NCBI GenBank assembly: GCA_965153285.1
Contig: OZ229117.1
Strand: one strand, 5' to 3'
Length of the DNA: 64,000 nucleotides
DNA from: Podarcis tiliguerta
Lineage: Eukaryota
Shown here: positions 1-64,000 of the stretch, piece after piece
Layout of the letters: every line of letters starts with the position of its first letter
How positions within the stretch are numbered: position 1 is the stretch's first letter
Position numbers and translations under genes: made by a program
The notes under the pieces: model-generated
Databases searched by the model: none
What the model was told of the DNA's origin: nothing
The model's input: only the letters and a program-made list of their open reading frames with translations

Positions 1-541
1 TCCAAACATGCATTTGGGGACTTATTTATTCATCTTTTACCATATATTTGAATGGTGTTAGTGTTCTTGTTGTGACCCACCTTGAACAGGTCGGGACCCA
101 CTAATGGGTCACAATCCACTATTGGGTCCCAACCTGCCACTTGAAAAACAATGTGTTAGGAGTTGTTGTGCCAGCAAATGTCAGAGAGAGACTGGTCTGA
201 CATATACTAATGAATCCAGACATTTCCTTTACTAATCTTTACTGATTACTTATCTGCTGCATTCTCATCCTGAGTAGGCCCTTCCTCTGAAGGAGATGTC
301 TGGTTCTGAGGACTTCTTGCAGCCAGACAAGCACCCCTTTGCCAATTCTGTATCTCTCATATTGCCTGCCTTCAACTTAGTGTTTGGGGAGCTAGGAGTG
401 TATCCCACAGCATTATGGGAGCAACTCAAGTGTCTTAATGAATGCTTCAGGTGTACTAGGGCTCTCTGTGAGGTCCCAAGCCTCTCCCTTGGATGAAATT
501 CCCACAGGGTCCAAGACTGACAGCAATGGATTCAGCCACGC

Positions 542-873
542 TGTCACAGTCCAGTCTACGGGCAATTGAAGCCCTGGCTGAGGACGTTGGGACTGGGGGC
601 AAGATGGCGGGGTGGGAGCAGGAATGTGAGTCCAGAAGCCAGGGGTCCGGGGGTCAGGAAGCAAGAAGCCAAATGCAGCAAGGCAGGAAACATGTTGCTG
701 TGTCAAAGAGCCAAAGGTAAATGCTGACCTTATATCCCTTCCCGGCTCTTGCCACCAGGTGCAGTGAGTTACCTAGTGGCCTCACCTGTGCGGCCGCGCC
801 TTGCCTCTCCGGAACAAACTTATGAAGGCCCCAGTCATGTGAAGCCCTACTGGTCACGCACGCACTCCTGACA
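542..873 (-). mobile_element. Solo LTR (Gypsy/ERV-type)
   Basis: TGTCA...TGACA inverted termini (542-546, 869-873). Flanks CACGC / CACAC form a 5-bp TSD with one CpG-type mismatch. GC-rich body with a TATA-like GGATATAAG on the minus strand near 730. Confidence 0.7.
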
Positions 874-1727
874 CACACTTCCACTTTCTTTGCTGCTGAG
901 TAGTTTCTTACCATTCAGTTGAACAGCAGATGGTGGTGGAATTTCAAGGTTCAGAAGAAAGCGACTCAGCAACAGAGAAGAAGAGCTCAATGGATATCCT
1001 CACATTTAAAGTTAAAACAGGAAAATATGGTCCTCATTGCGTGGTGGTTTTGGTGAGGGCAATATTAAACCTCACTTGAATACTCTCAGAAGATGCCGTA
1101 ATATTTGGCAAATGTGATTGCCTTTAGTGATCATTCTCAAAAGAACAAAGTAAAATTTGCTGATGATAATAAAATTAGGATAATATAAAACACAAAGTAC
1201 ATGATGCAATCATTTTATACTGTTCAGTAAAAATAGCTTGAGCTCAAAGAAGGCTTTCCCAAAATCTTAAATCAAGTAGTCATCTCTTTTCATGCATGGC
1301 TAACCATACTGCCTGGATGGGATTCAAAAGTGACATAAGCTTGCAAACCTACCAGCTCTCTTAGTCTACCAGACACTGAATCATCAAAAAATCAATACCA
1401 CAAGGGGGTTTTCAACATCAAGTTAAAAGGAAACATCCAAGAAACTCAGTAAGGTCAATTCATCTGTCCAATAAATTAGGAAAACCTTGGGCCAAACCAA
1501 ACATAAAATCAGCAAAGAGAGAGAAGGAGATAAATTTAAACCATGTCATCCTCACCCTTATTGCACAAACATCAGAGGCTTAAAAGGATTCAGACTCCAT
1601 TTCCATAAAATTTAACGCATACAAATATATCTCAAACGCCAAGCAGCACAGTGACCATCTCCTAACTCAGTTTGGATTCAAAGAAAGATTATAATAGAAG
1701 GTTGTGATTTTCTTAGCAACCACTTGC

Positions 1728-1763
1728 CTCTTTCCTGCAAGAGTGGAGACGATCATTTCAAAT
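1728..1763 (-). CDS. Candidate 36-nt micro-exon (FEMIVSTLAGK) of an unidentified gene, GC-AG donor
   Basis: On the minus strand a long poly-T tract plus GCATTCTCAG forms the acceptor. The donor AG|GCAAGT fits the GC-AG consensus. The exon is phase 2-2, has an open frame, and is in frame with the 10523-10633 candidate. Confidence 0.3.
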
Positions 1764-2599
1764 CTGAGAATGCAAAAAAAAAAAAAAAAAAAAAAGTTTT
1801 GTTTTGTTTTTTACTTAATAAAACCAGCACTTCAAGAACTAGTATGTATATTACACACCCCTCACTGACCTTGATTGCATCCTCCTGTTTTTTGCCTGGC
1901 TGGAATGTATTCTTGAATTCTAATAATGTTTCATGTTTGCCTGGATGGAGGATAGAGACAGATATTTGGGTGTGAAATTCACCTTAATAGCTCTGGTCAC
2001 TTTTACCTCTGGCTCCACCCATCACTGGTATGTGGCCCCTGGAAGATTGCTCAGAAGTAAAGGTGGAGTTTGAGCTGGAAAAAGCTTCACTTCTACAACC
2101 TGAATGTTTTGTTTTACATGAGGCATGTTTTTTACATAAATCCTTATATTGATCCTGCAAAATTATGTTTAAAATCCCAGTGATTTAAAATGGCACACTT
2201 CCTCATTTATTTATTTATTTATTCCTCTTCCAGAACTACAAGCCCTCGCACATTTGAACCAGCTTAGCTCCTACAGTATCCTTGGAAACCTCGGAACCCT
2301 GACAGGTTCAATTATTAAGCTTTCTATGTTTAATAACTGACAATTGACTTATCGCATTCCACAAAAATCAATCTGTCATTTAGGAGCTTTAATTCAGTAG
2401 TTGAGGCTCAAGAAGGGCTTCTCGGATCTAAAAAGCTTTTGAAAAGTAAAGGCAATTGAAAATAGATCCTGGCAGAAAGAGGCCAACTTCTCACTGTGGC
2501 GATAAGCCTGAGCTATACTATTTCAGGTTCAAGTGTGCAATCACAATGACCAAAAACAAACTTTATCTGAGGGAAATTGGAAGCTGCCTTATAATAAGT

Positions 2600-2995
2600 C
2601 AGATCATTATAAGTTATCACAGCTAAATAATCCTCAACAGGTGGTCATCTAGCCTCAGTTTAAAAACCTCAAAAAGTCCACCACCTTCCAAGATAGTCCA
2701 GCTCTTACCATTAGAAAGTTTCTCCTAATGTCTAGTTAGAAGCTCATTTCTTGTAATTTGAATACATTGGTATGGGCCCCACTGTCTGGAGCAGCAGAAA
2801 ATGAACTTGCTTCATCTTCCATGTTGCAGCCTTTCAGATAGTTGAAGATGGGTATTATATCACTTCTCAGTCTTTTCTTTCCTTGGCTAAACATGCTCAA
2901 CTCCTTCAACCTTTCCTTGTACGTCTTGGTTTCCAGTCCCTTTATCATTTTAATCATCCTCCACTGCACCCATTCCAGCTTGTCAATATCCTTCT
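2600..2995 (-). mobile_element. CR1 LINE 3' fragment (ORF2 C-terminus)
   Basis: ORF 2736-2969 reads MIKGLETKTYKERLKELSMFSQGKKRLRSDII.IFNYLKG, typical of the CR1 ORF2 C-terminus. Confidence 0.85.
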
Positions 2996-3253
2996 ATTGA
3001 TTTAAACCTGGTTTGTTCTGTGTGCAAAGCAGAAGCTCTACAGCTGAGCCCCCCCTGAAACTAGCAGAATATGTCTCTTGCCTAGGACCCTTCATCCTGA
3101 CATTGTGTAAATAAGGGATAGGTGAATTTGTCTGTTTTGTTTTCTCTCATTTTCCTAAATAAATAAATAAAAATAATAATCTTAGCCTGTTCTTTTTACT
3201 CCCTAATTCTGCTTCCTAACCCCACAATCCTGCGTAAGTCTACTGATAAATTA

Positions 3254-3882
3254 GACCTCATCCATACAACACAACACAACACAATACAACACAATACAAT
3301 AAACACTTTAAAAGTCTAGACTTGCCACATACACACTCCCCAAAAATATCCTGGGAATTGTAGTTTGCTTAGCATGCTGAGGGTTGTTAGGAAACCCCTA
3401 GTCCCCTCACAAAGCTATTCTAGTAGTCAAACTATCAATCTATGTGAGGCGAATAAGGGCCTTTTAATCACTCTTGGCATCCTTACAGTTCCCAAGATAT
3501 TTGGAGGAAGCCATGACTGTTAAAGTGGTGTAATAGCACTTTAAATGTATGGCAGAGCTAAACTATGGAACTTGCTCCCAGAGGAGGCAGTGATGGTCAC
3601 TAACTTGGATGGATTAAAAAGATTATTCAACAAATTCGTAGAGGAGAGGGCCACCAGTGGCTTCTGGCTATGATGGTTAGTAGCCATCACTTGGAGGCAG
3701 CAATGCCTCTGAATACCATTTGCTGAAACCACATGAGGGAAGGGTGCCCTTGCACTTGAATTCTGCTTGATGCTTTCCCACATGCATCTGATCAGTCACT
3801 GTGAGAACAGGATGCTGGACCAGATAAGCAATTGACCTAATCTAGCAAGGTCTTCTTATGTTCTTATGCTGCAGATGGGGCC
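3254..3882. mobile_element. Palindromic non-autonomous DNA element interrupted by a CR1-type 3' end (about 3553-3868)
   Basis: Internal inverted repeat CTGGGAATTGTAG / TTACAGTTCCCAAG and right end TGCAGATGGGGCC. The insert has the CR1 3' motif GGATTAAAAAGATTATTCAACAAATTCGTAGAGG and a (TTCTTATG)2 tail. An (ACAAC/ACAAT)n microsatellite lies at 3266-3300. Confidence 0.55.
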
Positions 3883-4852
3883 TACACTTCAAAGAGTTCA
3901 GTAGGGCATACACCGAGGAAAAGGCACATATCCTATTTGTTGGGCATCTTCAGAGGTGTCTAATATGTTTGCAAGAAGACAAATACTAGTTGCAAAAGTC
4001 TTCAAACTTTAAAACATGAATGGTTAATTATTAAAGCAGGCACAGCTATTTTATTTATGCTGAGGACTTATTTTTTTGGAACCACAACTAGTAATCAATA
4101 AAAATAACACCTTGTCTCAAAATAAAAGTAACATATGGGCAGTTGTATGAGACAGCTATGATGAGGTGCCGTGTTTTCTTTCTTTCTTTCTTTTTTAAAT
4201 GAGACCAGTGATGAAAGGATATGCAAAGAATGTCAGTTTTCCATTTTAAGAAGTTGATTTGTATTGCACAGTGCCTCGTGAATAAAATATCTATTTCACA
4301 AATTCTGTGGATTTCAATTGGACTGAGCTATTTCTGTCTAAGTAATCCACCTGAACTAGTCTGAGGACTGGATGATATATCTTGGGAAGTACAAGCAGGA
4401 ATACTCAAAAGTAGGACCATGCAATTTTACTATAATAGTGTATTGTTTTGTTTCCCCCTGATTTTTAGAAAGAGAAGGTATTCATTTTTAGTGATGCTAC
4501 TGCCAAAGATTACAAACAATGGTTTTGTAAAGCAAATCTCCACAGTTCGCAGTATTCAACATTCTCACCTTGACACTCCTGCCCTATTCATCATCCTCAT
4601 GAGATGTGAGCTGATACCATGTTTTCACACCTGTGAGGGCAGCATTAATCAGACCCATCTGGCATGGCCAGTTAGGGTGTCAGATGAAGAAGAAGGCAGT
4701 GCTTTCCAACCAGAAAGGAGTGGCTGATGAAGATGATGGACTATGTCAAAATGCTAAATTGACTGGGAAAATCAGAGACCAGGAAGAGCAGAAATTCAAG
4801 AAGGAATGGAATAAAATATAATGTATTTAAGGGAACACTGTAAACAAATAAA

Positions 4853-5189
4853 GAGGACACGGGTGGCACTGTAGGTTAAACCACAGAGCCTAGGACTTGC
4901 CGATCAGAAGGTCGGCGGTTTGAATCCCCGCGACGGGGTGAGCTCCCGTTGCTTGGTCCCTGCTCCTGCCAACCTAGCAGTTCGAAAGCACATCAAAGTG
5001 CAAGTAGATGAATAGGTACCTCTCCGGCGGGAAGGTAAACGGCGTTTCCGTGCCCTGCTCTGGTTCGCCAGAAGCGGCTTAGTCATGCTGGCCACATGAC
5101 CCGGAAGCTGTACGCCAGCTCCCTCAGCCAGTAAAGCGAGATGAGTCAGTCACGACTGGACCTAATGGTCAGGGGTCCCTTTACCTTTA
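4853..5189 (+). mobile_element. Sauria SINE (Squam1), near full length
   Basis: tRNA-like head with B-box GGTTTGAATCCC, Sauria core (CCTGCCAACCTAGCAGTTCGAAAGCAC) and (ACCTTT)n tail. 12-bp TSD TAAACAAATAAA / TAAACAGATAAA. Confidence 0.95.
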
Positions 5190-6193
5190 TAAACAGATAA
5201 AACTTTGGCAGGAGTAGAGTAGCACTTGCAATGGGCAAAATACAATGGAAAAAAGGTAAATAATATTTCTAACAAATCAGAGACAATAGGATAAGCTGAA
5301 GGAAAAGGGATTGATAATGGAAACCAGGGTGAAGGAAAATCAAGGGATTCCGAGAATCCTAAATGTGAAGGTGAATGATATGTTTAAATTGAAATTTGTT
5401 ATGAAAAAGTTAATAAAAAATATTTATAACCAAAGAAAGAAAAAGAAGGCAGTGCTCTGGAGCTTTAAGATTTATTTAATTTTCAAACATTTATACCCTT
5501 TTTTGCCTTCCATCATGGAATCCTAAGCGACATCCACGTGGTTCCCATGTGTTCACTAATCCAAGTACTGACAAGACTCAGACTTGTTCAGCTTCAAAGG
5601 AGGGTGGCCTCAAGTGCTTTCAGACCACATGCAGTGGTGACACCGGGAGGGGGGGGGAAATCTGTGGGAGGCACAGAAGAGGAAAAGTGTAGGGAGAAGG
5701 TGAGCAAGTTGTTCTTGGGGGGCAGCATATATTAATGACAGGAGTCCAACAATTGGAGGGGGTTAAGTGTGGGGGTAAGTTCCATGTTTGGGTTGTGCTT
5801 GCCCCTTGCCCCTCGCCCCTCCTCTGCCGTTGCTCATGATGATATCCTTGGATCAGAAAAGGTATTTTAGCAGCTGTAGCCTGCTGAAATTTCGTAATCT
5901 ACACAACTATTTACACTTCCAGAGCCCTCTCAATTTTTTCCACCTTGCCACCCAAAGGGCAGTAGCTACTGTTAGTCCATTCTCAAAACATTGTCCGTTA
6001 TTCCTCACTAGGTCTTTATGAGAAACATTCCCTCCTTCCCAATAGCTGCATTATAGTTTAGTCTTAGACCACATCTAAACCTTACATTTTAAGCACTGTT
6101 ATCTCACTTTCACAGACATGGCTTTCTGCAAATGATCCCGTGAACTGCCTTGAATGTGCCCTTGAATTGTAATAATGTCTCTGGCTTGATCCC

Positions 6194-6195
<2 letters not shown>

Positions 6196-6224
<29 letters not shown>
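6196..6224. repeat. (TG)n microsatellite
   Basis: Direct inspection. Confidence 0.95.
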
Positions 6225-6226
<2 letters not shown>

Positions 6227-6800
6227 CATGGCTAGAATGTAGACTATTGTACATGGGAAGGAGTTACACCTGTTGTCCCAACCACTTTTGCCTCTAATTC
6301 TACCCACTACTGGTAATGTGCCCCCCAGAGGACTGCAATGAGGGAATGTGATCCTCAGCTTAAAAATGTTTTCCTACACCTGATATAGGTATTTTCTTCT
6401 GACACAGCAGAGCTACTCTTCTTGTGAACCTGGGAACGTTTGCATGCAATGCAGAGCGAACATGTGTAGCATGTCAAAGGCCGAGTTATCTGTATTGCAC
6501 ACAATGCATGAAAGGAAGTCATTAATCATGCCTAATTTATTTTGTGGACCACAACACAAATATTAAGCATGCACTTCAGTTGCCCTTAAGTAGTAGTGAA
6601 TATTTAACGAGAAAGTTGCTAGTTACTAGATCCTCATGTTTTCTAGTCCAAAGGGAAACAAGTCAAAAAGTCATTCTTTTAAAAACATACTATATGAATA
6701 TTTGTTTGTGTGCTTGTTTGTTTATTATTTTGCAGGTGTAAGATTATTTGTCTTAAATTAGAATTAACTTGTGCACAAAAGACCTCTAATCAACGCTGTA

Positions 6801-6817
6801 GTCACTAGAGGTCACTG
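6801..6817 (+). promoter_or_regulatory. Candidate CTCF site
   Basis: GTCACTAGAGGTCACTG resembles the CTCF core CCACTAGRGGGCRC and sits in unique sequence. Motif match only. Confidence 0.35.
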
Positions 6818-6897
6818 TTACAGCTGATAGAATTCTGAAAGTTTCCTCTTTCTGTTATTTCTTCAGTTTCATCTGATTTAATTTTAAAACTTTTATC

Positions 6898-6898
<1 letters not shown>

Positions 6899-6932
<34 letters not shown>
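6899..6932. repeat. (TA)n microsatellite
   Basis: Direct inspection. Confidence 0.95.
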
Positions 6933-6936
<4 letters not shown>

Positions 6937-7028
6937 AGCATGCAACTAACTGAAAACAAATCTTAGTTTAAAGCTTGTGTCTAGGGAAACATGTGCATTT
7001 TTCTGTTTATGCCACTCGAAAACTTCAC

Positions 7029-7248
7029 CTGAAAGAAATATGAATGGCTCAGGAGGAAGACAGAATATAAAGATGAGTTGCATTCCCGAGTCCCAGTAGG
7101 ATGTGCTTGGCTGAGAATTTTCATTCAGTCCCTTCAAACTATGAATCAGGTGGAGTCTTTGATTCTTGAAATAATCAGACACTGTCTCATCAGGATTCTT
7201 CACCTCAAACTGAAGCTGCAGGCACTTGAAAAAGAAGAGAAAACCCGA
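7029..7248 (-). other. Candidate exon (alternative terminal or non-coding)
   Basis: Strong pyrimidine tract plus TTTCAG acceptor at 7249, with a possible donor CAG|GTGAAG at 7028. If joined in phase 2 to the 10.5-kb exon it reads GRVFSSFSSACSFSLR-stop (stop 7200-7202). A minus-strand AATAAA lies at 6721-6726. Confidence 0.25.
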
Positions 7249-7709
7249 CTGAAACAGCAAACAGGAGAGAGAGAGAAATAACACATTTAACTGTTGTTTG
7301 CAGTAAGTCTTTGCTCAGTAGTTGGTGTCATTCCAACAATAGGATTTATGATCTGAAATATAATGGGCTGACTACATTTGCACATATTAATAGTTGAGAA
7401 GCATTGAGAATCAGCAGCAACCAAGGCAGCGGTTTTTTATGTTTTTGTATGTGTTGGTCATCCCATCTTAGTAATATGAATGAATATTCATCCATTCACT
7501 TTAATCTGACATGCAATTTAGAAATGCAGATGTAAGGATCTGGTCCAGATTTTTATTTATTTATTTGAGATGGAGGAAGACAAACTTAAAGGGTAAATCT
7601 TTCTTCTCTTTCTCCTCCTTCTCTACGTAATGCTATTGTAGTCCACTCTCTTAGGGAACGGATGAGTGAAATGTGTGTTGTAACAATGGCACATAAAATA
7701 ACCTAGCAG

Positions 7710-8563
7710 TGAGGATGGTCCAATCTGACAATTCTGGTTTCTCTCAGTTTCTCATTTTCCCCCATTGCTAACTTACGTTCTCCACATTTACACCCATACA
7801 CACACTTAAATGTCTTCATGAAAGTTCATCAGCCTTTTACTGTGAATTTCCCCTAGTACACAAATTGTATGTAATCTTGACTGACATACATATTTTTGCA
7901 AAACAACTTTCCCTATTAAAATGTGTTTTATTAAAGTATTTTTTTAAAATACGTTTTGTGTTATTTCACTATATATACCTTTGATCATCGAAGAATTGAT
8001 GCTTTTGAATTATGGTGCTGGAGGACAGTCTTGAGACTGGACTTCATGGACTGCAAGAAGATCAAACCTATTAATTCTTAAGGAAATCAGCCCTGCGTGC
8101 TCGCTGGAAGGACAGATATTGAAGCTGAGGCTCCAATACTTTGGCCACCTCATGAGAAGAGAAGACTCCCTAGAAAAGACCCCGATGTTGGGAAAGATGG
8201 AGGGCACAAGGAGAAGGGGACGACAGAGGACGAGATGGTTGGATAGTGTTCTCGAAGCTACCAGCATGAGTTTGACCAAACTGCGGGAGGCAGTGGAAGA
8301 CAGGAGTGCCTGGCGTGCTCCGGTCCATGGGGTCATGAAGAGTCGGACATGACTAAACGACTAAACAACAACAACATGCACCCTTTGCCCTAGTATATAC
8401 ATTTCTGTATGCATCACATGGCTAGAGAACTGCATTGCAAAATTCAGAGAAGGACAGAGTTCAATAGATGTGCTGTGTTTCTGTTCGCTTATTATTTTGG
8501 AAAGTGCAAATTACACAGGTTCATCTTTAAATGTGAACTGAATCCAATTTATGCCCCATCCAT
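7710..8563. mobile_element. hAT-Ac-like MITE (TAGGGATG-type TIR) interrupted by BovB
   Basis: Same family as 16304-16757, 31370-32205 and 42689-43113, sharing GGAGAACTGCATTGCAAAATTC and TTTAAATGTGAACTGAATC. Degenerate GGATG / CATCC ends. Confidence 0.65.
7982..8375 (+). mobile_element. BovB (RTE) LINE, 5'-truncated 3' end
   Basis: Encodes KLRLQYFGHLMRREDSLEK..LGKMEGTRRRGRQRTRWLDSV..WRA.VHGV.KSRT, the BovB ORF C-terminus, followed by a (CAA)n tail. Confidence 0.95.
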
Positions 8564-9509
8564 ACATGTCAGTGAAAAGAGGTGAAGCATTCATCTCAAC
8601 CAGAATTATTTCTCACCACTGGGTTTACATTACATTACAGAATTAAAAAAACAACAACCCTTTAAACAGTATTGGAACAATGCCCTTTATTCACATTGAT
8701 GGTTATTTCTTCTTTAAAGAATGCAGGAAGCTGCTTTTAAGGTTCCTTTAAAGTAGGTGTAAGGGAACATTTCTCCTTCATCAAGAGCTGCATTCCCTTG
8801 AGAGTAATCTGTCATGATGGAAGTGGACAGAGGCTAGAGACAGTGTTGGGTGGGAGTCAATACAATAGTGGGTGGGACAGCTCTTTCCCCCCCTCTTTCT
8901 GCCAATACCTAGTCTTCCATCCCCCCCTTTCCTTTTAACGTAGATGAAATTAGGCCATGGGCCACATGCAATCTTTAGATTGCAGGTTCCTGCTTTAAAG
9001 AATGAAGGCCCATTAATAAAAACATGGGGAAAGAACAAATAAGATTCCAGATCAATCACTCAAAAGCCTGTGCATCTTCAATGAGTTATGCATATTAACA
9101 CAGACATGCAGTCGTACATCAGTGCATAAATGATGGCCTATCTCTCCATGCAAATATCCAGTAGCAGTTTGCATGAAAACCTGCTCCTCTACGTGCATCT
9201 TTCGTCACGTAAACAAAATAAATGTGATATTTCAGGAATAGACATCAGATGTGGCAGGAATGTTGATGTTCCAAGGCCAGCTGTGCCAGACACGTCTAGA
9301 TCTCCTGTCTAAAGCCAGCTGTCATGAAAAGATGTCCCTAGACTACAGTTGGCTTCTCACTGTGCTACCAGCATTTAAAAAGGACTATAAAACCAGCTAT
9401 GTCATTCAGTAATCAGTTATGGTCACTGTTATTGGCAATTCATGTTAGATGCTACAAATCAGAGTCAATCTTTGTATTACTCCTTTAGCCAATTTTTGAC
9501 CTAGGACAA

Positions 9510-9865
9510 CAGTGGGAGACTTTTTCAGCCTGAGAGTCACATTCCCTTCTGGCCAGCCTTCAACGAGCCATTTGCCAGTAATGGGCGTGACCAGAAGCTA
9601 ACAAGGGTGGAGCAGCAAATGCAAATTTTAACTTTCTACAGTTGGCTAGTTTCTACACACACTCACACACCCCTCTCTATCCTACATCTAAGGAAACAAG
9701 AGGCATTATCAGAATTCAAGGGAATGTTCCAGTCAGGCAAAAATGCTCAGGAAGGGTGTAAAGTAGGGTTGGTGAAGGCTGTGCCTGGGGAGATTACAAA
9801 GGGCCAGGTAGAGAGGACTAGAGGGCAATGTTTAGCCTCCTGGGCCCAAGGATCACCACCCCAGA
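9510..9865 (+). mobile_element. hAT-type MITE (near full length; fragments also at about 1990-2103, 6280-6383, 23025-23104 and 59560-59900)
   Basis: Shared block TTTCAGCCTGAG.G.CACATTCCCTTCTGG.CA.CCTTC...GCCA..TGCCAGT recurs in both orientations across the window. Confidence 0.55.
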
Positions 9866-10522
9866 TACCAAAATGGGCTTTAAATATATGAAGAATTCTG
9901 TACCCTCAGTTTGTTATATTAAAATTCAGTCCAACCATAAAAGCATGCTTATCTGTGGAAATTAGCTTCCACCCACCCCCCATCCCCGGTTGGGCATGCA
10001 TCCACACAGTTTAGATTCAGTGGGAGTTCAATCCTGCTCAAAAAGACAAAATACAGTATATATTGTAAGTAGTCTGCAACAGATAAAAATGCCTAAATAA
10101 ATATTTAACATTCCATCACAGAAAGAAAACAAAATGGAACAAAATAGAAAGGGCTGAGAATTTGACAACTACATACTGATATGGACATGGATAACTTCAT
10201 AAATTCATTTCTCATTTGTTGTCATTCCTTAAGTATACATTCAGAGCATTGGGCTAATAAAATCCAGAATAGAAAGATCAATTTGTGCAATAATCACCAA
10301 TTGTTTCATGAATAATCCCTTCATCTAGAATTCTGAAGGTTTGCACATAGGTGATGGCTATTTAAAGTTATGTGTTGCTCTTATATTTGCATGGATCATT
10401 TTATCATAGTTTTAAAACACTTAAGAAACAGAAGAAGCCCTTTAATTCCTTGTTAATCAGACATTTGTGTTGACGCTTTACCACAGGAGCTCCTGACAAA
10501 TGGATTTTGAAAGAGACCTTAC

Positions 10523-10633
10523 CCCCAACGGATACGATCTTGCAGTTTTTCAGAAGCTGTTTCTAATGGCTTCAGGGACTCTTCCTCACTTGCCTCTCTC
10601 TTTATGGTGCTCTTGAACTCTGACAACAAAGTC
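10523..10633 (-). CDS. Candidate internal coding exon (TLLSEFKSTIKREASEEESLKPLETASEKLQDRIRW) of an unidentified gene
   Basis: Acceptor CTTTGTAG| and donor GG|GTAAGG. 111 nt, symmetric phase 2-2, only one open frame, protein-like E/K/S-rich composition, non-repeat context. Protein family not recognised. Confidence 0.45.
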
Positions 10634-11284
10634 CTACAAAGCCAATAGATTGTCCTTAGAACAGATTTTGGAATTTAAAAGGAAATCTCTTAGAAAATAA
10701 TTTCCATTTTTTAACAATATCATTCACGTAGCTGGAGCCCCAAATATCCATACCCTTCCTTTTTATCTTTTTTCTCTCCTTTCCCCAGTGTTCATAGAAT
10801 GGGAATGGGAATTACTACTGTTAGAGTGAGAACTCAACCAACAGGGTCAGTAGTATTTTCAGACTTTCAAGTAAACTGAATGACCTGACAGGGTACAATT
10901 AAAAGCCATTGTTCCCTCTAGGATGAGTAGCTTGTGTTACATCTTGATTTTTAAGTTAGCAAAGTAGGAGGAAATGTGACTTCATGATAGCAGATATTTA
11001 GGTTACCATATACACGACTGGGCTTCATAAAAATGAGTCTCATGGTCCCTTTCCTTCTGCACATAAGTACTATTGATTAATTTGAGCAAAACAGGTTTGA
11101 GAGCTTTGGATTTGGGGGATGTAGCAGTGGCTTTCAACCTGGGGATGGATAGGTGTCTGAAAACCTACCTGGCTTGCCACTCTTTGTTACAAATCATGTG
11201 CCATGAACTTAGACAAGTCATTACCAATCATCCTTATCAGCCTTGTAAACTTAATGCAGCTATGGTTATTGGGTTACCATTTTT

Positions 11285-11705
11285 CATTTCATTTCATTTT
11301 TATTTGTTTATTAAATTCCAATCCCACTCTTCATCTGAGTATCACAGGGCAGTTTACAATATAAAAACACAAAAAAACTTACCTCAGTAACATACAAAAA
11401 CAATACCCCCCCCCCACATATACACACAGTTTAAATGGCCATAGATTGTTTACTTAGCCAAATGCATGAGAGAAGAGGGATGGTTTTGCCTGCTGCCTAA
11501 ACATATGTAACAAAGATGCCGGACAAGCCTCCTTGGGGAGAGCATTTCACAAATGGTTAGCCCTGCAGAAAAGGCCCATTCTTGTGCTGTTGCCCTCCAG
11601 GCCTCTCATGTAGGGGGCACACAAAGAAGGGTCTCAGATGATAATTGCAGGGTCTGGGTTGGTTAAAATGGGAAGAGGATATCCTTGAGGTATTGTGGTC
11701 CAGTC
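11285..11705 (-). mobile_element. L2-type LINE 3' fragment
   Basis: Reverse complement has the decayed RAFS...LWN.LP-coding 3' region (GGGGAGAGCATTTCAC...GAAAAGGCC on +) and an L2-like 3' tail. Confidence 0.6.
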
Positions 11706-11859
11706 CTTTGTTAGGCCTAGTATACAAGTTAATATAGCCAAATATAGTGGTTTGCTATTTCATCAAATCAAGGCCAATGACTATTAAATGGTCTCTTGAG
11801 AGCTGGGGATTTCTGAGTTTTCTCATGAGAGGAAAAACCCACCAGCTGATAGGATAGGA

Positions 11860-11908
<49 letters not shown>
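11860..11908. repeat. (GT)n(GA)n compound microsatellite
   Basis: Direct inspection. Confidence 0.95.
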
Positions 11909-11914
<6 letters not shown>

Positions 11915-12724
11915 CATGTATGTGTTTCTAGCTATTATCTGAAATGATGTGTGGGGAAAGAGTCTGGCAGTCTGCCTGAATTTGCCACGTAGGAGGGACT
12001 TGTTTTGCTTTCACTTATGCTCTGCTTGCATGTTTGGTAAACAAAGCAAGCATTGCTAAGATCTTGTAAAGTCTCCAGTGCTCTCTTGTCTAAAGGAAGT
12101 GAAACAAAGCACCATGGCCCCTGGACTCCTGTTGTTTGGGAGAGCATAGAATACATAATCATCAGGGCTGCGTAATGATTGCTGAAATGATGTGTGTAAA
12201 CTGTGAGTAATTAAAAGTGCTTCATTAATCCTAAGTAGTATTAGTATTTGGGGGGAAACACAAACACACACATAGGCCCTGTTCAGAAATAGACACTGGG
12301 GGTGGGGTGTGCACTAGTTTTTTCCCTCAATTTCTGTTGACCTCGCTATTCAAAGGTGCGGTGAGGAAAAATCCTTTGCTTTCAGAGTCTCCTGTGCATG
12401 TTGGAATACTGGTTTTCCTGAATTACAAAATGTGCCAGAGTTTTCCCAAATACAGGAGGCTCCTCGGCTGTAGTCAGTTGCCCTGAATTGCTATAGCATG
12501 GAACTCTATCCCACTACATATCAGGTCAACACCACCTCTGCTGTCTTTTCAGCACCTGTTGAAGAGCTTCCTTTTTCAACAGGAGATTTTAAGTGGAGAT
12601 TTTTATCCCAGTCTTCATCTATACTGGATTTGAAATTGTGTATGTGTGTGCGCGTGCACATGCTTTAGATATAGATTTATTGTTGATGATGATAATTAAT
12701 TTTTATTAAAGAAAAAAAAAGAAA

Positions 12725-13318
12725 GCGAATTAACCCCCAAATTAAGATTGAACCAAGGGCAAATAAAAAAGACACATTTTTTAGTAAGTGGTATAACTTT
12801 ATTTCATCTGCATAAAATGAGAACCATACTCAAATAGTTGCAGCAAAATATGCTAGTATCTGGACCGCTTGGTGAACTAGAAGCAAGGGAGAGACCTGTT
12901 GTATCCAGCAACTGGAAGGCTCAAGAGGGAGGCTCTATATGCCTTGGTTTCTTAAACCACAACTGCTGACATTGAAAAGATTGCTTCCTCATGAACAGAC
13001 CCATTAAACATGAGCAAACTAGTGTCTCCAGGTCTATTGACACACATTATAAAGTCTCTCTTCAACTTATACCTGGAGCTTTTAGTGCCAGAGCTCTCAA
13101 AAACTGGTGGGGTGTCTCTATCTCCTGCTTTCACAGTTCCAGGGGGTTCTTTACTGGATATCAGCCTATAGGGTCCTTCAAAAGGATCACCCACATTGGA
13201 TTCAGGGCCCTTCTGCCTGTTTCTGAAGGTCCTTGGCCTATGGCGTGTCTGGTTTGTCCTCTGAGGACTCCATATCCTGCACTAGGTACCGGGCCCCAGA
13301 GCAGAGCTAGGCATGACA
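12725..13318 (-). mobile_element. Probable decayed LTR
   Basis: Minus strand starts TGTCATG at 13318 and has AATAAA near 12800 followed by a U5-like GTGTCTTT tract. The other terminus and the TSD are not resolved. Confidence 0.4.
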
Positions 13319-14227
13319 TCTGCTGATATTCCTGTTAAAGCAAGCTGGATGGAGAAAAGAAAAACACTGCTGCAGAATTATTATGTCTTTCTCTCTGCTT
13401 GCCAAAGAAAATGAAACCTGGGGGGAGCCATTCATCTGTATGAGATAAGGCAATATCGAAGAGCATCACCTCTCAACACAAGTTTTATGCTTTCTCAAGG
13501 AAATGCAGTGTGCAGCATATAAGAAGAGGGAAATTGAACTGCCTCAAAATTGGCAAAAGATAATTAGCATACAATGAAATTATTGTTGTATACATCTGCA
13601 ATTCATGTAAGGTATACGGCACAGGCTATATGAGTCATCATTCAAACGCATGTCCGATTATTGATGCATGATGGCATTCCAGATGCTCTTGGGAGTTCTG
13701 TTCCCTTGCTTGTGGTATCATTTTATCATTATAAAGAAGTAAATCTCCTTTACTATTCCAAGTGTTGCTGAAAAGGAATTTTGATTAGCTCTTAATCGTC
13801 TAACATGCAACTCTTTTTTCTCATTAAGGTGAAATGGCAACTCTTGTTCCTCTCCCCACATTCTCACTAAAAACAGATGAAGCAGATTAAACAAAGGAAA
13901 ACAAAACCATGAACTTGTGTGGATAATGAAATGACTCTGTATTTTTATACCTTGCCTCTCAGAAGTCTTTTGTTGCACATACTGTGATGCTCACATTGCC
14001 TTTATGTATCTCGCCCAAGTGATAACTTTAATTTCTTTTGCAATATATAATGTGTTCTTCTTGATACTGGTAAGCTTTGAATCTTTCCAGCTTTGAATCT
14101 TTCCACCAACATGATGGAAAATATAGGAGGCATTTTAACACCGTCCATATTGCCATTTTCATAAGGAATGTTTTGCTACCAACAAGCAGCAACAGCTATA
14201 TATGGAGGAGAATAACCTTTAGTCCAT

Positions 14228-14252
14228 TGATTGATTGATTGATTGATTGATT
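14228..14252. repeat. (TTGA)n microsatellite
   Basis: Direct inspection. Confidence 0.9.
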
Positions 14253-14516
14253 GCCAGGTGGCCTTGGTAGATCTCCCGGACTAATGTAAAATATGGGAAC
14301 AATACAAAATGTGACATCAAAATGTACCAAAATTTGTAAAAAAAAAAAAGTGTAAAATTCAAAGATAGACCGACCCCTTCTATTCCTGCTAGTGAGGTCT
14401 TTCTTCAAGAATTTCAGTTCAATATTCTGGACACTGGGTGTGTCTTTAATATGGGATTTACCTTCCTGGACAAGTTTAGCTCTTGAAAGCATAGGAGTCC
14501 CTTATAATCATGGCAT

Positions 14517-14762
14517 TACCTCGGGTTAAAGACACTTTGGGTTAAATCTTTTCAGGTTGCGTCCCGCGGCGACCAGGAAGTGACGGAATGGGTTGCTTCT
14601 GGGTTTCACTGCTCGCGCATGTGCAGATGCTCAAAATGATGTCATGCGGATGTGCAGAAGTGGTGAATCGCGACCCACGCACATGCAGACGTGGGTTGCG
14701 TTCTGTTCAGGTTGCGAACGGGGCTCCGGAACAGATTTCTTTCACAACCAGAGGTACCACTG
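14517..14762. mobile_element. Tc1/mariner (Tigger-like) MITE, left TIR clipped
   Basis: Right end GAGGTACCACTG followed by TA, left remnant TACCTCGGGTT, CpG-rich body. Confidence 0.75.
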
Positions 14763-15835
14763 TACAATGTTAGGAGACAACAGAATGCAGCAAACAAAAC
14801 ACATCTACTAGGCCAAAATGGAACATTTTAGAAACAGAGAGCAGAGGAATGAAATTCTGCCACATTAAGTAAATTAAAAACTCAATACTGGAGGATAAAT
14901 GGGAGAAAAGACAAAGTTGAAACAGTACTAAAGCACCACATAAATTAAAGGCCAAAGGAAATAATGTCTTCACCTGGCACCAGAAAGACATTAAAGGGAT
15001 GCCAGGTGGAGAGCATCCTGCAATTTCCTTCCGTATCTTCTCTTGCACCTTTAGGATGTGATCTAACCTGAGTTGCATATCCAGTTTTTGTGCCAACTAT
15101 TTATATTTCTGGAACTGGGACATTTTATTTTTTTAAAATGTGATTTTGCATTGTTTTGGTGAGTAGGGTTTCTTTGGAGGGTGGTTTTTGTCTGCCACTT
15201 TGCAGGGAGGTTTCTCCTGAAACATTGGTTGTATATTTATTAAATAATGCAAAATAAAGAAAATTTTGCATAAATGTATTCTATGCAGGGTGCTGAACTC
15301 CTGTCACCAAATAATTATAAATATATTTCAAGCTTTATGCACACACAGTATTGATAATGGTTTTTGATTTATTTATTTTTACAAAAAAATACCCTCCCAA
15401 TGGACTGAAGTCTATAAGTAATTTACATTTTTATGACCCATCTTGTTTTAGTGAGTTAAAGATGTTTAAAACTGTTTTTAACATTGTGTGCCACAGTAGT
15501 AGTAAGAAATGTTCATCAACATACCAATGAAATCATATGTTTATTTCTTACTCAAATTTATATGGCACTTTCTCATAAAACGATGCTTAAAGCATCTACA
15601 ACAGAAGAAAAATGCAAATCAATACACCATTCAAATAAAAATAGAATACTAGATCGTTTCAAGACATATATTGAAAAACCAGCATGGCAACTCAGTGTGG
15701 TTATATGAATATTATAACACTTGAAAGCCATTATAAAACAATAATTAAATGGATGAATTAATGACAAAAATAATAAACATCTCAATGCAATCTCTTATCA
15801 ACAACAATGTAACTCTCATCCACTGCATGGCAGTA

Positions 15836-16076
15836 CAGTGGTACCCTGGTTTAAGAACAGCCCTGTTTATGAACGATTTGGTGTACGAACTCTGCAAAAC
15901 TGGAAGTAGGGTCCCAGTTTGTGAACGTTACCTCAGTCTAAGAATGGAATCCAAACAGTGGAAGGGCACCGGAAGTGGGAGCCCTCATTAGGGAAAGCAT
16001 GCCTCCATTTAAGAACGGTTTCGGTTTAAGAATGGACTTCCAGAATGGATTAAATTCATAAACCAAGGTACCACTG
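15836..16076. mobile_element. Tc1/mariner (Tigger-like) MITE
   Basis: TIRs CAGTGGTACCCTGGTTTAAGAA / TTCATAAACCAAGGTACCACTG, with TA on the left flank. Confidence 0.85.
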
Positions 16077-16303
16077 CACTAGACCAAATCATGCAAAAAT
16101 TAACAAAGTGTAAATACATTTGACAAAAACTTTATCAATACATAAATGAAACCAGCAGCTTTAAAATAAATATACATGCTAAAATTACATGCTTGAATAG
16201 GCATTACAACTTTAAAACATTTTTAGTGAGCAGGCACTGTAAACAATAGAGCAAAAGTGTCTGCCCAGTATTAATTTTGCATAGTTTTGTTGTCTTCTGT
16301 ATA

Positions 16304-16757
16304 TAGGGACAGGGAAGAAATTAAATTCAGTTCACATTTAAAGATGAACATACCTAATTTGCAATTTCTGAAGCAATATGCGAACCAAAGCACAGCCACC
16401 CTCTAAAATTCACTCTTCTTTGAATTTTGCAATCCAGTTCTCCAGCCAAGAAATGTGTGTGAAAATACATATACTAGCTTTAAGTGTTCATTAAAATGCA
16501 TATAGCAGGGAAAATAAGATCCCAACATACATCATATTAGGGAGCATTTAATTGCTGAACTGCGTATATTAGGCAAAATTGCACACACGCATGTACATTA
16601 TAATAAATTTATACTAAAATGCTGATTAATTTTCAATAGGACTTTGTTGTTGTTTTAAAAAAAGCACAGACTTATTTGTAAATGTGGAGAACGGAACTTA
16701 AGGCTGAACAAATGAAAAACTGAGAGGAAGTGAAATTTACAAATTCTCCCATCCCTA
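16304..16757. mobile_element. hAT-Ac-like MITE, uninterrupted copy
   Basis: Ends TAGGGAC / CATCCCTA resemble the Ac TIR TAGGGATG. The 8-bp flanks TCTGTATA / GATGTATA match at 6/8 positions. Confidence 0.75.
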
Positions 16758-19700
16758 GATGTATAGTATCATAACCACAAGCAGCAGTATTGAACCGTTG
16801 CCATCCTCTCATGATCTCCTGGAGCTGTTGACTCCAGATGTTATTATGCATGGAGCCTGGGAAGATGCAGGCAGCTGTTGCATTATCAGAGAACCACTTT
16901 GTTGGCACCGGCAACTGTAGAGCTGCACTATAACTCAAGCAAAGATCCCCTTATAAGAAAGAGAGAAAGAAAAAACAGGCTTTAGGAAAAATCTCCTAGA
17001 TTGAAATAAATGGAGATGAAGCCTTTAAGAAGAGGAGCAGACAGTCCAAGAACCCTCTTTATTTCCTTCCAGAAAGATCACCTTGTGGGATGAAATAGCA
17101 ATTTAGTTTCCATGTCAGTTTAATCCTCAGCTGCCAACTGTGTTGTTACATTTTTTATGATGTTTACACCTGAAACTGCCAATTTCCTGCATAAGCCACT
17201 GAACATCATGAGACTAAATGACTTTCATCTGCTACTGTGCTGACTTGGAACTAAGGTCATGACTGGCTTAGATGGTACACATTCAGATTGGGGCCCATCC
17301 TTCACACAGAACACCCAGAGAACTTGGAAAGGACGGCTGAGCAGTCTCTGAGAATGGCAAGAAACATTCTCGTGTGAGCAATGCCTCCTTACGGAGCTTC
17401 TGGGTCATGAGGAAAAGAGGAAACTTGAGCTTTTGCTTTGCATAACAAGGTGCCCGAGTTTCAAATGTACGGTAAATGGGATCTACAAAGCATCAACCTC
17501 CTCCTATGGACATAGAAATCTTCCGTGGTCCATCTTGTTCAGTATAGTGAAAGTTGGGGAACTGAGGTGGAAGTTTAGTATTCATTTTCATATTATTTGC
17601 AAATGGATTTTTTTAACGGTGGCAGGTGACACAGAAATGAGCACTGAACTGGAATTACCGTAGGTTCCACTATAGTTGCATGAGGTGGCTTTACATGGTG
17701 GTGAAGTTTAAATATGATGCAGAACTTAACAGTTAGGGGAAAGTCACAGAAATGGAATAAACTGCCATATGAATGCAGCCAGTTGCACTCCAGGGTTTCA
17801 GACAGGCCGTATCTAGAAATGCAAAGGCCTGAATTTGAGACGTCTGAATGCAAAGAAGGTGCCCTATCTTTAAGTCACAGCCCTTTTATCAGCTCAAGAT
17901 ATTAGAAAAATGAACGTTTATTTATAACAGTGCAGCAAGTTTAAAAAAAGGAGAAAGAGAAATTGAACAGACTGAGAATATGTCATCTATTGAAGTATAT
18001 ATAACACATTATGATCTGCTTTGATAGGCATTGGCTTGCTCTGAGTTGCTATTTTTTATTTTATTTTCCTCTTCTCCTTTAAGCCTGCATTTATAGCCAA
18101 AGGCCTAATACAACGTGACACAACTTGAAAGGTCTAATTCTAGTTGGTGTCATTAAAGAGCAGAGCTATATAATCTGACAATCAATGTGGCTGGCAGAGG
18201 GTTAGAGAAGAGTGACCCTTTTCTTAGCCCGTTTGAGAAGGAAATTGATTAGATCTTTATTTAAAACAAACATACAAAATAAAACAAGAAGTCTGACTGT
18301 CATGCATATGCATAGCTCAAGTGAGCAGGGCTACATGATAAATATACAAGTGGCTGGATGCACCAGTTTAATCATGACACTAATGAGTGTCTTAAATAAT
18401 CTTTCTTTTGTGTTTATCTTAGGCTGGAATGGTGCCATTTATAACCACTGCAGAAACAAAGTACTTTGAGCATATTTTTAAAAGAAGAAAATAAAATCCA
18501 AGCATCTCCCAGGAATACATTTTTATTATACACATCCATTTAGGTGCTAATCCAGCAGATGAAAAAGCCCCACTGGTATCAATGGCAATTAAGTATCCAT
18601 GACTGTTGCAGCATTTTACCCTTAATTTACTATTTATAAGGAGCCCTCTCAACTACTTGAGACGATTAATCCCTAAAAGGTGAGCATGTTACCAAATTCA
18701 AACATAATCACGGGCTTTTATATTGGCTAAAAAGAAAGGGCTGGGCTGCAGATCATTTGGGCCACAATCTTTTTCAAACTTACCTGAGAGTGGGTCCAAC
18801 TCAACAGAGTGGTGCTTCCTCCTGTGTACACAGGACCATGTCTAAGCCTGTGTCACAGCATTTTGCCAGTGGTAAATAGGGATAGTTGGAAACTAAGAGT
18901 GTACCATTGTTTTTTGAGTGCTGAGGAAGAGGATGGTGTGTTTTTGTGCCATGAACATTGGCTTTTACCTTTTTACGCCATGGCGGAGGCAGCTCCAGAA
19001 GTTGCTCAGTCACAGTTCCCATTTTCTCCGGCCGTTGGGCAGCCTGGCTGGAATTGATGAGAGCTGGAGTCCAACAGTATCTGGAGGCCACTGTTTTCCT
19101 CTTTCTGATGTGCACCACACTTGAACATTACATATACATATGGATACATGGTGGCATATGCAGTGGAACATATGGGTGGTGTGCAGGTAGAAAGGTGCTC
19201 ACTCATGCTCCCCCAACCATACATATGGGAGCAACCTGTATGTATCATCTGATACACTAAAGAGAAAGCTGGCATTTATTATTCCATGTTTAATACTAGG
19301 ATACAATAAGAGTATGCTGTGCCTGCCACTACTTATCTCTTCATTTAAAAGGCAGAAAATAATGTACAACAAACTATTTATTTACAGGTATATGCATATT
19401 AAGGGTGGCTGCCTGGAATCACAATCTAAAATCCTATGCCCGTTTCACATGTTGATATATACAATAGAAACAATATTACGTTTATTTTTCCCAAAATCAT
19501 GGTATCATGAACAAGCTGGACATATCAATTAAAGGAAACTCAAGTCCAGTTTCATGTGACCTTTGTCAAAATGAGAGTTTTGACCTTTACCATTCCAGAC
19601 TGTGTATTGATGAGAAGTTGGAGAGGAAAGAAACTAAGAACATGACAGATATTGGTAAGTGAGGTTAAGAAGAAATGTGAGAATAAAACTGCAGATGTTT

Positions 19701-20102
19701 AACATTACAAGACTTATCAATAAAAAAGGCAAAGAAGCCCCATTGCCACAGGAGTGGCTAGCATAGTGGGGCAGTTCCACAGAGCCACCCTCCTGAAACT
19801 GATGTCCCTGTAGCACACCAGGGGAGAATGGTGGCACGGGAGGATGGCAGCAAGATCCGGACTACACTATACTGCTGAACTCAACTGGTGCACCCATGCA
19901 GCTGCAACCTTACTAGCATCCTACCCGACCCTCATGGCATGCTTATGGCGGGTAGCAATGCTGGTGTCAGGACAATTCAGCAGCACTGCCCCACTACACT
20001 CCTTTTTTCTTGTGTCTTGTCTTTTGAGTTTCTAACCCTAATTGTAATTAAAAAGAAGAAGTTGCCTTGGGAGACAATAATTGTTTGAAAAGTGGGATTA
20101 AA

Positions 20103-20433
20103 GGTAAAGGTAAAGGGACCCCTGACCATTAGGTCCAGTCGTGACCGACTCTGGGGTTGAGGCGCTCATCTCGCTTTATTGGTCGAGGGAGCTGGCGTAC
20201 ATGACTAAGCTGCTTCTGGCGAACCAGAGCAGCGCACGAAAATGCCGTTTACCTTCCCGCAGGAGCGGTGCCTATTTATCTACTTGCACTTTGACGTGCT
20301 TTCGGACTGCTAGGTTGGCAGGAGCAGGGACTGAGCAATGGGAGCTCACTCTGTTGTGGGGATTTGAACCGCCGACCTTCTGATCAGCAAGTCCTAGGCT
20401 CTGTGGTTTAACCCACAGCGCCACCCGCATCCC
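20103..20433 (-). mobile_element. Sauria SINE
   Basis: Reverse complement of the 4853 family, with an (AAAGGT)n tail and a 15-bp TSD AAAAGTGGGATTAAA (20088-20102 / 20435-20449). Confidence 0.95.
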
Positions 20434-23234
20434 AAAAAGTGGGATTAAAATATATTAAATAACCAACAAGCAAGACTTCTGCAAGTTAGGTTTTAATTCT
20501 ATACCTGTGAACCTGGGAGTAAGTGTTCATGTAAGTGAACTAAATGGAACTTGCTTATTAGTAGACATGCACAGGATTCCATTGTCGCTCCATTGCGTTC
20601 AGTGGGTCTTATTATCTAGTAAATGTGTTTATGTGTGTAGCCTTCTTCTTTTTGCTGTACATCTTCAAAACCCAAAATTATTCAGAAGAAATTTTGTCTC
20701 TCGATCATGACTCAGAAGTCTAAGGGAAGTGTACCCAATAAGGTCAAAACTGCTTTTAGTGATGAGCATTTATTTTCAAACTATCTGTTTTCATGGATGA
20801 AATACAGTAACTAAATGGCCTTATGGGATGGTGAAAGACAGCAGGGGATAGAAAGGAGTCTATTTTTGAAGGTTATATTATCAATACTTGAGGGAATCAA
20901 TTCCTTAAGATCCAATTTAGCTGTCTATTGGCTTCCAGTAATGTTAAAGGTATTATATTTGATCCACACTGCACTATATCACACCGTTTAACTAACTGAG
21001 CAGGCAGTCTCTCAATTTATGCTTGGCACATTTTTGGTTAGCTAAGGCTCTCAGGCTTAAGGCATGCTTGCTGAGAGGTGGCTAGCTCTCCCCAACATCT
21101 TATTCCTGAAGGACATGATATTTTGAAATTCTGTCCTTGAAAGCATCTGTTTTGAAAATGTGGAGTGGATTATTATAGCGTCAAATAAGCCTTAGTTGGT
21201 CATTCAAATTTCTCACACAATTAAAATTGTCGACCCTATCACCCTCCAAAATTTGGTGGGCAGAATGTTTGCAGTAGTATGCCTTCTGTTCTCATAGAGT
21301 TGCGGATGGAGCTATGAAGTTTGTGCCTTCCAAACCAACTTTAGGTTTTATTTCAGTAAAGGCTATACAGAGCTTTTTCAGTCTGTTGTCTTTGTCTTCT
21401 CAGGCCAGAGGAAGTGGTTTCCCCCCCCCCCCCAGCTAGATCCAAATAACACTGAGGAAAAGAAATGAAGTCCTTCTCATCAGTGGTGACTTGTGCCCAT
21501 TGAGGATGGTGGGGCAGAAGGCAGACAGCCTGAAAGCAAGATAGATGTTATTTGTAAGTTAGACTTGTTACAAAAAGTCACTTGTTACCCAAAAGTCTCC
21601 AAGCAGCTTGCAACATATTAAAAACATAAACATGAACACATCACACCATAGCACAGAATAAAACTACCCCCATAACAATCACTGGAAAATTTGGCAGCAC
21701 ACTAGTAAGATGACTAAGTATTGCAGTCTATCAAAAGCCCTGGGGTGGGGAATATAAGTACTTACCTGATGCTCAAAACATATCAGTGACTACAGTTGTC
21801 CATTCTGTTCTTTAGTACAATAGCACTGGCCCTGTGACTCACATTACCTTCTGAGAGTAGATGGGTTCTGACATTCTAGGTGTTTTGCCAGATGCTTAAA
21901 CTTTTTCTGTTGCTACAGGCTCATCCAGATAGATAAGGTGCTCATTGAGGATAATTTTTTTATGAATTTTTAATGCATTTAATGGAAATAGTGTGTTAGG
22001 AGGTTGGGGGTTGGTTTTATTGATTCTTTTTACTTGTACACCACTATTGACTTTCAGGAGGAATTTAAAATCATTCCAGTTTACCCAGGCATTTGATAAC
22101 TGAAAGCTTTGATGGCTTTTCCTAGTAAACTTGAAATCGTTGGCTGAGAGGAAGACTGATATTATATAAAACCACTGAAAGGTTAAGTTAAGCTGGTTGA
22201 AAACGTTAACCATATGCCCAAGTGAAAACTCCAAAGAGAGAAAATGAGGATGAGCCATCTGAAAGATCCCAAAATGACATTCTTCCCATACGTATTATGG
22301 CATCAACAAATGTATGGATGAAAACATCTTCCAAAAATAAACCCAAAACTTCTTGCTATATAATTTGCAAACAATTTATATAGCAGAAGAAGAAACATTG
22401 GCTCGTTCATTCATAGCCACCAACAGGGTGGCAGATTTTCAAATTGTAAATGTATTAATTGGTGAGGTTTCTATATCAAATATCTTAGCAAACAATAGAG
22501 TTTCTTCACATTTCAGTGCAGAGATGATTCCCAAAGGTATTTCTGACTGCCTATTTGTGCCTCCTGGCTTGTCACCTGTCCAGTGGCCATGTTTATTATG
22601 TCCTTTGATTGGATGGCCTGAGGGTTATAAAAAAAGCACACTTCATTCCATCTGTGAATTCTAATATAACGATTAATTATACTAATTACTTGCAAACACC
22701 TGCATTTTCTTTGTGTGAGTCCATAGTTTTAAGAAATATGGAAAATATAAATAACATGCTTTTAATTTTGCTGCAGAGAATACTGTTACAGAGCAGAGCG
22801 TCTCAGTTATGGGAACTAATTACAGCCTCTTTTTCTGTTCCTCAGATCTCTCCCTAGGTCACACTCAGGCAGGACCTCTCAATGGCCTTCTTCACAAAAT
22901 GGATGCCCCCCCCCCACCAGAATGTGGCCCTGAACTCAGATGATAACTCTTTCAAATTATTCTGGACAGAGGATAAAGTAAGCAATCCTATCCAGAAAAT
23001 ATAAAATTATGTTTCTTTTGCCAGTGCCCCCCAACCTCCTGTGGTCCCTGCAAGGTTGCCAGAAGGGAATGTAGCCACCATGCTGAAAAAGTTCCCCACC
23101 CCTGTTATAGAGCAGCTGACTCAAAATGGACAAAGCCACTTTCAGGGGGAAAGCTTAGCCCATTCAAATGTCTTCTATTGAGCAATTTCATCTGAGGGAA
23201 AAGGAGGTAGGATTTAGGGATCATAGCAGACCAC

Positions 23235-23400
23235 AAGCTTAACATGAGTCAACAGCTAATGCTGTTCTATGCTGTATCAACATAAATATAATGTCCAGGT
23301 CAAGTCCACTCTGTTCCACCTTGGTCCGACCACATCTGGAGTACTGTGTCCAGTTCTGGGTGCCACAGTTTAAGAAGGATATTGACAAGCAAGATTGGAT
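23235..23400 (+). mobile_element. CR1 LINE internal fragment
   Basis: Encodes [22 protein letters not shown], the CR1 RT C-terminal motif. Confidence 0.85.
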
Positions 23401-23834
23401 TGTTCTCAGAAAATATATCACTTTGATTGAAAACTAAACCATTAAAACCAGGGGTGGACTTTAGTTCTGCTCAATTCACTACATCATGGTTGTGACACCC
23501 TGAAGCACCCCCTAGTCCCGGCGCCCAGTGTGGTGGAACCAGTCACACTGCCCTAAACCCACTTCTGATCATGATGAAAGATCCCCCCCCCCCCAATTGC
23601 TCCACACAACTCTATAGCTCCTCTGCTTTTGAGTTCTGGGGATTTTCCTAATCAGCTTGATTTGTTTCCCAGAAAAGAAAACTATACTGCAGGTGTGGAA
23701 GCGTTTAGGTTTTTGGAAAAACCAGGGCAACAGGGCTACCTGGGAGGTTGGAAGCCCCCTGCCTTGCTTGACGCGCTTTGTTCATTGCACAATATGACTC
23801 AGGAACGTGAGATTATGCCCCATGTAATCCCATT

Positions 23835-24192
23835 GGGACGTGGGTGGCGCTGTGGGTTAAAGCCTCAGTGCCTAGGGCTTGCCGATCGAAAGGTCGGCGG
23901 TTCGAATCCCCGCGGCGGGGTGCGCTCCCGCTGTTTGGTCCCAGCGCCTGCCAACCTAGCAGTTCGAAAGCACCTCTGGGTGCAAGTAGATAAATAGGGA
24001 CCGCTTACTAGCGGGAAGGTAAACGGCGTTTCCGTGTGCGGCTCTGGCTCGCCAGAGCAGCGATGTCACGCTGGCCATGTGACCCGGAAGTGTCGTTGGA
24101 CAGCGCTGGCCCTTGGCCTCTTTGAGTGAGATGGGCGCACAACCCTAGAGTCTGTCAAGACTGGCCCGTACGGGCAGGAGTACCTTTACCTT
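23835..24192 (+). mobile_element. Sauria SINE, distinct CpG-rich subfamily
   Basis: GGGACGTGGGTGGCGC head, B-box GGTTCGAATCCC, (ACCTTT)n tail and a perfect 10-bp TSD TAATCCCATT. Confidence 0.95.
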
Positions 24193-24264
24193 TAATCCCA
24201 TTTCACTTCCTGCATGATAGGAGTTTATAAAATTATGCCTTACATTCATGGACATTCAGTGATG

Positions 24265-24990
24265 CTAAATGCTGGAGGATTCAGGACAGATAAAAGAAAT
24301 TACTTATTCACACAGTCAGGGGTGTAGCAAGGGGTGTGTGGTAGATGTGGTCCGCCCCAGGTGTCCCCACTGAGGGGGGTGACAAAATGGTGGGTGACAC
24401 TAACCGCAGGGCCTGCAGCGCACCTGAGCCACGTGTCTCTCCTGGGAGTGACGCACTGGCTTGAGTGCCCGCAGGCTCTGCGCTGCCCAAACGGTCCGCC
24501 CATTGCCTGCCCCTCAGCTGTAGGGCAGCTGAGTGGGAGGAGGCAGGCAGATTCCTCAGATGCCCGGGGTGCCCCCATGGGTGGGTAGCCCCACCCCCAT
24601 GGCCAGCTGGCACGCACTTCTCCCCAGGGGCCCAATTGGCTTGCTCCACCACCAATTGGCTTGCACACAGTACATAGTTGAACTATGGGTCTTGCTTCTA
24701 CAAGAGACATCCACCCATTTGGATGGCTTTAAAAGAAGATTAGACAAATTAATGGAGGAGGGGAGTGTCAATGGCTACCAGCCATGATGGCTATGCTCTG
24801 CCTCCGCAGGTGGAAGCAGCAATCCTTCTGAACAGCAGTTGTTGGAGCTCATGTTGGACATGAGAATTCTTTTGTGCTCAGATCCTGCTTGAGGGTCTAC
24901 CATCAGCTTCTGTTTTGCCACTGTGAGAACAGAAAGCTGAACTAGATGGGTCATTGGACTGATTCAGCAGGCTCTTCTTGTGTTCTTTAT
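24265..24990 (+). mobile_element. CR1-type 3' end split by a hAT MITE
   Basis: FRTDKRNYLFT-coding start, GGATGGCTTTAAAAGAAGATTAGACAAATT motif and TTCTTGTGTTCTT tail. Confidence 0.75.
24317..24663 (+). mobile_element. GC-rich hAT MITE
   Basis: Starts CAGGGGTGTAGC and has a perfect 8-bp TSD CACACAGT (24309-24316 / 24664-24671). Homologous in reverse orientation to 56492-56829. Confidence 0.8.
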
Positions 24991-25425
24991 TTGGGGTACA
25001 CATAGACCCTACTATTTAGGTTACAGTAAATTACCTTTTAAAGGAGATGAAGGGAACTACAAGATAATAAACACTTGTTCATCTTACCCACTCCCCCCCC
25101 CCCCATTGCAGTTATAGGAATAATCAGGTTTCAAATAAGTTTTTACATTGGTGGTTGTTTTGCAGACCCCTCCAATATCTGACAGCTGGAGTTTCAAAGC
25201 AAAATTCTGAGTAAATTAAAGCAATAACAAAATAACACAGGGCAGCTGTTTCAGCTTTTTTCACACAACAATGCTCTTTAGAAAAGCTAATGAATCTAAT
25301 GGAATTTAACAAACCCTGCCAAAGGAACAATAATTGATTTTAAATGTATGGAAAAGTCTCACACGAGCCACCCCACCAAGCACTAAGAAAAGGAATGCAA
25401 ACATACTAAGGGCTGTGTGTGTGTG

Positions 25426-25690
25426 CGCAACCGGGTTCGCGTCCCCACTCCTCCACATGCAGCTGCTGGGTGACCTTTGGCTAGTCACACTTCTCAGAAG
25501 TCTCTCAGCCTCACTCACCTCACAGAGTGTTTGTTGTGGGGGAGGAAGGGAAAGGAGATTGTGAGCCACTTTGAGACTCCTTAAGGGGAGTGAAAGGTGG
25601 GATATCAAGTCCAAACTCCTCCTCTTGCTCCTCCTCCTCCCCTTCTTCTTCTTCTTCTTCTTCTTCTTCTTCTTCTTCTTCTTCTTCTTC
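25426..25690 (+). mobile_element. 5'-truncated CORE/L2-tailed SINE (Squam2-like) with (CTC/TTC)n tail
   Basis: B-box remnant GGGTTCGCGTCCCC, MIR-like GCTGGGTGACCTTTGGCTAGTCAC, then GTGAGCCACTTTGAG...GGGATAT and a (TTC)n tail at 25643-25690. Confidence 0.7.
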
Positions 25691-26379
25691 TGTTATGCCA
25701 TTTAGGCCTCTTTCTCTCCAGTTCTTTAAACTGCCCCCAATACACACCCTCCCAGGATGCACCCATCACTGGCCCTTCTTCATGCCGTGCTCTAGTGATT
25801 TTATGCTTGGATGAAATATGTCCTAGAGCTATGATAGTATCTCTTCCTTACCCAGATGGAAGATGGTATGTATTTGGCCATAGTTATCAGGTGCCCCCCC
25901 CCCCAAAAAAAGGTTGTCTAATGACAAGGGTGGTCCTTGTGCTGAAAAGGGTTCCCCACCTCTGCTTTAGAGGAGGGGTGGGAGACATTTTTATGCTGAG
26001 TATTCCATTCTCTCAATTGCAATTCATTGGGCCATTCCAGGTGCAGGTGGGGTCTACTTGCATGCCATCCCAGCTGGCAGAGTGGCATTATTCCACATCC
26101 AACAGTCCTTCAGCTAGCCTTATGCTGGTATTGTGATTATACCCTTATTCACATAAAAACTATTGACTGGAAGCTATTTTGACTTTTGATTAACTGGGAG
26201 TAAGCTAACTGTAAGGGGATCTTATACAGACAGCACCTTTTTTATAGGAATAAACTATTGATAATATTTTAACAATATTCCCTTGGGGGAAATGAAATGG
26301 AAAATAAAGCTTAGAAATTGGCAACCAGTCAAAATAACAAGCGACTCTGCACTGCTGTAGAGGCAGCTGTTTTATCCTA

Positions 26380-26880
26380 TTGTCAAGATCCAATCCAATA
26401 AATGCAATAAATAATAATAATGCCCAATATTGGCTGGAAGTATCTCTCAGCTTAGAAGCGGAAAGGATCTGCTGTCTTTTCATTCAATAAGGCAAAATTA
26501 CATTTCCCCTTTCAGTCTTTGCGTGTTAAATTTGTAAGCAAAATCTAAAGCTTTGATTGATATCAAAACAGCTATATCTTGAAACATACTAATCAGGCTC
26601 CAATTACTTGCTAAAATATTTACATCTATAATGCTAATTGAAACTTAAGTTGCTATAATGATTTATTAATCCTCATTTTCAAATTATTTAATTATCTCAG
26701 TAAAATGGTAATGAATCATATTCATGATTCAAGTCACTCCAATAAATTAACTTTTCCAGTGGTTAATTGGATAAAATGTGGTCTTAAGTAACAGGCAGTT
26801 CAGAGAAAGATATGCAGATACACTATTTTAATACAGCTTGTTATTGCTTGATTCATTATACAATGGGGCAGTATAATATA
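26380..26880. promoter_or_regulatory. Putative conserved non-coding enhancer
   Basis: Repeat-free AT-rich block dense in TAAT/ATTA, with Pbx-Hox type TGATTGAT (26554) and TGATTTAT (26659). Conservation is inferred, not shown. Confidence 0.4.
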
Positions 26881-27734
26881 GACATTTAATTAAGTTCACC
26901 CCTCAACAACAAAATGGTTCAACCAATTAGATAGGGGTGGCCTTTTGCCTCCTCCCTGAGAAAAGGCTTAAATTTGGGTTGATAGAGGCCTAAACAGTTT
27001 AGACCATACAGAAGTGAGAAGGTGGGTGCCACAGTGGAGACAGAGTGCTGCTGCTATTGCTCCAGGTTTGCTCTGGAAAAGAACCATGCTGGCAGCATTG
27101 CATTTGCAGCTAGCAAAGATGGCAGTTTCAAAACTGTTAAACTTACCATACCCCTGTTCTCCTAAACATTGTGCCTCTCAAACAACCACCAAAATACCTC
27201 CCCCATCACTTGAACGTGGGGTAGCAAATTTGAGAGAAACGTTTTGCTTCGTTCATAAAAAACATGTTTTAATAAATACTTCAACCATTAACACCCATTC
27301 TGCTCAGAGTATACCTGTTGAATTTATTGACGTGACTAGCTTGAGTTCATGAATTTCAGTAGGTCTACTCTGAATATAACTGAAATGAACATGACCCATT
27401 GGCCTTTTGCTATAGGTTTGTTTGGTATTCAGTGCAGGCAGGAATTTTAGAACATAGTTGGCAGACATCCTGAGGCATTATGGAGTTAATGGCACTCCTG
27501 AGTTGCTTTCTACAGCCTTCAGCTTGGGGGCACCTTGGGGCTTCCCTTTTGGCCTGACATGAGCACCATGGTGAACGAAGGACAGTGGAGCCCAAGTTCA
27601 CATGTTGGGTTCACAAACCCAAGGCTCACTTAGCAAAGAAAGAGAACTTTCTCCCAGTCCTTGGCTATTAATATGTCAAGGGAATTGGAGGTATGCGTTC
27701 CTTCAGGATTGTCAAGGAGACAAGTCATCCAGTA

Positions 27735-28083
27735 CACCTGAAGGGGCGTCACCACCCCCATCATTCTGCCTGGACACTGAGCTCCAGCACCGAGGGCCTT
27801 CTGGTGGTTCCCTCACTGCGAGAAGCAAGGCTACAGGGAACCAGGCAGAGGGCCTTCTCGGTAGTGGCGCCCGCCCTGTGGAACGCCCTCCCACCAGATG
27901 TCAAAGAGATAAACAACTACCTGACATTTACAAGACATCTGAAGGCAGCCCTGTTCAGGGAAGTTTTTAATGTGTGGCATTTTGATGTATTTTTAATCTT
28001 TGTTGGAAGCCGCCTAGAGTAGCTGGGAAAACCCAGCCAGATGGGCGGGGTACAAATAAATCATCATCATCATCATCATCATC
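27735..28083 (+). mobile_element. L2 LINE 3' end with (TCA)n tail
   Basis: Encodes RAFSVVAPALWNALP..HLKAALF, the L2 ORF2 C-terminus. The 3' UTR CCAGATGGGCGGGGTACAAATAAA is followed by the microsatellite tail. Confidence 0.85.
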
Positions 28084-28837
28084 CTCCACAGGGCAGGCAC
28101 ATGCATGGAAGGCACAGAATGCAATTAGCTTTTTATTAGCAGAAAATAACAGCACAGCAATGTGCTTAACTCAATGAAGGCATTGCTAAAACTAAGATCT
28201 AGGCATGTTCTTCCTCTCTAGTCTTTCACTCTGGATCCCTCCCAAGCAGACAAAGTCTGTGTTGAGGGAGTGAACTCCTCCTCTGGGTCTTTCTGCCGCA
28301 TTGCTCAGCAATGTGCAGGACTCTCCTGGAGCAGAGGGGTCAAAATGGAAGGGGAGTCAGTAGGACTGGAACTGTTTGCACACAAATTGTGACTCTCAGC
28401 TTCTAATCTTGTCTTGGAATGCTCTTCTTCTCCTGACCCCGCAAGTCTCCAGCTTCTATCAGCTCCCAGCTCCTTCAGTCTGCTGGTTGCTCCTCAGTGT
28501 CCCACCACCAGGCTCCGGGCTCTAAGGTGTCATCTTTAGAGCCCTCACTGAGGTGCTCTTGGGCTGGTGGCTCTTACCACTCCTCCTCATCCAGCTGGTC
28601 CCAGACATAGATGTTCAGTGAAACCCACCTCCCTGTACTTTCATAATTTGGTTAATTGGTTTTGCAGCTCTTCTATTGCTGTACTTACTAAATGTAGCTA
28701 TTTCACCATTCCGTTTGTCTCTTGAATCTTGTTCATGGGTGTGTTGGAAAATATTCTTGCCCACCCCTGGTATATATTCATGTACTGCCAAAGCCATATT
28801 GGTTTGTCTGTATATGTAGCTATGTATCTATCTCAGA

Positions 28838-29127
28838 GGGATGCGGGTGGCCCCGTGACGGAGTGAGCTCCCATTGCTCAGTCCTTGATCCTGCCAACCT
28901 AGCAGTTCGAAAGCACGTCAAGTGAAAGTAGATAAATAGGTACCGCTCCAGCAGGAAGGTAAACAGTGTTTCTGTGCACTGCTCTGGTTCACCAGAAGCG
29001 GCTTAGTCATGCTGGCCACATGACCTGGAAGCTGTACGCCGGCTCCCTCAGCCAATAAAGCGAGATGAGTGCCGGAACCCCAGAGTCGGTCACGACTGAA
29101 CCTAATGGTCAGGGGTCCCTTTACCTT
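28838..29127 (+). mobile_element. Sauria SINE with internal deletion in the tRNA-derived head
   Basis: GGGATGCGGGTGGC joins directly to CCCGTGACGG, so about 60 bp including the B-box are missing. 12-bp TSD TATCTATCTCAG. Confidence 0.92.
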
Positions 29128-29959
29128 TATCTATCTCAGGGCAGTCCAACCTCTCAGACTAAGAGTGATGCTGCATAGGACCAATCAAAGCACAAACCAC
29201 AAAACAAACTGTAGAGTGAGAGAACCAAACTGGGCCAGTCCAGATTTGACAAAGGAGGCGGGCCAGGTCCCACTCAATCCCTGACCTCAATTTCTGTGGT
29301 GTTCCCACTACTGCTGCCTTGGCTACCACCGCCTCCACCACCATGGCCACTCTTGCAGGCCACCAAGTAGCTGCAAGGCTGTGAGGGAGCTGCCAAACAG
29401 CTACTTTCCCACCCAAGATTTTAGACCATAGAAAAAAAGGGGTGAGATAGATTGCACAATCACTTGGGACAAACTTGCCGCTCAAGTACATGTCAATGAC
29501 CGACAATGAGAGTCTGCCAAGTTCAATGGGCTAACTTTTAGGTTGCAATCCAAGCACCCACTTAGCGGGAAGGGCAACCAAAAAGGGCCTTGCAGGCCAC
29601 ATGCTGGACCATCCTGATCTATCTAGCTCTATCTATCCCTTCCCTAAAACATGAAAGGAAATGTAATGCCAGTAAAACAATTTTATTGGCTTCAAGACTA
29701 CTGAGGTGCAACAAGCTGGGTGCAAATTTCAGTACCCAGATCTGCCCAAAATGCAGTGATTGGAGAAAAAAAGTACTCTATTTAGGTTATTGATGCTGCT
29801 CATATCCCATTTAAAACAATTACCATTGACCTGGAGGCAATGAGGCTTTGATATTCATCTCAAGAAGAAGAAAAATATACACATAGAAAGAAAGTGCTAT
29901 TTTTCATTCTGAAAACCTTGCTTCATGGCTATCAAACTCCCCCATGCTTTACCCCATTT

Positions 29960-30210
29960 TGTCAGTGGTCCATAATAAAGAAAAGAACAGATTAAATTTT
30001 ATGAATTCAGCCAGCTAAGTGAATAATTCTAGGTTTCAATTATTTCTGACTTAATGCCCGAGTGTGTCTAATTTTCATTCTAATGCCTACAGAGAATCAT
30101 GACTTTAGCATAATTCATGTTGATGCATTTTGACATTTTCAACTACGGTGGTTTGCTTCCCTGGAATATGCAAGCCATCATAAAATGTAATAACAAAATA
30201 TCAAAAGGAA
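29960..30210. promoter_or_regulatory. Putative conserved non-coding enhancer
   Basis: Unique AT-rich block with a POU-type GCATAATTCAT (30108-30118), TTATGAATT and several TAAT cores. Confidence 0.3.
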
Positions 30211-31369
30211 ATATCTAACAGAACTAAAGGAACCAATTTGGTTATGAGCATAGATAGAGGAACGACAAAAGGGATTGGAATTTGAGGGCTGCATCCAATG
30301 AGGAGAGGGCTCTGATCTGAAAGCCACAATACTTTTTCGGTATACTTCCCTTTCAGAAGATTAAACCAAATGTTCCTTTAAAAAAAATGAATTTCATTTC
30401 AGGTTTATGGCATGAGGGGAATCTCATCTCCTTTTCAAAGAAAAGATGGAGCACTCCTAATCATTTTTTAACTGACCATCTTTCCCTGATTTGATATTTA
30501 GTCATGGATAATGGTATATAAAACACTTTTATTGCACAAGAAACCTGAGTGAAAATTCATGTTGTCTGTTACACAAGACTAGCAGCACACCTGTAGTGGC
30601 AGATTGGAGAGGGATGGCTGCATATGGGGATAGCATACCAAACACCTCATGGAAAATAGACTTGTTTTCATTCCCTTTGTTTCTGCTGTTGGCACTGCCA
30701 TATCCCTTCACTGTTATGTTATGTGTGAGAGGTAAGATGTAAATCACATATGCTGAAGTCGTTTTGTGCCTTGAGTACCCTTCCCCAACAGAGGCAGCAC
30801 TTTAAAATGTTTTGCTGCACCATTCAGACAACAGTCCCCATCTTTACCAATCCCTGCCTCATTGTGCCATCTGAAAGGAGTTGCTGTGCCCTGCTGCACA
30901 ACAGGGCTGCCTCTAGGGATGGATCCGTCCTATTTCAGATTCACAGACACTCCATCAAATGCCCTTCCTATCCAGTTTTGTGCAGTTTTGTTTTTTTTAA
31001 GGAATGCATGAAGTCTGCAATTGAATTGCCTAAATGTGATCACACTTTTAACAGCACACTTTCCACAAAACATGCTTTATGAATGCAGTTTTAAAAAATG
31101 ATATGCATATTTTCTGCACTCTTTTTGCATGCTGAAACTGCCTTGCAAAATCTGGAGAAGTGGCTGGACTTGGAGTTGCTTTCTGAAAGCAAATTAGGGA
31201 GCATAGAATTGGGTCAGTCTGAAAATGGACTGAACAAATTCCTTCTGAACTTCTATCAGACAGTTGAAAAGCAACTATCTGTTTGTTATTTTAAGGAAAG
31301 TGTTGAGTTTTACCACTTCACACAGGCATTTTCCTGTTAAAAAATTGATCCCGAGACAACATCCAGGCC

Positions 31370-32205
31370 ATGGATGGCTAAATATTCTGGTTTTGGTTTC
31401 CCCCAGTTTCTCATTTTTCCATTCTGAAGTTTGAATCTCTACAGCAGTTTGCAGGGATTTTTTTTTAAGTCCTCATGAAAATTCATCTTCATTCTAGTGC
31501 AGATTCCTCATCATACAGACATACTTTGTAAACATTTCCCCTAATGTAATATATTCATAGAATTATAGAATTGTAGAGTTGGGACCATAAGGATCAACTA
31601 GTTCAACCCCCTACAATGCAAGAATCACAGCTAAAGATAAATGACTATCCAGCCTCCTTTTAATAACCTCCATTGAATGGGAGCACCACCTTCCAAGGCA
31701 GTCCATTCCACTGTCTTAATGTTAGGAAGTTCTGCCTAATGTTTAGTTGGAATCTTGTTACTTGCAATTTGAATCCACTGGTTTGGGTCCTACCTTCTGG
31801 AGCACCAGAAAACAAGCTTGCTTCCATGTGGAACACTTTAAGATATTTGAAAACTGCTATCATATCACTTCTCAGTATTCTCTTCTGCAGTCTAAACATA
31901 CCCAACTCCTTCAACCGTTCCTCATAAGGCTTGGTTTTGAGACCCTTTATTATCTTGGTCTCCCTCCTCTGCATTCCAGCCAGTCAATATCCTTCTTAAA
32001 ATGTAGTGCCCAGAACTGGACACAGTACACCAAATATTTTAAATGTTAATTTCACAACTATATGCATTTAAATGCACACTTTGCCCTACTGCGTGCATTT
32101 TTGTACACATCACTTAGCTGGAGAACTGCACAGCAATATTTGGAGAAAGTGAAAATGAGATAAATTTGCCTTTAAATGTGAATCAAATGTCTTTCTTTGT
32201 CCCTC
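31370..32205. mobile_element. hAT-Ac-like MITE interrupted by CR1
   Basis: Both halves match the 16304 / 42689 family. Confidence 0.6.
31556..32030 (-). mobile_element. CR1 LINE 3' fragment
   Basis: ORF 31660-31974 reads IKGLKTKPYEERLKELGMFRLQKRILRSDMIAVFKYLK...WNGLP. The 8-bp CR1-type tail CATAGAAT/TATAGAAT lies at 31556. Confidence 0.9.
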
Positions 32206-33321
32206 CTGAATATCCCCATGAACCTATAACTGTGTTTTGTGTTTCCCCCTCCCAGCCTGTGTTCTCATAAGGTATGGCAGCCATTCCACCAGTGTAGCTG
32301 TGGCATAGCTCTCGCTATCTGACTTCTGGTGCAAATGGAATATTGGGTTTATCTTATATTCACCACTATAGATATTAATTTGATTTGGCTTGGCTCTTCT
32401 CCCAAGCACACAAACATGTTGTTTCATGGATATATTTATTGCAATTTTATATTTAGATTTGCCTACTAGACACAATTATATGCCAGACTTTCTTGCTCAT
32501 TCCTTCTCTTTGCCCTAGTTTCTTAGGCTAAAACAGCAACTTTTGGCTTCTCTTGTTGTGAGAGTATAAAATTGTTTCTGCCCAGGAGGACCACATGATA
32601 GAAACGTGCCCTTAGGAAATTGAAGTTTCACGGGGCTCTGGGGAAATCCCAGCAGATAAGCATCAGTTCTACAAGTGGTACTTAATATTTGATTCGATCC
32701 AAGCAAGAGGGGGGAGAAATATATTATCCAGCTCTTCAGGTATTAATGTCAATCTAACAAGATGGCACACACTGTAAAATAAAACCCAGAAAGCCAAGAC
32801 CATGGGGCAATGTGAATAACACCCCTAAAGTTGAGGTCAACATTCTCATTATCTGGGCAGCTGCTAAATGTCACTGCAATCCTATGGTCCAGGTGAGACA
32901 GCTGCTGTTCTGCATTAAGTGTAATGGGTGGAGGCTGGAAATGACAACACAATATGAATGGGTGTTCATTTCAACTTGGGTGTTGCTATTCGTTGATGAC
33001 CACTGATGCCCCCATAGTGCTTATCTTGTACAAATTTCCAACTGACCTCCACCCAATGAGTTTGCGCTGAACTGCTATGGTTGCTTTTGCCTCCGCAAGG
33101 GGCAGCAGCACTTGTCTGGTGAGAGAGTCGCCTTTCCATTTATATACTTCTGTTGTTGTGCTAATTAACTCTCAGTCATCATGGCAGTCTCAGCAGCCTG
33201 GCATAAGACAACTCACAGAGGAGGGGTCTTATCACCAGGCTAGATGATTCGCCTCCCTCATCAATCATTCAGAAAAGGCTAACAGCAGACAAGGGAAGGT
33301 CAATGATGGTAAGTCCTCTTC

Positions 33322-33585
33322 CCACTGGTGGCTGCTGCCCATTGGGATTGGTAGGGCAGAAGGTGGAGAGGCCAATGAGAAGCAGAGGAAAATAAATCTA
33401 GTGTTGTCCCCATTCTTCTCCCTGAATTCTTCAAGAGCAAAACTGATATTATGAAGGACGAAGCTGACAGACAGGGCCACCTTGCTGGGCTGATTGGAAG
33501 AAGAAAGGCAGGTGAGGGCTGGTTGATGGCAGACTGGCGTTGATAAGGCAATAATCCATTTGCCCTCATGAACCAGCCTCCCTAG
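33322..33585 (+). mobile_element. Old hAT-like MITE family (other copies about 41707-41980 and 62040-62331, fragment 21481-21540)
   Basis: Shared AGTGGAGGCTGGTG.CCATT start, GGGCAGAAGG and a GACCAGCCTCCA-like end, so the termini are inverted. Confidence 0.55.
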
Positions 33586-34805
33586 CATGGAAGTTGCAGA
33601 TACTAGTGCAGGTCTTACTGACGTTCACATTGGATATTTCAGGAGATACGATGCTGGCCCCTGGGATGCCCTCCTAAAAAGCATAGGATTGTTTGGTAAA
33701 TGGAGCAAAAAGAAAACTAAGTTTCAAGGATGTTCTACAAATCATAGCTGATTCCCATTCGTAACAAAATCATTTTGGATTTATAATAAGTAAATGTTAT
33801 TTCAGGCTCACTAACTTTATGCCATGGTGTAGACAAGCTATCACACACACAAAGATGAACATAAAGAAGAATTACGGTGTTGTGCATTACTCGTCATAAT
33901 GCAATATCACATCTCACATATTAATGCAATTCCACACTGTGCTATTGTGGAAGATGAACTCTTGAACAGCCATTCAAATCTGATAAAATATAAACTGGTG
34001 ACAGTAATTCCTCAAGAACATTTAATATGTTGAGCATTGCACTACGGGAATCAAAGCAAATTCTTATGACATTATGAGAATGGATAAATCATTTAGATTT
34101 AAATGTGCAGCACTCCATTTCATTGGTGATTTGCTACACTTGAAATGAAGTTCCCTTGCCCCTCTTCATAGAGTAGAGTCTCAAATAAAGTTGCCATATA
34201 CATTTCAAGGGGAGGGAGTTGGAGACAGTTTTCAGCATGGGATTGTTATTCCAAGATGTATTTTTAAATCTGTTTTTAGTTTATTGTTGATTTTAGGTTT
34301 TGAATGATTTACAGAGGGGTTTTTATAGGCATTTTTTTTTTCTGGCAATGTTATTGTTCTATTCACTTTGTAAACAACATTGAGGGTTCTTTTAACAATC
34401 AAATGGTTTATAAATTTTATGAAATAAGTGACTAAGTAAGACTGTTAGCATTGTTTTTATAAGGCAGATACCCACCTGCTCTTTATTTTGTCACATAGTT
34501 GCAAATCAATTATTCTTAATCTCGCTTCCTTTATCTACCACCCTGTTATTTTGCTGCTTTCAAGATATGTTATTTCCCTTAACTTTCTGTTTTTCACCTT
34601 CTTGTAGTGCTTACTAGGGCCAAGTTAGAAGTGAAGCTGGATAACTGTGATTAAAAGCTTTCTAATTAGCAATCGCCAGCGGCTGCTTTGAAAATCATAG
34701 AGGCATTGTTGGTGTTTGAGGTGTTCAGCCCTTTCCTCTCATGTTATATTCCCAATCAAAATCACACCACAAGGTGATATTTGCTCTGCAAGGGAAGCAG
34801 ATTAA

Positions 34806-35040
34806 GGGCACTTCCAGACTATATCTCTTTCCAGATGGGATTCAATTACAAACCCACAAATTCATGTTATGCAATTAAAGCTGCTTTGGTGCTCTTGTAC
34901 AACAAACCCACTTCCTCGAGAGACAGGACTTTTTGCAGTGAGGAAAATGCACTGGAAAATGTGGGATAACACTTGCTTTGATGCAACATCATCTAGCCTC
35001 TTCACAAAGAAATAGCCAATATCACCTAATTTCCCAACCA
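34806..35040 (+). mobile_element. Unclassified DNA-element family (second copy 45748-46000)
   Basis: Both copies begin GGGCACTTCCAGACT and share GGAAAATGCACTGGAAAA and AAATAGCCAAT.TCA.CTAA. Confidence 0.6.
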
Positions 35041-36118
35041 GAAAAAGAAAAGAAAAGAAAAGAAAAAAGTAAAGAATGTTAACATAAACCCAGAGTATAA
35101 TCCTGTAAGGACTACTCAAAAGTAAGCTGTATTACATTCACCGAGACTTGCTCCCAAATAGACATGTATAGGATTGCAGCCACAGGAGAGTTATTAAAAG
35201 TCACTTCGACAAAAATCAGTGGATCTTTATTTTTATACACTCACCTAGAAGGTAAATACAACATCCTCAATGTGTGGTGAACCCTAAACCAACCATGACT
35301 AATATCAGCCACAGGGATACAAAGACATGTCACATGGAAGGTGACAGAAAGTTCAAAAGTAAATTGAGTGGGAGAAAAGAACTGCTAATGCTGTCATGTT
35401 TGCTTCAAGTTTCATAGCCGTGACTCAAAGGTTAATAACATACAAATAGGGCATCATTGTGAACACCTTTGTAAATTTCTGGCCATCTGTACCACCAGCT
35501 CATCCACATGCAGGGCAAAGGCACTGAACTCATGGTGGAAGGCCTTACCTGTCTGTCAGGTGGAAGCTGTTGTATGTATGCCGGCATCCTCCTGAAACCT
35601 TTGGTGTTCTTCCCTTGAAATTTGCCCCCCCCCCCCGGACTATGTGGTTTAGGAGGATTATTTCATATGAAGCCAATGTGTTACCCCCTCTTGGCCATTG
35701 GAGCACCTGTTGCCTGTTGCATCTAGTGCTGCACTGAAATCTATCCTTCAGTTTCTCTAAAGCTTGCTTGCTTTCTCTGAGAAGGAGTTTTGTTTTGTTT
35801 TCCTTGGAATTTCTTTAGAAATCACTGAGGGCAGGGTTTTGTGTTTGCTGTATTAGTGTAAGGTAGCCAAGGGTAGTGTGTTTTTCTTGCTGGTAAACAT
35901 TACTCCAGTACACTGCAGCACTGCTGGGAGCCTCCACATCGTGATCTAGAAACTCCCCACGGAAGTGTAGCATGCTGGGGAGTATAGCCTGCTGAGGAGG
36001 TAAAATGGCAGCCATAAGTAGGGTTCAGAAATGCTGCTGCCACCACTTACACTACAAAACCCCACATAAATGTTTTTTGGGGGGATTACAAAAAAGTAAG
36101 ACCAATCAAATGAATGTG

Positions 36119-36412
36119 TATAAGAACATAAGAGTCTGGTGGATCAGACCAGTGGCCCACCTAATTCCGCATCCTGTTCACACAGTGGCCAACTAGACGT
36201 CTATGGAAAGACCACAATCAAATCCTGAGTGCAGCAGCATTCTCCTTACCTCTGTTTCCCTACAACTGGCATTCAGAGGTACACTGTGTCCAACAGTGGA
36301 TGGAGGACATTTCCATTGTGCTTAATAGCTGCTGAAAGCCTGATCATCCATGACTTTTAAAGCTATCCAAGTTGGTGGTCATCACAGCATTTTGTGGGAG
36401 GAAATTCCATAT
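36119..36412 (-). mobile_element. CR1-type 3' end
   Basis: Starts with the TAAGAACATAAGA tail and is the reverse complement of the 3553-3868 family. Confidence 0.75.
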
Positions 36413-37389
36413 TTGTAAAATGGAATGTTTATGAAATGAACGTGATTTTATGACATATATTATGAAGCAAAACCAGAGCTTATTAACAAAAAAATAAAGT
36501 AACAAAATGGGGGGAATGTTTTAAATACCCCTAATTTACTGAGGGGGACCCTCTCCATGAAAATTCTGCTTTCTTGTCAGCAAAAGTCAAACTTCATTCA
36601 TTCCTCTGAGAGAAGATTTTAATGGGCCCAATGTCATACAAGTGTGAGCAGTTTCATTTTGCAATATGTCAAGCATGGCTCCTTCCTTCATAATACAGTT
36701 AGTTCATTTCTATTCAAATGACATGGCCCTTCAAGAGAATTCTTGCCGAACTTCATCATGCCTTTCTTATTTCTTCACTTGCCTATTAAAATTAGAATTG
36801 TGAAAGAATGACATTTTGCAGAGAGTCAGAATCACATCACACCTCCTGAGCAGGAGTGCATCACAAACCAACTGACACAATGCTGACAGTGGCATCATAG
36901 AAGGTTGATGATGATTCAGTGTCACATTTTGTCACGGGAAATCAAGATGACAAAAGCTTTGGTATTTGGATAAGATATTTTCAGAAGCTTCACGATGGCA
37001 GTCTGGTTTGAAGGTGGACAGCTACACTTCTCCAATGCAAATTTACTTACTTGAGAAGGGAGGCTGATTGGTTTTATATGAGGAAAACATTGGGTGGGGG
37101 AATCACAGAATAAAATACATCTTGACACAATACACCATCACTCCAAGCTGACAAGACGGTTCCACTTGGAAGTGGAATGGAATTACAGAACTTTCTTTTC
37201 CAGGAAGTATAGGAATGAAGGAAGCTGCTTAAAAGTGCTTTGAATAGAACAATCCAATCCAAATAACTTTATTTTACTAGCCATTGCACAAATCTGAATC
37301 AAAAATAAATACAAGCAAAAAAAAAAGGGGGGGGGGGTGTCATGCCACACATAATAGTCTCTATTTAGATCTGTGCATCTCCCTTACAG

Positions 37390-37740
37390 TTCACTGCTAT
37401 ATTGTCCAGGGTCTTCTCAAGACAAATTGGTTGGTTGGGGTGATGGTGGTGGTACCTGCCTTTTCGTTGCCTACCACAACTTTAGCAGATAACGTATTGG
37501 GTGGGATTCTTACTAAGGTATCAGAGAGGGTGTTGTACAGCTTTGCCTTCCCCCTACAGGAAGTTGGGGTATCCTGTTAAAGGGATTCTAGGGGAAGTGT
37601 TTCCACCCTAAGCTGTTGGGGGCTGAGGGCTGCAGTTCTGAAGGCTGCTCATATTTGATATCTATCGAAGGGCAATCCTAGGCAGTCATCAGGCAGGCTG
37701 ACTGATTTGTAAATCACCTCATACCTAAGCCAAATCCCTT
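37390..37740 (+). mobile_element. Degenerate third copy of the structured LTR/DIRS-like module
   Basis: Motifs occur in the same order as on the minus strand of the 47.5-kb and 58-kb copies: TGCTAT, GCCTAC/CACAACTTT (37469-37483), AGGTAT (37516), hairpin ATCCT-GTTAAA-GGGAT (37571-37586) and ATACCTAAGCC (37721). Confidence 0.6.
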
Positions 37741-40544
37741 ATATCTCTAAATTATGTTTACTTTTTTTTTTTTTTTAAAAAAAGCAAAACTTTGGTAGTT
37801 TAGCCAGTTGGTAACTTATCCAATTGTTAAGTTCTGTTTTTAAACTTTATTTTGCTCATTAATAACTGAAACATTTTTAAGAAGGATGCAAGTGCAAGGG
37901 CTTCATTTTCATTTTGGAGAGGTTATTGAAGCATGTTGGCCCCTTTTAAAGAAAAAAAAAACATTTAGAAATATCTGATCAAACTATTGTTACTTGGTAA
38001 CCATTGAGTAATGTGTGGGAGGAGTACATCTCTTCAAACCATTCAACCCAGGAGAAAGGTATTATCCTCTTATGCTAGCACTTTGCACAGTTGTGATTAT
38101 TACAGCTGAAGATGGGCATTGCATAATTATATATCTGAGGTAGGAGCTGTAACTGTCCATTAATATGGACTCAGTGTGTACAAGTCAGTGCTATAAAATC
38201 AAGCAAAACTTAATTGTTTGTATCACTTTGATACTTTAATCACAACCTGAAGCAACATTGCCAATTAAATGTCTCCAGCAGACCATTCTCCCGCAAGGAG
38301 AAACATCTTAAAAGTTTTGTTGTTGACATTTTAATGGATAAATTGCTGGGGCTATTAGTAATGGTTCTAATATTATTCTGCTAGTCATTAGTAGAGCAAT
38401 AGCCTGACCCTGAAATTTGCTCTGCCAGCGCTTAGGTATGCATATAACTGTGCCATGGGGTGTTTTCATAGCCATTCCAGAACAGCATTGCAAAAGAAGG
38501 AGTTGCAGTGTGGCTGCACTGATATTATGACAGTTTAGGCCAGGATGAGCCCACCTGACTCACCCTATGGCTATTTTGAGAGGATGGATGGGATATGAAT
38601 GAACCAAAAGGCATTAAAGCTGAAAATTGCATGTGGAAGGCCTGGTACAACACAACAAGAGATAATTCCTCAGTGATTATGTGCCCACCAGAATCTGCTC
38701 TGGCACCCACAAAAGGTCTCAGTAAATAGTTTTTCAAAAATCCATGATGCCTGGGAGACTGCTTGCTGTTTTCTGCTCAGTTTTCACTTTTACACAAAAC
38801 ATGCTTACATTTCATAGGATTCCAGGATTCGACATGCACCCACCTGTTCTGAAAGAAATGGTGCAAATAGTTTCTCACTGTGAGTGAGTATGGTGGCAGC
38901 TGATGTAGGTACTTTTCCTTCTTCTGATGTGCCAGTTAAGATCACTTTGTGGCTGTTTCTGTTCTTTGGGAAGTGGCAACCATTTTGTGTTGATGCCATG
39001 CCCCTACAGTGTCCATTTTGTGATTTGCACCTATGACGAGTTCCAAATATGACCCCATCCACCTTTTTAAAAATACTATACAATTTGGAACTGCAGACTT
39101 TAGGGAGAATTTCAGATGAAGAGTATTCTAGGAACATCCACAGTTGAGTCTATGGCTGAGATGAAATTTTGCAGACGGCATTTTTTTATTATTGTAACAG
39201 GAAGTCCAAACCGTTTTTGGATGCTATTCTGGTTTCTCATATTTGGTAGATGGGTATTTTTGACATGTGGTTTTTGGTATGTATTTGAGATATTTTTACC
39301 TTGTCCTTCTAACAAGTACATTTAAGGAAGTAAGAACAACAACAACAAAACTATGCTAAAGGCATTAGCAAAGAACAGCTATAAAACAGCTTGGTAACAA
39401 TGAAAGAAACCTGATATATGAAAACAGTAAATAGGGAAGATCATAACTTCCTGCACTTACTGTGCAGTGCAAACTTAAACATATCTACCGAGGACTCAGC
39501 AATACAGCTGCAAATAAATTTTTTAAAATGTGTTGTAAAGTGCGCTATACAAATGTGACACCAGATGGCAACAGTGAGCTATGCCAAATTCAATGTATTT
39601 TTCAAAACATTTTTTAAAAAAGCATTTTCACAGCTTTTTTAATATTTGTGTAGATTCCACCTGAGATGCCTACTGGATCCAGTGGTATTTAATCCCAGGT
39701 CAATATAGAGAGAGGATTGCAGACTTAATAACTTAGCCTTCACCAACATAGAGCTCTCCAAACATGTTTTGAACAACCATTTCAGTTCTGGCTGGGAATT
39801 TCTGTCCAAAACATCTGTAGAGCACCACATTGCTGAAAACTGCCATAACTTTCTCAAGTACTCTTTAAAGACTGCTTACTTCCATTTTCTACACAAAAGA
39901 AAATAGCTGACCTTAGTCATCCTCCAGGCATGCCTAAGGGATAAATTATGTCGCTGCAGTGCTACCTGAGAAAAGTCCCCCCTTTGGGGGTTTGTGGTGG
40001 TACTTTGGTCCCCTACTTCTTCCACATTTATTATTTACTTGTTTGTTATGTAAATAGCATATTCCTTGCTATTTATAGGCATGAACACTTGTTTCTGAAA
40101 TAAGAAATAAATGGGATGTGATACAACAGGGCAGGGAGGGAGGGAAGGAGAGAGGGGGACTTCAGCACTTGACATACTAGGCCAACTGCAAACATTGCAG
40201 CAGGACCTGGCTGAGTCTGCATATTGAAATTCAATTTTCCCAGAACATCTTACTGCAACATTATGTTGGACATCCTAGGGAAAATGGTAGCTCCCACCAT
40301 ATTTGGGGCACCGTGGGTGCTTCTACCACGGCCAGGTGTGTATGAAGGAACCCATCAACATAAGAGGAGTTCTGCTAGAGGGACTTTGTTCAGGACACCA
40401 GTCAGGCATGGAGCTGCCCTTAGAAGAGGGGGAAAGAGAAAGAGAAACATTATTATGTGTATGGAATTTTAGTTGATGTAGAAAAAATTACCCACATTCA
40501 CACCCAGACCCTTCTTCTCATAATCTTGGAACCAACTCAGGGCT

Positions 40545-40682
40545 GTCCAATGGTCCCTGATTCCATTCCTGGCATCAGGGCTGGATAAGTGTCCAGCCTG
40601 AAGCCCTGGACAGCTGCTGCCAGTCAATGTAGACAATACTGAACTAGATGGTCAACATAAGGAAGCTTTCTTGTTCCTATGT
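40545..40682 (+). mobile_element. tRNA-derived SINE fragment (Squam3-like; opposite-strand copy about 62900-63050)
   Basis: GCTGCCAGTCAATGTAGACAATACTGAACTAGATGG core and TGTTCCTATG tail. The 62.9-kb copy retains a tRNA-like head (GGTCCCAGGTTCACTTCC on the minus strand). Confidence 0.6.
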
Positions 40683-42688
40683 GTTTCGTCTTCTTCATGT
40701 AATACAGTTGATGGAATTTGGTACTACAAGATGTGGGTCATGGCCACTTCTTCCAGTTCAGATATTTTTAAAGGGGAATTTTGTAAATCCGTGATAGATA
40801 GTTATGCACACCAGTTATGTATGAGGGGGAGGAGGAAGGGAAGCAATAGCAAGAAGGGCTGTTTCCTTCCAGCCCTGCTTCTGGAATTCCTAGAAGCATC
40901 CAGCTGGCCACTATGTGAAACAGGTTGCTGGACCAGATGGACTTTCAGCCTACTCCATGGATCATCAACTCAGTGTCCTCCAGATGTTGATGGACTACAG
41001 TTCCCATAGTCCCTGACATTGGCTATGCTGCCTGGGCTGATGGGAGATATACCCAACAACATCTAGGAGCACCATGTTGGCTACACATTGTCTAATCCAT
41101 CAGCATTCTTATATTCTTACTCCTCTTTTGGCGTTGTACCTCCATTACCTCTGTAAACTTTCCACATTTAAAGATTTTTATTTTTTGAGGGGTGGACTCA
41201 AAAATATAGCCGAGGATGTCTCATTCATGATTAAAATTTTGGTTTTTTTAAGCCTTCTTCATGTGTTCTAAGCAGGTAATTTGCTTAGAACCCTGCTGGC
41301 AATCAGGAACCCTGTGTGATCAAATGCATGTATTCAAACATATTTCTTTATTTTATGTATTGGATGTGTGTGTGTGCGTGTGCGTGCGTGCGTGTGTGCA
41401 TGTGCAGCATAAGAGCAACAATAAAACTGCATTTATAAAACAATACAATATGCATCACAAATTATTAGAGTAGCTTAATACATCAAACATAGCTGGGCCA
41501 ATCCTCAGGGAAAGCCTATGAGTTTTAAGTAGGTGTGAAATACCAATATTATAGGTGCCTGCCTGATGTTCATTGGGTGTGCATTCCAAAGGGCAGATAC
41601 TCTTGGTGGATATAAGGTGAACCTCTGGAGCATAAGGCACTACTATGGGTGTCTTGCAGGATGGTCAGGAAGTGTTTATACAAGGTAAGGCCTTCCCAGA
41701 GGTAACAAGTGGAGGCTGGTGTCCATTAGACTTGATGGGGCAGAAGACAGGGAGGCCCAACAGTAGGTGGCTCCAGAGACAATGACAGGCAGAGCCAACT
41801 CATTCTAGTTCTTTCCCCATCCTACTCTCTGCTGAGTTCTACAAGGACATCACTGAGCCTAAGGATGAGGCAGGCAGCAGCCAAGACCAACCCCTCGACA
41901 GGTTGTATGAAAGGAGGTGGGCATTGGCTGAAGGTTGGTGGGGCAGCACCCCATTTGCCCTACTAGACCATCCTCTATTGGAGGCAACCATTTTTTGCTG
42001 AATATATTGAGAAGCTTCAGACTTCAGAAGCTTCAGCACATGTCCCTACTTCCTGCTCACAAACATTGTTTTGAATGCACAAAGAAGGCTTTACAGATAG
42101 TCATTTCAGAGGGCTTTAAATTAGGTTGAACCCTGTAAACACCTAATTTAATACATGCAAATTACTTCCAGGATTTTCTAATCAGTCTAAGATACTGCTT
42201 CTGATTCCTGACAGAGGATTATGAAAAGAAAGATGAGGTGGCCATAGCAAGAACAAACATCTGAAAAGAAAAGATTAAAAACCCATGTTTTCCTTTTAAA
42301 TAGGATAAGTCATCTTAGTTCACCCATCCTATTCCCCACTGCAATAAGCAAGGGTGGTTATTCTCCCAGTGAGTTCTTTATTACAGTGACAGTTTTCAAG
42401 CTTCCATGAGACACAATTCTCAGTGAGATTAGTTTTTCCTGCTGTGTCCACTTATTGATGTACTGTCCAAATTCTCAACAGATGAATAGTATAACTCAAA
42501 CATTTCTTTAAAAAGTGCTTTACCCTTTCAGTGAGATTTTCTTCTTCTTCACATGATACATCCCACTGTGAGCAGATTACATTTTATACCCTATGGAAGT
42601 CCTCGTGTTCTTTTGGAGTAACTAACTATGCAATCATATGCATGGCTATTCAGACGTTAAGTCCAACGGTGTTCAGTGGAGCTCACTT

Positions 42689-43113
42689 TGGGATACGCAA
42701 ATCTGTCAATTCTGGCTTTTCTCAGTTTCTAATTTTTCCAGTCTTAAATTCAGTTCTCCTCATAAGCACACCAGTTTGCATTTTTTTAATTAAAATACTT
42801 TTCACGCAAAGTCACCAGCGTTTTAATGGACATTTCCCCCAATATACACAGTTGTATGTGCAATTTTGCTTAATATACACATTTCCCCCCTAATATAATA
42901 TATAATGAATATTTCTATACAAATGTTTAATCCACACTTTATACCTAAGCATAGGCAGTTTTTTTATATATACATTACTTAGCTGGAGTACAATTAAAAA
43001 AAGTTTGAATTTCATGGGATGTCTACATTTCAGTTCACATATTGTTTTGAAAAGAGTTCATTACATAGGCTCATATTTAAATGTGAATTGCATCAAATTT
43101 CTATCCCATCCTC
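42689..43113. mobile_element. hAT-Ac-like MITE
   Basis: GGGATA / CCCATCC ends and the family core shared with 16304-16757. Confidence 0.65.
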
Positions 43114-44749
43114 AGGATCACACCTTCAAACACATGTAGAAGATGGAAGCCTAATAGAACACTCTACACTTGGATGATGTCTTAATCTATGTAGGCTAAG
43201 GTACTTTGTAAACACTAATTAACAGAGCTGTAAAAAGCCCCTCAAGGGATAATGGGCAACTAATTGTCCCTATTTTATTAATATATATTCACTATACACC
43301 TGAGTCACTTTTATTATGATTGATTTTATAAATGAGAAAACTGAAGAAGATTCCTCAGTGGCTAAGTTGTTACAAATGGGAATCAAATGCCAGTGTGTGA
43401 GGCGACAAGGGACTAAACCATTTGTTTGGTTTTTTACAATAATATAATTCTCATTTTAGAAGCGGTCTTGAGGAATAAACTGGGAAGTATACTGGTACCA
43501 TGGCCTTTTTGAACAACAGGCTCATATAGGAAACTGTTTCTAGACAAACATCAGCTTTTGAGCTAGTGGTAAAACAAAGCAGAGGTTCTAAATGATTGGT
43601 GTCGAAGTTCTGATTCAATTTTCGTATTCATTTTATGTTTATGCCACTTTATATTTTTTTTGGGGGGGGGGGGCAAATCTCAAAGCGATTGACAGCACAT
43701 TAAAACATCAAAGTTTACATTCAAGGCAACATAATTAACAGGAAACAAAATATTATCTTAAATATTTTGAAACAAAACATTTCAAAGGAGGTCAGCTACA
43801 GAATGCACATTTAACACAGCAAAGTTTACCCCCCAAAAACAAAAGAAAACATTACTAAAGAAAGTCATGTATAAAATGCGCATTTAAAAGAGAATAAAAT
43901 ATTATCATATGCATAGAACTTATCTACTGGGCATTGGTTGTGGAAGCTCAGGCTCAGTGACCTGGATCTGCACTCAGAGACAGCCAATATACCATCAAAA
44001 TCACTGCAAGTCATGCTGCATGTCAAAGTTACATCAAATTCTAGTAAAATCTGATCCAAATGATCAGGCAGGTTGAAGGCGGATTTATGAAGTAGGCCAT
44101 ATGTGGAGGAAGAAGAAAGCAAGGGAGGCAAGCAAAGCAACATCAGGACCTGCCCCAGTTGCTGGGAATCTTGAGTGGGAAGAGTGTGATTGAGCTCGGG
44201 TTCTGCTTTTGGGCTTCCCATAGGCATTTGGTTAGCTGTTGAGAGAACAGAATACTGGACTAGACAGGCCATTAGCCTGATACTGCAGACTCTTCTGATG
44301 TTCTTAGATTGCATATTTCTTCACTGCTGGTCTTATTGCTGCCAAGGAGGGTACGTAAGCTCTCCATCTGCCACAATTGTCAAAATGGATAGCTGCTACA
44401 AGTAGCCAGAGGCTTCTTGACATGGTGGGAAGGGGCATTCCAATGTGAAGTAGTCGACAATGTTTATTTGGCACAGATAGTATCATTGGCTTTCTACTAA
44501 CCATTGTAGTGTCATGGTTCCTGATGAGAGTGTTATAAACTGAAACTTACGGAGAAGACTAGGGTGAAAGGAGAGGTGAAGAGCTGGCTAGAAGGACAGG
44601 ATCCTGTTACTGATAAAAGACTCATCAAAGTCTTGGCAACCATCCCAAAATGGGACTTGATTTGCCTTAGCAAAATTGCCTTAGCAAAATGGTCATACAA
44701 CATTGTTGTGATTAAAAATTGAAAGTATTTAGCTATTCCTCAGCTGGCT

Positions 44750-44960
44750 TGTTATCCAAGCTGTTTCACCATATGCCTAAGGGTTAAAGAGCTGAGTTCT
44801 ATCTGACACTGCTGCAAATGGCCCATTATCAGCACTTGGGTACCATTTGTTCTTCGAGTGTTGACTTTTGACAATTTGTCTTTGCATCTCGCAATCGCAT
44901 TGGACAGGCTGTAAGATATAGATTTACAGATACAAAGCAGAAGGCAAGGAAAAAGAAAGA
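44750..44960. promoter_or_regulatory. Putative conserved element or small minus-strand exon (44844-44908)
   Basis: Unique block with retained CpGs and Sox-like (GACAATTTGTC) and octamer-like (CTTTGCAT) motifs. It also has a good minus-strand acceptor (CTTACAG| at 44909) but only a weak donor. Confidence 0.3.
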
Positions 44961-47523
44961 AATATCTTCCTGACATAAACATAGTTTTGAGAGAGATGAT
45001 GAAGCTGGTTTTTTTATCTGAAACACATTTACAAATTCAGAAGAAAGCAATCAAACTTTTGAACCCCAAGAATGCAGTCTTTATAAGAAATGTTCTTATA
45101 ATGGAACTCTCAAGTCTGTCAAGGAGTCTGATTTTTAAAAACTCGAGACAGTCACAATCAAAAGGTTTTAAAAACGATAATCCTTCCATTCACTAGAATC
45201 ATTATACTATATGGGGAGGGTGGTGGTTTGGGTCCTGGAAAAACAACATTCAGCTGGCTTTAAACTCAATTCAAAGTGTGGATTGTTTGAAATGATTTTG
45301 TTAGAGCATGGGGATTAAGGGAGCTGAGACACAAGCCTTGTATAATTATGATCCACATTTGTATCAATACTGCTTGCGGTTTTATTGCCATGGCAGCACA
45401 TATTTACAGAGGCCTGCATTGATTTTGCATCTCTGTAGGAAAATCCCACAGTGCTGACTTGTAGGTTCCATATTAGCAATTTGCATGGCTGACTGTTGTT
45501 GGGCCAAGGGAACAGCATTCCACATTTGGCCAGTAATTCATAGGTTTTCACAAAAGCCTAATAAAACCTGGAGGTACTTTATTTATAGGTGTTGTCTCCC
45601 CTCCCCCCTTCTCATGTCCAGAACAGGAGGGAAGGAGATGCATTTCTTCATGATTGGTCAGAAGTTTTCTCAGTAAAATCCCTAAAGAATGAAAGGTAGA
45701 TCCTGGGACTCAATTAGGAATGGATGAATTAGTCTATTTCTACTTCACGGGCACTTCCAGACTGGTGCTATTTTCCAGAGGGACTAAATCACATACTGAC
45801 AAATTGCACAGTTAAAATTGATTTGGAGCTCCAGCATAACAAATCCACCCCACTCCCTTTTTTTGTGATCAGGAAAGTGATGGGAAAATGCACTGGAAAA
45901 GTGTGGGGTAAGATTTCCATAACACAACCTCATCTAACCTCCCTGTAAACAAATCAAATGAAGGCTCAATAAATAGCCAATGTCATCTAACCTCCCCTCA
46001 AACTTTATGGGGGGGGGGAAATCCGGATATCACAATGTATGAAATCTTCCCTTGATTCATGCTACAGGAGTTAAATAAAGAAATGTCACAAAAAGATGTG
46101 AATCTGCATGAAATGTCTAGGGCTGAAAGTTTAGCAGCAAAGGGCTAAAGTGTCTCTGGAGAGCATGTGGGAGGGGAATTTTTATCTGGTTCTGGTAAAT
46201 GGCTCCCAATTAACAGCTGGCAGATTTAAAATATGCCATATCTTATTACCCATCTTCCATCTTTAACAGCACCATTATTTTTGAAAATGGTATTGGTATA
46301 ATTACTTTGCAACTAAGTATTGCAGGTAGATACACCTTTGTAACTATTTATCTCCAGTCTAGGGTTCCTGAAATCTATTTTATTCATTGCATCAAATAAA
46401 TAGAATTCATTCAACAAGTCCCCCCAGACACAGAGAGAGTAGTATTTGTGGTACCAAGCTCTATCTAGATCTTTAGTCAGGAGTGAGGCCTGCCTGCATG
46501 ATTCCTATTCCCCTGTCCTCACATTCATGTCCATAGATATATCACATAAACAGAGGTAGTAGAGGTAGTAACACTCTAGAGCTGCCTCCTCTGGCTGGCT
46601 CTCTCAGTGTTACAGAAATCAGAAAAAACCAATAGCTATACCCATAGAGCTGCTGTATTGATTCTCATGCCACTGTGAAGAGAAACTGAATAGACTTGGT
46701 TTGAAACTGAAACAAAGGTATACAAATATGCATGACAAGGAAAAGAAATTGGGGGTGGGAGGTAGGGGTGGGAAGAAGAATGCTTCCTATATCGCCAGGT
46801 TACCTGCATCAAACCAAATGACAGAACTCAATGCAACCTCAGTTGCCGAGTAAGTGGCTTCCCTTGAATGCATCGGTTACATCCTAGTCCATAGTGGGCC
46901 TGCCATATAATGTCTCAGCTAGTGGTTAATAATGAGATGTTATGCATTCATGCTTGAAATTGTGGGTCACTTTTGATTAAGTGTCTTCCACAGAAAATAA
47001 GGAATGGCATTCTCATTCCGAGCTCCCAATGTATTATGCAAGAGCTTAACAGCTAAACTTGTTAGAAGTAATATATGTAAAACTAAGCAACAAGGGGAAA
47101 GCAAACCCAGGGAGCTTTGTTGAGCTCCAACTCGAACCTTTGATCAAAATTGAGAAAGAAACACACTTGTCGAGGGGACAAAGTGAGGTAACTCAAGGCA
47201 ACAATTTAAGCAAGATCACTGCCTTCCAGTATTGAACTCAGGCAGCATTCACACATGGGGGTTATTGTGTTAGCTTTACTGATTAAGAGGATAGTGCTTC
47301 TGTCCCGTTTTCTAATGTTCCTTTCACACTGCCATGCCGAGCTAAATTTTATTCGCACCAGTAGGTACTGCAGTGTGAAAGGTGGGAATGATGCTCTGGA
47401 AGCAGCTTTCCTTTGAGAAAGCCAATTGCAGAACATTGCCTACATGCTGCAGGAATGCCCCTCCTATCAAGGGTTGATGAGCAGAGGGATTGATCCTGGA
47501 GTGTGGTGCTCTGCAAGCAGTTT

Positions 47524-48353
47524 TGTGTGTTGAAGTCCCCAAGCCACCCCAATAACTCACACTTCACACAGAATTTTTGTTTAAGGTTTTTGGCATAATT
47601 TTGGCCACAACTTTATTTAAATACACAAATGTGAGTGGTCGCTTAGGCATTGGTTACGACTATCTGTCCTTGCCCCAGGGACAGAACTGACTTCTGGATT
47701 CCAGCGGAAGCCAGTCAGGGAAAACAATATTGGGGATAAATCAAGCTGGGCAACAGACCTTCACCTCTCCCAGCATGCTCCCAGGGGCTTGTGCGGCCTA
47801 AACCCGATGCCAGGGATTTGGACGAAAGCATGGCAAGCCCCCAGATTCCTTTAACGGAATTCCCTTGCAGCACCAGCATTGGAGGGGTAGGCACGTACCC
47901 CTCCACCAACCAATTTTTTAACCAATGCCTAACCGCAACCTTACAAGTTGTGACGATTTGCTACGCAGTAGGCAAAAACCAAATGGCACCAGCCAATCAG
48001 CCAATGGACAAAATTCCTACCAGGCCCCTGCCCCCAAAGCAAGTGACCCCATGACAGGCATAGCAAGGTCAAAGTGATAAGACCCCCAGTTCAGGGAGGG
48101 TAGGTGATCCATTGCATGCAGCAAAAGAGAACGCCCGAAGCTGCGTGTCCTGTATTTAAAACCTTTGTGTGCCACCCCCAAATTGGCAACATCGAAATCT
48201 CCCCAACAACTCAATTGCCCAATAACTCCCTGTGGCCATCCTGACAGATCTGCCCAGCAACAGTGGGGTGGCCTGCTAGACCCCACCACAACACGTGCTC
48301 TCTGTGAGGGAGAACACGCTTTCTCAAAAGGAAAGGTGCTTGTGAAGCATCAC
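47524..48353 (-). mobile_element. LTR-like terminal module, possibly from a DIRS/Ngaro tyrosine-recombinase retrotransposon (copy A)
   Basis: TG...CA-bounded core at 47524-48290. On the minus strand it has CCAAT (about 48183), TTTAAA (about 48157) and AATAAAGTTGTGGCC (47603-47617). Motif order is shared with 57956-58738. No clean TSD. Confidence 0.7.
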
Positions 48354-50155
48354 ACACACACAGAGGACACAACCAACAGTTGAAAAGTCAATCTGGGAGG
48401 GGTTGAATCTCCGCAATCTGCTTTCTTTAAAAAACGCCATTTGCGGAACCTCACCCAGGGCCTGTAGGATTGCCTCCTCCATTTCACAGCTCTTGACAGA
48501 GATAAATTTAGGAGAGAGCAACTGGTTCTGTCTCACTGGGTGTGGAGCCTTGGAGGCGCTGCAGGTGACACTGCAAGAATGATTTAGAATGGAGCACAAG
48601 ACATGGGGGGGGGGGAATTTTGATGTAGCACAGAGTGTTGCTGGAAATTGATATCCCAAGATCTACCACAACTGTTGTTTCTGAGGTGGGTGAGTGAGGA
48701 TATCTACTTGCAGAGCCTTACCTGGATGCCATAGGATAACAGCTGTGGAGGGGAGTGGGTGATCTTGGGGTGGTAGTGAGGTTCTGCAAAGGTTTTCCTT
48801 AAGGAGAGCCTTCCCTGGACCCTGAAGGATAACCTGTTGAGGAGAGAGGTCAATTGGGCATGGAAAGGAAGCTCCACAACTGGCTCTCCTAAAGGAAAGG
48901 TGCTTGTGAAGCACCATGCACAGCTATATAAAAATGTCTAGGCCTGAAAGCAGACTCCAAGCTTGAAATATTTTATTTATTTTTTTTGCCCCTGGAAGCA
49001 AATAACATGCAGAAAACCCAATTGCTGTTTGTTCCAATTCAGCAGTAGCAGCAGGTTTTCCCAGGGAAAGCAGCCAGACAACCACAAAAACCACAACAAC
49101 TCTGACATGGACTTGGAAAGCAAAGAGGTGTGCCTGGAAAGTACAGCACAAAAGGAGGTCTGGATGATATCTTAGCTGAAGATAGCTGGTCATTCATTTA
49201 TTTTTAGTTGTTATTCTTTCCTTTATTATGCTTGAGTAATGCCCCCCCCCTTGATTAAGGGCATCTTTTAATTGCCTGAAGGTATCAGTGTTTTCTGAAG
49301 CATTTTGAGTAAATATGGAGTGATTTGAATTTTACAGCAGGAACTATGCAACTTTACTGAAAAACCCTACTGCCAAGTTTAATGAGATTTACTACCAAGT
49401 GCATATGATAGCTGTCTTGTCTAATTTAACAATACTGGACCGTCCAACCTCTTGAAATAAAGCTATTAACAGTTATATGGAGGCTTTTGACGGGGGTGGG
49501 GGGATTTAAGGATGCTTATTACATACATGTCTCCTGTGATTTTAAAGTGGCAAAGAGAACTCCTTAACTTTGGAATAATCCGAGAAATAAAATGCAAGAT
49601 TAATGAAATGCTGTTTTACAGTAGGCTTATGCACCTTAGGAGATAATTCTGCAGCACCAGTATATTTCTGCATTACATGCTCATATACATTTTATGCCAA
49701 CTTAACTATCAGGGCTTCTCCCAAAGACTACGGGGAATTTTAGTTTTTATTCTCCTAGGCATTTTAATTCATACTTAATCCTGGCTGGAATTAATTTTAT
49801 ACTGCTTTTATCTGCTGCTTTTACTGAATGAGGATTTTGGGGTGGTTTTTTTTTTTTTATGCTAATAGGTTTTTATAGATTGTGCTAGTTTGTTATATTT
49901 CTGAACCCTCTTTGATGATCGGATTTTTTTGCTTGTAATTCCACCCTGAACAAAAAAATAAGAAGGGTGAGATGGGAAACCACTTAATAAATAAATTTAA
50001 ATAAATAAGTAGATTCCTGGTGGGCCCAAACTACAGTTCCCAGAGTTTCCTACAGGAGGTAGAATAGTTAAATATACATAAAATAACATAACATAAAAGT
50101 TATGCTTGCATGCACTGTTTTTGAATCACTAGGTAGGAGGTTTTTCTCTAGGAAA

Positions 50156-50605
50156 TGTTGCAGAAAAAGGTGGATGTTTCCTGTTTGAGGGTTTAGGCTA
50201 ATTGATGTCTTGTTGCTAGAGATCCAAGAGGACTCTGTGTCAGAAGGAAGATGAAAACTGAGAACTCATGTCAGGAGAGGGAGCTCCCAACATGTTGGAG
50301 GAGAGACTAAACTCCAGGATGATGATGAGGCAAGATGCTTGGATAGATCTCTCTCTGGGATCAGAGCGAGGAAAGTTACTGATCTGTATTAAGGACTTAA
50401 ACCAGACAGGATTACAGTGTTTGTTGGTTTAAGAGCAAGGGGTCACTTTGTATCTTGTAACATTTATTTGTTACTTTGTATCTTGTTATAAATATTTGTA
50501 ACTGTCTTAAGACTGTTCTGCAATAAAGCTTTGAAACATTCCTTGTGATGGAGAGCAAATTCTTTTCTACTCTACACAAGCTCCTGATCAGGGATTCTGT
50601 TTCAA
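50156..50605 (+). mobile_element. Probable decayed LTR
   Basis: Starts TGTTGC, has a purine-rich U3-like part and a T-rich part with AATAAA at 50522. Termini uncertain. Confidence 0.35.
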
Positions 50606-51716
50606 AAACACCAACAAAAATGACTATTTTTGTATGGTTATGCACTTACAGCTGCCATGATTCATGCTGGAAACTAATTTGCCTTCAGACTGGAATTTGA
50701 GGGGGATGTTCATACAAAAATGATCCCTAGAACTTTCCTCTCTAAGTCAGTCATGGGTAGATATCAGACTTAAACAATCACACCCACACCCACACCCACC
50801 CACCCAGGGCTGGCTCTATTGTTATAGTCCGTATTCAATGCTAGTGATACTCAGAGTAGACCCACTGAATTTAATGGACTTAACAAATTAATGGCAACAT
50901 GAGAATTTAAAATCATAGCTGTTTTTCAATTCACATAATTGCTTTGGGAAGTGCAAATTAGGAAGGTTCACATTGAAATGTAAACTAAATCCAATTTCTC
51001 CCTCATCCCTAGAACTGGAAGTTATGAATCTTTTTTGATCTGCTGTAAGTCACCCAGATGTCCACCAGTAGATTCCAATCTACTTCTGCCCATCTCTTCC
51101 CTAAGCCACCTCACCCAAAACAAAGTCCATTTTATGCATGCATTCTGTCTCAAAATGGAATTGAAGCAGAAGCCAAATTCTCACAGGCAAAATTCTCTGG
51201 AACTGGCACCTTTTGAGCTATAACGGGAACAATTTTATAAATCACCGATTAACCAGGCGTCAGCATCAAGTTGTGATGATTCCAGAGAGGTCAGATAAAC
51301 GCCAGTGGCTTTTCTTCCCCTTCTGCATCACTTACCATCTGTCTGTTTGGCTAGTTGTCAGTTCTTTCACTGAGGTCACATGCGTGGTCATGCATGTCAG
51401 AGTGCGGGATGAGGAGATGGGAGAGCTGCTGATGCACGGGGTGGGGGTGGTTGCTTTTGGAACCACTTCAAATGGCAAACATTTTAAGATTATGCAACCA
51501 AAAGGGGAAGCAAAATGATGAAGAGGTTGGAGCAATGAGGAAAGGTTGAAACATCTGAGGCTTTTTAATTTAGAAAAAAAAAAAAGCACACAAGGGACAA
51601 CACAACAGAGGTATATAAATTTCGGCATGGTGTGAAGAAACTTGGATAGAGAGAAGTGGTTGGGGCAAGCAAATGAAGCTGAATGTTGAAACATTTGGGA
51701 AAAGCAAAAGGAAGTA

Positions 51717-51914
51717 CAGTCGTATCTGGGATCCCAAATACCTTGCAAGTCGAACATTTTGACTCCTGAACACCACAAACCCAGAAGTGAGTGTTGCAGT
51801 TTGTGAACGTTCTTTGGCACCCGAATGTCCAACAGGGCTTCTTTGGCTTCCAAACATTTTGGAAGTCGAACAGACTTCCAGAACAGATTCCATTTGACTT
51901 CCAAGGTATGACTG
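51717..51914. mobile_element. Tc1/mariner (Tigger-like) MITE
   Basis: TA|CAGTCGTA ... TATGACTG inverted termini and internal AAGTCGAAC repeats. Confidence 0.8.
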
Positions 51915-51965
51915 CACTTCTCAGCACAGCAGAGTTAAACTCTGGAATTCACTCCCACCAGAAGT

Positions 51966-52392
51966 TGTTGTTGTTTAGTCGTTTAGTCGTGTCCGACTCT
52001 TCGTGACCCCATGGACTAGAGCACGCCAGGCACTTCTGTCTTCCACTGCCTCCCGCAGTTTGGTCAGACTCATGTTTGTAGCTTCGAAGACACTGTCCAA
52101 CCATCTCGTCCTCTGTCGTCCCCTTCTCCTTGTGCCCTCCATCTTTCCCAACACCAGGGTCTTTTCCAGGGAGTCTTCTCTTCTCATGCGGTGGCCAAAG
52201 TATTGGAGCCTCAGCTTCACGATCTGTCCTTCCAGTGAGCACTCAGGGCTGATTTCCTTAAGAATGGAGAGGTTTGATCTTCTTGCAGTCCATGGGACTC
52301 TCAAGAGTCTCCTCCAGCACCATAATTCAAAAGCATCAATTCTTCAGCAATCAGCTTTCTTTATGGTCCAGCTCTCACTTCCATACATCACT
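51966..52392 (-). mobile_element. BovB (RTE) LINE, 5'-truncated 3' end
   Basis: ORF 51975-52304 is the BovB C-terminus, with a (TTG)n tail and a 9-bp TSD ACCAGAAGT (51957-51965 / 52393-52401). Confidence 0.95.
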
Positions 52393-53653
52393 ACCAGAAG
52401 TAGTGATGACTATTAGCTTAAATGTTTTTAAAATAGGATTCTTTTACAGAGGACAAACGTATCAGTAACCACTTGCTAGCTATGATGACTGAGGGTTATA
52501 TTCAACTAAGTTCTACCCAGAGTGGATCAACTGAAATAATAGACTTAAATTTATAATGGCAAAGGGTTGGATTAAAGTACATGGGTGCACCACTACTGCT
52601 GACACAATGAGTCCCACTACTGCAATGTGACTTCCCCACCCCCGTCCCTGCCCCGTACCTCCTCCAGTTGGCTCAGAGTGGTCAGGTGAACCTCCAGAAC
52701 AACATGTGGTAGAAACAAGAGGAGAGATTGTTCTGTGTGGGAGGTAAAAATGCTTGTATTGATGGAACAACTACAATGTTGACTGTCTCCCAATGGGTCA
52801 GCAGAAGCAACATCGGACACAACCATATGTTCTACCTCCACTATATGTTTCGGGATACCAGTTTTGGGGAATAACAAGCAGGGAGAGCACTATCACACTC
52901 AGGTTGGCTTCCCATAGGCATCTGGTTGGCCACTGTGAGAACAGGAAATTGGACTAGATGAGTCATTGGCCTGAGAAAGTGGACATGCCAATTACATATG
53001 TAATAATTTCAGTGAGGGATGAATGGGATCATCTATCCAATAAATTTGTGAACTGGGGCATAGTTAATTGCAGTTCTTTTTTATTTATTAAAAAAGTCAT
53101 ATCATTCTTCCTTCATCTACAGAGTGATGTTTTAAAGCACAGACTGGATCGTTCATTGTTTCCTCTTCCCGTCTCTTGCTCTTTTTATGCCCCATCCCTT
53201 CACTTTGACTGTATCATCCCAAAAGTCTATGTTTATCAAATTGTATAGGAATGCTCTAAGACAGAACACTACCTCAGACCCCATGCAGTCACCTATGTTT
53301 ACACCAACCATCACAAATACAGATGAACACAGCAATGTTTAAGATACTGCTGAGGGCACAATAACAAGGTAAGTTATTGGCAAATTATTTCTATTCTTCA
53401 AGCACATATTTTCTCCCTAGAAAGCATCATTATTCTGCCACATAACATATTAAGATGAAATCTGCCTGCAAGCAAGAACTTTGTTCAAGGTCAAATATAA
53501 GGTATCAGAAAGTAAAATCAGGTGTTTTATTTACCGTTTACACGGGGCATGAAGCACCAGCAGAGATTTAATAGGTAGTTTCTTTTAATCTTACATTTCA
53601 CCTGTAATCGCACAGTTGCTCTATAAAGTTTGAAAATCTTAGCCCTAAAGTAC

Positions 53654-54160
53654 TGTTGTGAGTTTCTGGGGTTAGGATCTATGCCTGATCCCCTTTCTGA
53701 TTCCTAAATCCAGAATGCATTCAATTGCTGGAATAGGCTAATGTCTTGGTGAGGTAATAGCCTAAGTATGGGTTGTTAAGGTAACAAAGGAAGTGGCTCG
53801 TTGCCAGAGGACAAATGGGTGCCTCCCCTCCTCTGCTGCCTGTTGATTAGAAAGACAAAGAGTTGAGTTGTGTGTACAAGCTAAAAGCTGCAAGCTGCAG
53901 GGTGGGCAGCTAAGAGATAGAGCCATGCTTGATTTCTTTTGGAATTCAAGGTTAAGGTTATGAAAGAAGCAAGACGTTCTTGGGCTGTTAATGCTCTGAG
54001 CCCCTCCACCACGGGCTCAGGTAGTATAAATGTGAAAATAAACCATATATCACAAATACACCACAGTCTCTGCTATTCCTCATTCCGAGGAAACCGAACC
54101 CTGGGTAAGTTCCTGGAACCCCTGGAATCTTGCACCCTTCAGAGATTGGGGTGATGTGCA
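53654..54160 (+). mobile_element. Solo LTR
   Basis: Starts TGTTGTG, has AATAAA near 54036 followed by U5-like sequence, and ends near GTGCA. TSD unclear. Confidence 0.55.
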
Positions 54161-54394
54161 TATTGGCATTCATAACCCAAATCTTTCTCCAAACCTCACT
54201 GGCATGTAGGAATATACATATTTGTTAGTTTCTGTTCCCTCTGTTTCGATTTTTTTTAAATCTTAAATTCAATCCATCACATATCCTCATCAGTTTCAGT
54301 TAAAAAGAAAAAAGCCAACGCAGATTACAGTATTTCATGAAGCTAAATAAAAACAGTAAAATAATAATATTGATTTAGCAAGAAATATTTCTTA

Positions 54395-56010
54395 TTTATT
54401 TTTGTTTATCCTATTTATAAAAATATTTATTCACCACTATGTCATTTAAAAAGTGTCAAAGTGGTTTACAACAAAAATACATAAAACCAGACTGCAAAAA
54501 CTACATAAAAGATAAAAACAGGCATCAATTTACCATTGTGGAAAGATTTGCCTGCATAGGTTTGGAGGAAAAGGAACATTTTCAGTGGATATTGAAACAG
54601 AAGGTACCTGCTAAATTTCTGTTGGCAGAGTCTTCCACAATACTGGGCCAATGACACTGAAGGCTCTATTTCTTGTTACTATCAAATGAGCCTTATCAGC
54701 TCAAGAATGACCACCAGTGATGGTCCTGCAGGTGATCTGAGTGATCAAACTGGGATATAAGGGTTCAGAAGATCCCTGAGGTACCCTGGACCTAACTTGT
54801 TCAGTGCTTTGTATATCAATGTAAGCATCTTGAATGTGGCTCAGTCATAGAAGGGCTGCTGGCACAGCCTTTTTTTATAATAATGATGCCACATGTTCTT
54901 GGCTAGATGCTTCCATCAGCCATCTGGCCACCACATTCTACACCAACTGAAGCCTCCAAAGCAGATTCAGGGGCAGCCCCACATAAAGCACATCACTGTA
55001 ATCCAGTTTTAAGGTTACCAATGCATGGACTACTGTAGTCTGGCTATCCCTGTCCAGGAACAGCCATATTTAGTGAACCAGATGGAGCTCGTAAAAGGGC
55101 ACAGAGGGTATCTAGTAACAAAGATGTATCTAAGAGTACCTGCAAGGTACACACTTGCTCCTACAGGGGGAGAGCGTCTCTATCCAGAATATGTAACCTG
55201 TGGGAATGTTAAGGATAGTAGGGAAGAATTTACTGGATAAGTATTATCCTTCCTTCTTTCACACTAGTGAGTGATGTAGCAGAGCAAATCCTCCTTAATA
55301 TACCTGGAAGCTAGTTTGCAGGTTCATTTGAATCTCTTAGTTCAATTTATTCCTGGTGTCCCCTTTGATCCCTCTCAAAAGAATAAAGACACAAGAGTCT
55401 TTCTGAGTAAAGTAACAAAAAAGTTTACTCACATTTCAGTTCACGAAAAGATCCCTGAAACCTAGGCTTTACTGGGTAGTTACACAATAAACAGTGAGTT
55501 TATCTCCTATGGAGACTGAACTCATGTGCTGCTGGCTGAGAGCCAGCAGACAGCAAAATTACAGTAAGAATACAAATTGGCTGCAGGAGAGCAGCATGGC
55601 AGCAAAAGAACAGCAAACAAAACAAGAAGAAAAAAAGACTGGCAAAATGGCTGTGTGACTCGGCTCTTTTGTGGAGTCAGCCATACCTATCTCCCAGGTC
55701 ACATGCAGGGGGGAGAAGATCCAGAGGAACAGGAAGTTACACTGACTAGATGTCCCCCTGCCTGTGTCCACTCTAGGGAAATAAGGAATTTTGCTTTTGA
55801 CTGCACCAATGGATTACATCCCACATAACTTGCCTATCTCCCAGCTCAGGATTTGATTTCCTCACATCCTAGCTTTCTCATTATTGTTTGCAATGGCTGT
55901 CGTCTCTCTGCTGCTGTTTTGACACAGTTCTGTTTCTCCCTATATTATGCATCCTCAAGAGATTCTAGTCAACCAAGGATCACAATTTGTATGTCATAGT
56001 GCCATGATGC
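54395..56010 (-). mobile_element. Old L2 LINE fragment interrupted by a solo LTR
   Basis: TTTATT-rich L2 3' tail at about 54395 and decayed RT-coding sequence (GTAATCCAG = LDY; GGGCAGCCCCACATA = YVGLP on the minus strand). It appears to continue after 55826. Confidence 0.6.
55199..55825 (-). mobile_element. Solo LTR (627 bp)
   Basis: Inverted termini TGTGGGAATGT / ACATCCCACA, 5-bp TSD TAACC / TAACT, and a minus-strand AGTAAA near 55424 followed by GTGTCTTT. Confidence 0.8.
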
Positions 56011-56239
56011 AATGTAGTGAACATTGGCCTGGTTTCGTCTGTACCTGGGGGCACAACTTTTCAAAAAAGAAACTTTTTTTTTTCAAAGTTAAGAAAAGAG
56101 CAACCATAATCACAGAATCACATGCTTGTGATTGCAATAGAAGAATCTTTCACCCAATATGAGGCTCAAACCCAGGGCCCTGAGATTAAGTGCTACCAAG
56201 TGAGCTACCCATCAAATGATCAAGGGAATGGAACACCTT

Positions 56240-56945
56240 CTCTCTTCCATAAAACTAGAACTTGGGACCATCTGATAAAGCTGATGAATGTTGGAATATT
56301 CAGAACAGATAAAAGAAAATATTCACATGGTTAAACTTTGGAATTCAGTCCCCCAAGATGATGACCACCAAATTATATGACATTAAAAGAGGATTAGACA
56401 AATTCATAAAGATAACAGTGGCTACTCACAGCTAGCTGTGATGACTATGCTCTACCTCCACCATCAGAGGTAGATCCAGTATGGATAACAGCAGCAGTGG
56501 AGGAAGCCGCTCAGGCGCCTGGGGCAGTGCGCCCAGGGGTGGGGTGAGCTGCCCATAGGGGCAGGGTGCACCGTGGGGCCTCTGGAGTCTGCCTGCCTCC
56601 TCCCACTCAGCCGCTCTACAGCTGGGGGGAGGGGAGGAGGCAGCAGGCGAACTGTTTGGGCAGTGTGGCGCCTGTATGCGCCCAAGCCACCGTGTCTCTC
56701 CCAGGAGAGACATGTGGCTTGGGCGCACTGCAGGCCCCATGGTGAGTGTCACCCAGCATTTTGTCCCCCCTCCCCCAGTGGTGACACCCGGGGGGCCCGC
56801 ACCAACTGCACCCCCTTCCTCTGCCCCTGAATAACAGTTTCTGAGGATCACAGGTGGGGAGAATTCAATTCTACTTATGTCCTGCCATGGGGCTTTCCAC
56901 AGGAATCGGGTTAGTCACTGTGAGGATGCTAGACAGACTGTCCTT
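56240..56945 (+). mobile_element. CR1-type 3' end split by a hAT MITE
   Basis: FRTDKRKY-coding segment and TTAAAAGAGGATTAGACAAATTCAT motif. Confidence 0.7.
56492..56829 (-). mobile_element. GC-rich hAT MITE (same family as 24317-24663)
   Basis: 8-bp TSD GATAACAG / AATAACAG and CAG...GAGGA / TCCTC...CTG termini. Confidence 0.8.
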
Positions 56946-57270
56946 ATGGTCTTTCAGTTGCCAAACTGCTTCATAAAAATACCAATAGGAGATGCTTAGA
57001 AGCCTGCTCATGATCATGGACCCCAATAACACAACAAGCAAGCCAATATATAAGTCCGTATACTATCACAGCAATGGCCTCAGCAATTACTTTCGGCTGT
57101 TGTTAGTTGGGGGGAGATGTCAGCTTCAGGTTCCACAGGTTTAAAATACCAACCTGTTACACATTCAGTGGAACAGATTCCACCACACAGCTGCTTTGAG
57201 GACTGAAACATAGTATCAGGGCACAAACCACAGAGTCCTCTTTGAATTCATGTGTCAGCTCTCTCCCCCT

Positions 57271-57354
<84 letters not shown>
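57271..57354. repeat. (TCTG)n(GT)n(GA)n compound microsatellite
   Basis: Direct inspection. Confidence 0.95.
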
Positions 57355-57355
<1 letters not shown>

Positions 57356-57955
57356 GGGCTTGATCACTGGGAGGGGGATATAACAGTGGGATGCAGATCA
57401 ATAAGGTTTTAGAACATGTTTACAGGAGAAGAAAGCCCATTATTAAAATGCTCTCTGGATAATGCCTGCTTGATGTGTACGTGAGAGTTTTTGTGTGGCA
57501 AAGGTAGGGGAGAGCGAAGAGCAATTCATCTTTTTCCATTTGCAGATGCTATAGAAGGGATGACTCAATGTTTCTGGGAAATGCAGTAACAGGAAACTGT
57601 TTATTATAGAAGAGATCAAATAATAACCAATCAAAGGGAAGAGAAGAAGCATCTCTCAGAGCAGAAATTGCTTCAACTCTCTCTCTCTCTCTCTCTCATG
57701 GTTGCATTATTGATGGTGCTTTCCACTCCCTTCCACACAGATGGTGTAAACTTTCTAGTGAAATTTATTCTGACCTTAAGGACGACAATGTGATATTGAG
57801 ATTGATTTTCTCTCTCTTTTAAATGCATTTGGGGAACTGCATTAGCAGAGCATGAGATTCATTGGGGCGTGGGGAGTTAAGGATGAGCCCTGGAACTCAA
57901 AGCTGCATGTGGGACAATAAAGAGTGTTCCACGTGAAATTGGGATTCACTTCAGT

Positions 57956-58738
57956 TGTGGTTCGAGGACCCGACCCCCGCGCCGTGGAAATGAATAGACA
58001 AGGACACGTGATGTATGGTTTATGGGCATGGAAAAGGCCACAACTTTATTGGTTACAGCAGTGAAAAAGGTATTGGCTTAGGCATTGGATGTCCACCACA
58101 GGGTTGAATCACCAGTGGGCGGAGCCTGTTGATGATAATACAACTAAAGCTCTCCCCTGACGTCACCGGGGGTCGTGCCATGGCCTCCCGCCAAGCAGGC
58201 ATCGGACAGAATACACGACCCCCAAATTCCTTTAACGGAATACCCAAAAATTGAAGGCTTAGGCGATGGCCACACCTAGCCTTCCAACACACCATCACGC
58301 AATAATCCAATGCCTAACCTACCCACCAATACCACAAAAGTTGTGACGATTGCTACGAGGTAGGCGAAAAAACCCCATGGCCTACTGCCATGCGGAAAAA
58401 CTCCTACCAGGCACCCCGACTAACCAGGGCGACCAACCTAAGGTCCATAGCAAGGCCGAGACCCTAAGCTAAAGGGAGTGGCGGGTGGGTGACTCTCGGC
58501 AAGACGAGGAGGAAAGAGGCCGGGAGGAGGGCTGGTGCTCTGATTTAAAGCTCGCTGGACACGCCCCCCAGCGGCACCCGATTGGGTGCCAGCTGGTGGG
58601 CGGGGGCGCCAGCCAGGTGAGCTAGGTAAGCAGGGGGCAGTTGCCCCCTGCTAGGGGCGGAGCTCGGGCTCCCGCCCACAACCACTCCCCTCTCTTTCAG
58701 GGAGGAGAGTCTTTTTAAGGAAGGTGTTGCATGTGGAG
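57956..58738 (-). mobile_element. LTR-like terminal module, possibly DIRS/Ngaro (copy B, CpG-rich)
   Basis: TGTGG...CCACA core at 57956-58680 plus about 58 bp of conserved extension. Minus-strand GC boxes, CCAAT (58581-58585), TTTAAA (58544-58549) and AATAAAGTTGTGGCC (58036-58050). TTCAGT direct repeat on both flanks. Confidence 0.75.
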
Positions 58739-60044
58739 TTCAGTGGATACAGCAAAGCCACTACAATAGAGGCACCCACTTGAAGAAGTTCAGGAAATCT
58801 GTGCCCATCCCCAATGCTGCTGAAAGAGTTCAGTCAGCCATCACCCCTGACCATTGTTCATGCTGGTTGGGGCTTGTAGGAGTTGGGATCCAACAAATTC
58901 TGAAGCACCAGAGGCACTACATTCTTGTTCTCGAGCTTGGGATACATCAGAATTAGATTAGAACCTCATTCATGTCTTTGAGTGGTTGTGGGCTTAAAGT
59001 TGAGAAGTGGCCAGGGCTTAATTAGTTGTGGCATCAACTTGCAGCACCAAGTTCTTCATGTGCAGGCAATGATTTTGTTTGCAGGAACATGCCAATCCCA
59101 ACCTACAGTCTAAAGTGGTACAGTCCATACACATGAAGTGGTACACAACTACCACCAGTTGAGACCTGGGGGGTTCACATTACAATAATAATACTGCATG
59201 CATATTCTAGATTCCAGCCAGTATGTTCCTCATTCTCATTGCTTCACAACATATTCAATTGTTTGCATATTTGTCTGTGACAGGTTCATTATCTCCCGTT
59301 AATTGCCTTAAGCATGATAATCAAAACAAACTGGGTTGTTGGGTGCTATCATTGTACAGGAAGCACAGGACAATTGATCAGATTTCAAAGTGAGACAATT
59401 TGGTGTCATTTCAGTAGTCACAACAATGGTGTGCCATTCTGCTATTATCTTAATGACAGAACACTGCCATAATCACAAAGATCTGTGTGCTGTAATTGAA
59501 TTTAAACTCCACGAAGACTTAAGAAATGCCGTTCTAAAGAAGAAGGATCACATTTTAGGAGGTTCATGTTCTAGAGGGCCATATTCGCTCCTGGGCAACC
59601 TTCTGGGGGCCATGTACTAATGGTGGGTGAGGATAGAGGCAAAATGTAGGTGGAGCAACAGCTGTAACTCTTACCGTTGTGCAGTAGCCTATAGTTGAAA
59701 ACTCAAAGTTTGAGAGACAGGCAGGCAGACTTCTATTCTTCTTTCAGGCAAACAAGAGGCAAAAGAACTTGGAGAGGATTTGGAGCAGGCCAGTGAGCAA
59801 TAAGGCCTGAGAAGAGGGATGTTTGGCCACAGAAAGAGGCGTGGCTTAGGCAGTCTCAGAGACAGAGGTGTGGAGGGCTGCATTTGATTACTGGGACTGT
59901 ATACTGCTTTTCACATATGCAACAATGCTGGAATCTGTTTCACCCATGATAAAATTCCAGGGCAGAATCTGGAGAATCAATGTTGGGTAAAATGTACAAG
60001 AAATTTCAGGGGGTGTTTTGCGGGGGGCAGGGAGGTTTTGATGG

Positions 60045-60245
60045 AACACAGAGCAGACCTGTTTTCTTTGGCTCTGCAGGGTAGGATAAAAATCAATAGA
60101 TGGAAATCACCATGAAGCAGATTTTGGCTTAACATTAGGAGAGTCTAACAGAATGAGCTGTGGAACAGATTGCCTTGGGAGATGATCGGCTCTCCTTCGC
60201 TAGAAGTATTAAAATAGAGATGAGATAGCCATCACTCAGTGGTTC
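60045..60245 (+). mobile_element. Decayed CR1 3' fragment
   Basis: TGGAACAGATTGCCTTGGGAGATGATCGGCTCTCCTTCGCTAGAAGT encodes WNRLP..SPSLEV. Confidence 0.7.
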
Positions 60246-63200
60246 TGTGGTTGCATTCTGGTTGCAGATAAAGGATAATGACATATGACCTCTATAGTTC
60301 TATATTCTCAAAATGGCTGCTCCCCTGGGCTTCAAGTTCTTAGCTAGCCATTTCTAGATATCCTAACTTCTCTGCACCCCCTCATGGAACACTGGTTGCT
60401 GCTCTAATTGTAATTCATGTAGATTAAGCAACAGGAAATGATTCTGGATGGCCATATTCAGTCTATGAAAAAGTTATAATTAGTGTGGCAGCTTGTGGAA
60501 TTTCATTAATAAGATATACTGTCAGCAATCAAGCTCAATGGTGCTTCAAAGTGTTCCTTAAATCATCATTTGTAAAAGAAAGCTACCTTTATTTTGCCAC
60601 CTATAATTCAACAGTCAATGCCTTGAGTTGTAAATCTAGAATTTCAGAGTGTTGTAATATAAAATATGAAAGATGAAATGAAAATGGGTCTGCCATATAA
60701 ATCTGCACCTGAAATTCAGTAGTAGCCTCCAAATCTGGTAAATGTTACACACCTGTGATATACACAAATTAATCCCTTTGTGTATGTTTCAGTGTGTACA
60801 CAGCTCTAAATAATTATACACATCAGGAAATGTCACTTGTACTTCACAAGCATATATATCTCCCCCATTAATATGATGATTTTCAAACTCCTCTGATGGC
60901 ATTTAGGCAAGCAGCAAAAACATTATTTATTCTATGTGGCTAATATATATATGTGTGTGTGTGTCTGTGTATGAAGGATTTTAGCTCTGATATTTTTGTT
61001 TGAAGGTTTTTGTTTTAATTTTTATTACTGCTGGGAGGAGCACAGAAAGAAGAAATGCCATGGTACACTTGCATCAGCACAACCAGATGCCTTCATGTGC
61101 CCCCATGTCTCTCCTGTTTTAGCCTCTACAGTCTACAGTCACAGCAGACATAATTCTCCAATGGTTTGTCTTTACACCCAAAGGCACACTCCTCCATTGG
61201 CTCCTGAGACAGATGGATGCCAAGCAACTTTGCTTTGAATTTTCTTTTCCTTTATGTTATGTATGTGTATGTGTCTCTGAGTGCCTTGGGGAAGGCGGGA
61301 GGTTGAGAAGGGGGGTGAGGAGGACTCTCAGAACCCAGCATTTGGTTGAATTTGTGGATTGTCTGACTTTCAGACTAACATTAATAGCTGCCACTGCAAA
61401 TCTCCATGCACTCCCATCCCTTCAAGGCTCATCCAAATAGCATCATCATTGCTTATCTATATGCCACCTTTTCAGAGTAAACTATGTTCAAGCCAGCTCC
61501 AAACATCAAAATATTATACATAGTTCACTAACACTAATAAGACATTAAAAATGTAAATGGTCATATAAATAATAAACTAATGATAGTCACATTAGTGACA
61601 TCCCCAATGATGTCACGTTGATAAATATACAATAGAATTAAACAATCCATTGATAATTCACAAGATAGCTGAACATTAAAAATGCAAGAACATAGCACAG
61701 ATTTACAGCAAAAACAATGCATTGCCAAAACTAAATCTTGTCCCAGCAATAAAGATGGAAATGGACCAGCCAAGCAGGGAACAGGTCAATGGACTAAGAA
61801 CTCCAAACCTCTCCATGATGTCTGATTTGTGACCTTTCTTTCTGCCTCCTGGTATATGGAATAGTTTGCCACACACTTTGCCTGTTGTACAAAGCCCTTC
61901 ACAGAAAACTTCCTCACAATCACAGGTTTACGGAACATGTGAGAGAGGGGAGGAACACTACCATTGGTGTGACCCTCTGACCACACCCCTGACACGTCAG
62001 ATGAAAGGTACCTCTAACATGTCGTCACATGGAATTACCTAGTGGAGCCTTGTGCTCATTAGGCCTGGTAGGGCATAAGACAGGGAGTCCAACAGTAGGT
62101 GGAGTGGAGCAAATACCTGGCAGACCTACAGTCAATGATAAGTGGAGCCAATGAACTCTGCTTTTACCGCCAACCTCCTCCAGTTTGAATTCCACAAAAG
62201 CAATACTAAGACTAAGGAGGAGGAGGCTGACAGCTAGTGACACCCCCTAGGCTGGATGGAAATAAGGAGATAAGCAGGTGGGAATGGCTGAAGGCAGAAC
62301 CTCACCTGCTCTAATGGACCAGCCTACATTGGAAGTATCTATGTTCATAAGCTGTATGCATTCAACTGAATGTTCTGATATTAAGGTGTGGTCAGCAGAT
62401 AATTGAAAATGGCTCAACACCATGGAGGGATGAGTGTGCATGTGCTTAAAACCCAACCTCATGTTCTTCTGTACCCCATGAATCTTGAGTCTGCTATGCT
62501 GTTTTACATGTACACGTGTGCATCCTGACACAAAGAAATCCACATGCAATGGAAGAAGATGCTTCAGGAACAGATTTTTCCTTCTACTCTGCTACTCACC
62601 TTGGGAAGGACAATATGGTCAGCAGGCTATGGGCTAGAAATCTGCATTTGGTTTTACTGTTTCCCTCTCAGTTGTGCTCAATAATGTTTATTGCTCTCCC
62701 CAGAACAGGGAAACGTGGCAGTCATTCCTCAAGCTTTCAGCTGTTTTATTGTGCTCAGGACAGCCACATGGTAAATATATGGGCTATTCATTTTGAGCTG
62801 CACTGCAAAATTTTCAGTTGGTTGTACTGTTTGTTTCTGTCTACTTCTTTTCCTTTTTAAAAGGAAGTAATTCTTATATTACATAGGGAACCTCCTTAAA
62901 GACAGGAACATAGGAAACTGCTGCAGTGACTGACAATGGCTCTCCAGAGTATCAGGCTGGAGTCTCTGTCCTACCTGGAGGCACCAGGAAGTGAACCTGG
63001 GACCTGGTGCATGGAAAGCATGTGCTCTGCTGCTGAAATACGACCTTTGTCCATCAATAGAAATATATCCAAATCTGTGCTTTGCTACAGATTTGTAAAT
63101 ATAGTAAATTTGGTAATGTGGGGTGGGGGTTTTGGTGGTGAGGAAGAGGGGAAATTTTTCAGTGATGAGTAGTGAGATTTATAGCAAGGTTCACTTGCTG

Positions 63201-64000
63201 TTGGGTGGATGTGTTCAAGGTTAAAATTCAAAATGGTAATATATCTTAAGAGCATTTCTTGTGGTTCTTTATTTTTTAATATCTCATAACTATTCAGTGC
63301 TACCAACAAACAGCCCCCTCCCTTTTTGTTAAAGGAAAAGACCACTGCAATAGACTCTAAATATTTTAAAGAAAACCAAGCCATAAGGCAAAATGGTTCC
63401 AGATTGATACTGCATGAATATTGATGCAACATTTTAATAATGTTGAAACATTCAAAGTCTGATTCACTAACAATGTCACTTATTCTTATCTTTGCACATT
63501 GATGACCAGATGTTGAAAGCTAAGAGGGGCATTCCATTGTTTGAGTCACTTTTCTTATTAGTCTTATGAGTGACAACAAGAGCAGAAGACACCATATTAA
63601 AGCTATTTATCTGCTTCAAGGCTGAAATCCTTAAATGGTCTAACAACTATAAATAATAAGGGAGCAGGTTGCTAGTCTATGAATTAGTGCCTAGTTCTGC
63701 ATTTAGCTACAAAGAAACAAACATTCAGTCTTCGTCATTTGATATACCGGTTTGCTTGTACAGTGATTTTTCTTTAGATATATATGTTTCACAGTTTTAT
63801 GCTTATGTTATTTGTTGAATCCAAAGGCTACATCAGTTGGATACTGACAAGATTTGACAAGAGAACTGTGCAGGACAGTAGCAGGAAGTTCTGATCCTGA
63901 TCAGCATCTAATGGACAAGGCATCAAGGCAACAAACCTTGGAAGTTGTGTCAGAAATGGGATGGAACCAATTGTGGGTTTTTCTGTTCCTGCAACCATGG

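Follow-up and report, generated by a model that had tools for sequence, protein, structure and literature searches.

We find that two barely alignable stretches of lizard DNA share a large fold that has been kept through compensating mutations. The two, units A and B, lie in a window of 64,000 nt of Podarcis tiliguerta DNA (contig OZ229117.1, assembly GCA_965153285.1), by which we mean the whole stretch that was analysed, and a third copy, C, lies in the same window. Homology of A to B spans the entire unit of ~760-800 nt and reaches beyond the fold itself in the alignment; the sequence common to the two otherwise amounts to four to five short collinear blocks. Since the pairing was kept by selection as the lineages diverged, we conclude that the fold acted in a replicating element. 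The units, and the parts of the fold within them, are as follows.

47523-48322, minus strand: unit A, a complete mobile unit of 800 nt, delimited by flank junction alignment, depth, loose-end limits and homology to B
~57955-58713, minus strand: unit B, limits set by homology to A and accurate within a few nt
37390-37810, plus strand: copy C, old, decayed and 5'-incomplete
47958-48066 (A) and 58350-58453 (B), minus strand: domain I, whose helices match in the minimum-energy folds of A and B
Within domain I: helix H0, UUGCUAUG/CGUAGCAA, which contains a U.G pair
Within domain I: helix Ha, GGUAGG/CCUAC
47945-47954 (A), minus strand: 5' arm of H1, GUCACAACUU, which closes domain II
47604-47613 (A), minus strand: 3' arm of H1, AAGUUGUGGC
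58337-58347 / 58037-58047 (B), minus strand: H1
47919-47940 (A), minus strand: 5' arm of H2, UUAGGCAUUGGUUA (arm 47919-47932), with the outer extension GGUUGC
47637-47656 (A), minus strand: 3' arm of H2, UAACCAAUGCCUAA (arm 47643-47656), with the extension GCGACC
58305-58317 / 58078-58090 (B), minus strand: H2
47880-47905 (A), minus strand: H3, a 10-bp hairpin
58253-58284 (B), minus strand: counterpart of H3, of different sequence at the equivalent place
47845-47860 (A) and 58226-58241 (B), minus strand: H5, an invariant 5-bp hairpin with the loop GUUAAA
47781-47844 (A) and 58166-58225 (B), minus strand: H4, an 11-bp stem with a variable interior
37571-37586 (C), plus strand: H5
37513-37521 / 37721-37729 (C), plus strand: H2-like arms
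37588-37612 (C), plus strand: a short H4

A fold kept by compensating mutations

Folded independently to minimum energy, the minus strands of A and B yield the same architecture (z -3.2 to -5.2 against dinucleotide shuffles), and all of the helices listed for A occur in B in identical order. The fold extends over ~465 nt and is made up of domain I (~110 nt), which has an apical hairpin besides H0 and Ha, and domain II (~350 nt), which starts three nt after domain I, is closed by a stem of 10-11 bp and contains a long second stem and three hairpins, one of them with the invariant GUUAAA loop. A previous inspection of the letters of this DNA (the sequence-only reading) had estimated a structure of 350-450 nt; the fold is larger, with the ~110 nt of domain I lying 5' of the outer stem. 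The six motif pairs proposed in that reading are all found in A (47603-48070) and B (58036-58455). They include the outer stem, at the positions given above for H1; the TTAGGCATTGG arms, which are perfectly paired both in A (47643-47656 / 47919-47932, 14 bp) and in B (58078-58090 / 58305-58317, 13 bp); the pair GGGGCTTG / CAAGCCCC in A, corresponding to GGGGGTCGTG / CACGACCCCC in B; the invariant hairpin, here H5; and a subsequent hairpin of unrelated sequence in each copy. The letters of the sixth, CTAC-N3-GTAG, are present, but the minimum-energy folds place them in H0 and Ha, longer-range helices of domain I. These are alternative pairings of shared letters, and as neither varies between the copies, covariation offers no way of choosing one over the other.

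Taken singly, H3, H4 and domain I beat shuffles in both copies (z -2.4 to -4.6), H3 with z -4.1 in A and -3.9 in B and domain I with z -2.8 in A and -4.6 in B. The variable hairpins that had been described after H4 fare differently, folding no better than shuffles in A and B, and pairing in the H1-H2 linker is no better than cross-controls. A pseudoknot of the GUUAAA loop with the stretch before AAUAAA, possible in A and absent in B, was rejected, and resemblances noticed by eye to telomerase RNA, 5S, a tRNA primer site and a CCAAT box were dropped as not conserved between A and B. In domain I of A, a tandem duplication of AUUGGCUG at 47993-48008 creates two CCAAT-box-like strings; as B has neither of them, they probably do not represent a conserved element of the promoter.

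The central evidence comes from a covariance model built from A alone, which covers the three inner hairpins (135 nt, 26 pairs) and recovers B with 36.4 bits and an E value of 2e-6. The same model gives the hairpin of C at E ~1, which is not significant, and in the whole 64 kb searched at E up to 10 the remaining hits are self-matches or unrelated low scores. All 26 pairs of the inner hairpins form in both A and B, 50 out of 50 cells of the A/B model alignment are standard pairs, and seven of the 26 pairs have changed on both sides between the copies (three in H3, four in H4). Controls in which the 3' partner was slid by 1-3 columns give 0-1 double-sided changes and 36-56% pairing, and the observed values were reached by 4 of 500 shuffles; the pair count is taken over two sequences, in an alignment fitted to the model and with the structure taken from A. 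The compensatory conservation that had been claimed for the two copies is thus confirmed. One further compensated pair, U-A in A and A-U in B, is found at the inner end of H2. Copy C, the third of the three copies readable as sequence, keeps the GUUAAA loop of H5 above a stem in which one pair is compensated (U-A to C-G), and its H2 has a compensated pair (C-G to U-A) beside one broken pair. A loop that stays fixed while its stem covaries, as that of H5 does in C, is typical of a hairpin that a protein or another RNA reads.

Might the whole be a chance or relic palindrome without selected function? All three copies are dead, shuffles match both the H1-H2 linker and the hairpins that follow H4, and copy C as a whole folds no better than chance (z 0.07 against shuffles). 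Against this stand seven double-sided compensations without a single broken pair between A and B, in copies that barely align otherwise, the recovery of B by the model of A, and a significant z for each main part in both copies. We regard such an origin as scarcely credible.

The folded strand and the limits of the unit

The signals that surround the fold, and the repeats into which unit A is set, are these.

48153-48160 (A), minus strand: TATA-like box TTTAAATA, aligned and conserved between A and B
58543-58549 (B), minus strand: equivalent of the TATA-like box, aligned and conserved between A and B
47612-47617 (A), minus strand: AAUAAA, overlapping the 3' arm of H1
58045-58050 (B), minus strand: AAUAAA
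48398-48925, minus strand: repeat A0, ~528 nt, of a different family with ~40-nt inverted ends, adjoining A upstream
48323-48372 and 47375-47522: host repeat, of the same family as A0, interrupted by A

Along the minus strand the unit is ordered as short inverted ends, TATA-like box, domain I, domain II and AAUAAA, followed by ~90 nt. Unit A starts with (AAA)GCGTGTT... and ends with ...AACACAC(AAAA), which makes a terminal inverted repeat of ~7 nt, and TGTT...AACA sits 3 nt inside the unit ends. The TATA-like box may serve as a promoter; its core, TTTAAA, is palindromic, and its surroundings are among the least conserved parts of the unit in the depth data. The 15-mer AAUAAAGUUGUGGCC around AAUAAA is identical in A and B, and the closing stem overlaps this poly(A) signal, as had been noticed before, with the last two letters of AAUAAA inside H1 in A and the last three in B.

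Several observations bear on which strand folds. The energies of the minus-strand folds are lower, -181.3 versus -162.8 kcal/mol in A and -179.9 versus -145.0 kcal/mol in B. Wobbles adjoining the helices that are common to the folds of both strands number 14 on the minus strand versus one on the plus strand in B, and seven versus five in A, where the asymmetry is weak. At 47640, in the H2 extension, the family-majority letter converts a U.G pair of A into U-A, at 47842 and 47843, in H4, the family-majority letters convert minus-strand wobbles of A into Watson-Crick pairs, and at 47967 a minority variant does the same to a minus-strand G.U pair of A; on the plus strand all four would be A.C mismatches. 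The lower energies, the wobbles and the family variants, along with the identical 15-mer, favour a folded minus-sense single strand, the strand for which the sequence-only reading had opted. Its acting form would be RNA rather than single-stranded DNA, although the strand data alone fit both.

An unlikely alternative is that the inverted repeats act at the DNA level, as recombinase or transposase sites or as the single-stranded or cruciform substrate of a foldback-like element, with no functional RNA involved. Nested inverted repeats do extend as far as the termini, and the fold of the unit as a whole is a closed one (z -6.2 and -4.8, over stretches that include ~40-140 nt of flank); the palindromic TTTAAA means that the 'TATA' gives no strand, and the RNA-seq data described below are devoid of a discrete transcript. 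Yet covariation is seen in local hairpins (H3, H4, H5) that span only 6-50 nt, for which protein sites at the two ends offer no explanation; domain I is asymmetric about the centre of the unit; the wobble asymmetry and the majority letters of the family speak for a single folded strand; and G.T pairs are poorly tolerated in DNA helices.

The limits of unit A follow from its insertion site, whose structure was tested on this one copy. When the flanks are rejoined without 48322-47523, they align unbroken across the junction to repeat A0 (score 40, z 17), and being thus continuous with A0 they identify A as a clean insert of 800 nt. No target duplication of 4-6 bp is present at A, where the insert is bounded only by A-runs, AAA on the 5' side and AAAA on the 3' side. 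A0 and the split host repeat carry an identical terminal string of 23 nt (48327-48349, 48891-48913), and the 42-nt inverted motifs around A (z 11) are arms of the host repeat and lie outside the unit. Three other readings of this neighbourhood were given up. The quasi-palindromic motifs cannot be A's own termini, as the joined-flank alignment assigns them to the host repeat. A DIRS1-type arrangement of inverted terminal repeats and an internal complementary region was dropped because the inverted motifs are halves of the host repeat; only one half of the putative internal complementary region scored (z 3.2 versus -0.6), and inverted terminal repeats of ~166 nt have been reported for AcDIRS (PMC3266345). 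Finally, A0 and A do not form a single split-repeat element, since the termini are 100% alike over 23 nt and the 3' parts ~65%.

The proposal of a retroelement-like module holds, with no target-site duplication at A. One such module would be a solo LTR left by an integrase-type LTR retrotransposon or by an endogenous retrovirus; the fold would then correspond to the structured R of HIV-1 or HTLV, though at ~500 nt it would be uncommonly long. The succession of TATA-like box, structured stretch, AAUAAA and ~90-nt tail resembles a U3-R-U5 layout, with signals that are conserved in B and whose function is predicted from sequence; TGTT...AACA lies 3 nt inside the ends, and the copy number fits. 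Nevertheless, A has exact limits with A-runs only and without a target duplication of 4-6 bp, and it ends in GCGTGT... and ...ACACAC rather than in TG...CA flanked by a duplication. No paired LTR, primer-binding site, polypurine tract or gag/pol remnant was found nearby, and A and B, co-oriented and 10.4 kb apart, are far too diverged to be the LTRs of one element. We therefore give the solo LTR little credence.

In the 64-kb window, including the sequence adjoining A, B and C, no ORF of at least 110 aa has any Pfam hit, a Pfam scan of 40 ORFs, taken from the neighbourhoods of the three copies and from the window at large, returned nothing meaningful, and a spurious ORF spanning the conserved block found no homologue when used as a protein query. 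With neither ORFs nor Pfam domains in the unit, whatever is conserved there is non-coding.

Elsewhere, and without long ORFs, the window contains Sauria-SINE-like repeats and microsatellites, and has the look of squamate DNA, chiefly on account of the former. Four Sauria-SINE-like copies, 80-98% alike and in both orientations, lie at 4855-5190, 20102-20432, 23855-24195 and 28851-29132, and compound (GT)n(GA)n microsatellites at 11860-11913 and 57309-57362 are 96% alike over 46 nt. An inverted pair of 331 nt, 8045-8375 / 51964-52294 (also 7990-8036 / 52299-52345), is 93% complementary across 43.6 kb and represents two young copies of another interspersed repeat. A GC-rich inverted pair, 24376-24555 / 56584-56770 (78-91%), gives weak and non-significant matches to the hairpin model R1 (E 0.2-3), which are probably due to composition.

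Copy number and transcription

Both in this lizard genome and in those of its relatives, the unit is present in high copy number. Depth was taken from the contigs of a deep DNA run, which match a single-copy flank of the window with zero differences. Summed DNA depth, 65-100 over the flanks, rises to 0.4 million close to the 5' end of the unit and to 1.4 million over the bin of AAUAAA and H1 (47586-47639), peaks at 2.27 million over 47910-47963 and is down to 25,000-100,000 in the variable middle. Repetition is thus hundreds- to ten-thousand-fold above the single-copy flanks, summed depth not being the same as copy number. Words of the stretch occur in eight organisms. Just beyond A and its host repeat, 47262-47369 is moderately repeated, with a summed depth of 6,000-9,000 against the 65-100 of the flanks.

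Is the fold made as an RNA of its own? Two RNA-seq runs from a related species (X23, X24) gave 96 reads in one and 129 in the other, which are 85-95% alike and hence derive from other copies. RNA depth tracks DNA copy number within ~3-5-fold in every bin, including those upstream of the TATA-like box (48288-48341) and downstream of AAUAAA (47532-47585), and there are reads that run through the presumed cleavage site. Mate orientation is strongly biased to the plus strand in X24 and unbiased in X23. Read starts and ends do not pile up in the two runs, nor is a discrete transcript from the TATA-like box to AAUAAA seen in them. For these data, read-through at a low level, transcription from introns or carry-over of DNA would be a sufficient explanation. 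A discrete structured RNA thus finds no support in the two runs, the ratio of RNA to DNA depth being flat over the whole unit and also outside the stretch from the TATA-like box to AAUAAA.

The same data weigh on the idea that the unit is a self-contained Pol II gene, running ~500-535 nt from TATA to AAUAAA, for a non-coding RNA that acts in trans as primer, scaffold or decoy. Its appeal is that the TATA-like box and AAUAAA bracket the fold in A and in B; against it, the ratio of RNA to DNA depth is no higher inside this bracket than outside, read ends do not pile up, and few parts of the unit are less conserved than the surroundings of the TATA-like box. We consider such a gene very unlikely.

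The kind of element and its relation to known systems

Our best explanation, held with slightly better than even confidence, is that a non-coding mobile unit has this fold as its structured, conserved core, and that the unit is likely the terminal or solo module of a Ngaro-type (DIRS-order) tyrosine-recombinase retroelement. The fold would work in the replicating element, most likely as minus-sense single-stranded RNA. Because the unit lacks coding capacity, whatever is conserved in it is a cis signal; we suggest that the fold is a signal at or near the 3' end of the RNA, recognised by Gag/RT, either the element's own or that of an autonomous partner, and that such recognition may serve packaging or the start of reverse transcription. 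The invariant GUUAAA hairpin, with its self-complementary UUAA core, could be a specific contact or a kissing site, and the closing stem H1 might modulate how often AAUAAA is used. Recognition, packaging and poly(A) control are in this sense candidate roles. A ribozyme role, which had also been considered, found no backing: neither A (47300-48400) nor B (57900-58760) matched a ribozyme family when scanned permissively against Rfam. To our knowledge, how reverse transcription is primed in tyrosine-recombinase retroelements is unsettled.

The assignment to Ngaro/DIRS is a lead with one supporting feature and not a finding. Integration without target duplication at a short A trinucleotide is seen at A (one copy); DIRS-type elements integrate via a 3-nt junction, which is AAA in AcDIRS2 (PMC3266345), and the terminal repeats of Ngaro elements are non-coding and a few hundred nt long (PMC9210276). 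According to PMC4746887, lizards have no Ngaro elements. No tyrosine recombinase or RT/RNase H ORF occurs in the window or next to A, B and C, as is expected of solo or non-autonomous copies, so the family stays compatible. In a search for a B1-like repeat, the upstream flanks compared with the 3' parts of the units gave z 1.4 for A and 1.0 for B; the upstream repeat being non-significant, a B1-A2-B2 reading of the flanks was dropped. Two composite DNA patterns found no further copies in viral, metagenome and prokaryote contigs.

A bolder proposal, distinctly unlikely in our judgement, is that of a protein-free minimal retroelement moved by a tyrosine recombinase, its RNA consisting almost wholly of one structured domain and replicating by way of terminal redundancy. 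Transcription from its own TATA-like box would pass the stem-occluded AAUAAA, continue over the junction at which the ends of a circular or tandem copy meet, and terminate on the second pass, giving an RNA with ~500 nt of terminal redundancy, from which the RT and recombinase of a partner would rebuild the circle and insert it at AAA. Were it true, non-autonomous YR retroelements would have a defined cis-acting RNA and a replication logic for the first time.

How does the unit, read as a module of a tyrosine-recombinase retroelement, compare with known systems? Like elements of the Ngaro/DIRS order, which have split direct repeats (A1...B1-A2-B2), a 3-nt crossover and no target duplication, unit A is bounded by AAA, free of a duplication and equipped with short inverted ends. 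It differs from them in having no recombinase or RT nearby and no significant B1-like repeat upstream, and its 760-800 nt exceed the A and B repeats reported for Xenopus (236 + 152 nt). The literature searched contained no description of RNA structure in DIRS/Ngaro elements and nothing on cis-acting RNA signals of tyrosine-recombinase retroelements; searches of the literature for the motif strings returned primer coincidences only.

Retroviral R regions contain stable folds between promoter and poly(A) signal, among them TAR and the poly(A) hairpin of HIV-1 and the Rex-responsive element of HTLV-1. The unit likewise has a fold between a putative promoter and the poly(A) signal with AAUAAA partly in a helix, but this fold is much larger (~465 nt), places AAUAAA at the 3' foot of a 350-nt domain instead of in a small hairpin, does not span the distance from the signal to the cleavage site, and has no sequence or Rfam similarity to the retroviral structures. 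As to a poly(A)-occluding hairpin of the HIV-1 type, the last two (A) or three (B) letters of AAUAAA are taken up by H1. Non-LTR retrotransposons carry 3'-UTR structures that are recognised by their own RT, as in R2 and in the stem-loops of stringent-type LINEs and SINEs; the likeness lies in a structure kept by non-coding copies. In those elements the structure, or else a tail, forms the end, whereas the unit continues for ~90 nt, and its copies are not a 5'-truncated series. With retrozymes and hammerhead-bearing Penelope-like elements it shares the character of an abundant, highly structured, non-autonomous and non-coding retroelement RNA, but it has no match to a hammerhead, HDV-like or other ribozyme (E up to 10) and no tandem arrangement. 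MITEs and foldback transposons are also non-coding, and inverted repeats run throughout them as through the unit; its terminal inverted repeat is only ~7 nt, however, it has no target duplication, its local covarying hairpins and strand asymmetry do not fit, and the long inverted repeats around it are those of the host repeat.

Rfam 15 gave no match at gathering score in the 64-kb window and, for A and B at E up to 10, nothing but noise, which, together with the lack of a description in the literature searched, agrees with the view that the fold belongs to no described family. Were the unit an ordinary solo LTR, it would add only one more structured R region. As a family in its own right it would add an RNA to squamate genome annotation at many thousands of sites, and its large compensated fold, the stem at the poly(A) signal and the invariant loop are concrete, mutable targets for recognition by an element protein. 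The RNA family is new, and its kind is familiar: a cis-acting fold in a mobile element.
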